Positions 1 to 64,000 of a stretch of 64,000 nucleotides of DNA are shown one piece after another. How positions within the stretch are numbered: position 1 is the stretch's first letter; each line of letters begins with the position of its first letter. The notes beneath the pieces were generated by a model. That model did no database searches. It was given only the letters and a program-made list of their open reading frames with translations, and was not told the origin of the DNA. Made by a program: the position numbers and the translations under genes. The stretch is taken from positions 90,644,001 through 90,708,000 of the forward strand of contig NC_086105.1 in assembly GCF_963921235.1 (NCBI RefSeq), in the 5' to 3' direction. The DNA comes from Mobula hypostoma (taxonomy: Eukaryota).

Positions 1-2857
1 ATGTTCATGCCATCAGGTTGGAGGCTACCCAGACGGAATATAAGGTGTTGTTCCTCCAACCTGAGTGTGGCTTCATCTTTACAGTAGAGGAGGCCGTGGA
101 TAGACATGTCAGAATGGGAATGGGATGTGGAATTAAAATGTGTGGCCACTGGGAGATCCTGCTTTCTCTGGCGGACAGAGCGTAGATGTTCAGCAAAGCG
201 GTCTCCCAGTCTGCGTCGGGTCTCGCCAATATATAAAAGGCCACATCGGGAGCACCGGACGCAGTATATCATCCCAGTTGACTCACAGGTGAAGTGTTGC
301 CTCACCTGGAAGGACTGTTTGGGGCCCTGAATGGTGGTAAGGGAGGAAGTGTAAGGGCATGTGTAGCGCTTATTCCGCTTACACGGATAAGTGCCAGGAG
401 GGAGATCAGTGGGGAGGGATGGGGGGGACGAATGGACAAGGGAGTTGCGTAGGGAGCGATCCCTGTGGAATGCAGGTGGGGGGGGAGGGAAAGATGTGCT
501 TAGTGGTGGGATCCCGTTGGAGGTGGCGGAAGTTACGGAGAATAATATGTTGGACCCGGAGGCTGGTGGGGTGGTAGGTGAGGACTAGTGGGGTGGCGGG
601 AGGATGGAGTGAGAGCAGATGTACGTGAAATGGGGGTTAAGGTTAATCCTAACCTTACTATTAAACCCGCCGATAAGGGGGGTGCTGTTGTAGTCTGGCG
701 TACTAACCTCTACCTTGCCGAGACACAGCCACAACTCACGGATACCTCCTCTTATTTACCCCTCGATCGTGACCCCACTAAGGAGCACCAGGCCATTGTC
801 TCCCACACCATCACCGACTTTATCCGCTCAGGGGATCTCCCATCCACTGCTACCAACCTTATAGTTCCCACACCCCGCACTTCCCGTTTCTACCTCCTAC
901 CCAAGATTCACAAACCTGCCTGTCCTGGCCGACCTATTGTCTCAGCTTGCTCCTGCCCCACCGAACTCATTTCTGCATACCTCAACACGGTTTTATCCTC
1001 CCTTGTTCAATCCCTTCCGACCTATGTTCGTGACACTTCTCACGCTCTTAAACTTTTCGATGATTTTAAGTTCCCTGGCCCCCACCGCTTTATTTTCACC
1101 ATGGATGTCCAGTCCTTATATACTTCCATCCCCCATCAGGATGGTCTCAAAGCTCTACGCTTCTTTTTGGATTCCAGACCTAACCAGTTCCCCTCTACCA
1201 CCACTCTGCTCCGTCTAGCGGAATTAGTCCTTACTCTTAATAATTTCTCCTTTGGCCTCTTCCACTTCCTCCAAACTAAAGGTGTAGCTATGGGCACCCG
1301 TATGGGTCCTAGCTATGCCTGCCTTTTTGTTGGGTTTGTGGAACAATCTATGTTCCGTGCCTATTCTGGTATCTGTCCCCCACTTTTCCTTCGCTACATC
1401 GACGACTGCATTGGCGCTGCTTCCTGCACGCATGCAGAACTCGTTGACTTTATTAACTTTGCCTCCAACTTTCACCCTGCCCTCAAGTTTACCTGGTCCA
1501 TTTCTGACACCTCCCTCCCCTTTTTAGATCTTTCTGTCTCTGTCTCTGGAGACAGCTTATCCACTGATGTCTACTATAAGCCTACTGACTCTCACAGCTA
1601 TCTGGACTATTCCTCTTCTCACCCTGTCTCTTGCAAAAACGCCATCCCCTTCTCACAAGTCCTCCGTCTCCGCCGCATCTGTTCTCAGGATGAGGCTTTT
1701 CATTCTAGGACGAGGGAGATGTCTTCCTTTTTTAAAGAAAGGGGCTTCCCTTCCTCCACTATCAACTTTACTCTTAAACGCATCTCCCCCATTTCACGTA
1801 CATCTGCTCTCACTCCATCCTCCCACCACCCCACTAGGAATAGGGTTCCCCTAGTCCTCACCTACCACCCCACCAGCCTCCGGGTCCAACATATTATTCT
1901 CCGTAACTTCCGCCACCTCCAACGGGATCCCACCACTAAGCACATCTTTCCCTCCCCCCCCTCTCTCTGCATTCCGCAGGAATCGCTCCCTACGCAACTC
2001 CCTTGTCCATTCGTCCCCCCCATCCCTCCCCACTGATCTCCCTCCTGGCACTTATCCGTGTAAGCGGAACAAGTGCTACACATGCCCTTACACTTCCTCC
2101 CTTACCACCATTCAGGGCCCCAAACAGTCCTTCCAGGTGAGGCAACACTTCACCTGTGAGTCGACTGGGGTGATATACTGCGTCTGGTGCTCCCGATGTG
2201 GCCTTTTATATATTGGCGAGACCCGACGCAGACTGGGAAACTGCTTTGCTGAACATCTACGCTCTGTCCGCCAGAGAAAGCAGGATCTCCCAGTGGCCAC
2301 ACATTTTAATTCCACATCCCATTCCCATTCTGACATGTCTATCCACGGCCTCCTCTACTGTAAAGATGAAGCCACACTCAGGTTGGAGGAACAACACCTT
2401 ATATTCCGTCTGGGTAGCCTCCAACCTGATGGTATGAACATCGACTTCTCTAACTTCCGCTGAGGCCCCACCTCCCCCTCGTACCCCATCTGTTACTTAT
2501 TTTTATGCACACATTCTTTCTCTCACTCTCCTTTTTCTCCTTCTGTCCCTCTGAATATACCTCTTGCCCATCCTCTTGGGTCCCCCCCCCACCCTTGTCT
2601 TTCTTCCCGGACCTCCTGTCCCATGATCCTCTCGTATCCCCTTTTGCCTATCACCTGTCCAGCTCTCGGCTCTATCCCTCCCCCTCCTGTCTTCTCCTAT
2701 CATTTTGGATCTCTCCCTCCCCCTCCAACTTTCAAATCCCTTACTTACTCTTCCTTCAGTTAGTCCTGACGAAGGGTCTCGGCCTGAAACGTCGACTGCA
2801 CCTCTTCCTACAGATGCTGCCTGGCCTGCTGCGTTCACCAGCAACTTTTATGTGTGT
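1..2857 (+). mobile_element. Penelope-like retroelement (Neptune-type), young 5'-truncated copy with an inverted 5' arm (1-637 is the reverse complement of ~1786-2441)
   Basis: RT motifs (KPADKGGAVVV, YLLPKIHK, GRPIVS, MDVQSLYT, GVAMGTRMGPSYA, RYIDD) at ~642-1960. After one frameshift in a C-run near 1951-1961 come a Cys-rich linker (CKRNKCYTC) and a GIY-YIG endonuclease (GVIYCVWCSRCGLLYIGET...LRLEEQHLI) ending at 2463. A pyrimidine-rich 3' region and a hammerhead follow. Confidence 0.95.
2761..2798 (+). ncRNA. Minimal type-I hammerhead ribozyme in the PLE 3' region
   Basis: TAGTC-CTGACGA-AGG(GTCTCGG)CCT-GAAA-C-GTC^-GACTG. Intact CUGANGA and GAAA core, stem I TAGTC/GACTG, 3-bp stem II, palindromic loop-less stem III (ACGT), GUC cleavage triplet ending at 2793. 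Confidence 0.85.
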
Positions 2858-3697
2858 TCCTTTAAGTCTGTGCTGACCTTCAACCACCCATCTGCACTAA
2901 TCCAACATAAATCCTCCCCTCCACATTCTTGTCAGCTCCCCCAGATTCTAACATCCACATACACAATGAGAGCAGTAAACGGTATACAATTAACCGTATG
3001 TCTCTGCAATGTGGAAGGAAACTGAGGAAACTCAGTGTCACAGGGAGAAAATCTAAACTATACACAGTCAGTGCCACTAACTGTACTACCTATGTTTTGT
3101 AGCTAAATATTATTTGGGGGATTAGATTATGACTTTGTCAGTGATATCCACATACCATATGCAAGTAAAACCATCATTTTAATAGTGAATGATCATTACA
3201 AGGGGATACTGCTGTAGAACTATTAGGTGATTGGCTTAGACAGGAATTTGTGAATCAGGAGCCACTCAGTTTTTCTGTTTAATAAAATCATGGCTGATTT
3301 GATTATACTTATCTACACATGACAACCTTCCACCCCTATGCTATCAAGAATCTATATACCTCTGCATTAAAAATTCTCAACGTCTTCTTCCACCACCGTC
3401 AGAAAGAGTTACAAAGACTCACAACACTTTGAGAGAGAAAATATTGCCCCATCACTGTACTAAACGGGTGATCTCTTTTTCTTAAACAGTGATCTATTTC
3501 CATGCGGTCTTTATTCAATCCCACACGTTTATACTTTGATACTGTGAAATAGTGTTATTTACTCACAAAGCAGTTTACTGTAATCCTAATAAATTATAGA
3601 TTTATAAGCAGAGTAAGTTCTAATTACTGACCTATAGCATTAACACTGTTTCTGCCTCTCCGATGTTGTCTGACTCCTGTACATTGTTAGTTTTTAA

Positions 3698-3835
<138 letters not shown>

Positions 3836-4641
3836 TGAGAAGCCACTGGAGTCTGACCCATTGGAAACCCTTGCATTTTGTGTCCCTCCTACGAGCTCTG
3901 CAACCCAACCAAAGTCTGGTGTAAACTAGTAATAAAAACAGATCGGGGGTTGGAGTGAGCGTGTACCTTGATTAAATATACAGGTTCCAGTCCGGATGAA
4001 TCAAAGTGCTTGTGTCCGTGTGTGTGAAGCTCATAGAATCCCAATGGAAATGACAGAAGGAACTCACTACCTGCCAAACTGCTCGTCACTCTATCAGCAA
4101 CCTCTGATCACAAAGTTTGTTATTCTCACATCGATCCCATGAGCCACCTCAGAACCGTCGTCATTGGTCTCACAGGACTTATCAAAAAGAAAATAGTTTC
4201 ACTCAGGTCTTCAGTGTAAATAGTGAAGAATGTCCCAGATCTGATGCAACACCTTTCGAAGCAATCTTTCATTTAAGTATGCTTATTCTTTTCCTCAAGT
4301 TAAATTATTTAATTCTGGGATAAAAGTTTGGCTCCAGCATGCTGGCAATGCCCATCATCATTTCACTGTACAGCACCACTTCTGTTTGGGAAGATTTTTG
4401 CAACCTCTTCTAGTTGGCAGTGAAGCTCAGAATCAGGTTTATTGTCATGGACGTATGTTGTGAAATTTGTTGTTTTGTGGCAGCAGTACAGTATAATTCG
4501 TAAAAAATTAATATAAATTACACTAAGATATGTATACAAAGAAATAGTGCAGAGCTAAAAGCTGACTCAGATGAGTTAGCCACCTGAATTAGTGCATGAT
4601 GCACAACCACATCATACAGTCAGATCAGGGTGAAAATGTGA

Positions 4642-4830
<189 letters not shown>

Positions 4831-5121
4831 TAAGTCAGCATAGTTTTTTTTCATTCTAAACTTTAGGTGCAGCCTTTATCATTATAAACTTCAGAACCTT
4901 CATATTGTTTTGTTGGAACTTTCCTTCAACTGGATTTCCCTGGTGCATAGTACAAAGAGTGGGCTTGGATATTCTGTTGTGGTCTCATAGATTACATCTA
5001 TTTCGCTAGTTACCAAATGGCTTGGTTCCCTATTGTATAGGAGCCATGGAGAAGGGGTCCTCAGCTTCTGCTGATTTCTCCAGGTAACCCAAACAGATAC
5101 ACCTTCTGTCCTCATCGATGC

Positions 5122-5500
5122 ATGTTTTCAGTGTGTGCCCGTCTGGAGAAATCAACGATAACAGAACATTGCATTCACAATTGCCATAGGACTGGCTTCG
5201 ACAACACAAAACTACTATGCCGCGCCAATAGCTTTTGGGACTCCCTGGTGAAGGAAGCCATTGAAATAAAACCAGAGAAAAAGAATTTTAACAAGGACGA
5301 AGGTCTCCCTCTAAGTAAGAACTGGAATTCGATTGTATACAAGGTGGGACAGTGGATGAGGACTAACCAATCAGGAGGGCTAGACAATGGGGGTAATATA
5401 CCACCGAACTAGACATGCCTAGGTATCAACCCTGATGATCGTCATCAAAGTGTCAGTTAAAATCAGTACCTGTACTTGGCTGAAAACTCGAGATGAGTTT
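5122..5500 (+). mobile_element. Fragment of a second PLE lineage (Poseidon/Penelope-type endonuclease C-terminus plus 3' region)
   Basis: EHC..H...FDNTKLL...KEAIEIK...NFNKDEG..LSKNW resembles the PLE GIY-YIG C-terminus; a degenerate CTGATGA motif lies near 5432. Confidence 0.7.
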
Positions 5501-5904
5501 ATTAGTGAGGTAGGTTCATGGGTTCCATATCCATTCAGAAATTGAATGGCAGAGGGGAAGAAGTTCCTGAATCATTGAGTGTGTGTCTTCAGGCTTCTGT
5601 ACCTTCCCCCTGATGGTAGGAATGAGCAGAGGGCATGCCCTGAGTGATGGGCGTCCTTAATGATGGATGCCACCATTTTGAGACATCGCTCCTTGAAGAT
5701 GTCCTGGATACTACAGAGGCTAGTGCCCATGATGGAGCTGACTGAGTTTACAAGTCTCTGCAGTTTATTTTGACCTTCCCCCCCATAGCAACCTCCCCAT
5801 ACCAGATGACGATGCAGCCAGTTAGAATGCTGTCCATGGTACAGCTGAGAAATTTGCTAGTGTCTTAAGTGACATACCAAATCGCCTCAAACTCTTAATG
5901 AAAT

Positions 5905-7459
5905 CCTAAACACAAGAAAATCTGCAAATGCTGGAAATCCAGAGCAACACACACAAAATGCTGGAGGAACTCAGCAGGTCAGGCTGCATCTGTGGAAATG
6001 AATAAACAGTCAACATTTTGGACTGAGACCCTTCATTGGGACTGGAAAGAAAGGTGAGAAGTCAGAGTAAGAAGGTAGTGGGAGGGGAGGAAAAGTACAA
6101 GGTGGTAGATGATGGGTGAACCCAGGAGATGGGGTGGGGGTGAAGTAAAGAGCTTGAAAGTTGATTGGTGAAAGATCAACCCTACCCTCAAATTTACATG
6201 GTCCATTTCTGACACCTCCCTCCCCTTTCTCCACCTCTGTCTATCTACCAATATCTTTTATAATCCCATTGAATCTCACAGTTACCTGAACTATACCTCT
6301 TCCCACTCTGTCACTTGTAAAAATGCCATCCTCTTCTCTGTTCCGCCATCTCTGCTGTATCTGCTCTTGTGATGAGGCTTTATATTCTAAAGCTAATGAG
6401 ATACCGTCCTCCCTCAAAGAAAGGGGCTTCTCACGCTCCACCATCAACACTGCCCTCACCTGCATCTCTTCCATTTTGGCATGTCTGCCCTCAGCCCATC
6501 CTCCCCCGCCACAACAGAGATGGGCTTCCTCTTGTCCTCACCTACCACCACACTAGCCTCCGTGTCCAGCACATAATTTTCCATAATTTCCACCGTCTCC
6601 AATGGGATCCCACCACCAAGTACATCCTTCCCTCTTCCTCACCCCCCCTCCATTTTCCACTTTCTGCAGGGATCGCTCCCTCTGCAACTCCCTTGTCCAC
6701 TCATCCCTCACCTCTGGCACTTATCCTTGCAAGTGGAGCAAGTGCCACACCTGCCTGTACACCTCCTCTCTCACTACCATTCATGGCCCCTAAGAGTCCT
6801 TCCAGGTGAGACGATACTTCTCCTGTGAGCTTGTTGGGGTTATCTGGTGGCCTCCTGTACATCGATGAGAACCGACGTAGATCGGGAGACCACTTCGCAG
6901 AGCACCTACCCTCCACCAGAAAAAGCGAGATCTCCTGGTAGCCACGCATTTCAATTCTACTTCCCATTCCCATTCTGAGATGTCAGTCCTCTACTGCCGC
7001 GATGAGGCCACACTCAGGTTGGAGGAGCAACACCTTGTATTCTGTCTGGGTAGCCTCCAACCTGATGGCATGAACATCAATTTCTCAAACTTCCAGTAAT
7101 GCCCCCCACCCCCACCCACCATTCCCCATTCCGGTTTCCTTCTCTCACCTTATCTCCTTGCCTGTCCATCACCTCCCTCTGGTGCTCTTTCTTCTTCCCT
7201 TTTTCCATCATCGTCTATCCTCTCCTATCAGATTCCCCTTCCTCCAGCTCTTTATCTCTTTCACCAATCAACTTCTCAGCTCTTTACTTCACTTGCAGTT
7301 TCACCCATCACCTTGTACTTCTTCCTCCCCCCCCCACCTTCTTACTCTGACTACTCCCTTCCCATTCTTGACAAAGGGTCCAGCCCAAAACGTCAGCTGT
7401 TTACCTCTTCCATAGATACTGCCTAGCCTGCAGAGTTCTTCCAATGTTTTGTGTGTGCT
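5905..7459 (+). mobile_element. Decayed Neptune-type PLE with inverted 5' arm (~5905-6178)
   Basis: 13-bp TSD CTCTTAATGAAAT (5892-5904 and 7460-7472); RT C-terminal and GIY-YIG remnants; the inverted arm carries the terminal tail. Confidence 0.9.
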
Positions 7460-7679
7460 CTCTTAATGAAATATAGCCACTGCCGTGCCTCATTTTTAAC
7501 TGCATCAATATGTTGGGTCCAGGATTGATACTCAAAGATATTGACACCTGGGAACTTGACATTGCTCACTCTTTCTATGAGTACTGACTGGTGTGTGTTC
7601 CCTTGTCTTACCATTTCTGAAGTCCACATCAGTTCTTCGGTCTTACTGATGTTGAGGGAGGGAGGGCAGGGAACGTCGA

Positions 7680-7892
7680 CTCAGACCATGAGAGGCCTGT
7701 GTGGGGCATTTTCATGCCTTACAAGGTGCAGATTGGAAGTATGTGTGGGGCGCCACTCCTCACACCAGACACTAGAGCAATGTGTGATTAAGTGCCTTGC
7801 TCAAGGGCACAAACACACTGCCACAGCTGAGGCTCAAACTAGTGACCTTGAGATAACTAGACGAACGCCTTAACCACTTGGCCACGTGCCCA
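7680..7892 (-). mobile_element. tRNA-derived SINE (CORE-like body)
   Basis: Minus-strand A-box TGGCCAAGTGG, degenerate B-box, and GTGCCCTTGAGCAAGGCACTTAA core motif. Confidence 0.7.
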
Positions 7893-8309
7893 ACACAATG
7901 TTGGGTGCAAAGTTATTGCTGCGACACACTTAACTAGCTGATATATCTCACTCCTATATGCCTTCTCATCACCTTCTGAAATTCTGCCAACAGTAGTTGT
8001 ATCGGCAGCCAATTTATAGATGGCATTTGACCTATGCCTAGGTATGGAAATAGAGCAGTGGGCTAAGCACACATCCCTGGGGTGTGCCAGAGTTGATCAT
8101 CAATGAGGTCGAGATGTTATTTCCAATTCACACAGGTTGATGTCTTCCAGTAAGGAAGTCAAGGATCCAGTTGCGGAGGGAGGTACAGAACCCTGGTTCT
8201 GCAGCTTTTCGACCAGAACATTAGGAATGATTGTATTAAACGCTGAGCTGTAGTCAATAAGCAACATCCTGACATAGGTATTTGTATCGAGGGTCTCATT
8301 CAACCTCCT

Positions 8310-9290
8310 TCTCTATTCTGCCATTCATTCATGGCTGATTTTTTTCAACCCCATTTTTCTGTGTTCTCCTTGTAATTCTTAACCCACCTATCAATCTCTG
8401 CCTTAAATACATACAATGACTTGCCATCTATATCTCTGTTACAATAAATGCAACAAATTCACTATCTTCTGCCACAAGAAATTCTTTCTTATCTCAGTTT
8501 TAAAGGGATGATCCTTTGTTTTGCAGCTATGCCCTCAAGTCCTCAATTTACTAATAGAAATGCCCTGTCCAAGTCCATTCTATCCAGGCCTTTCAGTATC
8601 TGGTAGGTTTCAATGAGATCTTTCCGCACATCCTTTTAAACTCCATCGAGTACAGGCCCAGAGACATTAAACCCTCCTCATGTTAAGTCTTTCGATCATT
8701 TTTGTGAATCTTCTGGACACTCTCCAGGGCCACTTCATCCTTCCTTAAATAAAGGACCCAAAGTTACTCACAATTTTCCGCATGCAGCCTGACCAATTCT
8801 TTATAAAGCATCATCCTTGTTTTTATATTCTAGTCTATCTGAAAAGAATGCTAACATTAAATTTACCTTCCTTATTACCCACTCAACCTGCAAGTTAACC
8901 TTAAGGGAACTCCGAAAGCCCTTTGCACCTCTGATTTCTGCATTACTTCCACATTTAGGAAAAGGTCTACGCTTTATTTCTACCAAATAGCACAGCCCAC
9001 ACTTCCTTATGCAGTATTCAACCTGCCACTTCGTTGCCCACTCTCCTAACCTCTCTAGGTCTTTCTGCAGACTTGCTGTCTCCGTAACAATACCTTTCCT
9101 CTGTCTGTCTTTGTATAGTCTGCAAATCTGGCCACAAAGCCATCAATTCCTTAATCCAGATTATTAACGTATAAATTGAAAAGTTGCAGTTCCAACACTG
9201 ATCCCTGCAGACTAGCTAAAAGCAGTCATCTTGAAGAGTACCCCTTTACTCCACTAATTTCTGCCAGGCAGCTGATCTATTCAAGCATTT
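8310..9290 (-). mobile_element. Old CR1 LINE 3' fragment
   Basis: Decayed CR1 RT C-terminal motifs (LKVNLQVEWVIRKVNLMLAF...LEYKNKD). Confidence 0.75.
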
Positions 9291-9301
9291 TCTCTCTAAT
9301 A

Positions 9302-9382
9302 CAGGGGTCCCCAACCTGGGGTCTACAGACCCCCTTGTTTAATGGTATTGGTCTGTGGCATAAAAGAGTTTGGGAACCCCTG
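9302..9382. mobile_element. 81-bp hAT (Charlie-like) MITE
   Basis: TIRs CAGGGGTCCCCAACCT / AGTTTGGGAACCCCTG; perfect 8-bp TSD CTCTAATA (9294-9301 and 9383-9390). Confidence 0.85.
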
Positions 9383-9944
9383 CTCTAATACCATGGGCTC
9401 ACATCTCATTCCTGTGTTTCCCATGTTCTCGGGGTCTTGCTGATGATTTGAAGCTGGCTGGAAAAGCAAGTGTGGAGGAGGGAGGGGTATGGGGTGCATT
9501 GAGTCTGCATGAGGATAGAGGAGTGGCTAAAATATGGAAGATGGAATATAATGTGGGGAAACGTATGGCTCATTCTAGTTCCCCCTTAGCAAGAATAGAA
9601 AATTATTTTTGTTTAACCGGAGAGGGAGACAATGCTGTAGGGGAGGTTTTGGATGTAAATATAGCAGAGGATGTTGAGGAACAGCAAGCAACTAGGAAGC
9701 AAATGTAATGGCCTTTATTGCAAGAATAATGGATTAATAAAGAGAATACTCCTGTGACAACCTTCACCTCTGCTCTGGTCTGTCTACTCAAAGTTGACAA
9801 CTTCTGTTTTTATGTTCTTGCTGCAGCTTCTGATGTTTATATTTCTTTTCAAAGGTTTACCTAGACAGTTTTAATCTTTTAATTTCTATCATCTGAGTAA
9901 ACCTTCATACATTGAGACATAGCTTTCAAGCTTGTTAGTATTGC

Positions 9945-11050
9945 AACAGAAAAAAACAAACTGCTGGACGAACTCTGGGTCAAGCAAAATCTGTGGAAGC
10001 ATTTCAGCTGAAGACCCTGCAAAGAGACTGATGGTGTAGAGAGACAATAGCCGATGTATTGAAGTGAGAGGGAGGGTGAGACAGATGATAGATAGGACCA
10101 GGTAAGGGTGGAGGGGCTGATGAGCAGTTGAAGATGGAGGTGGAAATGGGGGGTAGTAGTGACACAGATGCTGATAAGGACAGGTAGAAACATATTTATG
10201 TATGGAATGACCTGTCTGGAGGGTACACAATTACCAACGGCACTGTATCTCAATGCAAATGTTGGGTATTCGGTGCAGCTTGGGTGTGTTGGAAGGGTGG
10301 AGGAGAGAAAGGTGCTGAGAGGTGATAGGTGGAACCAGATGAAGGAGAAGTGATAAGCAATGGAACCAGGAGGGGAAAGGAATAAGAAAGATGTACCAAG
10401 GAAGAAGACATGTTGATGGATAGGCTATAGACAATGTGCATAGCAACCAACATGAGCTGCTGCTTGTTACATGCCATTTCAGCTCCCCTTCCCATTCCCA
10501 CATCTGTTCTTGGTCCTCTGTACTGCTACAGTGGGGCCAAACGCAAACTAGAACAGCACCTCTATTCCACTTGGATAGCTGACAGCCCAATGATATGAGC
10601 ATTGAGTTTAATCCATGTCCCGTGTTCCTTTCCTACTTCCAGCAGTCTGCCAGGTTCCTTTTCCCTTTGTTCACCTTTCTCCATCCCTCCCTTTGTCACC
10701 AGGACTTGTTACCCTTCCCCACCTCGTTCCATCTGCCCATATTCCTCCCTACCTGCCTCTGCCTCATCCCCATCCCCATCCACACCCCTCAGTTTCATCC
10801 ATTTGCTGTCTTTCCTCTACACCAGCAGTTCCCAGCCATGGGTTCACACACCCCTAGGTTAATGTTAGGGGTCAATGGCATAAAAAAGGTCGGAAACCCC
10901 CGTTCTACACTCAGTCCTGATGCAGGGTTCAACCCAAAACACTGACAGTCCTTTTAACCCGACAGATGATTCTAGACTTCCAGAGCTTTGCCAGCAGTTG
11001 TTTTTTTTTCTTATTTTGCAGCATATTTCAGCATCTAGAGTCTCATGCCT
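9945..11050. mobile_element. Old PLE copy with an inverted arrangement and decayed hammerheads
   Basis: Minus-oriented PLE end at ~9945-10150; plus-oriented endonuclease remnant and 3' end at ~10470-11050 (CAGTCCTGATGCAGGG...). Confidence 0.6.
10823..10902. mobile_element. 80-bp hAT MITE, same family as 9302-9382
   Basis: Same length and internal motif (ATGGCATAAAA); 8-bp TSD CTCTACAC/TTCTACAC. Confidence 0.75.
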
Positions 11051-11261
11051 CGAATATCCCAACAGACTTTACAGTTCATTATTTCAGTTGCCCTTCCAAC
11101 TAGTATTAACATTTTGTGTCAAAGGTTCCTGTTCAGGAGTTCCTGTGCACCTATCAGAGTGACATACTTGTAAGAGATGTGACAAAGAATTGACATTAAA
11201 ATATGTGATATAGAACACAAACTGCACTAGGCTGATAATTAATTTTAAAATAAATGCTTAA

Positions 11262-11573
<312 letters not shown>

Positions 11574-11654
11574 TAAGTCAATAGGAGGGAGATGCCAATT
11601 TTAACTTTTTACTCAAAAATTGATGGTAAAAATAAACATCTGGACATAACTTTT

Positions 11655-12039
11655 GGGTAGATGGAGCTCGTCAGCCTCGGAAGGCAGTCCATCTAAGAGA
11701 GGGAAAACTCTGATTTCAAATCTCTGCTGCCTTGTGACCATACCCACTCATGGGAAAGGCTTTGGGAGTAAACCCTGAGGACAAATCGGGAGCTGGAGTC
11801 CCTAAGGCAGTTCGACATTGTCTTCAACCTCGTTCTGGCAACTCCTGTGATGACACCGGTGCCAAGCTGTATTGGCCCTTGCCCTTTCCTTGGACAACAT
11901 CGGTGTCGTGGAGAGGGGAGACTTGCTGCATGCGCAACTGCCGGTCTTTCATACAACTTTGCCCAGGCCTGCGCCCTGGAGAGGAGAAGCAAGACTTTCC
12001 AGGCACAGATCCATGGTCTTGCGAGACTAACGGATGCCA
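11655..12039 (+). mobile_element. Non-coding, probably RTE-derived short retroelement
   Basis: 15-bp TSD CTGGACATAACTTTT (11640-11654 and 12040-12054); RTE-5'UTR-like GGCAGTCCATCTAAGAGAGGGAAAACTCTG; no meaningful ORF. Confidence 0.7.
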
Positions 12040-12657
12040 CTGGACATAACTTTTTAAAAATGTTAGGAATAAATTAAATGACATGATTTTCTAGAATTGT
12101 AAAGATTGAAGAAGTTTTCTTTGGGTTAGAAATTTCAAAATATATTCATGTCAGGTAAGGGTAAGAGATATGAAAACTGAGTTCAGTATCAGTTGGAGGG
12201 AAGTCACTTAAACCTTTCATTTGAGGCATAATGATTGATAACCTGAGCAAATGTCAAAGGGTCAGGTGAAGGCTGTTATGTATTCATTCAAATGGTTGAG
12301 TAATTTGAGCAAGTTGTTAGTATGGTGGATAGATTGTTACCTTGCGTTTAGAATATAATTCCACACAAAAATTTTATTAAAAGTATATTAAGGATCAATT
12401 GCCATTATTTGGAGAAGATATTCCTTACATGTCATAGCCAAACATTGTAGGGTCTAAATACAGATTCATTAGTCATTTCTTTCTGCTCTGTGAGGTAATG
12501 TTTTGCAGAGGATTCCTGTACATTAAATAACTGCTTTTGTTGGTATAAAAAATTGGCAGACTTCAAGACAACTTGTGTTTGAGGGACTGTCTGTGTTGGA
12601 AGCATGTTGAAGGCTCGAGCTCATTTTACCATGTTTGATCTAAATTTGGAAATTTAG

Positions 12658-12984
<327 letters not shown>

Positions 12985-13316
12985 TAACTAGGGAGTTGGA
13001 ATGCAAGGTGGAAAATACCCAGGTTGGATCAAAACATCTGATATAATCAACTTGTGTAATAACAGGTCACAATTAGTGGGTAGGTACTGGCTTCTCCTCT
13101 TCTGAGCCAGAGTTAAACTTATTACTTGACAGCACTCACTAGCTAGAGTAACAGAAAGATGGAGTTACTGTGGCCACAGGGACAGTGAATTAAATGATCT
13201 GGAACAAAGTTATTCTGGATTGTTCCAACAGCTCATCTGGTTCATTTATGTTCTCTGAGGAATAAATTCTGGTGTCTGCCCAGTGTGCCTGATATTTAGA
13301 ATACAAGAAATGGAAG

Positions 13317-13862
13317 CAAGTCGTCAAGTCAAATTTATTTATAAAGCACATTTAAAAACAACCCATGTTGACCAAAGTGCTGTACAAACCATAACAGGTA
13401 GCTAAAATCACAAATACAAGAAACACAGATATAAACAACAAGGCACACAGCTTATAGGCACAAAATTAACAACACATGAGCCTAAGCACAAGCCAAAAAT
13501 CAGCCACATCAGGAAGATTCAAATGCTTGTGAATAAAGGTAAATTTTGAGCCTGGATTTAAAAGAGTCAATGGAGGGGGCAGATCTGATAGGGAGGGGAA
13601 TGCTGTTCCACAGTCTAGGGGCTACAATAGCAAAGGTGTCGTCACCTCTGAGCTTAAGTTTAGATCGTGGGACAGCCAGGAAACCCAAGTCAGCCGACCT
13701 GAGGGACCTGGAAGTAGAATAAGGGGTTAGAAGGTCTGTGATATAGGAGGGGGCCAGCCCATTTAGGCTTATAAACAAACAGGAGAATCAATTCTAAACC
13801 GTACTGGCAGCCAGTGGAGGGAGGCCAGGATAGAAGTAATATGGTCCCTCCTCCAGGCACCG
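13317..13862 (-). mobile_element. L2 LINE 3' fragment inserted into an old CR1 tail
   Basis: ORF 13509-13778 LNGLAPSYITDLL...RSLRS...APRLWNSIP..IR...FKSRLK.YL is the L2 C-terminus; short (TTGAC)n-type tail. Confidence 0.85.
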
Positions 13863-14339
13863 GGCAGAGTAGGCCATTTTGCCTCTTGTGCCTACCCTGT
13901 CACTGTAGCTGATGTCGTTACATAAACACTACTTTCCTGCACGAGCCCCATGTCCTGTAGTATGCTAAAGTTTATTGATCAGCAGCTGAGCCTCCACATC
14001 CCTTGTTAGTATGGAATTCTCAACATTCGTTAGTTTGTCCTTAATGACCGACTGCTTATTTTGAGACAGTGACTCCTGTTTCTAGACACTTTCGCTAAGA
14101 TAAATGTTATCCCTCCATTTACCTGGTAAGCCTTATCAGAATTTTCTATGTTTCAATAAAGCCACTAATGATTTTTTTCTGAGTCTAGTGATTGCAAACA
14201 CTGTCCCCATATGAAAATTCCTTCTGTTGTCCCAGGAATTAATCAGGTAAGCCTTCATTGCAACCCCTCTGTCCCAAATACTTTCTTCTATAGGTAGAGA
14301 GACCTAGAGACCAATGAATTGTTGTACGGGAAGGAGACA

Positions 14340-15240
14340 GAGGGCTTAGTAACACATTGTCATGACAACATTTCTCTCAATGTCAGCAAAACAAAAGACT
14401 GGTTCTTCAGACTTCAGAAAGGCAGACAGTGCCTAGGTTGATGATGATGAGGTTGAGAAGTCCCTAGGAGTGACTATCATCAACAGCCTGTCCTGGTCAA
14501 ACTACATAGATGTTGTAGTCAAGGAAGCTCACCAATGCCTTTAACTTCCTCAGGAGGCTAAAGAAAGCTGCCATGTTACCAATTTTTGTCAATGCATCAC
14601 AGAAAGCATCCTATCTGGATACATAATGGTAACTGCTCTTCACGTGACTGCAAGAAGCTGTAGAGTATAGAAACACGGCACGTAACAAACCAGCCTCTCC
14701 TCTATGAACTCTGTCTGTACTTCTCACTGTATCACTAAAACAGCCAGCATAATCAAAGACCCCAGCCATTCCAGACATTCTCTCCTGCTGGGTAGAAAAT
14801 ATAGAAGCCTGAAAGCACGTACCACCAGGCTCAAGGCCAGATTTTATCCTGCTGCTACAAGACTACTGAATGGTTCCCTAATGCGGTACGACTTTTGACC
14901 TCACAATCTACCTCATTATGAACTACATACACTACTAGCCCTGAAAGCAGGTTAGCACCAGTGTCAAGGACAGCTTCTACCCCACTGTTATAAGAACAGT
15001 AAGAGTTACCCTTAATAGGATAAAATGGAAACTTGACCTCACGATCTACCTCTGAGTTTGCACCTATTGTCTGCCTGCACTACACTTTCTCTGTAGCTGT
15101 TACACTTTATTCTGCATTGTTACTTTACCTTGTTCCACCTCAATGCACTATGCAATAATCTGAGCTGTATGAACAGTATGCAAGACAAGCTTTTCACTGA
15201 ATCTGGGTACATGTGACAATAATATTCCAATTCCAATACC
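14340..15240 (+). mobile_element. Decayed Rex1 3' fragment with a partly duplicated tail
   Basis: TASIIKDPSH...GRKYRSLKARTTRLK..FYP; typical Rex1 3'UTR. Confidence 0.75.
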
Positions 15241-15396
15241 AGTTCGGGACACAATACAGTATTTCAGATGAGCATCCATTAAACATTATTACCGTTCTGC
15301 TCAAACCCTTCTTTAATGAAAGCCAATGAAGCAAAACATTTCATTCAGGGGAGAATTAAAGGCAGACAGATGTTCAGCTCTCTTTACAGAATTAAA

Positions 15397-15585
15397 TACA
15401 AGCAATTCTGCAGATGCTGAAATCTAGAGCAACGCACACAAAATGCTGGAGGAACTCAGCAGGTCAGGCAGCATCTATAGCGAGAAATAAAGTTGCTATT
15501 TCAGGCCGAGACTCTTCACTGGTCCTGAAACATCGACTGTTCATTCCTCTCCATAAATGCTGCCTGACCTGCTAAGTTCCTCCAG
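15397..15585. mobile_element. PLE-derived fold-back mini-element
   Basis: Inverted arms TGCTGGAGGAACTCAGCAGGTCAGGCAGCAT / ATGCTGCCTGACCTGCTAAGTTCCTCCAG around a hammerhead remnant. Confidence 0.8.
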
Positions 15586-16496
15586 AATAAAGAACAACTC
15601 TCATGACTGCTGGCTTGAGAGAAAGAAAGAAAAAATATCAAATAAAATTGGTGATGAGTTTGGGTTTGTGTCCATTATGGTTGAATAGCATGCCAATGGT
15701 TAGGGTCCTGGCTCCATCAAACTTGAAATGAAATGCCGTGGGGTAGATCAAGGGCAGGGAAACTGGATTGGGATCGATAGGTACTTGATTGGTGGCACAT
15801 GCATGCTGGGTTGAAGTGCCTGTTCTCTTGCTGTAAGATCCTATAAATCAGAGAGGTTCCAGGAAAACTACCCATCCAAAACGGTTCAAATCATTGCTGA
15901 GTGGGGAATTTGCATCGAGTGAATGCCTGTGACAACCTCACGCTAAATCACTTTAATCTGTCAATCATTCCATTATCCCCAGGGAGGTAGGGCATGCTGC
16001 AGAAACCAGACTCTGTACCTCAGGGAGTATTGTACACCATGCAGAAACCAGTCTTGCGTGTGAGCTTGTAATGTGAAGAAGGGAATGTGTCCTGTGCCCT
16101 ATCCACTTCCTAAATCCTGTGCGGAAGTATTCTTTTGGGACTTTATATACCTTTCACCATTGATCAATTTGAGTTTCAGCAGTGGAAGGCTCGAACTGTT
16201 TCTCATGTCCCACCCTGCCTCAGCTGTTGGGTATCCTTCTTTCCTCCCTCATCCACATATCTGGCTTCCCTTCAAAATCAGCTATGTACCTCAACCACAT
16301 GGCTTAAATTACTGGTGTGGTAATCCTGATATGGATTCATATGTTAGAGATTTATAACTCAGATTTCGGTTAATAATACAGAACCAAAAAGTACTCAACA
16401 GTAGTGATGATCGCAGAACTACCAAACTGTCATTCAGAGAAGGCCCAAGGCTCTCACTGATGTATCAAGCTTTGCCTACAGTTAAACCTCTCCTGA

Positions 16497-16766
<270 letters not shown>

Positions 16767-18573
16767 ACTGTGTAGTTTCCGTTTCGTTTTGCATTATTTT
16801 TTAAAATACTGAGATGACAAGAGATAGATGGTGGCCAGCTTCTCTTGTGCATCAGTTCAGGGATCAGGAATTACATATTTCCCTTTACAGTGAACTTAAC
16901 TATGATCTTCAGTTTCTCACAGCGTTGACATTAAATAGATTCCTAATTCTGAGAGTAGATCTGAATATGGAGGCAAATGGAGCAACATCTGGAAATTCCA
17001 CCGAGTGAAATTTCCATTTCCCAAAGCTGTCTCACAACTAAAGATCTGTGTGTTTAAAGTTGGAGTTACTTAATGTTTGTCAACTTTGTTACAGCAGTGC
17101 TGATTACTACAGCTGTGACTCCCTCCCCTCTGTGTTGGGTGAGACAGGAGTGGTGTTTACAGTGAAGACTTTCTCATCTTTGTATATCCACAGACTGGTG
17201 CTTTCTTTAGCCCTTCCACACCCATGATTCCTTCCTTTTGCTGCATGAAAACGGGTATGAAAAGGCAAGAGGATATATTCTTTTCTAAGCAGAATAGCAT
17301 TAAGGGATAAAGGTTTGGGAATTACCAACTGGGGCAGTGGTAAGGTACATTTGTTTCACAATAAATTTGGAGAGACAGAAGGTCCCAGCATCAAATTGGC
17401 TTAATTTGTTCATATTGTGGATTGTCCTGTGTCAACAGTGACCATAGCTGGAGAAGAATGAGGGGGCTTATATTTTTGTAGCCCTCCAGCAGCATAGAAA
17501 ATAAATCAAATTCAGCAACTTAAACTGTACCCTTTCTCATGCAGTAAAATAGTTGAATGTGCCAACAGTTACTTCCAGGATGAAGTGTGGATATTGCAGG
17601 TGTGGTTCAGCTTGTTACTTGGAATGAGGAAACAATATCAAAGCTCCATGTAACTCAAGTAATTAAAATTTACGTGACCACAAATGTTCCAGGGAATAGA
17701 GAGGAATGTGTATATTGAACCTTGCATGAGTTAAGGCATTGAATGTATTATTAGTTATGAGGCAATTGGATTCTGGATTTTTCTACTTGATTCTTGCCTT
17801 GTCAGAGATTATTGCTGCTGTTGTATTCCATATGTCTCCAGAGCAACAGCTTTGTTTACTGCAAAATCAGAATGAATGTCAGTCGATAATGCACTGATTT
17901 TATCATATAACTGTTTTTCAGGGAATAGCTATTTGAAAAATCATAGTTTACTAGGAACAAAGGTTAGATGCATAAGCAAATGTTGCTTAATCACTGGTTT
18001 GTACAAGAAATAGGAGGCGCTTTAGAATTTTTCAGGTGGTCAGGAATGCAAATAGGCCCTCTGCCACCATTTGTAAAGATATATATTCTGATTACAACCT
18101 GCTGGAGTATAATGAGGCATAGTGGATTAACACCAACTCCAGCTCCCGAAACTTGCACTGGTAATGAAGAGGTGCAGTCTTTTAAATGAAATATTATATC
18201 AAGGATGGATGTAAAAATCTCATGGGCATTATTTTGAAGAGCAGGGGTGTTGTCCCCATGTACTGGTTCACAACACTAATCTTCCTGACGGTGCTGACCA
18301 CAGGGTTGTACTGTGCACACACAGGATGCCAATGTTTGGAACCGTAACTACAAAAGTATTTTGGTGGCGGAACATTCTGAGCTCCTGTAAAAATCATTTT
18401 TGGGAATATATCTGAAATTGGATCATCAGTCTCCTTCCATATAAAACTTAAAACAAAGGTGAAACACAACAGTTTTTAAAAAGTGTTCTATATTATAACA
18501 CCAATAGTCTTTGGCCCTCAGATTGTAAAGGTTGAGTTTTCAGCTCCAGGAGGATGTGGGTATCAATGAACTG

Positions 18574-19833
18574 TCACCGAGGGAGCAATGGATCAGGTAG
18601 TGAAGGTGCGTGTGAGCAGTAGCAGCCTTCACCTCCTTTCTCTGGGCCCAGCTCCTGGAAATAGCTGAGGTGCTGGAATCGCAGCACCTCATTCCCCCAA
18701 CTGGTCCACCCAGGCTGCAGGTTGCGAGCAAACAGTTCCAGGCACTCAGCATTACATGGGATAAATCCTTTCAGCACTTCCCCCAGAGGAGGCTTGTGAG
18801 AATGAAGTGTGCAAGGCACACTGACTATAAGCTTGTGGTCAGGTACTGTGATGCTCCTGGTGCCAGGTTCTCCACCCTGCTGTGCTGGGCTTCCCATGTA
18901 ACGTCCAAGGACTAGGATCTCATAGGGCTTCTTGTGAACAGAGTCCAGTGGCACCACAAACTCTCCATTCTTGGTCACCTTCACCCAGTGCCACTCAGCC
19001 ACCACTTCCACCCCCCAGCCGGGGTACAGCTCCTCCTTGACGAAGTGGAGGTGCTTCTGTCGGTTGGTGACCCAGCACACTACCAGGCAGCCAGGGGCAG
19101 AGAGGAGTGGCACAGGGAGCTGGCGGATCTGCCAGGGGAAAAGGTGGCTGTAGCCCTTGCATCTCTTAAGGGACTTGTTCTCCCAGGGGGGGTCCAAAGT
19201 GATCACGTCATACTTATAGCCTAAGAGTGGCTCCATGCGGGAGATGTCCGACAGCAGGAAGGTACATCGCGGTGGGAGCAGATACTGGTGCCCCATCAGC
19301 CTCACGAGCCGGGCACAGCTTGAGCTGTTCTCTGTCAGACAGCCGAGGGGTTCCAGGTCTGCCGCCGACTCACCAGTTAAAACCTGCACCTGCCTCTGGG
19401 GTTCTTCCAGTAGCTGCTTGGCCATGAAGCAGAGCTCTACCAGCATGGAGTCTGCTGGGACCAAAGCTGTCCCTTGCTCTCTGCTGCCTGTCTCCTCCAC
19501 TTCCAGATGTTCCACCAGCTTTTGGGTGCCATTCTGGATTGCCAGACTGACCTTGTCATGGTACTCCAGAGCCTCCACCTGTCCCTGGTTCAGCTCCTGA
19601 CCCTTCCTCTTGCGCTTGCTGCCTTTCATACTTCCGTCATTGACAGCTGACCCCCACCCTGCAGTTTTGGTGTCAACAATGTAAGGCTTCTCCACTTTGA
19701 AGTATTCTGCCCTGAAGACGTATCTGTGGCAGTGTCCATCAGGGGGAGAGTGGTGACAACATCTGTACAACTGGTTGATGTAAGCCTGATGATCCACAAG
19801 CCAGCCCACTGGCTCACTCCTGACCACAGACAT
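18574..19833 (-). CDS. METTL4: METTL4 (MT-A70 family N6-adenosine methyltransferase), single-exon 419-aa ORF
   Basis: N-terminus MSVV...GWLVDH..YIN; YVFRAEYFKVEKPYI; catalytic DPPW(ENKS); CWVTNRQKH; HKKPYE; HSHKPPL; LELFARNLQPGWTSWGNEVLRFQH. No stops or introns. Confidence 0.95.
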   Translation of the reverse strand: MSVVRSEPVGWLVDHQAYINQLYRCCHHSPPDGHCHRYVFRAEYFKVEKPYIVDTKTAGWGSAVNDGSMKGSKRKRKGQELNQGQVEALEYHDKVSLAIQNGTQKLVEHLEVEETGSREQGTALVPADSMLVELCFMAKQLLEEPQRQVQVLTGESAADLEPLGCLTENSSSCARLVRLMGHQYLLPPRCTFLLSDISRMEPLLGYKYDVITLDPPWENKSLKRCKGYSHLFPWQIRQLPVPLLSAPGCLVVCWVTNRQKHLHFVKEELYPGWGVEVVAEWHWVKVTKNGEFVVPLDSVHKKPYEILVLGRYMGSPAQQGGEPGTRSITVPDHKLIVSVPCTLHSHKPPLGEVLKGFIPCNAECLELFARNLQPGWTSWGNEVLRFQHLSYFQELGPEKGGEGCYCSHAPSLPDPLLPR

Positions 19834-20542
19834 TTCCTGATATTGGCAAGCGTGCTGAACTTGACTGTCTGCCCCCAGCTAATGCCCTCTCTTCCTTCCT
19901 GAAATAAATTGCCCCTTTACACTTCACCCATTTCTTTAATTAAATGCCTTCCCGATAACTTCCACTTGCCCTCACACTGAGGTTGTCCCTTCAACTCAAC
20001 AGTGCATCTGCTGAGAAAGCTCTCAGCATATTGCAGCCGTTAGCACCTCAATAGCAGCAGACCCATATCTTCAGAAAGCCAGAATGGAAAGAAGGAATCT
20101 GTGGATTTAAACCAAAAGAAAACATTAATTCATTGGTAAGCAATAATAAATACCTTTTAAGTATAACTAAATTGGTTTATTATTGTCATATGTACTGTAA
20201 TACAGTAAAAAAAAACCTTGTATGCCATCTATACAGACAATTTCACAGCGTATTGAAGTAGTACAAGGGAAAGGTACTAACAGAGTCCAGAATAAAGTGC
20301 TACAGTTACAGAGAAAGGGCAGACAATCAGGTACAAGATGGATTATCGGGGCAAGTCCAATTAACTGTATGAGGGGACCAGTCAATAGAATTATAACGTT
20401 AGAATAGAAATTGTATTTTAAAATGCATAGTGGTTGGAGCTGCAACACTCTCTATAGAGGATGGCTTCTCCGTTCTCATTTAAGAATAACACCTTTGAAA
20501 TTATATAACATTCTATGACAATATGGAACACCTAGACCTGTA

Positions 20543-20700
20543 GACACAAGAGAAACGCTGGAAATCTTGAGCAAAACACACAAAGTGCTGGAGCAACTCA
20601 AGAGGTAAGGCAGCATCTACGGAGGTAAATAAACTATTGAATTTGTGGGCCAAGAAGGCATGACCCACAGAGTTCCTCCAGCATTTTGTTTGTGTTGCAC
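20543..20700. mobile_element. PLE-derived fold-back mini-element (older)
   Basis: ACACAAGAGAA..GCTGGAAATC...GCAGCATCT arm and a shorter opposite arm AGAGTTCCTCCAGCATTTTG. Confidence 0.65.
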
Positions 20701-21769
20701 CGAGACCCAGCACCTTTCCTTCACAGAAGTCTTTACTCTTCAGTAAAACCACGCTGTTCATGCTTCGGCTCCTTGTCAAGAGTTGATCCCCAGTGTTGTG
20801 TACTATGAGCCAGTAAAAGGGCCACAATATCACAAACCCTCTCTCAAACCCTCATGTCTGTACAAAAAAAAAACACTCCGCCATATGCAAGGAAAAGCAG
20901 AGATCTTCCTTGTGTCTTGCCTGGTATTTCTTCTTTATACTGTACCATTATAAAGGAAGAGCAGATCCGACAACCATTTCTGATTGTCAAACTCCGCAAA
21001 TTGGCTGCCACACCTTCTACAAATACTTCATTAACTGTAATCTTATTTGGAATATCATGAGGTTCTGAAAGTTGTATAGAAATGCATGCTCTTTGCACAC
21101 TTTTGAATTGTCAATGTCACAATTTAGAAAATCATAATGGCACTGAGGACTGTGAATCCTTTGAAAATCCTCCTAGCAAGAATATGTTTAAAACTGAGGT
21201 TATATGGAAAGTTGGGATGGGGGAAGAAACACACACACAAAGCCCTGGAGGAAATCAGCAGGTCAGGAAGCATCTATGGAAAGGAACAAGCAGCTAATGT
21301 TTCAGGCTGGAGACCCTTCATCCAAGACTTATTCCGCATGAGGGAGAAATTCAGCCACAGGCTTGGGGAATCTCATGGCCAAATCCTGTTAAGATTCTAA
21401 TAATTACAACATCAGGAAAGGGTGACCTGAAAAGTGTATTTTCGATGCAGAGATAATGTTCCTGTTCCCTCCATTGGTGTGTCCAGGGTTGAGGGGTTAC
21501 AGTCTCAAATTGAGGGGTCGACCGTTCAGAACACTGCTGTGAAGAAAGTTCTGATGAATCTTTGTCAATCAGAATTATTTTCACTGACTTAGCAAGACGT
21601 GAAATTTGTTTTGTGACAGCAGTACAATGCAAAGATGTAAATTGAAGTATGTAACAGAATAAATAGTGCAAAGAGAAAGGAGTGACGAGGTACTCTAAAT
21701 GAACCTTTCAGAAATTTCATGGCGGAAGGAAAGAACCTGTTTCTGGTGGAAGTGACAAGAGGACGTTCG

Positions 21770-21940
21770 CTCAAAATGCTGGACGAACTCAGCAGGCCAG
21801 ACAGCATCTATGGAATAAAGTACTGTCGATGTTTCGGGCCAAGACCCTTCTGCAGGACCCTGGCCTGCTGAGTTCCTCCAGCACTGTGTGTGAGTGTGTA
21901 TGTTGCTCATATTTCCAGCATCTGCAGATTTGCTCATTAG
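21770..21940. mobile_element. PLE-derived fold-back mini-element
   Basis: Minus arm ends at the hammerhead 5' edge (CCCTTCTGCAGGAC); plus arm ends with the tail CAGCATCTGCAGATTTGCTC. Confidence 0.75.
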
Positions 21941-23359
21941 AGAATGTATGCTATATGGTGAGGTTCCTTAGTGATGGATGCCCCTACCTTGAGACACTAC
22001 CTCTTGAAAATGTCCCCAATAGTGAGGAGGGTTGTGCTTGTGATGGAGTTGGCTAAGTCTACATTTATTCAAGGCAGAGTAATAGATTTTTAGATAGTAA
22101 TGAAATCAAGTAGTGAATGCAAGAAGGCTGCCACAGTCTTATGGAATGGCAGAGCAGGGCTTAGGGGTTCAGTGGTTTACTCCCACTTCGATTTCTTGTT
22201 CTGTAGATATTATTTTAGTTATGGGAAAACCAGATCTAATAGATGAACTTCAACTAAATCATAGATGTTCTCTCTGTGAGACTAATTCATTCCCTGCTGG
22301 TCAGTTTTGGAATCTCACTGAGGCAGACTACCCTTCTTACATTTGGTGAAGGAACAATGCAGATGATGGGGCATCAAAACTCATTTTGTGCTTCCACATG
22401 TTAAAACCATAAAATTCGTTTGATTCCAGTTTTTGAGACTGGAATTATGTCAGCTCTTGTGTTTATATTTTTAGGGGAAAATAACATGATTTAATTTACT
22501 GATAATGGCCAGTGTCACGTACAAGTTTGCTGTGTGCCATCCTAATACCTGGAAGTAGGATCAACCCAAGCAATCTTTGCATCCTTAATAAACCTCCTTC
22601 AGTTCAAATGTCTAAAACACATTTGTATGTTGTACTTTAGATTTGTACTGACACCAGAAAGCTGTCAGATTTTTCTGACGTTTTACTTCAAGAACTACAA
22701 TTTCAAATCTACCTTGACTGAGTTTGCAAGTAAAAATAATTTTTGAATATATTGGAGACTTTGGTTTCTTGTTTTTTTAATGTTGCAATAAACGTTAAAT
22801 TAAGTTCAAAATAAATTGTATCTAACTGCAGTTGTTTCTGAAGAGACCTTCCTAAATGAGAAATATAAGGGAATGAATTTATAGCTGGCAAAGCATGACA
22901 AACACTTTGTGAATATCACCAGATCACTTTATGGGGTAGGGATACGAAGGTCAACTCGGGAGAATTCCCTTTCTATAAAAAAAGACGAAAGATTTAATAA
23001 AGCCACCTTGGATAACACACTGAGGGTGAGCTGCAGATCGCCAGTGTGACCACTCAGCTCTGCATTTGGCTTTGAACTCATTTCCCCACACGGCAGTGAT
23101 GGCGTCAACAGACAACCTAGCAAAACTCCAAAGCAAGTCAGTGGTGAAGGCTTCGGGGTTCTAGAACCAAAACTAACGGGTGGAATTGAGGCATGAAGCT
23201 CTGAAGTAGTCTCCTCCTGTTCCTAAACTCATTCCTACAGGTTTCAGCATTTGTCCAAATTGCCAGATGCATTGGTTTAATTTTAATGGAAGGAACGAAA
23301 CGCCGCCTGCCGCAGATGAACTCGAACTCTTTCTGAAATGTGGTTTAAAAAGCGACACT

Positions 23360-23910
23360 CACTTCACTACTGTCGGTCAGAGCTCCTCCATTTGGTTCTC
23401 TGCTGAGGAACTAACCCGTCACAAAGTCCGACCTGGGACAAGCACTTGCTCACTTGGATCAGACCCGGGCAGCGACACATGACAGGAAATTACATCGAGG
23501 AGGAAGTTGCATCGCGCTGATCTCTAGCTCAACACCAATTACATTTACTCAATTTACAGACGATTAAGACTGATTTCCTGTTCCCATTGTAGTCCTACAA
23601 TTTCCGCCGCCTTCCCTTCCCCGTGTCTGTCCATTTCACACTGGGAACTGCTGTTTTCTCTGTTTATCATTCTTGCCTAGCCTGCTGCCGCCTTGCAGCA
23701 CTGTAGCATTTTTAATATTGTAAAGTGCACCGCAGGACCCACCTCCATTGAGGTAACCGCCCCCAAGGACAGTGAGCTGTCTTCCCCTTGGTGCCCGATG
23801 ACGGTCCGTGGTGGAGTTCTGGCTGAAAGCAAAGGCAAGTGTGATTGCCTACCCAAATCAAATGGCAGGGTTATCCGAAAGCATGCAGAAGGCTTACCAT
23901 AGTGCAATGT
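23360..23910 (-). promoter_or_regulatory. Candidate METTL4 promoter and non-coding first exon
   Basis: Repeat-free, CpG-containing stretch with ZNF143/SBS-like motifs (CTACAATTTCC near 23595, CTGGGAACTG at 23641, TTACCATAGTGCA 23894-23906). Minus-strand donor GAA|GTGAGT at 23362; candidate minus-strand acceptor AG at 20099-20100. Confidence 0.4.
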
Positions 23911-24421
23911 GCACCGTTCTCACCTCAGGACTCAGGGCTGTCACAGACCTGAGAGCCAAGCGCAAAATTCAGGATGACACAAATCAAACGGCACCGAGAA
24001 CATGGTGCTGACAGAGAGAGAAGCCGACTTTCATTCAGATGGGACGTTAGAACGAGCCAAGTCTGATGCATACAAGTTTACAGATATATTTCACCGGTTA
24101 ACGTCTTGGGGACCATAATATGTAAATACCAGTCCTTATTTATTCAATGCAGGCTGGCCTTTCAACGACAGAGACTATTCTGAAAACATGTTCTTTCCAC
24201 CATTTCTCTTGGTTCTTCCAATCCTTCAGACCTCATTGCGCTGAGTTTCTGAGGAGCCAGATTATAAGGTGTTGACATGGGATTGAGTGACATTGACACT
24301 TGCCACTGAATCTCTGAAACCAGTCTCATTAGGGACGGGTGGGGGGAACGGGGAGTGTTTTTGGATGAGGAGACAAAAGATTTTATTAGGCATGCATCAT
24401 GGAAATAAAACTGAATCACAG

Positions 24422-24447
24422 TATATATATATATATATATATATATA
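24422..24447. repeat. (TA)13 microsatellite
   Basis: Direct reading. Confidence 0.95.
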
Positions 24448-24469
24448 GTCATTAAATTAGGTAATAGTG

Positions 24470-24950
24470 AGGCAGTGTTCGTGGGTTCAATGTTCATTCA
24501 GAAATTGGATGGCAGAGGGGAAGAAGCTGTTCCTGAATCGCTGAGTGTGTGTCTCCGGGCCCTGTACCTGAGAAGAGGTACCTGGGTGATGGGGGCCCTT
24601 AAAGATGGATGCTGTCTTTTTGAAGCATCGCTCCTTGAAGATGTTCTGCATATTACAGAGGCTAGTACCCATGATGGAGTTTACAGCTCTCTACAGCTTG
24701 TTTTGATCCTGTGCTGTAGCTGCCCTCCCCCACAACACCAGAATGCTCTCCATGATACATCTGAAGAAATTGGTGAGAGTCTTTGGTGACATACCAAATC
24801 TCCTCAAACTCCTAATGAAATACAGCTGCTGCTGTTCCTTCTTTGATAGGCCCAGGACAGAACCTCAGAGATGTTGACGTTCAGAAACTTGAAGTTGCTC
24901 ATTCTTTCCACTTCTGATCCCTCTATCAGGATTGGGTGTTTTCACTCGTC
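24470..24950 (-). mobile_element. Rex1 3' fragment
   Basis: IFKERCFKKTASIFKGPHHPG...RFRNSFFPSAI. Confidence 0.75.
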
Positions 24951-25002
24951 TTAAGACCATAAGGTATAGGAACAGAATTAGGCCATTTGGCCCATCAACT
25001 CT

Positions 25003-27968
25003 AGAGCTGTTGGGAGTGGTTCAAACTAAGATGGCAGAGGAATGGGAACCAGTATGATAGAGCTGAGGATGAGCCAGCCTGTTTACAAGTAGATGATATA
25101 ATATGTAATATAAATGTAAGGAAGGACAGCCAATGATTGTATACATCTGAGACAGAACAAAGAGTTAAGTTGCAATATTCATAAGGTCAAAGAATGCAGG
25201 ACTGAAGGTGCTTTGTTTAAACGCAAATAGCATTTGGAATAAAGTGGATGAACTCATGGTGCAATTAGAGATTGGCCAATATGATATTGGGGGCATCACT
25301 GAGTCATGGCTGAAAGAAGGTCATAGTTGGGAGCTTAATATCAAAGGATATCCTTTTTACCGGCAGGGCAGGCAGGAGGGCATACCTCTTGATAAGAGAT
25401 GGAATTACATTTTTATAAAGAGGTGACATAGGGTCAAAGGATGTTGAATCTTTGTGGGTGGAGTTAAGAAACTATTATGGGAATCATGTATAGGCCTCCA
25501 AGTATTAGCCAAGATGTGGGGGTAAGATTGCAAAGGGAGCTGGAAAAGGCATGTAATAAGGGTAATGACACAATTGTAATGAGGGACTTCAATATGCAAG
25601 CGGATTAGGAAAATCAAGTTGGTGTCGGAGTGCAAGAGGGGGAATTTGTTGAATGCCTACAAGATGGCTTTTTAGAGCAGCTTGTGCTTGAGCCTACTCG
25701 GGGAAAGTCTATCTTAGATTGGGTGTTGTGTAATAACCCAGATCTTATTAGTCAGCTTAATGTAAAGGAACCCTTGGGAGGCAATGATCATAATATGATT
25801 GAATTCATACTGCAATTTGAGAAGGAGAAGCCCAAATCACATCTATCAGTATTGCAATGGAATAAACGGAATTACAGAGGCATGAGAGTGGAGCTTGCCC
25901 AGGTGGATTGGAGGAGGATACTGGCAGGGATGACAGCAGAGCAGAGGTGACTGGCGTTTCTGGCAATAGTTCAGAAGGTGCAGGATAGGTACGTCCCACA
26001 GAAGAAGAAGTTATCAAATGGCAGGGCTAGGCAACTATGGCTGACAAGGGAAGTTATGAACTGCAAAAAGCCAAGGGAAGAGCATAAAAGGGAGCAAAAA
26101 TGAGTGGGAAACTGGATGATTAGGAAACTTTTAAAATCCAACAAAAGGCAATTAAATAAGCTATAAGAAGGGATAAGATGAAATATGAGGGCAAACTAGC
26201 CAATAATATGAAGCAGAATACAAAAAGATTTTTCAGTTATATCAAGAGTAAAAGGGAGGTGAGAGTTGATATTGGAACACTGGAAGATGATGCTGTTGAG
26301 GTAGTAATGGAGGACAAAAATGGCAAATGAACTTAATAAGTACTTTGCTTCAGTCTTTACTGTGGAAGACATTAGTTGTATGCCAGAGGTCCATGAGAGT
26401 CAGGGAGCAGGAGTGAGTGCCATTGCTATTACAAAGGAAAAATTGCTGGGCAAGCTAAAAGATCTTGAGATGGATGTCACCTGGACTAGAGTGTCTACAT
26501 CCCAGAATCCTGAATGAGGTTGCTGAAGAGATAACCTCATGATCTTTCAAGACTGGAAGGTTGCAATTATTGCTCCACTCTTTAAGAAGGGAGGAATGCA
26601 AGAGAAAGGAAATTATAGGCCAGTTAGCCTAACCTTAGTGGTTGAGAAAGTGTTGGAGTCTATTATTAAGGATGAGGGTTTGAGGTACTTGGAGACTAAC
26701 GACAAAATAAGTCAAAGTCAGCATGGTTTCTGTAAAGGGAAATCTTCTTGACAAGTAGCGAGCAGGGTGGATAAAGGAGAGATAGTGGATGTCATTTACT
26801 TGGATTTTCAGAAGGCATTTGATAAAGTGTCTCACATGAGGGTGCTTAACAAGATAAAATCCTATGGTGATACAGGATATATACTGGATAGAGGAATGGT
26901 TGAAAGACATGAGGCAGCAAGTGGGATTAATGGGGACCTTTTCTGGTTGGCTGCCAGTGGCTTATGGTGTTCCTCACGGGTTTGTATTGGGACTGCTATT
27001 TTTCACATTGTTTGTCTGTGACTTAGTGGAATTGATGGCTTTGTGATAAAGTTTGCAGATGATATGAAGATAGGTGGAGGGGTAGGTAGTGCTGAGGAAG
27101 CAATGCAATTGCAGCAAGACGTAGACAAATTGGAAGAATGGACAAAAAATTGGCAGATGGAATATAGAGTTGGGAAATGTATGTTTATGCATTTTGGTAA
27201 AAGGAACAACAGTGCAGACTATTATCTAAATGGGGAGGAAATTCAAAATCAGAGGTGCAGAGGGGCTTGGAAGTGCTTGTGTAAGACTCCCAGAAGGTTA
27301 ATTCACAGGTTGACTCTGTGGTAAAGAAGGCAATTGCAATGTTGGCATTTATTTTAAGGGGAATAGAATATAAAAGCAAATAGATAATGCTGAGGCTTTA
27401 TGAGACACTAGTCAGTCTGCACTTGGAGTATTGTCAACAGTTTTGTGCCCCTTATCTCAGAAAGGATATACTGTTATTGGAGAAGAGGAGGTTCACGAGG
27501 ATGATTCCAGAAATGAAGGGGTAAACATGTGAGGAGCATTTGGCAGTTTTGGGCCTGTACTCACTGTAATTTAGAAGAATGCATGGGGATTTAATCGAAA
27601 CCTACCAAATGTTGAAAGGACTAGACAGGGTGGATGTGGAGAGGATGTTTCCTATGGTGGATGTACCCAGAACTAGAGAGCACAGCCTCAAAATTGAGGG
27701 GCGACCTTTTAGAACAGAAGTAAGGAGGATTTTTTTAGCCCGAGAGTAGTGGATCCTGAAATGCTCTGCCACAGTCTGCGGTGGAGGCCAAGTCCGTGGG
27801 TATATTTAAAGCACAAGCTGATAGATTCCTGATTGGTCGGGCATCAAGGGATATGGTGAGAGGGCAAGTATATGGTGCTGAATGGGATCTGGGATCAGGC
27901 ATGATGAAAAGGCGAAGCAGACCCAGTGGGGTGAATGGCCTCATTCTTCTCCTATGTCTGATGGTCTT
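25003..27968 (+). mobile_element. Decayed near-full-length CR1 ORF2 (APE endonuclease plus RT)
   Basis: LNANSIWNKVDEL..GITESWL, ILDWVL..DHNMIEF, GNYRPVSLT, VIYLDFQKAFDKV, KFADDMKIGG; many stops and frameshifts. Confidence 0.9.
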
Positions 27969-27969
27969 C

Positions 27970-29412
27970 AGTCTGCTCCACCATTTTGTCATACCTGATC
28001 CAATTTTCCTCCTAGCCCCAATCTCCCGCCTTCTCCCCGCACCCCTTCAGACCCTAACCAATCAAAAATCTATCAACATTGCCTTAAATATGCATAAAGG
28101 TTTGGCCTCCACAGCTGCCTGTGGCAATAAATTTAGCAGATTAACCACTCTCTGTCTAAAGAAATTCCTCCTCATCGCCGTTCTAAAAAGGATGACCTTC
28201 TATTCTGAGGCTGTGTCCTCTAGTCCTAGACTCTCCCAACCTAGGAAACATACTCTCCACATCCACTCTATCAATGCCTTTCAACATTCGATAGGTTTCA
28301 ATTGGGTCATCCCTCATTCTTCTGAAATCCAGTGAATACAGGCCCAGAGCCATTAAACGCTTTTCATATGATAAGCCGCTCAATCCTAGAATCATTTTCA
28401 AACCCTTTTAACCCTCTCCAGTGTCAACACATCCTTTCTAAGATAAGGGGCACAAAACTTCTCACAGTATTCTAAATGAGTCTTCACCAGTGCTTTATAA
28501 AGCCTCAGCATTATACCCTTGCCTTTATATTCTAGTCCTCTTGAAATGAATGTTAACATCACATTTGCCTTCCTCATCATCGACTCAATCTGCAAATTAA
28601 CCTTTAGGGAATCCTACACAAGGACTCCCAAGTCCCTTTGCACCTCAGCATTTTGAATTTTCTCTCCATTTAGAAAATAGTCTACACTTTTATTTCTTCT
28701 TCCAAAGTGCATGACCATACACTTCCCAACACTGCATTCCATCTGCCACTTCTTTGCCAAATCTCTTAATCTAAGCCCTTCTGTAGCCTCCCTACTTCCT
28801 CAAAAAGACCTGCCCCTCCGCCTATCTTCATATCACTGCAATCTTTGCAACAAAACCATCAATTCCATCATCCAAATCATTGACATATAATGTAAAAAGA
28901 ATCAGTCCCAACACAAACCACTGTGGAACACTGCTAGTCACCAGTAGCCAACCGGAAAGTGCTCCATTTATTCCCACTCTTAGACTTCTGAGATCAGCCA
29001 CCACTGCTTTATCCATGCTAGTATCTTTCCATTAATACCATGGGCTCCTAACTTGTAAAGCAGCCTCATGTGCGGCTCCTTCTCAAAGACCTTCTGAAAA
29101 TCCAAGTTCACAACATCCACTTTGTCCTGCTTGTTATTTCTTTGAAGAATTCCAACAGATTTGTCAAGCAAGATTTTTCCTTGAGGAAACCATGCTGACT
29201 CTGTCCTATTTTATCACATGCCTCCAAGTACCCTGAAACTATATTCTTATCAATCGACTCCAACATCTTCCCAACCCCACTGAAGTCAGACAAAGTGGCC
29301 CACAGTTTCCTTTCTTCTGCTTCTCTTCCTTCCTGAAGAGTGGAGTGACATTTGTAACTTCCCAGTCTTCCAGAAACCATTCCAGAATCTAGTGATTCTT
29401 GAAAGATCATTA
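27970..29412 (-). mobile_element. CR1 RT 3' fragment, tail-to-tail with the preceding CR1
   Basis: SQHGFLKEKSCLTNLLEFF, LDFQKVFEK, LEYC...PYLRKDV. Confidence 0.85.
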
Positions 29413-29419
29413 TTAATCT

Positions 29420-29662
29420 TGGCCTTTCTGAAGTCCACAGTCAGTTCTTTCATCTTACTGACATTGAGTGCAAGGTTGTTACTGTGACACCACTCATCTT
29501 GCTGATATATCTCGTTCCTGTACGCCCTCTCGTCACCATCTGAAATTCTGACAACAATAGTTGTGTCATCAGCAAATTTATAGATGGTATTTGGGCTGTG
29601 CCTAGATGCACAGTCATTGGGTATAGTGAGAGTAGAGCAGTGGGCTAAGCACACATCCCTGA
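29420..29662 (-). mobile_element. Rex1 RT fragment
   Basis: NTIYKFADDTTIVVRISDGDERAYRNEI...NNLALNVSKMKEL. Confidence 0.8.
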
Positions 29663-30019
29663 GGTGAGGTAAATTACACCACAGTGTATAATGACTTCTT
29701 GCAGACAATTCTACAATTTTATTCCCTTTTGTAATTATCTTAATTTTACATTAAACACAATTATATAATATATAATAGCAATAAATATATAACTTTTGTA
29801 ATGTTCTCAACTGATACAATATTTTGTATAATTTCAGCATTATGTATAATTTAATGGTAAAATATTATGCACAATTCATCTGTAGTGTTGCATGTTATAC
29901 ATTATGGATATTGCATATTGAACACTACTATCTATTTCGGATTAAGGATTAACAATTTATACAGCATATAACATTTAGCACAGTTCTGCTAATATTCCGT
30001 TTCTTGTGCTATCCTGCCT

Positions 30020-30195
30020 TTCCCGCCGCTTGCAGGAAAGCAGTGACGTCACCGGAATTTTCATGAATGAAATCACGTGGACAAACAGCGACTGACGTCA
30101 GAGCTGGTTCCCGGAACTGGTGACCCGGTAAGAGCGCGTGTGGACCCTGTCGGCTGGTCAAGCGCGCACCGCTGGATGCGTGTTACAGCGAGGTA
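30020..30195 (+). promoter_or_regulatory. CpG-rich promoter and probable non-coding first exon (likely of MAFK)
   Basis: Two perfect CRE sites TGACGTCA (30044-30051, 30093-30100), ETS-like CCGGAA (30052-30057), E-box CACGTG (30074-30079), STAT-like TTCCCGGAA (30108-30116). Donors CCG|GTAAGA (30128) and GAG|GTAGGG (30193), followed by a G-rich intron start. Confidence 0.6.
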
Positions 30196-30689
30196 GGGAG
30201 GGGGTGAGGGATAGGAGAGGGTCTGAGAGGGAAGGCTAAAGCAGGTGGGAGGGACTATAGAGGTGGGGCGTAGGACGTGGAGGGAAAGTGGGTTGAGGCG
30301 GAAAGTGGTGGGATTATGGGCTGTGTTGGGGTGGAGGTTGCAGAGTGGGTTGAGGTAGATCGGAGAGCGGAGTGTACATGGGGATGGGAGGGAGGTGAAG
30401 GGACAATTAAACGTTGTTGATGCTAGGAATGGGATGGGGAAGCAGAAAATGCTTGGGGGACAAAATGGGTCTTTTGGCATTATGGAAAATGGGAATCCCT
30501 TCAGAAATAAATCCTTAAATATACACATAATTTTCAGTTCCTGGCACTGATAGCCCAGCGTGCATTTCCATCATCTATGTTGTACATAAATGCTAGTAAC
30601 TTGGGCAGTGTATTATGTATTCCACAATTTCCAATAAATTTCTACAGTGCGCTGAAGACAGCACAAATTCACAGAGGTACCTGCGGTAA

Positions 30690-30960
30690 CACCTGATCTG
30701 CAGCAGCCGCTGTCTCTCAACTTCAGTGACCCGGATTTAATGCTGACTCTTGATGCTGTCTATATGGAGTTTGTACACTGTCCCTGTCACCGTGGGGTTC
30801 CCTTGGTTAGTCCAGTCTTCTCCCACGTCCCAAAGATGAGTGGGTTGTTAGATTAATTAGCCACTGTAAGTTGCTTCTAGCGAAGGTTGATGGCTGGACT
30901 GGTGGGAACGTGGGGAGAGTAGATTACAGGAGAAATTGGATTGCTCTGTGGTATGAGAAA
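30690..30960 (+). mobile_element. V-SINE/HE1-like SINE (decayed)
   Basis: GGAGTTTGTAC...TCCCACGTCCCAAAGA...TTAATTAGCCACTGTAAGTTG V-domain-like text. Confidence 0.65.
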
Positions 30961-31404
30961 CCATAGTGTCTCAGATCAGTGTCTGTTCATCAGGACTGGG
31001 AAAGTCTCTCGCACTCCGTCAGCTCTGACAGAAGTGATCAGCCTGAAATGTTGATTTTGGTTTTCTTTCCACAGTTACTGCCTGACCTGAGTGCTTTCAT
31101 TTTATAGACAAGCAGAATTGTTCATTTAAAATATTGATATCAGTGTACTTTACAAGATATTACTTCGGTAACAGTTCAGAACTGTGAGTGACCCTTCATT
31201 TATTTTGTCCAGCTTGTTACCACCAGAAGTTGTCTGAAGTTCCATACTATTGGAACATGCCCACATGAATTGCCAACGTGCAGGGCTGGCTAGAAAGGGA
31301 ACAGATACCAGGAAATCATAAAAGTCAGATGCTAAATCTAAGTATTGGTATTTGGAGAGGCAAAGTCCAGCAGGTGATATCACCTCACTGTACGTCAGCA
31401 TAAG

Positions 31405-34400
31405 GTTTCAGAGACCTTGGAGGCACATGAGAAAATAGGCCAGAGCCAGCATGGTTTTCTGAAGGGACATTCTTGCCTGACAGACCTGTTGGAATTCTTT
31501 GAGGAAGTAACAGGCAGGATAGACAAAGGAGAGTCAGTGAATGTTGTTTACTTGGATTTTTCGAAGGCTGTTGACGTAGTGCCACACCTGAGGCTGCTGA
31601 ACAAGATAAGAGCCCATGGTTATACATGGAAGACAGCAGCATGACTGGGAGAAAGCAGAGGAGAATAGAGGGGGTTTTTCCTGGTTGGCTGCTGGTGATT
31701 AGTTGTGTTTCGCAGAATTTGGTGTTAAGTCTGCTACTTTTCACATTTTATGTTAATAATGTGGATGATGGAATTGGTGGTTTTGTGGCTAAGTCTGTGG
31801 ACGATGTGAAGATAGGCAAATGGGCAGGTAGTGTCACGGAAGCAGAAGGGACTCCTTTGGGGCAGATGAGGCCTGTACAAAAGGGACAGGTTGCTCTTGA
31901 TCCGAGCGGACCAATATTCTTGCGGGAAGGTTTACAAGAGCTGTTGGGAGTGGCTTAAATAATATGGTGGGGGGATGGGAGCGCGGGGTGAGCCAGCAGG
32001 TTTACAAGTACTTGATGGATGTTACATGAATGTAAGGAAGGACAAGCAAATGATTGGGTGCAAATACAGATAGAGCGAAGAGTTAAGTTGTACCACAGTG
32101 GCAAATTTCAAAAGGCCAAAGAATGCAGGACTGAAGTTGCTGTATTTAAACGCACGTAGCATTCAGAGTAAAGTGACAAACTTGTGGCGCAATTAGAGAT
32201 TGGTTGGTATGATGTTGTGGGTGTCACTGAGTTGTGGCTGAAAGAGGGCCATAGTTGGGAGCTTAGCATCAAAGGTATAATTTGTATTGAAAGGACAGGC
32301 AGGAAGGCACAGGCGGTGATGTGGTTCTGTTGGTAAGAGATAGAATTACATCTTTAGAAAGAGGTGACATAGGGCCAGACAATGTTCAATCTTTGCGGGT
32401 CAAGTTCAGAAATTGCAAGGGTAAAAACACTCATTATGGGCAACATATATAGGCCTCCAAATAGTAGCTGAGATGTGGGGTTGAGATTGCAAAGGGAGCT
32501 GGAAAAGACATGTAATAAGGGTAACGTCACAATTGTAATGAGGGACTTCAGTAAACAAGGGGATTGGGAAAATCAGGTTGGAGTCGGATCGCAAGACAGG
32601 GAATTTGTTGAATGCCTATGAGATGGGCTTTTGCTTGAGCCGACTCAGGGAAAGGCTATCTTCGATTGAGTGTTGTGTAAAAACCCAGATCTTATTAGTC
32701 AGCTTAATGTAACGGAGGCTTAAGGTAGAAAAAATGCATGGGAGTTTGGATGATTGGGAAGCTTTTAAAATTTAACAAAAAGCAGCTAAAAAAAAAGCTT
32801 TAAGAAGGGAAAAATTGAAATATGAGGGCAAACTAACCCATGATATAAAGCAGGATACTAAAAGTTTTTTCAGTTATATAAAATGTAAAAGGGAGATGAG
32901 AGTTGATATGGACCATTGGAAAATGATGCTGGTGAGGTAGTAATGGGGGCAAAGAAATAGCAGATGAACTTAATGAGTACTTTGCATCTGTGTTCACTGT
33001 GGAAGACACCAGCAGTGTGCCAGAGGTCCGTGAATGTCAGGGAGTAGGAGCAAGTGCCATTGCTGTTACAAAGGAGAAGGTGTCAGGGAAGCTGAAAGCT
33101 CTTAGGGTGAATCAGGTCACTTGATTCTAGCGTGGTCCCAGGGGATTGGAAAATTGCAAATGTCACTCCACTCTTTAAGAAGGGAGGAAGGCAAAAGAAA
33201 GGAAATTTCAGGCCAGTTAGCCTAACCTCAGTGGTTGGGAAAGTTTTGGAGTCTATTATTAAGGATGAGGTTTCAGGGTACTTGGAGACTAATGATAAAA
33301 TAAGTCAAAGTCAGCGTGGTTTATGTAAAGGGAAATCTTGCCTAACACATCGGTTAGAGTTCTTTGAGGAAGTAACAAGTATCGTGGAAAAAGGAGAGGC
33401 AGTGGATGTCATTTACTTGGAATTTCAGAAGGCACTGGATAAGGTGCCAAACATGAAGCTGCTTAACAAGATAACAGACAGGAGGCAGCGAGTGGGAATA
33501 AAGGGAACCTTTTCTGATTGGCTGCTAGTGACTAATGGTGTTCCTCAGGGGTCAGTATTGGGACAGCTACTTTTCATATTGTTGGTCAATGATTCGGATA
33601 ATGGAATTGATGACTTTGTGGCTCAGTTTGCGAATGATACAAAGATAGGTGGAGGGGCAGGCAGTGTTGAGGAAGCAGTGCAATTGCAGCAGGACTTAGA
33701 CAAACTGGAAGAATGAGCAAAAAAGTGGTAGATGGAATACAGTGTTGGGAAATGCATGATTATGCATTTTGGTAAAAGGAACAATAATATGGACTATTAT
33801 CTCAATACGGAGAAGGTTCAAACAACAGGAGTACAGAGGGACTTTGGAGTCCTCGTGCAAGACTCATGGAAGGTTAATTTACAGGTTGAGTCTGTGGTAA
33901 AAGAGGCAAATGTGATGTTGGCACTTATACTTTATTGTTGCCAAACAATTGATACTAGAATGTACAATCATCACAGCGATATTTGATTCTGCGCTTCTCA
34001 CTCCCTGGATTACAAATTGATAGTAAATATTAAAAATTTAAATTATAAATCATAAATAGAAAATAGAAAAATGGAAAGTAAGGAAGTGCAAAAAAACCGA
34101 GGGGCAGGTCCAGATATTTGGAGGGTACGGCCCAGATCCGGGTCAGGATCTATTCAGCAGTCTTATCACAGTTGGAAAGAAGCTGTTCCCAAATCTGGCC
34201 GTACGAGTCTTCAAGCTCCTGAGCCTTCTCCCGGAGGGAAGAGGGACGAAAAGTGTGTTGGCTGGGTGGGTCGTGTCCTTGATTATCCTGGCAGTACTAC
34301 TCCGACAGCGTGCGGTGTAAAGTGAGTCCAAGGACGGAAGATTGGTTTGTGTGATATTCTGCGCCATGTTCATGATCTTCTGCAGCTTCTTCCAGTCTTG

Positions 34401-35152
34401 GACAGGACAACTTCCATACCAGGTTGTGATGCATCCTAGAAGTATGCTTTCTACGGTGCATCTATAAAAATTAGTGAGGGTTTTAGGGGAAAGGCCAAAT
34501 TTCTTTAGTTTTCTCAGGAAGTAAAGGTGCTGGTGGGCCTTCTTGGCAGTGAAGCAAGGAGATAATGCTGAGGCTTTATAAGACACTAGTCAGGCTGCAC
34601 TTGGAGTATTGTCAACAGTTTTGGGCTCCATATCTCAGAAAGGATGTGTTGTCATTAACGAGAGTCCAGAGGAGGTTCACAAGGCTGATTCTGGGAATGA
34701 AAGGGTTAACATATGAGGAGCATTTGGCAGCTTTGGGCCTGTACTCACTGGAATTTAGAAGAATGCGTGGGGATCTCATTGAAACCTACTGAATGTTGAA
34801 TGTACTGGATAAGGTTGATGTGGAGAGGATGTTTCCTATGGTGGGGATATCCAGAACTAGAGGGTACCTTCAAAACTGACGGGCGACCTTTTAGAACAGA
34901 GGTAAGGAGGAATTTTTTTAGCCAGAGAATAGTAAATCTGTGGAATGCTCTACCACAGACTGCGGTGGAGGCCACGGCCGTGAGTATATTTAAGGCGGAA
35001 GTTGATTGTTTCCTGATCAGTCAGGGCATCAAATGATATTGCAAGAAGGCAGGTGTATGGGGTTGAGTGGGATCTGGAATCAGCCATGATGGAATGGCGG
35101 AACAGACTCGATGGGCTGAATGGCCTAACTACTCGTATGTCTTATGGTCTTA
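31405..35152 (+). mobile_element. CR1 copies: fragment 31405-31850 and a long decayed copy ~31880-35152, interrupted by Rex1
   Basis: ORF 33132-33716 WKIANVTPLFKKG...NFRPVSLTSVVGK...GVPQGSVLG; endonuclease remnants at 32140-32700. Confidence 0.9.
33926..34552 (-). mobile_element. Young Rex1 3' fragment nested in CR1; a related tail lies at 44279-44592
   Basis: Open frame KKAHQHLYFLRKLKKFGLSPKTLTNFYRCTVESIL...ARFGNSFFPTVIRLLN. Confidence 0.9.
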
Positions 35153-37127
35153 GGAGAACAGGCAAAGAAGTGGCTGATTGAGAACAGTGTAGGGAAGTGT
35201 ATGGTCATGCACTTGGGTAAAAGGATTAGAAGCACAAACTATTCTCTAAATGGGGAGTGAATTCAGAAATTCAGAAGTTCAAGTTGAGTTGGGAGTCCGA
35301 CTGCAGGATTTCCTAAGGCTAGTTTGCTGGTTGAGTCTGTGGTGAGGAAGGCAAATGCAATGTTAGCATTCATTTCAAGAGGAGTAGATGATAAAAACGA
35401 GGATGTAAAGTTGAGGCTTTATAAGGCATTATTCAGATCACATTTGTGGTACTGTTTGCAGTTTTGGGCTTCTTGTTTAAAAAAAGGATGCTGGCCTTGA
35501 GAATAGTACTGAGAAGGAAAGGTTGAACATAAAGAACATTTGATTGCACTCACTGAAGTTTAGAATAATGAGCAGGGGTCTCATTGAAACTTACAGAATA
35601 TTGAAAGGCCTTTATAGAGTGGACGTGGAGAGGTTGTTTCCGATAGTGGGAGAGCCTAGGACCGGAGGACAGCCTGAGAACAGAAGGATGTCCTTTTAGA
35701 ACAGAGATGAGGTAGAATTTCTTCAGCCAGCAGCGGGTGGTGAATCTGTGGAATTCATTGCCAAAGTTGTCTATGGAGGCCAAGTCATTGGGCATATTCA
35801 AAGCAGTGATTGATAGGTTCTTGATTAATAAGGGTGTCAAAAGTTACGGGGAGAATTCAGGAGAATGGGGTCGAGGGGGAAATGAGTCAGCCATAATGAA
35901 ATGGTGGAACAGACTTGATGGGCCAAATGGCCTAGTTCTGCTCTTATGTCTTATGGTTATGCTACTTACTAACCCATCTATTTTGTGTCATCACCAAATA
36001 TGGCTACTGTACACTCAGCTCCTCCCTCTGTAAATTACATTATTATAAATACTCGAGGGCCCAACACTGACTCCTGCCGCATCCTACTGGTTATCAATCC
36101 AAAAATGACTCATTTATCACAGCCATGTTTTGAGTTACTTAGCCAATCCACAGTACATACAATATATTTCCCCAGATTCAGGACTCTTACATGTGCTGTA
36201 ACCTTGTATGTGGCATTTGTTAGATTGTACCAACAGCTTTTTTGCCATATTGGTAACCTTCATCTCCAACCCATCATAGTTGCTGAGTTGTTTTCTCCAT
36301 GCTCTTCCTTCTCTATAGTTTGGATCACTTTTCTCACTCTTCCGGTTTTGACTGAAGATCATTGCCATATTAACTCTGTTTCTTTCTCCACGGATATCAT
36401 CTGACCTGATCTGTGTCTCCAGCATTTTGCATTTATTTCAGATTTCCAGCAACCCCAGTTTTTGCTTTTTCACTTCAGAAAAACAAATAAATCAAGCCAT
36501 GAAGACTACACTTTCTAGGGACTTAGATGTGTTAAGAGGGTATGAAGAGATTTATTGAAAAGCAAATCCTTCACACAACGTGAACTTCATTGTTCTGTGG
36601 ATGGGGACGGGAACTCGTATTTCTTTGAAGAGATCAATTTCCCTTCTTTATCTCTACTTGGGGGTTCAGGGCAAATGACCAACGATTTAGATAGAATTCC
36701 AGAGTTTGCAAGTATTGAATCAATTCTATTCAAGTTTAATTGTCATTCAATCTTACATGAATACTCATGAATAAAGTGAAATGAGAAAGCGTTACTCCAG
36801 GGCCAAGGTGCAAAACACAGTACCAATAGTCACACACAGCACAAAGGACACGTAGCATATTCAGGATAGCAAGCACATGTGAGACAAAGGTGGTCAAATA
36901 TCCACAAGGACATAGTTGGAGGAGCATTTGGATCTGAGGATGGCTGAAAAGGGTCTAGTGATAGAGATATCTGAAATCAAAACAACACTGGAAATACTCC
37001 AGCAGACCAGGCAGCTTTTGTTAAGGGAGAAAGACAGCTAACATTTCATTTTTAGCAATAATAGGCAATCAAGTAATTAAATATCAAGCATGCATTGGAA
37101 CTAGGCACTCCTAGGAAACAAACATTA

Positions 37128-37790
37128 GATTATGAGAACACTCAGTCCTCTTTTATTGTCATTTAGAAATGCATACATGCATTAAGAAATGATACAATGT
37201 TTCTCCGGCGTGATATCACAGAAAACAAGACAGACCAAAGACTAACACTGACGGAACCACATAATTCTAACATATAGTTACAGCAATGCAAAGCAATACC
37301 ATAATTTGATGAAGAACAGTCCACAGGCACAGTAAAAAAAAATAGTCTCAATATCCCGAGTCCCCGATAGCGGCAGCAAAAGGGAGAAACTCCCTGCCAT
37401 AAACCTCCAGGCACCGTCAACTTGCCGATACCTTGGAAGCAGCCGACCACAGCCAACCCTGAGTCCATCCGTCCGAAAACTCTTGAGCTTCCGAGCAGCC
37501 TCTCTGATACCGCCTCCCAAGCGCCATCCTCTGTCGAGCGCCTTCAACCTCTCCCCCGGCTGCTGAAACACGCAAAGCCAAGGATTTCGAGGCCCTCAGC
37601 TCTAGAGATTCCGGTTACCACACAGTAGCAGCGGTAGCAAAGCAGACATTTCAGAAGTTTTCCAGATGTTCTGCTGTGCACTCACGTCTGTCTCCATCAA
37701 ATCAGAACTGCGCACGGTCCCCTACTTGACAGATTACAGATATCAATCACCGGAGAGGCTGCGCGTGCTGCCGTCGCGCCGCCATCTTGA
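37128..37790 (-). mobile_element. Non-autonomous LINE-derived element (GC-rich 5' end, Rex1/L2-like 3' tail)
   Basis: Minus strand starts CAAGATGGCGGCGCG and ends ...GCATTTCTAAATGACAATAAAAGAGG...(TCTAA); no ORF. Confidence 0.55.
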
Positions 37791-38674
37791 CTTAGTGCAA
37801 ATAATCATGAATTGCAGAGAAAGTGGAGTGGTGGAGACCAAAAGAAAAGAGATTTGCGTTGATTGAGAGTGAAGGAAGCTTGTTAATGCAGCTCATCTGT
37901 CTTTGGGAGGAGTAAATAGTGGGAAAACAGGAACGAGAAACAATATGTGCTGAACTGTGAGATGCAGACACTCTTGTTACTGGAAATCTTTTATTAAAGA
38001 GAGTGCTGTGGGTTGGGCAGCATCTGTGGAGAGAGAAAAACCAGGTTACATCACAACAGGGCAGGGACTGAAAAGGAAAAAAGTTTAAATGCTGGAAAAC
38101 TGAAACAAAGGTAAGAATGCTGGGCACAGTCAACACCTCACACACTGGGAGGTTACCAACTACACCTCGTCCCCACAGAGACATACAATGTGGAAACAGG
38201 CCTTTTGGCCTACTGACCATCGCATTGTCTACACTAATGCCATTTTATTCTGCCCGTTTTAGCTTTAACTCGTACCGCTTACATTTTCCCCAAAGATTCA
38301 CACAAGTTGCACTCCAATCTCCTGATATTGGACTAAAGTTCTGACACAGGCTGGCTACCTAGAATTGTCAAATTCAGTTTAATGTTGAGTCTGAGAGTTG
38401 TAGCTCACACAGATGGAAACTGTGTCGTTCTGAAGCTTACACTGGGCGTTGTTGGAACAGCAGAAGGGTCAGAGATAGGCTGGGTTGTTGAAGGAGGTAA
38501 CGTTAGAAAGGATGATACATTGAATATGGAGGCTGTAGGATGGAAAGTTAGGATCAATCTTTACTGTGGGTATGAAGAGAGATGAAAGTAAAAGTGTGAA
38601 AAATGGAAATTTGTATTAGTAGCTGCAGCTGGATATTGCTACTCGTGAAGGACTGAACATACGAGCTAGGGACA

Positions 38675-39047
38675 GAGCAACACACACAAAATGCCAGGGA
38701 AATTCAGCAGGCCAGGCAGCATCTACTTAAATAAACAGTCAACATTTCAGCCCAAACCCCTTCTTCAGGACTGAGACGGAAGGGGGAAGGTGCAAGGATA
38801 AAAGGGTGGGGGGAGGGGAAGGCGACAAGCTGGAACATGTTAGGTGAAGCCAGGTGAGTAGGAAAGATAAGGGGCTGGGTAGAAGGGAAGAGTGGACCAA
38901 AGGAGAAGGGGACCCAGGGGGAGGTGATAGGCAGCCCTGGAGAAGAGTCTCGGCCCAAAACGTTTATTCATTTCAGGCTGACACCCTTCAGGTCTGCCTA
39001 TCTCCTCCCCCTGGGTCCCCTCTTTCCCACCCACTTGGCTTCACCTG
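38675..39047. mobile_element. Decayed PLE 3' end with fold-back
   Basis: Minus PLE end with hammerhead remnant (CCCTTCTTCAGGACTG); internal inverted segments GGGGACCCAGGGGGAGGTGATAGGCAG / CTGCCTATCTCCTCCCCCTGGGTCCCC. Confidence 0.65.
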
Positions 39048-40498
39048 TCAGCAACTATGATGGGTTGGAGATGAAGGTTGTCAGTATAACAGAAAAACTG
39101 TTGGTACAATCTAACAAATGCTACATACGAGGCTACAGCACATGTAAGAGCCCTGAATTTGGGGAAATACATTGTATGTACTGTGGATTGGCTAACTAAC
39201 TCAAAACACTGTTGTGATAAATGAGTCATTTTTGGACTGATAACCAGTAGGATGCTGCAGGAGTCAGTGTTGGGCCCTCGAGTATTTATAATAATGTAAT
39301 CTACAGAGGGAGGAGCTGAGTGTACAGTAGCCATATTTGGTGATGACACAAAATAGATGGGTTAGTAAGTAGCATAACCATAAGACATAGGAGCAGAATT
39401 AGGCCATTTGGCCCATCAAGTCTGTTCCAGCATTTCATCATGGTTGATTCATTTCCCTCTCGACCCCATTCTCCTGAATTCTCCCCGTAACCTTTGACAC
39501 CCTTATTAATCAAGAACCTATCAATTACTGCTTTGAATATACCCAATGACTTGGCTTCCACAGGCAACTTTGGCAATGAATTCCACAGATTCACCACCCT
39601 CTGACTGAAGAAATTCCTCCTCATCTCTGTTCTAAATGGACATCCTTCTGTTCTCAGGCTGTCCTCCGGTCCTAGGCTCTCCCACTATCGGAAACAACCT
39701 CTCCACATCTGCCCTATAAAGGCTTTTCAGTATTCTGTAACTTTCAATAAGGCCTCTGCTCATTATTCTAAACTTCAGTGAGTACAATCAAACGCTCTTT
39801 ATGTTTAACCTTTCCCTCTCAGGATCATTCTCATAAACCTCCTGCAGACACTCTCCAATGCCAGCACATCCCTTTTTAGATAAAGGACCCAAAACTGCTG
39901 TCGGTACTGCAAATGTATCTGACTAGTGCATTATAAAGCCTCAATGGTACATCCTTGCTCTTATATTTAAGTCCTCTTGAAATGAATGCTGCCATTGCAT
40001 TTGCCTTCCTCACCACAGACTCAAACAGCAAGCTGCCTTAGGGAATCCTGCACTCGGACTCCCAAGTCACCTTGCACTTCTGAATTTCTGAACTTTCTTC
40101 CCATTTAGAAAATAGTCTGTGCTTTTAATCCTTTTACCTAAGTGCATGACCATACACTTCTCCACACTGTTCTCAATCAGCCACTTATTGGAGAGGATAT
40201 CTCCCAATAAGGATACCATATTTAGAAGGGGAATTTCTTCTCAGAGGGTCATGGCTCATTTGAATTGGCAGCCCAAAAGAGATGCTCAGGAATGCTGTGT
40301 TGAGTATATTCAAGACGAGAATGACAGATTAAGTATACAAAGAACACGAAGTGGTGGAGGTGTGGAGTCATACAGCAAAGAAACAGGTCTCTGGTTCCCT
40401 TGGCGACCGTGCCCAGGTTGTATTCAATCCTCTGCCTGTTTCTACGTTGACTGTCTCTCTGGCGAGGGTTGTCCTACGCACTGCTGGGGTGATTGGAA

Positions 40499-43400
40499 AC
40501 ACAAAATAATCTGCAGATGCTGGGCTCAGACTCACTCGCTTCCGACTCGGACCTCAGTTCTGGGGCCCTGCAGGCCACAGGCTCCGCCACCCCCAGCTCC
40601 AGATCCAGCTCGGACTGAAGTCCCGACCCTCTCCAGACCAGAACTGCTCTTACTGCCGCTGGGTCCTGCCGCTCATCTTACTCCCCCACTACCCTCTTTC
40701 CCCCCCGCGACTCCCAACCTTCCCTCTACCCCTCATCGCCCCTCCATTCCTCTGATCCCTCATTCACCCCTAACTCCGCTCTCCCTGAATATCCCAACAC
40801 CTCTCTCCCTCCTAAGACCTCCCACTCTTTACCCTCCTCTGACCCCAGCCCCAACCCTTGCCATGTCTTCACCATCCTCTCTGACCTTCCCCTCTCTAGG
40901 CAGAACGTTTTGTCTATAGCAAGGGCCTCACTTTTGTCCCCCTCCGTAAACACCTCAGTGAGTTCCGTGCCCGCCATGACGCTGAACTCTTCTTCCGTTG
41001 TCTACGTCTCCGAGCCTACTCCTTTGGCAAGGATTCCCCTCCCCCCACTGATGACCCCTTCTCCCGTCTTCAACCCTCCTCCTCCTGGACACCCCGCCCA
41101 GGCCTTCTACCTGCACTCGATCTTTTTATCTCCAACTGTCGCCGAGACACCAACCGTTTCAACTTCACCACTCCTCTCTCCTGTTCCAACCTCACTCCCT
41201 CTGAATGCACTGCCCTCCACTCTCTCCGCACTAATCCCAACCTCACCATCAAACCCGCTGACAAAGGTGGTGCCGTAGTAGTCTGGCGGTCGGACCTCTA
41301 CCTCACTGAGGCCAAACGGCAGCTCTCTGACACCTCCTCTTACTTACCCCTGGAACAGGACCCCACCAAAAAACATCAAACCATTGTCTCCCGCACCATC
41401 ACCGCCCTTATCAACTCCGGAGACCTTCCATCCTCAGCCACTAAACTCATAATTCCCACACCCCACACTGCTCGGTTTTACCTCCTCCCCAAGATCCACA
41501 AGTCTGACTGTCCCGGTAGACCCATAGTTTCTGCCGGCTCCTGCCCCACTGAACTTGTATCTGTCTACCTGGACTCCATTTTCTCACCCATAGTTCAGTC
41601 CCTCCCCACCTGCATCCGGGATACATCCCATGCACTCCACCTTTTCAATAACTTCCAGTTCCCCGGTCTCGACTGCTTCATTTTCACTATGGATGTCCAA
41701 TCCTTATACACTTCCATTCCCCATCAAGAAGGCCTCAAAGCCCTCCGCTACTTTCTGGACAATAGACCTCACCAGTTCCCCACCACCACTACCCTCCTCC
41801 AATCGGCGGAACTGGTACTCACACTTAATAACTTCTCTTTTGGCTCTTCCCACTTTCTTCAGACCAAGGGTGTAGCTATGGGCACTCGCATGGGCCCCAG
41901 CTATGGCTGCCTCTTCCAAGGTTATATGGAACAGTCTGTGCTCCAAACCTATACTGGTACTGCTCCCCAACTTTTCCTTCGCTACATTGACAACTACATT
42001 GGTGCTGCTTCCTGCACCCATGCTGAGCTCGTCAATTTCATCGACTTTACTACAAACTTCCACCCAGTTCTCAAATTCACTTGGTCTATCTCGGACACTT
42101 CTCTTCCCTTTCTCGATCTCTCGGTCTCCATCTCTGGAGACAGGCTGTCCACTGACATCTTCTATAAGCCCACTGACTCTCATAACTACCTCAACTATAC
42201 CTCTTCCCACCCTGCAACATGCAAAAATGCCATTCCCTATTCCTAGTTCCTCCATCTCTGCCGCATCTGCTCCCAGGACGAGGCTTTCTGTTCCAGGACA
42301 TCTCAAATGTCCTCTTTCTTTACGGATCGTGGTTTCCCTTCTGCTGTCATCAATGATGCCCTCACCCGCATCTCCTCCATTTAGAACATAGAACATAGAA
42401 TAGTACAGCACAGTACAGGCCCTTCGGCCCACAATGTTGTGCCGACTCTCAAACCCTGCCTCCCATATAAGCCCCCACCTTAGATTCCTCCATATACCTG
42501 TCTAGTAGTCTCTTAAACTTCACGAGTGTATCTGCCTCCACCACTGACTCAGGCAGTGCATTCCACGCACCAACCACTCTCTGAGTAAAAAACCTTCCTC
42601 TAATATCCCCCTTGAACTTCCCACCCCTTACCTTAAAGCCATGTCCTCTTGTACTGAGCAGTGGTGCCCTGGGGAAGAGGCGCTGGCTATCCACTCTATC
42701 TATTCCTCTTATTATCTTGTACACCTCTATCATGTCTCCTCTCATCCTCCTCCTCTCCAAAGAGTAAAGCCCTAGCTCCCTTAATCTCTGATCATAATGC
42801 ATACTTTCTAAACCAGGCAGCATCCTGGTAAATCTCCTCTGTACCCTTTCCAATGCTTCTACATCCTTCCTATAGTGAGATGACCAGAACTGGACACAAT
42901 ACTGGTCCGCACTTCGGCTCTCACCCCATCCTCCCGCCACCACAACAGGGACAGAGTTCCCCTTGTCCTCACCTACCACCCCACCAGCCTCCGGATCCAG
43001 CACATTATCCTCCGCAACTTCCGCCACCTTCAACAGGACCCCACCACTAAGCACATCTTTCCCTCTCCACCCCTCTCCGCTTTCCGCAGGGATCGGTTCC
43101 TCCGCGACTCCCTGGTCCACATGTCCCTCCCCACAGATCTCCCACTTGGCACTTATCCCTCTAAGCGCAAGTGCTACACCTGTCCCTAATACCTCCTCTT
43201 TTGCCACCATTCAGGGTCCCAAACAGTCCTTCCAGGTGAGGCAACACTTGTGAGTCTGTTGGGGTCATCTATTGCATCCGGTGCTCCCGGTGCGGCCTCC
43301 TCTACATCGGTGAAACCTGACGCAGATTGGGGGACCGCTTCGTCGAGCACTTCCGCTCCGTCCACCACAACAGACAGGATCTCCCAGTAGCCACCCACTT

Positions 43401-43905
43401 CAACTCTGCTTCCCACTCCCATTCAGATATGTCCATACATGGCCTCCTCTACTGCCGTGATGAGGCTAAACTCAGGTTGGAGGAGAAACACCTCATATAC
43501 TGTCTAGGTAGTCTCCAGCCCCTTGCTATGAATACTGAATTCTCCAACTTCCAGTAATTCCCTCCCCCTCCCGTTCCCCATCCCAGTTTCAATCTGCCCT
43601 CTCCCCCAGCTGCCTATCACCTCCCTCATGGTTCCGCCTGCTTCTACCCATTGTGCTTTCCCCTTTTCCTTCTTCACCTTTCCAGCCTATCCTGTCCCTG
43701 CCTCCCCTCCCCCACCACTTGATCTTTCCTCTCACTGGTTTTTCACCTGGAACCTACCAGCCTTCTCCTTCCCACCCTCCCCCCACCTTCTTTATAGGGC
43801 CTCTGCCCCTTCCCCCTTCAGTCCTGACAAAGGGTTCCAGCCCGAAACATTGACTGATCGTTTCCGCGGATGCTGCCTGACCTGCTGAGTTCCTCCAGTG
43901 TGTTG
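40499..43905 (+). mobile_element. Long Neptune-type PLE (RT plus GIY-YIG, disrupted); the inverted 5' piece is only the ~26-nt tail
   Basis: 14-bp TSD TGGGGTGATTGGAA (40485-40498 and 43906-43919); RT ORF 41689-42246; endonuclease at 43230-43557; hammerhead remnant at 43819-43856. Confidence 0.92.
42382..42905 (-). mobile_element. Young CR1 (HER1-like) 3' fragment nested in the PLE
   Basis: YCVQFWSSHYRKDVEALERVQRRFTRMLPG...; (TTCTATG)n tail; nearly identical to 51988-52500. Confidence 0.9.
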
Positions 43906-44774
43906 TGGGGTGATTGGAATGAAGGGCAGGAATGCTGGGCTGAGCGCTCGAATCAGAGGTGATTCGCAAGATAAAAAAGAATCTTTGAGGGCTTGACAGG
44001 GTAGAAACAGTTGATGTTTCCCTTTGCTGGGTTGTCTAGAGCTAGGGGCTATGGTCTCAAAATAAAGGCCATTTGGGACCACTGAGTTCTTCAACTCTGG
44101 GTTTTAATCTTTGGAATTCTTTACCCAACAAGTCTCATGAGTTTCAAGATAGAAATCAATTGATATTTGTGATTTAAGGGAATGGAGGGGTATGGAGTTA
44201 GCTTATCTTTTACCTTCTATGATATCACTGACTGATGGAGCAGGCAGAGTAGCTGAATGATCTGATCCTACTTCTGTTTATTATACTTTATTGTCGCCAA
44301 ATAATTGGTACTAGAATGTACAATCATCACAGCGATATTTGATTCTGCTCTTCCCACTCCTAGATTACAAATATTAAATATTAAAAATAGGAAAAAATTA
44401 GTAAATATTATAAATTTAAATTATAAATCATAAATAGAAAATAGAAAATTGGAAAGTAAAGTAGTGCAAAAATACCGAGAGGCAGGTCCGGATATTTGGA
44501 GGGTACGGCCCGGATCCGGGTCAGGATCCGTTCAGCAGTCTTATCACAGTTGGAAGGAAGTTGTTCCCAAATCTGGCCGTACGAGTCTTCAATTATACTT
44601 TTCGATACATATTGGTGGGAGCCATCATTCATGAGTAAGCAATTCTGCACGTACTTGGTTCAACTTTTGTTTCTGACAGGCAGCTAGGATGCTAATGAAG
44701 GTGGCCATGCCAGTGACGTTTACATCTGGAAACTTATTAATGAGAAGAAAAAAACCTTGGTTAGCAAGTTTAAA

Positions 44775-45480
44775 TTTTAAAATACATTTCTGTCACCACA
44801 TAAAACCCTGAGATTAATTTTCTTGTGGGCATTCACAGTAAATACAAGAAACACAATAGAATCGTTGAAAGACCGCATCCAACAAGACAGGCAAACAACC
44901 AACGTGCAATAGACAACAAACTGCAAATACAAAAAGAAAGAATGTAAAAGAAATAATAATAATAAACAAATAAGCAATAAATATCAAGAACATGAGGTGA
45001 AGTGTCCTTGGTTGTGGGAACAGTTCAGTGATGAGCGAGCGAAGTTATCCCCTCTGGTTCAAGAGCTTGAAGGTTGAACGATAATAGCTGTTCTTAAACC
45101 TGGGGTGTGGGTGTGGGTGAGGCTGCTGTACCTTCTTCCTGATGGCAGCAGCAAGAACAGAACAGAGCCTGGGTGGTGGGGATCCCTGACGATGGATACT
45201 GCTTTCCTGTGACAATGCACCGTGTAGATGTGCTCAATGGTGGAGAGGTGGTCTGGGATGCATCCAGTAGTTTTGGTAGGCATTTCTGTTTAAGGGCATT
45301 GGTATTTCCATAAAGGGCATGATGCGACCAGTCAATATCCTCTCCACCACACATAGGTTTGTCGAAATTTTAGTTGACATGCCAAATCTTTGCAAACTTC
45401 CAAGAGTGTAAAGATGCTGCTGTACTTTCTTTGTAATGGCATTTTTGTGCTGGACCCAGGACAGATCCTCTGAATGATAA
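44775..45480 (-). mobile_element. Rex1 3' fragment
   Basis: HCHRKAVSIVRDPHHPG..LFLLLPSGRRY; Rex1-type 3'UTR. Confidence 0.7.
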
Positions 45481-46267
45481 CATTCTCTTATTCCTCCAAG
45501 ATTTGGTTAACATTTGGAGGGATAAGAGACAATCCAATAGCTAGCTCAGATTTAGTAAAGATAAGCATTTGCCACATTTAATTTTTTTATTGTTTGGAGT
45601 CAAACTTAAATGGGTCTTTTGTGAAGGGCTGTTCAGTAAGCTAATTCCTACAGTAGTGTATGGCAGGTAACTGCTATGGTAAAGTAGGTTTGTTATTGAA
45701 AGAGAGATTTTGCATTTATGTCATGTTTTTCATAAATTTGGCGTGTGCCTGACACTTCACTGCAAATGAGGCATGACTGACTGTAGTTATATGCAATGTT
45801 GAAAACAGAACCAGACTTCCTCCACAAATGGAAATGTTATAATGACCAGAAGACCTGTTTTAGTGATAGTTGAGGGAGAGGAATTGTGAATGATATTTGG
45901 TTGATCTCCTTTGCCCTGCTCCTAAGTCATCAGTACTGTACTGGATTTTGGCAGTAGAATCTCTGGAGTAGATCTTAAATCTAGATGTTCTAACTTTTGA
46001 ACTGAGTTTGCTACTCAGTGAATAAAGATTATGTTGTTTTTTGATTTGGACATGGGGAAACTCAGAAAAAGGGTTTCCTTAACCATTCTTTGTTACCTGT
46101 CTAGAATTTCCATATCTTTACCTGCAGGATATTGACATCTTTTACTGTCATTATCTGCAGGATATTGACATCTTTTCCTAGGTTTTTGGTGGTTTTGGGG
46201 AATGGCAGGATTTATTTTTCCTATTCTACTGCTCTCTTACTGTTTTGCTCTTCATGGTAGTTTTGAG

Positions 46268-46600
46268 GTGGCATGGTAGAGAAGCAATGAGCGCAATCGC
46301 TTTATGACACCAGTCACCAGCGATCAGGGTTTAATTCCTGCTGCTGTCTGTAAAGAGCTTGTACATTCTCCTTGTAACCCTGCATGGGTTTCCTCCAGGT
46401 GCTGTTGTTTTCTCCTGTGTTCCAGAGATGTATGGTTAGTGTTAGTGAGATGTGGGCATGCTGTGTTAATGCTGGTAGCATGACAACACTTGCTGGCTGG
46501 CCCCTGCACATCTTCAGAGAGTGTTGGGCATTAAAGCAAAGCAATGCATTTCACTGTACGTTTTGATGTTTCGCTGTACCTGTGACAAATAAAGTTCAGC
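46268..46600 (+). mobile_element. V-SINE-like SINE
   Basis: tRNA-like head (GGTGGCATGGTAG...GGGTTTAATTCC), V-domain-like body, Rex1-like tail. Confidence 0.65.
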
Positions 46601-48122
46601 TTTATCTTTGCTTTCTCTTTAACTATACCAGAAATTGCGAACACACTTGACCCAATGGGGCCGAAATAAATAGGAAGCAGTTGATTTTGTGGTGAGTTTT
46701 GCAGCAGCACAGAAGGCACTGATACTGCTCCAACACCCCAGGTCGCCGGGTGGGAGGGTGTTGGGGGGGGTAGTGTTTCCTGTGCGTCTCAATGTGGTTA
46801 GTTCAGTACGTGCAGGGAGGTGAGTGACTGGAACTCAAAAACCTGCCTGATTGATATTGGAACAGTCAAGAAGTGTGAAGCAGCAGACCCAGAAACAGTC
46901 CTATTTGCTCAGTAACGTGCTGCAGCAGTCTGCATGAAAAAGTGTACAGACAGAGTGTATGCACACATAGTTATCGAGGATGTGGTCATTTACTGCAAAG
47001 TTTTTATGCAGGAGTAGCAGCGTGAGCTTAGCTGTGACACGTCTCATTTCATACATCACTCAGGACCTGCTCTTACTCATCCTCTGATTTCATTTCAAAT
47101 GGTTTCCTCATTTATTTTGTCGCACCTTTTCTACTCCTTGTCAAGAAAGTAAGAGTCTTTAAATCTCTCTCTTTCCTTGCTTTGACTCTTTAATCCACAG
47201 GTACGTATTTCACAATTTGGCTTTTAGAAGGTGTGTGACAGGAAAACAAAGAAAAATCTAATTCCCATTTCAGCCCTCCCCTCTCCAGCCAGATAGGTAA
47301 CTTTGATGAAGTCTTACTCATTCCTTTTAATGGGTGAAGTCTGTTGGTTAGTGCTCCTCGGGTTCTGTGGATCGAGCGCAAATCTTTTCTGGTTGAGAAT
47401 TGCAGGCAGAGAGGCAATGGCCTGGATGGTTGAGCACAACCCCTGCTGCAGTGCAACTTAACAGCCGGTTTCCAAAAGGCAGTTGTGGGCTTTGTATCCT
47501 GTGATCTGAGCTATATTTACCCAGGAGTGAAAATCAGCACAAGAGGTTGTCTGGTTGTCTGTTGCTCTTTCTGGGAAGGTGCTTTCTGTGTGCAAACTAA
47601 TTCCTGTTTCCTACTTTACAGTTGACTACTTCAAAAATAAACTGAGATATTCTAAGTGCTTTACAGTTAGAGTCTGTGAAAGGTGCAACTTGCAGTTGAG
47701 TCTTTTAGCTACGTTTGGGTTGAGGGCTGGTTTGCCATCTGTATCGCAAGGGAGTGATGTTTGATATATTAGCATTTCCCACTCTCCTTTCACTCCCTCC
47801 CTCCTACTCAAGTTGACTCAACTGGGCTTTGGTCACACAGCAGTGTCCACAGTGACTGGGATATGTCCCTGTTACTTTCAGCTTTCTCACCTACCATTCC
47901 TCAAATGGACAAGGCGCTGATTAAACAGAATTAAACAGCTTTTCTGGAGATAATGTTGCCACCAAGGCCAATAAAAAACACTACTGACCCATCTGTGTTC
48001 AGTTCCTCAAACCTGGAGCCTCCTTGCTGTGGCTACATATGATGCAGCTTCATAATGGAGGATGCTGACTAGGATGAGTAGGATGACTTGGTTGTTTCTG
48101 AAAACAGTTTCTAAGCAATAGA

Positions 48123-48344
48123 CAAACAAGTGAAAATCTGCAGATGCTGGAAATCTAAGCAAACACAAAACGCTGAAGGAACTCAGCAGGCCAGGCAACA
48201 TCTATGGAAAAGTACATTCGACATTTCAGGCCGAGACCCTTCATCAGGACTGCCGAAGAGTTTCAGCCTGAGACGTCAACTGTTTACTCTTTTCCATAGA
48301 TGCTGCCTGGCCTGCTGAGTTCCTCCAGCATTTTGTGTGAGTTG
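48123..48344. mobile_element. PLE-derived fold-back mini-element with hammerhead (minus strand, 48218-48252)
   Basis: 14-bp TSD TTCTAAGCAATAGA / TTCTAAACAATAGA (48109-48122 and 48345-48358); the arms meet at the hammerhead 5' edge. Confidence 0.85.
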
Positions 48345-48546
48345 TTCTAAACAATAGAACAGTTGTTGGGCTTGGTTCAGCATGATTTCTACAACACAGA
48401 CTATCTCAGTGTTGCTCTATTTCTTAAATTGTGGTGAATGTAAGATTTTTCTTTTACTGATGAAATATAAGAATAACAGTTTGCAAATTTTTGCTTGCCT
48501 TACTCCTACAGTGCATTTTCAAACTGTTTTGGGTGTTGACAGTGTA

Positions 48547-48582
48547 ATGACGGCTAACTTTAAAGGACACAAAGCATTAAAG
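48547..48582 (+). CDS. MAFK: Small Maf first coding exon (MTANFKGHKALK); exon probably 48512-48582
   Basis: 12-codon exon ending AAG|gtaagc, the same layout as vertebrate small Mafs (MAFK MTTNPKPNKALK); acceptor tcctacag ends at 48511. Confidence 0.85.
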
Positions 48583-50167
48583 GTAAGCAGAATTTTTAAT
48601 TTTGTGTATATTGGTTTACACTATTTTATAGTACCAGTTTTCAGTTTCTTCTAGTAAATGGTAGAGAGGTTTGTGTGTGTGTAAAACACTTTTTAAACTT
48701 TTCAATCCAGCAATGCGTGCTTCATTATTTAGCGCAGAACAGTATTTGTCTCCACCAACACAGGCACACTGGCTGCATTGTATGCCATCATCCAGGTAGC
48801 GGTGTAGCTAAAGGCTTCAGTTACAAATAGAATGGACAAGGACACAGCAGGTGAAACGTGGAAAAATATGAGATGAATCACTTCAGTTGTGGAAATAGAA
48901 AAGCAGGGAATATTTTTTAAATAATAAGAGATTAAGTGATAAGAGATTAAATGCTGCTAGTCAGAGGGACTTGAAAATCTACTGTATGTACAAATTAACA
49001 TGTAGAAATAGCAATCAATCAGGAAGGCATGCAGTACACTGGGCTTTATTGCAAGAGGATTTAATTACAAGTGTAGTAATGCCTTGTTCTGATTAAATAG
49101 GGCCTTATTAAATGTGTCCAGCTTGTTTTCCCAAACTAAGGAAACAATCAAAGTGACAGAAGAAGTTAAACTGATCTTATTAGCTAGAAGATCAGGTCTG
49201 AGCATCTGTAACATTGAATCAGGTTTGCGGGTCTGGCAAGTTAGACAGCAAACACTAACTTCGAATAACTATATTAATCATTTGTTTACAAACAGCAAAA
49301 ATTCGACCAAGTTTCATGTTCCCCAAGTTACAGAAACTACAAAGCTGAATGTTCAACAGACATGCATTCACCAAACATACTTAGTTAAAAGCATGGGCAG
49401 AGCATACCTTCCCAATGGTCATGTACACTGCTTGCCTTAAACTAAGGAAAAGAGAGCAGGCCCGTTCCATGTGCTATTTTATACCTGGGATATTTGGAAC
49501 TGGATACCAGGTAACTAACCAATAGGAAAAGTAGCTGCAGTTCCTAAACTAACCAGTCATGACAAGGGAACTTTCGACAGGCAGAAAAAGCCACCATCAA
49601 CACCCTCCCCTCCACAGGACACTCCACCCTTCGAACGTGATGATCCAACCCTCAAACTAGTATGACTCCCACAAACTCCCTTAGTTATATATAAAACAAA
49701 GAAGTACAATACCCAGTACTGTAAGCCAAATAGTCACCTCCCAGTGTATTACAGTAGTTCCCCAGCCTCCCTGTGCTCTGAAAGACCACCAACCCCACCC
49801 CAGAGTGTAATTGCAAATGAGCTGGTCCCCCCACTTAATCTGAAACACTGACTGTCAGATATGACCAAGCAGGTGAGTGATGTTACCCAACCTGTCAAGA
49901 ATGTAGGGGCAGTATTCTTGACTAATAACAGTACAGGTGCCACCTTCCTTTGTGAGCAGGCATTCAAAGGACATCGAAATCAGTTCCCGGACAGTCTGGC
50001 CATACCATGCGGAGAAAGACTATCATTCAAAACCTTCCTTCCTTTGTAATAGCCCTCTAGTACAGCATAACAAGCACACCACTCTGTAGGAACCTCGGGT
50101 AGGCCTAGGAACTGCATATCCAGTAAATGCCATTCGGTGTCCAACAAGCTCCCACCTTCACAACACC

Positions 50168-50390
50168 GCAAACACAAGGAATTCTGCAGATGCTGGAAAT
50201 TCAAGCAACACACATAAAAGTTGCTGGTGAACGCAGTAGGTCAGGCAGCGTCTCTAGGAAGAGGTACAGTCGACGTTTCAGTCCGAGACCCTTTGTCCTG
50301 ACGAAGGGTCTCAGCCTGAAACATCGACTGTACCTTTTCCTAGAGACGCTGCCTGACCTGATGCATTCACCAGCAACTTTGATGTGTGTT
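50168..50390. mobile_element. Young PLE-derived near-perfect palindrome centred on a hammerhead (core 50295-50330)
   Basis: 14-bp perfect TSD ACCTTCACAACACC (50154-50167 and 50391-50404); ~90-bp arms; same subfamily as the PLE at 1-2857. Confidence 0.92.
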
Positions 50391-51987
50391 ACCTTCACAA
50401 CACCAATTGGCATAAACACAGCCATCCCTAGATATTGTTCCTGCTCACATTTGCTCACCTTGTACCTTGTACCTGTATTCAACATACCACCTACACCAAC
50501 ACTCTGTCAGGTGAGGAAGTTACTTTAAAGAGTCAGGACTTCCAATTAAACAAATGGTACATAGGGAACTACCAGCCCTTAAAACACTCACTCCACTAGG
50601 GCTATCAAGGCTCAAGTCATCTAAAGCTGTAACCATGCTCTGGGTTGGGTTGGCTGTAAAAAGACCATTCCTTCCCTGCTCCCCCAAAATAGGATGTCAA
50701 AACCTGAGAAGCCAGATAATTTCCTCCAAAAGCCTCTTTCTTTGTCAAAGGGATCGACATCAGTGAAATCCCTTCTGTGCTGTAGTAAGGAGTCCTCATA
50801 CAAATTCAGTAATCTGACCCATTGGTCTGATGTGCAAATTCAAACGCCATCCCCAGGAATGTGTCACAGGATCTCTTACCACAAATTAGCATCCACCACT
50901 TTGTCATTCTGTAATGCAGAGAGATACAAATGCACTTGCTCTCAATTAGTATTTAGAAAACACAAAAACAACAGAACTGTGCAAATTTCTCTCCAAATGC
51001 TCAATTCACTCTAAAATGTGAGCATCTCATATTCGGAACAAAGTTGCCTAAATTTCTACCCTATCAACTCAAATTTCATATGGCCAGTATGAAATGTGAG
51101 TCAATCCTAAAACCAATTGCATGGGGAACCAAGTAACAAGGTAGCAGATTAAGACAATAGACACATAACAGATTTTTTAAAAAAACAAGAAACAAATTAA
51201 CTGACTAAAAAAACTCAAGACAAAGTAACAGATTAGCACACAAAACCGAGGCTGTACTCCTCTTCTTTAAAACTTCGTTTGGAACTGCAAAAACTTAAAA
51301 TGGACAGTTAATTTCTCACAGAGAAATAGCACATTTACCAAAGAACAACTGAGAAGAAAAGAAAGCAACTTGGTGGGGCCCAACACGTTCACAGAGTCTG
51401 TTAAATGCAAAGTCCTCGTGCACACATACACATGCACAAGCAAACTGACAAGTGTGGCCATACCTCATATATTTCTCCACATTCAAATCATTCACACTCT
51501 ATTTACAGGGAAGAGGGATGCAAGTGGAATGACCCTCCCACCCTATGAAAATGAGGCGTGAATGTGCCACCCCGATTCCCACAGCTACCAAATGTTAGCT
51601 GATATCCCTTGCAGGGAATCCTGAATGAAATGCGATGAATCTGGTAGAGGACAAAATGAGCCCTTGTTGCGAGAGGACTTGAAGAATGACTCTACCCCTC
51701 ACCCCATACCATTCTTGCATCCCTGGACAGAACTTCCTCCACATTGCATAGAGGGTGGGGTGGAAACTCCATTCAATGCTCTCCTGGGACCCCAGCTTTG
51801 AGCAATGCTAAAAACATATGTGGGATCCTCCACTCCCCATCTGCTTATCTAACTTCTGTACCTGGCTACACATACCCTCTTCTACATGCTCTAAACATTG
51901 TAATTAAAAAAAAACAGTTGATTGAGGTACAGCATGGAACAGGCCCTTCTGGCTGTTCGAGCAGTACTGCCCAGCAATCACCCAGTT

Positions 51988-53060
51988 TAGAACATAGAAC
52001 AGTACAGCACAGTACAGGCCCTTCGGCCCACAATGTTGTGCAGACCCTCAAACCCTGCCTCCTATATAACCCCCCACCTTAAATTCCTCCATATACCTGT
52101 CTAGCAGTCTCTTAAATTTCACTGGTGTATCTGCCTCCACCACTGACTCAGGCAGTGTATTCTACACACCAACCACTCTCTAAGTAAAAAACCTTCCTCT
52201 AATATCCCCCTTGAACTTCCCACCCCTTACCTTAAAGCCATGTCCTCTTGTACTGAGCAGTGGTGCCCTGGGGAAGAGGCGCTGGCTATCCACTCTATCT
52301 ATTCCTCTTATTATCATGTACACCTCTATCATGTCTCCTCTCATCCTCCTCCTCTCCAAAGAGTAAAACCCTAGCTCCCTTAATCTCTGATCATAATGTT
52401 ACTCTCTAAACCAGGTAGCATCCTGGTAAATCTCCTCTGTACCTTTTCCAATGCTTCCACATCCTTCCTATAGTGAGGCAACCAGAACTGGACACAGTAC
52501 TCCAAGTGTGGCCTAACCAGAGTTTTATAGAGCTGCATCATTACCCCGTAACTCTTAAACTCTATCCCTCGACTTATGAAAGCTAACACCCCATAAGCTT
52601 TCTTAACTACCCTATCTACCTATGAGGCAACTTTGAGGGATCTGTGGACATGTACCCCCAGATCCCTCTGCTCCTCCACACTACCAAGTATCCTGCCATT
52701 TACTTTGTACTCTGCCTTGGAGTTTGTCCTTCCAAAGTCTACCACCTCACACTTCTCCGGGTTGAACTCCATCTGCCATTTCTCAGCCCACTTCTGCATC
52801 CTATCAATATCTCTCTGCAATCTTTGACAATCCTCTACACTATGTACACCACCACCAACCTTTGTGTCATCTGCAAACTTGCCAACCCACCCTTCTACCC
52901 CAACATCCAGGTTGTTAATAAAAATAACGAAAAGTAGAGGTCCCAGAACCGATCCTTGTGGGACACCACTAGTCACAATCCTCCAATCCGAATGTACACC
53001 CTCCACCACAACCCTCTGCTTTCTGCAGTTGAGCCAATCCTGAATCCACCTGGCCAAACT
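51988..53060 (-). mobile_element. Young CR1 (HER1-like) 3' fragment nested in the Gypsy element
   Basis: ORFs 52620-53057 and 52380-52589 (GVPQGSVLGPLLF...KFADDTKVGG). Confidence 0.9.
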
Positions 53061-53074
53061 GAGTTTAATCTGAG

Positions 53075-53254
53075 CCTAATCATGGGACAATTTAGAATGA
53101 CCAATTAACCTACCAACCAGTATGTCTTTGGAATGTGGGAGGAAACCCACGCGGTCACAGGGAGAACGTACAAACTCCTTACGAGCAGCAGCGGGAATTG
53201 AACCCGGGTCACTGGTACTGCAAAGCGTTGTAGTAATCACTATGCTACCGTGCT
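53075..53254 (-). mobile_element. V-SINE-like SINE; its tail lies at ~51915-51987, split off by the CR1
   Basis: Head CAGCACGGTAGCATAGTG...CCCGGGTTCAATTCCCG; V-domain-like body. Confidence 0.7.
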
Positions 53255-55610
53255 GTACTTACAGGATGACCAACAGCTGGTGGTATTAAAGACAGCTCCT
53301 CCCCTTTTGTTCTGGAAGCCACCGCCGTAACAACATGTCCTGTCATTCCAGAAGTCAATCCAATGTCTTCTGGCAGATTAGCGCTATCTCGGTATAATTC
53401 TGTGATAAGAGTCCACTGGCGTAGAACTTTAGTGCGCCCCTCTACTGTGCTCCATTCCGCTTGGCGTTTTAAATTCCATCAGCAAGAGTGGGATGCCTAA
53501 GTTTAATTGCTGCCCTTACTTGAACCCATGGTGATGCATTATGCTCAGGGGAAGCAAGGAGCATTCTCAGGTTATTATTGATCACGTGTTGGGACAATAG
53601 GCTCCCTAAGACACGCACCTGTCTGTCAGATAAGCCCACTCATCCCGTGGCCTGGCCCATACTGTTTTGGGTACACAGGGGAGAGGACAATCATTTTGAG
53701 GAATAAACAGAGGGGTCCGCACTACTCCCCCTCCCTCATTTTCATCATCCAGCCAGACATCCCCATTTCCCAGCCCCACTGTAGGATCATTGACTTAACA
53801 GGGTTGGGCTGCCAGCCAGCTCGGCACACAGCATCTACATGCTTACAAGCTATCTGTATATTCTTATCCCCCAACTTTACAGCCCGAATCTGGGTCTTCT
53901 CAGAACAATACAGCGCTGACTGAGATTTTCCAATTCATCTTAAGACTTGCTGTCATTTTGTAATGATGTCTTACAATCACTGCAAAGACCCAGAAAGCAT
54001 CCAACCAGCTATCCTTTCTCCTGGGAAAACACAATGAATTTAGTATGGAAATAACGTGGCGTCCCATTTCAACCCTGGCAAAATCTAATTAGTCTGACCA
54101 ATCTACTGGCATTTCATAACCCATCAGTAGGTTGGCAAGACCTCCAAAGCCCTCACTATTATTTGTCGAACCTGGGACTGCATCTCTCATACAGGGAGTG
54201 CTCTCTTCTAAATAACCTTTGAAAGAGATGCATTTCTGCTCAAAAAGCCATACCCCGCTCGCAGCGCCAAAATATGATATTGAATCAGGTTCGTGGGTCA
54301 GGCAAGTGAGCCAGTAAACACTAATTATGATTAAGTATATTGATCATTTATTTACCAACAGTAAATATTCAACCAAGCATTCATGTTCCCCAAGTTACAG
54401 AAACTACAAAGCTGAATACTCAACAGGTATACATTCAGCTAATCACAAATAAGAGAAAATCTGCAGATGCTGGAGGAACTCAGCAGGCCAGGCAACATCT
54501 ATGGAAAAAGTACAATCGGTGTTTCAGGCGGAAACCCTTCGGCAGGACAGATTCAGCAAACATATTTAGTTAAAAGTGTGTGCACAGCATACCTCCCATT
54601 GGTTATGTGCACCATTTGCCCTAAACAGAAGAAGAGAGAGCAAGCCCCTTCCAAGCACTATATTATACCCGGGATATCTGAAACAGGATATCAGGTGGCT
54701 AGCCAATGGGAAAAGCAACTGTTGTTTCTAAACTGACCAATCATGGCAACGTGACTTTTGACAAGTAGAGTAAGCCACACCCCCACAGGACAGTGTCACT
54801 CACCTTGTTTCGTATGTTCTCTACGCCAGTCGACAAATTCTGGCACTTAGAAGGATGAGCAGCAGATGCAAGGCGTCACCAGTTACTTTCAATAATGCAG
54901 ACCTTGACGTGGGAATATATTCATTCTTTTGCTGTGACTGGGACAGATCTCTATTGCATTCACATGCACATGCATGGTAATGTTTCAAGAAGATCACCAC
55001 CGAGGCTAATCCTCAATTGGCTTTACGGTCAAATACCTGAAGTACTGGGGGAGCTCAACAGGTCAAACAGCATCTGTGGAGGGAAATGGACAGCTGACGT
55101 TTTGCATCAAGATTCTTCATCACCTAAGTAGTTCGACCCAAAACATCAACTATCCATTTCCTTTTAAAGATGCCCCCTGAACCACTGAGTTCCTCCAGCA
55201 GGTTGTGTGTTTCTCCAGGTTTCAGCACCAGCAGCCTCTTGGGACTTCTGGCCTTGTGGTCCATGTGCTGAGCATACTCCTCAGTGTGGCTAGGATAGCA
55301 GTCTTAAGATTTAGACCTTAACTTCAAAGGATCAATGATAGATATTCAAGTGTGGATGGTACGTAAGTGATTCTATTCTCATGTTCTTTAAGATAGAGGT
55401 AATGTGTTCAGGAGGTGCTTTTGGATGGAGTGGAAAATTATAAAGGTTATGGAGTGACGTCTTTGGGAAGTAAATGGCGGGAGGTTGGTGGTTATTGTGA
55501 GAAGGGTGTGGTGAGGAGGGGGTGGGGTGGGGAATTGTTCTGGTGAGGAAGCAAGTAGAGGGATCAAGGTCAAGAAAGACAAGAACTTTGAAAGTGTTTT
55601 CTGGTGATAG

Positions 55611-56000
55611 GTGAAGAAGGAGGCCGGAGAGAATGTCCCGACCCTCAGCGACCAGGAGTTGGTCTCCATGACAGTCAGAGAACTGAATCAGCACCTGCGG
55701 GGCCTAAGTAAGGAGGAGATTGTCCAGCTGAAGCAGCGGCGGCGGACACTGAAGAACCGGGGTTATGCAGCCAGCTGTCGGGTCAAGCGCGTGACGCAGA
55801 AGGAAGAACTGCAGCGACAGAGAACCGATCTCCAGCAGGAGGTGGCCAAGCTGGCCCAGGAGAACGCCAACATGAGAGTGGAACTTGATGGCTTGCGCAC
55901 CAAGTATGAGGCCCTTCAGAAGTACGCTCGCACTATGGCCAAGACCCCTACCCTACCCCCCACCAGTGTCATTACCATTGTCAAATCATCTGACTCCTAG
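55611..56000 (+). CDS. MAFK: Small Maf bZIP main exon (VKKEAGEN...[21 protein letters not shown]...TSVITIVKS)
   Basis: Phase-0 acceptor gatag|GTG; extended homology region, basic region and leucine zipper. VKKEAGEN and linkage to TMEM184A favour MAFK, although some residues are MAFG-like. Confidence 0.85.
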
Positions 56001-58644
56001 GCTCTCCTCGGACGAGGAGGTTGAATTAAAGAGCCAGAGCAGGTAAATGGAATTAAGGTACAGATGGCAGTCTTGAAATAATAGAATGGACAAGGTTTAT
56101 CCTTGTTTCGATTTAAGGCAAGGCTCTTATATGACAACGCTTCTGGAGATAACACAGAAGCAAGATGCTGTTGCTCAGCAAGAGCCTCTCTCTTAATCCC
56201 ATCTACCCTCAAAAACCTGGAGTTGCCAATCAATAACTATCTTGTGCAGTGGTTAGTAAGTGCCTGCATTACCAGGCCAGAAGTCTGACTGAGTAGCATT
56301 GATTTTGCAGCTGGCTTTCCTGAGTTCAGAGAGGAAAATCTCCATCTATGGGATCAGTGTGGTAAGTCTGTAGATGGATTGGATGGGCTCCCCCTCCCCC
56401 ATAGGTGCTTGGCTGATTATTCAACTTGGGCTGTTCACTTTGCCATCTGAAGAGCTGAAACTCTGGAAGAATCTCCATTTGCAACAAAGATCAGGACTAC
56501 TAATGCTGGTAGCTTTTAAGCAACTGTGGTTTCCATCTGGGGCTTTCACAAGCCAAAACGTTAGGGAATTCTGAGGAGAAATTGTGTAGTAATCAAATAT
56601 TGTGTCTCTTGTAAGCTGTACAAAATATATCCTTTTATTCAGTTTCTCAGTTTCCATTGTAAACTTGTTCAATGATGAAATCTATGTAAGTGGCTTGTGG
56701 CCTAGATGTCTCCAAGCTTATGCTGAGTGAAAATTGCAGACTGAGAGAGGCCATTCTTGAATCTAGGTCTTATTCTGAGAGCCAGGTACAAGTTTATTTG
56801 GAGTCAGTATAAATTGAGACACGAGAGGACAGATGCTGGAATCTGAAGCAACAAGCAAAATGTTGGAGGAACTCAGCTGATCAGATACCATCTGTGGAGG
56901 AAAGTGAACAGTCAGCTGTCTACAGATCTGCTTGACCCATCCAGTTCCTTCAGCATTTTGTTTATTGCTCAGATATACCCAATCTTGTGTAAGGTGTAAA
57001 TGCTGCAATATGGACTGGGGGAAATAAACCTATATTACAGATTTCAAAGGTTCTGTCAATATGGTCTTTTAGAAAATAAATTGAATTTTACTGTCTTTAA
57101 TTAGTTTTTAAAAGGGAAAGAATTAAAGTCCTTCTGTTTCCTGTGATTCCTGAGATAGAAACAATTTCTAAACTTAGCAGGGTTGTGCAGAACTAAGGTG
57201 AAAATTCATTCAGTTCTGTGGCGTGATTCGGGAGACGCAGGTGCTGAGTGGGTTCCAAAATAGCAACTGAAGTGGCAGACATTGTACCAGTTATTGATGA
57301 AAGAGACTACTATCTGCTAATGGTTCGCACTGCAGGTAGGTTATGATTTCACCCAGCACACAGTGTTGATTTGACTGCAGAGTTGACATTTTGAAGCTCA
57401 ATGCTTCAGCTAACCCCATACCATTTAAAGGGGTTCATCAACTACTTTTGGCTTGGTCGCTGGTTTATTCCTCTGGCCTCCGCTGCAACATGATTCAGCA
57501 TTTGCTACTTTTAAGCGTTCTTGCAGATTGCCGAACTACTGACAGACGATCTAGATTTCAGGACGTTGCAGAAACCAGGCTCTCCTGGTTACCATGCAGT
57601 TGCAGGGAGGGATTCTACACTGAGCACAGCACACTGGAGGTCGAGCAGCGGGAAGAGGAGGGTTGAAGGGTGCTCAATAGCAGGTCATGTCTATCCACAA
57701 TTTTAGGGGAGTTTTTTAAAATCTGAATCTCAGCAATGGGCATGAAGACATTGTCTGTGTTACGAGAGGGACATCCTGCCTGAAATATATCGTATTGACC
57801 TCAACCAACAATGTCAGAGTTAAAATGGTAGGCTCCTTCTTAATGCAACAATAGTTAATTGATATCCACCACTGCATGAGGTTATCCCTAGGCCAGCCAA
57901 TTCAAAGATGGTTGTTGCATTTCATTCTCTTACCAAGTAAAGAGTCATGCTTACCAGGACGGTTGGCTTCCCCTAATGCAGGCTGCTGTTGCCTGCACTT
58001 GTACCGAACCATTGGCAACACAACTAACGGGGCAGACTGATTAGACTGTTACTTTGGAGCCCCACTGTACTCTTCAGAAAGGGTGTTGAGAATCATGTTG
58101 ATCTGATCTGTATCTGTGGTATCCTTCTTCCCTACCCTCAACTTTGATCCGTTTTCATATCATCTGCAAACTTGTTCATTAGACTTTCTATGCTTTCATC
58201 ATATCAGCATACCCCTGCAATTGGAGTTTGTTTTCTTAGAAGACTGGCCGTATCATGACTTTCCATAATTCTAGTCCCTCCTATTTCTGCCGTTGAATCC
58301 TGGCGTCTCAGCAAATATGCAGAGATGCATTCACTGACTAATCCCATCCACCCCTGTAGGCATGCTGCATACAGGTACAGGATTTGCTGATTTTCTTGAG
58401 GACTGTTGTTTTAATTACCAAAAATGTATATTACATGGTTTGATAAATTATTATTAAAAAAGTACTGATAGAAGAAATTGCTTTATTAGTTTACAGAGTA
58501 AATCCCATAAGTGACTCCCACTGTGAATCAACAACCTTGTCTCATTCTTGGTAAACTTGTTCAACTCTGTGTATGTTTGTGTGTTGGACAAATTTTTATT
58601 GTGCATCTCAAATGTTTGTTGTGATGTGTGAATTCCATAAGGAT

Positions 58645-59425
58645 GAATTTCAAAGGTTCAATTTAGTGTCAGAGAAATGTATACAATATACATTCAAAAC
58701 ATCCACGAAAACAGAGAGGTGCCCCAAAGAATGAATGACAGTTAAATGTGAGAACCCCAAAGCTCTACCCCCCGCTCCCCCCTCCTGCACATGAATGGCA
58801 GCGAGCAACAATCCCCCCTCCCACCACCGGCAAAACAAAAAGTGCACCTGCTACCGAGTACAAGCATGAGCTAAGTGATAGCGAAGACACAGACCTTGCA
58901 GTTACCCCAAAGACTATCGCAATTTATCCGGCATTCGGCAACCCACAGGTTCTCTCTCTCCCTAGTAAGGGAGACGGGGGTGTCCCCCATTTTCACAGTG
59001 AGCAGGAGACATAACAACAACCCGCTGGTTTATGATGTTAAAAAGTCAGTTTTGTTGCTTTTTACAAGCTCTATCTCCGAAGATCGCAAAGATCTCGGGT
59101 CTTCGGGCCCACAGCGAAAGATTTTCCGGCCTCCCTGACAACACACGAGTCTCCTGCTGTGACACCGACCCTCAATCCGCCCATCTCTAGACCCCCGAGA
59201 TCTTAGGCTTCCAAACACTAGGCCGCCTCTCAGGCTGACTCCTTGGCTGGTCCTGAAACCCCAAAAACGAGTCCCATTCCCACAAGGAACCGAAGTCGGC
59301 GTGTAATCCAGGTCAGGGCCTTCAAAAGAACCCTGAAAGGGAAGAATAAAGATATTAAAGATGAAAATAGAGCTGTTTCCGAAGTTACAAGCAAAGAAGT
59401 TGCCATTTAGTGCGACTGCCATAAT
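58645..59425 (-). mobile_element. Non-autonomous LINE-derived element, similar in layout to 37128-37790
   Basis: GC-rich non-coding body with a Rex1/L2-like 3' end (TGTATACATTTCTCTGACACTAAATTGAACCTTTGA). Confidence 0.5.
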
Positions 59426-59629
59426 GCAGCAATACACTGTGTATATTAGAACTAACAGAGGTCCCAGCAGGAATCCTTACAGAACATCACTGGTCTTTAC
59501 AGAACATCATTGGTCACAGACCTGCAGTCGGAAAAACATCATATCCACCAATGCCATAACTATGCTCAGCCAATTTTGTATCCAGTTTACTAACTCACTG
59601 TGGATCCCATGAGCTTTAATCTATGGGAC

Positions 59630-60680
59630 TAACTTGTTCCTATGTTACTATTGTCAATAACAAAGTTATATACAAATCCAACTCAAGTATTTCCATCACT
59701 AAAATTATAAATTGTGAGATCTTAATGCATTCGAATCTTTGCATTAAGATCAATTCTGACAAATATAAATATCCCAAAAACAAGAGAATTTCTCACCCTG
59801 CTAAAATCCTCCAACTTCCTAATGATCAAAGTGGGCATCTGGGTGATCTGTATAGGAAAACTCAAAACACCCATTGCATATCTTGTATACAAGAGACTGT
59901 TATTCACACTTGAAGGAAAATGTAAAAACATCTTAACTGATCCCCTGAAGACCTCACTGGTAACTATTAAGGTATTCTGTTCAAAATCTATGTATAATTT
60001 AATCAAAGTATCAAACAAATATTAACAGTTTTTACCTCTTGTGCAGGTTTCAATCAGGCCTTTCCCAAACTAGTTGACCACTTAGTTAGCTTTCCAATGC
60101 AATACTCACTAAAATCCTGAGACAATGGGTCTTGAGGTTTCAGTACCTAAATACTTTTCGTAAGACCAAGAATCAATAAACTCTAGATCTATCTTACTCG
60201 TACACCATCTTGGAACATTGCTATAAATAAATATCTTGTATTTTGAAATAATATAAAAAAAACTGTTGTCTTAATGTTTTTGATAGTGTTTTTTTTTTCT
60301 TTGGACAAATTCTTCTCAGAATATTGAGGTTGTTACCCATGCCTTTATGAGAATCCCTAACTGCAGCCACAGCATCAAAAGCGAGGGTGTAGCATCAGAT
60401 GTTATCTTGATTGAGATGAATATCTCAAAACACTCTATCTTTCTTCCTTTCTTCCTTGTTTGACATACTTAAAATACAATAAACATCATGCAATTAGATA
60501 AGATAGAGTGTGGGTCCCCTTGGTTGATATCCTTCTTAATGGGATTCCCTCTCGCATGCACAATCATCATTAGACAAGTCTGAGTACAACTGGAAGAATG
60601 TATGGATAAATTTTAGTATACATCCTTAAAACTCTGGGCCCAATTATTGATAACCAACTATAAATATTGTCAATTGTTAA
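59630..60680 (-). mobile_element. Heavily decayed non-LTR RT fragment, R2-superfamily-like
   Basis: Minus-strand remnants in RT order: PIKKDINQGDPHS (~60550-60510), YTLAFD (~60390), EKYLGT (~60150), RGSVKMFLHFPSSVNNSLLYTRYAMGVLSFP (~59945-59855). Confidence 0.55.
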
Positions 60681-61149
60681 CTTCTTTATTAAAGTCCATG
60701 TGGACAATATGCACTGTCCTACCCTCGTGAATTATCTTCATTACCCCAAAAAGAATCAAGTTTTGAGACAGGACTTCCCTTGCACAAACCCATACTGATG
60801 ATCCTTAATAAGTCCATGCTTTTCTAACTGTGAGTAAATCCTGTCCCTCGGAATCTTCAATAATTTCCTCAGCACTAATGTAAAGCTCACTGGTCTATAA
60901 TTTCCTGGATTACCCTTGTGCCCTTCTTTCCAAGAAGATAAGTTATAGTATTGGCTAATTCCAGTCTTCTAGGACCTTACCTTTGGCTAAAGAGATGCAA
61001 AGATCTCCCTCAAGAGTCCAGCAATTTCCTCCCTCAATATTCTAGGATGGATTCCATCAGTATTCTTGGAACATCCACCCTATCGTTTTCAAGGCACCTA
61101 CATCATCTCTTTCTTAATGTAGACATGTTTCAGAATATCAACATACCCC

Positions 61150-61333
61150 ACACAAAATGCTGGAGGAACTCAGCCGGCCAGGCAGCATCTATGGAAAAGA
61201 TTAAGCAGTCAATGTTTCGGGCCGAGACCCTTCATCAGGACTGCATAGATGCTCCCTGGCCTGCTGAGCTCATCCAGCATTTTGTTTGTGTTGCTTTGGA
61301 TGTCCAGCATCTGCAGTTTTTCTCATGTTTGTG
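61150..61333. mobile_element. PLE-derived fold-back mini-element with hammerhead (minus strand, 61206-61243)
   Basis: 13-bp TSD ATCAACATACCCC / ATCAACAAACCCC (61137-61149 and 61334-61346). Confidence 0.85.
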
Positions 61334-61519
61334 ATCAACAAACCCCTCCCTGTTTTCACCGACATGATACCTCCATCTCCATGCATAATTTCTTTCCTTT
61401 GTCCTTGAATGGACCTACCACTTCCCTCACTATCTGCTTACTCCTGATATACATATATCATGATTTGGGATTCTCCTTAATCTTGTTCACCAAAGACATT
61501 TCATAGCTCACTTTAGACT

Positions 61520-64000
61520 GTAAGACCATAAGACATAGGAGCAGAATTAGGCCATTGAGCTAACGAATCCGCTCCGCCATTCAATCATGGGTGATCCTTT
61601 TTCTCCCCCTCCTCAACCCCAGTTCCCAGCCTTCTCCCCGTGACTTTTGATACCATGTCCAATCAAGAACCTATCAATCTCTGCCTTAAATACACCCGAT
61701 AACCTGGCCTCCACAGCTGCATGTGGGAACAAATTCCACAAATTCACCACCTTTTGGCTGAAGAAATTTCTCCGCATCTATTTTGAAAGGGCGCCCCTCT
61801 ATCCTGTGGCTGTGCCCTCTTGTCCTAGACTCTCCTACCATGGGAAGCTTCCTTTCCACATCTACTCTGACTAGGACTTTCAACATTCGAAAGGTTTCAA
61901 TGAGATCCCCCCCTCATCCTTCTGAATTCTAGCGAGTACAGACCCAGAGCCATCAAACATTAAATAACCATATAACAATTACAGCATGGAAACAGGCCAT
62001 CTCAGCCCTTCTCGTCCGTGCCGAACGCTTACTCTCACCTAGTCCCATCTACTTGCACTCAGCCCTTAACCCTCCATTCCTTTCCTGTCCATATAGCTAT
62101 CCAATTTAACTTTAAATGACAACATCAACTTCCCCTATTAGCCATTGTTTCATGGAAATAGTTATATATGCTAAAAATGGCAAACTACCATTTAACTGAT
62201 TAACAGATTATGTATTTAAATAAGATACAGAACAAATAAGAGAACTGTCAATATAACTGTAGTATTTATCAATGGAGGAATTTATTCGTGCTGACCTTGT
62301 TTTTTTTTTCCTCGTATGATAACCCTTTCATTCCTGAAATCATCCTTGTGAACCTCCTCTGGACCCTCTCCAATGCCAGCACATCTTTTCTAAGATGAGG
62401 GGCCCGAAACTATTCACAATACTCAGGGTGAGGCCTCACCAGTATCTTATAAAGCCTCAGTATCACATCCTTGCTCTTGTATTCTGGACCTCTTGAAATG
62501 AATGCTAAGATGGCATTTGCCTTCCTCACCACCGACTTGATCTGCAAGTTAATCTTTAGGGTGTTCTGCACAATGACTCCCAAGTCCCTTCGCATCTCAA
62601 ATTTTTGGATTTTCTCCCCGTTTAGAAAATAGTCCGCACATTTATTTCTACTACCAAAGTGCATGACCATACATTTTCCAACATTGTGTTTCAATTGCCA
62701 CTTTCTTGCCCATTCTCCTAATCTGTCTAAGTCTTTCTGCATCCTACCTGTTTCCTCAACACTTCCTGCCCCTCCACCAATCTTCATATCATCTGCAAAC
62801 TTGGCAACGAAGCCATCTATTCCACCATCTAAATTATTTATATATGGCATTAAAAGAAGTGGTCCCAACACTGACCCCTGCGGAACATCATTAGTCACTG
62901 GCAGCCAATCAGAAAAGGATCTTTTTATTCCCACTCGCTGCCTCATACCAATCAGCCAATGCTCTAAGCATGTTAGTAACTTTCCTGTGATACCATGGGC
63001 TCTTAACTTGGTAAGCAGGCTCATGTGTGGCACCTTGTCAAAGGCCTTCTGGAAGTCCAAATATACAACATTCACTGCATTCCTTTTATCTATCCTACTT
63101 GTAATCTCCCCAGTGAATTCCAACAGGTTCGTCAGGCAGGATTTTCCCTGAAGGAAATCATGCTGACTTTGTCCTATCTTGTCCTGTGTCACGAAGTACT
63201 CCATCACCTCATCCTTAACAATTGACTCCAACATCTTCCCAACCACTGAGGTCAAGCTAACTGGTCTATAATCTCCTTTCTATTTCCTTTGTTAAAGAGT
63301 GGAGTGACATTTGCGATTTTCCGGTCCTCTGGCACCATGCCAGAGTCAAATGATTTTTGAAAGATTATTTCTAATGCCACCACAATGTCTAACACTACCT
63401 CTTTCAGAACCCTAGGGTGCAGTTCATCTGGTCTGGATGACTTAGGTACCTTTAGGTCTTTTAGCTTTTTGAGCACCTTCTCTCTTGTAATAATAACTGC
63501 ACCCACTTCTCTTCCTTAACACACTACAACATCAAGCATACTGCTAGTGTCTTCCACAGTGAAGACTGATGGAAAATACTCATTTAGTTCATCACCAATC
63601 TCCATGTCCCCTGTTATTATTTCTCCTGCCTCATTTTCTAGTGGTCCTACGTCCACCCTCTCTTTTATTTTTAACATACTTGAAAAAACTTTAACTATCC
63701 TCTTTGATATTATTTGCTAGCTTGCTTTCATATTTCATCTTTTCCCTTCTAATGATTTTTTTAAGTTGCTCTCTGTGGGTTTTTTAAAAATTCCCAATCC
63801 TCTCTCTTCCCACTAATGCCCTTTCTTTTGCTTTTACTATAGCTTTGACTTCCCTTGTCAGCCATGGTTGTACTATTTTACCATTTGAGTATTTCTTCAT
63901 TTTTGGAATATATATGTCCTGCACCTTCCTCATTTTCCCAGAAACACACACCATTGCTGCTCTGCTGACATCCCCGCCAGTGGCTCCTTCCAATTTACTT
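61520..64000 (-). mobile_element. CR1 LINE (RT region), running off the window; interrupted at ~61960-62300
   Basis: ORF 62410-63255 LDFQKAFDKVPH...VPQGSVLGPLL...KFADDMKIGG. Confidence 0.9.

Follow-up and report, generated by a model that had tools for sequence, protein, structure and literature searches.

The window analysed here (64,000 nucleotides of contig NC_086105.1 of the ray Mobula hypostoma) contains a METTL4 gene whose coding sequence is a single reading frame on the reverse strand, flanked by a TMEM184A-like gene and a MAFK-like small-Maf gene (Table 1). METTL4 lies tail-to-tail with TMEM184A and head-to-head with MAFK, about 10 kb from the first exon of the latter. Both neighbours, already named in an earlier note made from the letters of this stretch, proved to be real genes of the forward strand, with PF03619 exons between 4.6 and 13 kb and a small-Maf gene that spans 30.0-57.7 kb and has canonical GT/AG dinucleotides at all its exon borders. 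A CRE-like motif (TGACGTCA) and an E-box-like one (CACGTGAC) occur at 30043-30120, the core of the MAFK promoter and first exon. This core is 79-85% identical to the sequences of Pristis, of Callorhinchus and of the batoid that is the source of the RNA contig L005 (see below), so that non-coding sequence has been conserved here for more than 400 My. A 484-codon open frame (582-2033, forward strand), located ahead of the TMEM184A-like exons, gives a weak RVT_1 match (E 5e-5, below the gathering score) and is probably a retroelement remnant. The last coding exon of TMEM184A would be expected at about 16579-16615. No AATAAA or ATTAAA polyadenylation signal occurs between the METTL4 stop codon and position 16700.

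Table 1. Features of the METTL4 locus, with positions counted from the first letter of the window
Feature	Position	Strand	Evidence and remarks
TMEM184A-like gene, three exons	4642..12984 (open-frame pieces 4642-4830, 11262-11573, 12658-12984)	(+)	PF03619, E 1e-7 to 3e-22; borders approximate
METTL4 CDS	18574..19833	(-)	Single unbroken ORF of 419 codons plus stop, ATG start (ORF list)
5'UTR part of the METTL4 coding exon, ~265 nt	19834..20098	(-)	Aligns with Pristis and RNA contig L005 down to the ATG
Polypyrimidine tract ending ...TTTAAATCCACAG, 3' splice site of the 5'UTR intron	20099..20130	(-)	Conserved; L005 departs from the genome right after the AG
CpG-richer patch (CpG o/e 0.53-0.61), candidate upstream exon/promoter	23001..24200	(-)	Conserved with Pristis
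MAFK exon 1, non-coding, CpG-rich promoter core	30012..30192	(+)	Spliced contig L005; GT donor after 30192
MAFK exon 2 with start codon (MTANFKGHKALKV...)	48512..48582	(+)	AG and GT flanks
MAFK last coding exon (bZIP_Maf)	55611..56000	(+)	PF03131, E 1e-30; 3'UTR onward to ~57750

The protein encoded by the METTL4 frame is full-length, as the earlier note had read it from the ORF list. Its N-terminus (MSVVRSEPVGW) resembles those of other vertebrate METTL4s, a KRKRK basic patch and the conserved N-terminal region are present, and the Pfam MT-A70 domain (PF05063) is found at residues 208-382 (E 4.9e-37, 127.9 bits for a cut-off of 23.9) and covered whole (model positions 1-172 of 172). A frame of 419 codons would stay open by chance with a probability of about (61/64)^419, roughly 2e-9. 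Among solved structures the best match is Arabidopsis METTL4 (7cv6, E 5e-46), METTL3 chains reaching only E ~5e-7, and all named entries among the best 120 database matches are METTL4. Judging from these structure scores and names, and from the tree described below, the ORF is orthologous to METTL4 and not to METTL3 or METTL14. The DPPW motif reported in the earlier note is indeed intact (D214-P215-P216-W217) and is accompanied by two further catalytic residues, Tyr228 and Lys347. In the alignment with the structure match, D214/P215/W217, Y228 and K347 fall on D233/P234/W236, Y247 and K364 of the Arabidopsis enzyme, in which mutation of D233, Y247 and K364, including the Gate-loop Tyr and the Lys, shows that they are needed for activity (PMC9512776). 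These catalytic residues are invariant in an alignment of 14 vertebrate species. METTL4 is known to convert Am30 of the U2 snRNA to m6Am (PMC7498333; PMC7324582; PMC9512776), and its activity on DNA (6mA) is debated (PMC9716733). Because of the conserved residues and its homology to human, fly and Arabidopsis METTL4, the ray protein is predicted to be a monomeric SAM-dependent N6-adenosine methyltransferase acting on U2 snRNA Am30, and possibly producing DNA 6mA. Nothing in its sequence hints at an altered function, and the enzyme appears ordinary.

At its two ends, the protein departs from those of bony vertebrates. The N-terminal linker lacks about 25-30 residues compared with the proteins of sturgeon, gar and bowfin, in agreement with the short linker noticed earlier. 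By contrast, GNEVLRFQH, previously taken for the C-terminus, is not the end of the protein: some 30 further residues follow, in a Cys-containing tail common to chondrichthyans. This chondrichthyan-specific extension (window 18574-18670, protein residues ~390-419) runs about 25-35 residues past the end of bony-vertebrate METTL4, and a Gly and a Cys in it (G400 and C404) are invariant. It might have arisen by read-through into the former 3'UTR after retroposition.

Among the best 120 database matches listed, the closest proteins to that of this ray are the METTL4s of Mobula birostris (97% identity), Pristis (84%), the L005 batoid (77%), Narcine (73%) and six sharks (65-67%), and the next after the chondrichthyans are bird, sturgeon and amphibian METTL4s, with 46-55% identity. 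A single-exon METTL4 beside TMEM184A was found in four rays, five sharks and Callorhinchus. The gene range equals the length of the CDS, with a PF03619 gene downstream, in eight genomes, among them this ray, the other Mobula, Pristis, Scyliorhinus, Chiloscyllium, Heterodontus and Heptranchias, and a PF03619 gene adjoins METTL4 in each of the eight other chondrichthyan loci. On the other side of the gene, MAFK sequence upstream of METTL4 was seen directly in this ray, in Pristis (bZIP_Maf) and in Callorhinchus, as well as on the RNA contig L005. NCBI already annotates the locus as METTL4 in these chondrichthyan genomes.

The METTL4 of Callorhinchus, a holocephalan, was located through a search of proteins representative at the 50% level. 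It is annotated as 'partial', with 459 aa in a range of 1617 nt, and frame 0 of that range is one continuous ORF of 538 codons. The annotated 237-nt 'intron' of Callorhinchus milii (L007:11000-11320) is an in-frame 30-nt minisatellite that adds about nine extra GPGLTPAPGS units and falls where the MT-A70 domain has a variable loop. Public annotation of this gene is thus wrong, having taken a minisatellite for an intron. Unlike the elasmobranch copies, this CDS is GC-rich (76% GC, GC3 0.89) and its ORF lies within a CpG island. TMEM184A lies 3.3 kb downstream of it. At 5.6 kb upstream, a 78-nt stretch matches the core of MAFK exon 1 (79% identity, E 4e-13) and is oriented relative to METTL4 as in the ray. 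Every sampled species of crown Chondrichthyes therefore has an intron-free METTL4 CDS next to TMEM184A. The insertion, which the earlier note had called old and proposed to date by synteny across sharks, rays and chimaera, is shared by all three and far older than one ray lineage.

In a maximum-likelihood tree of 26 METTL4s, the chondrichthyan sequences form a single clade (99/96) inside vertebrate METTL4, split first into Callorhinchus and the elasmobranchs; batoids and sharks branch as in the species tree. The stem branch of this clade (0.23) is not longer than those of tetrapods (0.26) or ray-finned fishes (0.25). The terminal branch of Callorhinchus is long (1.23), and its sequence deviates in composition. 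As the gene tree tracks the species tree, a contaminant or horizontally acquired origin of the ray gene could be ruled out.

The earlier note had described the gene as intron-less, which holds for the CDS and fails for the 5'UTR. A splice acceptor about 265 nt upstream of the ATG (~20098/20099) is conserved in this ray, Pristis, Heptranchias and Chiloscyllium; the motif was not found in Callorhinchus. Evidence for its use comes from L005, a Logan contig (SRR11241619) from the related batoid mentioned above. This contig must derive from RNA, since its three MAFK exons join exactly at the canonical GT-AG borders of the window, and beyond them it contains, antisense to MAFK, the METTL4 ORF in full. 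Downstream of the acceptor AG, L005 equals the genomes; directly upstream of it stands a block that in Pristis lies 4.2 kb farther upstream. This switch at a conserved AG marks a 3' splice site in use, and the METTL4 gene has therefore gained at least one 5'UTR intron, whose splicing is seen in the RNA of the related batoid. Such gains are frequent in functional retrogenes (PMC4772013). Two further junctions of L005 (L005:2395-2420 and 2780-2795), one where the antisense of MAFK exon 1 meets the middle block and the other at the donor end of that block, correspond to no canonical GT/AG sites in Pristis or the window; they may stem from exons particular to the lineage of that batoid, from non-canonical splicing or from contiguity of these sequences in its genome. 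In Heptranchias perlo, the interval from acceptor to ATG (L002:9250-9950) contains a long G-rich tandem repeat with units like GGGGAAGGCCAAGTTAGAGGGG, and with this expansion the 5'UTR part of the coding exon reaches about 840 nt, compared with about 265 nt in rays.

The ORF of the ray and its immediate upstream sequence are CpG-poor (o/e 0.11-0.39). Two CpG-richer spots occur in the spacer between METTL4 and MAFK, one at 23.0-24.2 kb and the other at MAFK exon 1 (29.8-30.2 kb, o/e 1.07). Within the first, positions ~23680-23760 are a partial homologue of the upstream non-coding (middle) block of L005. A look-up of the ray protein matched the source assembly and brought up no transcript contigs. 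Small sequencing runs guessed to be RNA (86-241 M letters, from the same and two sister organisms) contained 0.96-1.00 of the ORF stretch, and mostly the upstream 2.5 kb too (0.71-0.98), so that exon and intron are not clearly separated in them. In one run of a sister species the values were 0.64 for the ORF stretch and 0.17 upstream, which is suggestive only.

The structure of METTL4 in other chordates bears on how the single coding exon came about. The sturgeon gene has 8 coding exons over ~13.3 kb, with no neighbour within 10 kb; that of the zebra finch is multi-exon, covers 16 kb and faces NDC80 head-to-head; and in amphioxus 9 coding exons are spread over 30 kb, the neighbours of the gene being neither NDC80 nor MAFK/TMEM184. 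For sturgeon and amphioxus, exon junctions were set at the GT-AG sites that reproduce each protein and then mapped onto the protein alignment. Six of the seven sturgeon CDS introns coincide with amphioxus introns both in alignment column (within one) and in phase (0, 0, 1, 2, 0 and 1), and none of the seven is present in the ray ORF. Since these six introns are common to sturgeon and amphioxus in position and phase, they predate vertebrates. The comparison thus indicates that an intron-rich METTL4 is ancestral and that the intron-less CDS of chondrichthyans is derived, contradicting the possibility, raised in the earlier note against its own reading, that an intron-less gene was the ancestral vertebrate state. 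Retroposition characteristically leaves this pattern, in which every intron disappears in one step and the gene turns up at a new locus. The retroposition put forward in the earlier note is in keeping with the seven sturgeon introns missing from the ray copy and with a locus different from that of the zebra finch. As that note had also remarked, no poly(A) tract or target-site duplication is visible in the window downstream of the METTL4 stop codon. Over more than 400 My such traces would be erased, and their absence does not argue against retroposition, although the mechanism is to that extent inferred. We consider it very likely that chondrichthyan METTL4 is a retrocopy which originated in the stem lineage of the group and seems later to have replaced its multi-exon parent, that is, an 'orphan' retrogene.

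Such a replacement, raised in the earlier note as a possibility, requires that the parent be gone. The database proteins contain one METTL4 per species in eleven chondrichthyan species, and protein searches of annotated proteomes returned no second chondrichthyan METTL4 among the best 120 matches listed within the length window. When a profile of eleven elasmobranch METTL4s was searched, the last elasmobranch in the best 120 matches listed scored 810 bits and the next proteins, from birds, 536 bits. An intact annotated parent is unlikely on these figures, because a surviving one should score nearer to the retrogene than do bird orthologues. The multi-exon parent was probably lost in chondrichthyans, and its replacement can be held as probable from these protein comparisons. 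The retrogene could also be real and its parent survive elsewhere, unannotated or mis-annotated, in which case the copy would be a duplicate instead of a replacement. The searches leave some room for this, covering as they do annotated proteomes and the best 120 matches within a length window, but a surviving parent would have to have escaped in eleven species that each show exactly one METTL4, despite the drop from 810 to 536 bits at the birds and the fact that NCBI gives the name METTL4 to the MAFK/TMEM184A locus in all these genomes. We regard this alternative as unlikely.

Even less probable, and to our mind very much so, is that the position between MAFK and TMEM184A is the ancestral gnathostome locus, that the chondrichthyan introns were lost in place through recombination with a cDNA and that bony vertebrates moved the gene to NDC80. 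The neighbours of amphioxus METTL4 leave the ancestral position unsettled and the sturgeon gene, without a neighbour within 10 kb, is likewise compatible with this history, which however demands the simultaneous loss of at least seven introns across the CDS and a separate translocation in Osteichthyes. Intron loss mediated by cDNA usually takes a few adjacent introns. Ordinary retroposition, by contrast, provides relocation and complete intron loss in a single step.

Pairwise NG86 dN/dS values for six chondrichthyan CDSs are 0.17-0.36, with bootstrap 95% upper bounds of at most 0.47, and within elasmobranchs the methyltransferase half (0.09-0.19) is more constrained than the N-terminal half (0.19-0.34). 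Chondrichthyan METTL4 is under purifying selection, as the earlier note had supposed, and its dN/dS is not near 1. That the ORF is a young or neutral processed pseudogene, open by chance in repeat-rich surroundings and with no CpG island directly upstream, has a negligible probability and is effectively refuted by cross-species selection and conservation, the frame being open in 11 species over more than 400 My, with dN/dS of 0.17-0.36 and invariant catalytic residues, and occurring in the spliced RNA of a related batoid.

The probable history of the METTL4 retrogene is then as follows. On the stem of the cartilaginous fishes, before chimaeras parted from sharks and rays, reverse transcription of a spliced METTL4 mRNA would have produced a copy that integrated between TMEM184A and the 5' end of MAFK. 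The retrocopy would have gained expression and retained the enzyme function under purifying selection, and the multi-exon parent would have been lost afterwards. Transcription of the copy would begin farther upstream, at a non-coding exon within the spacer that METTL4 and MAFK share. More tentatively, and as a possibility that we hold to be somewhat doubtful in its entirety, all living cartilaginous fishes may have depended for more than 400 My on this orphan retrogene, which would have survived via the divergent MAFK promoter region and a new 5'UTR intron. If true, this would be among the oldest parental replacements documented in vertebrates, and a writer of m6Am in the spliceosomal U2 snRNA would be coupled to small-Maf regulation. 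It would also show, in deep time, how a promoter-less copy came under regulation by way of a conserved 5'UTR intron and the gene that faces it head-to-head. The intron-less METTL4 at TMEM184A provides a clean synapomorphy for Chondrichthyes, and studies of m6Am or 6mA in cartilaginous fishes should consider that the regulatory context of METTL4 would differ there from that of bony vertebrates. A literature search on METTL4 as a retrogene or intronless gene returned nothing on its retrogene nature, its age or its position at MAFK/TMEM184A. The class of orphan retrogenes and the annotation of the locus are known; what appears to be new is the retrogene nature and unusual age of this METTL4.

As a protein, ray METTL4 is very much like its known relatives (human METTL4, Drosophila CG14906 and Arabidopsis METTL4, PDB 7CV6), with which it shares a collinear full-length chain, the MT-A70 domain, the DPPW motif and the Tyr and Lys residues, and in whose tree it nests as the chondrichthyan branch. 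It is 46-55% identical to the METTL4s of bony vertebrates, from which it differs in its shorter N-terminal linker and in its chondrichthyan-specific Cys-containing tail of ~25 residues. As a gene, it has one coding exon instead of the 8-9 of bony vertebrates and amphioxus, and occupies the MAFK/TMEM184A locus instead of lying beside NDC80 as in the zebra finch. The full replacement of a conserved, housekeeping-type parent by a retrogene is rare, and the documented cases are mostly mammalian. Orphan retrogenes, i.e., processed copies that functionally replace their parents, include RNF113A, MARS2 and TRMT12 (Ciomborowska et al. 2013, PMC3548309; Carelli et al. 2016, PMC4772013). Chondrichthyan METTL4 resembles them in its intron-less CDS derived from a multi-exon gene, the apparent absence of the parent, purifying selection and an orthologue-like position in the tree; the event, placed in the chondrichthyan stem, is older than the mammalian cases (PMC3548309, PMC4772013). 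Retrocopies are known to be expressed by recruiting upstream promoters, new 5' exons or the bidirectional promoters of head-to-head neighbours (Carelli et al. 2016, PMC4772013). METTL4 is similar to these in being head-to-head with MAFK, in its conserved 5'UTR acceptor and in the batoid RNA that links the antisense of MAFK exon 1 to METTL4. It differs from the cited bidirectional cases, in which the spacer is at most 2 kb, by the ~10 kb that separate it from MAFK in the ray, where the CpG-richer patch at 23.0-24.2 kb is an alternative candidate for the start of transcription.
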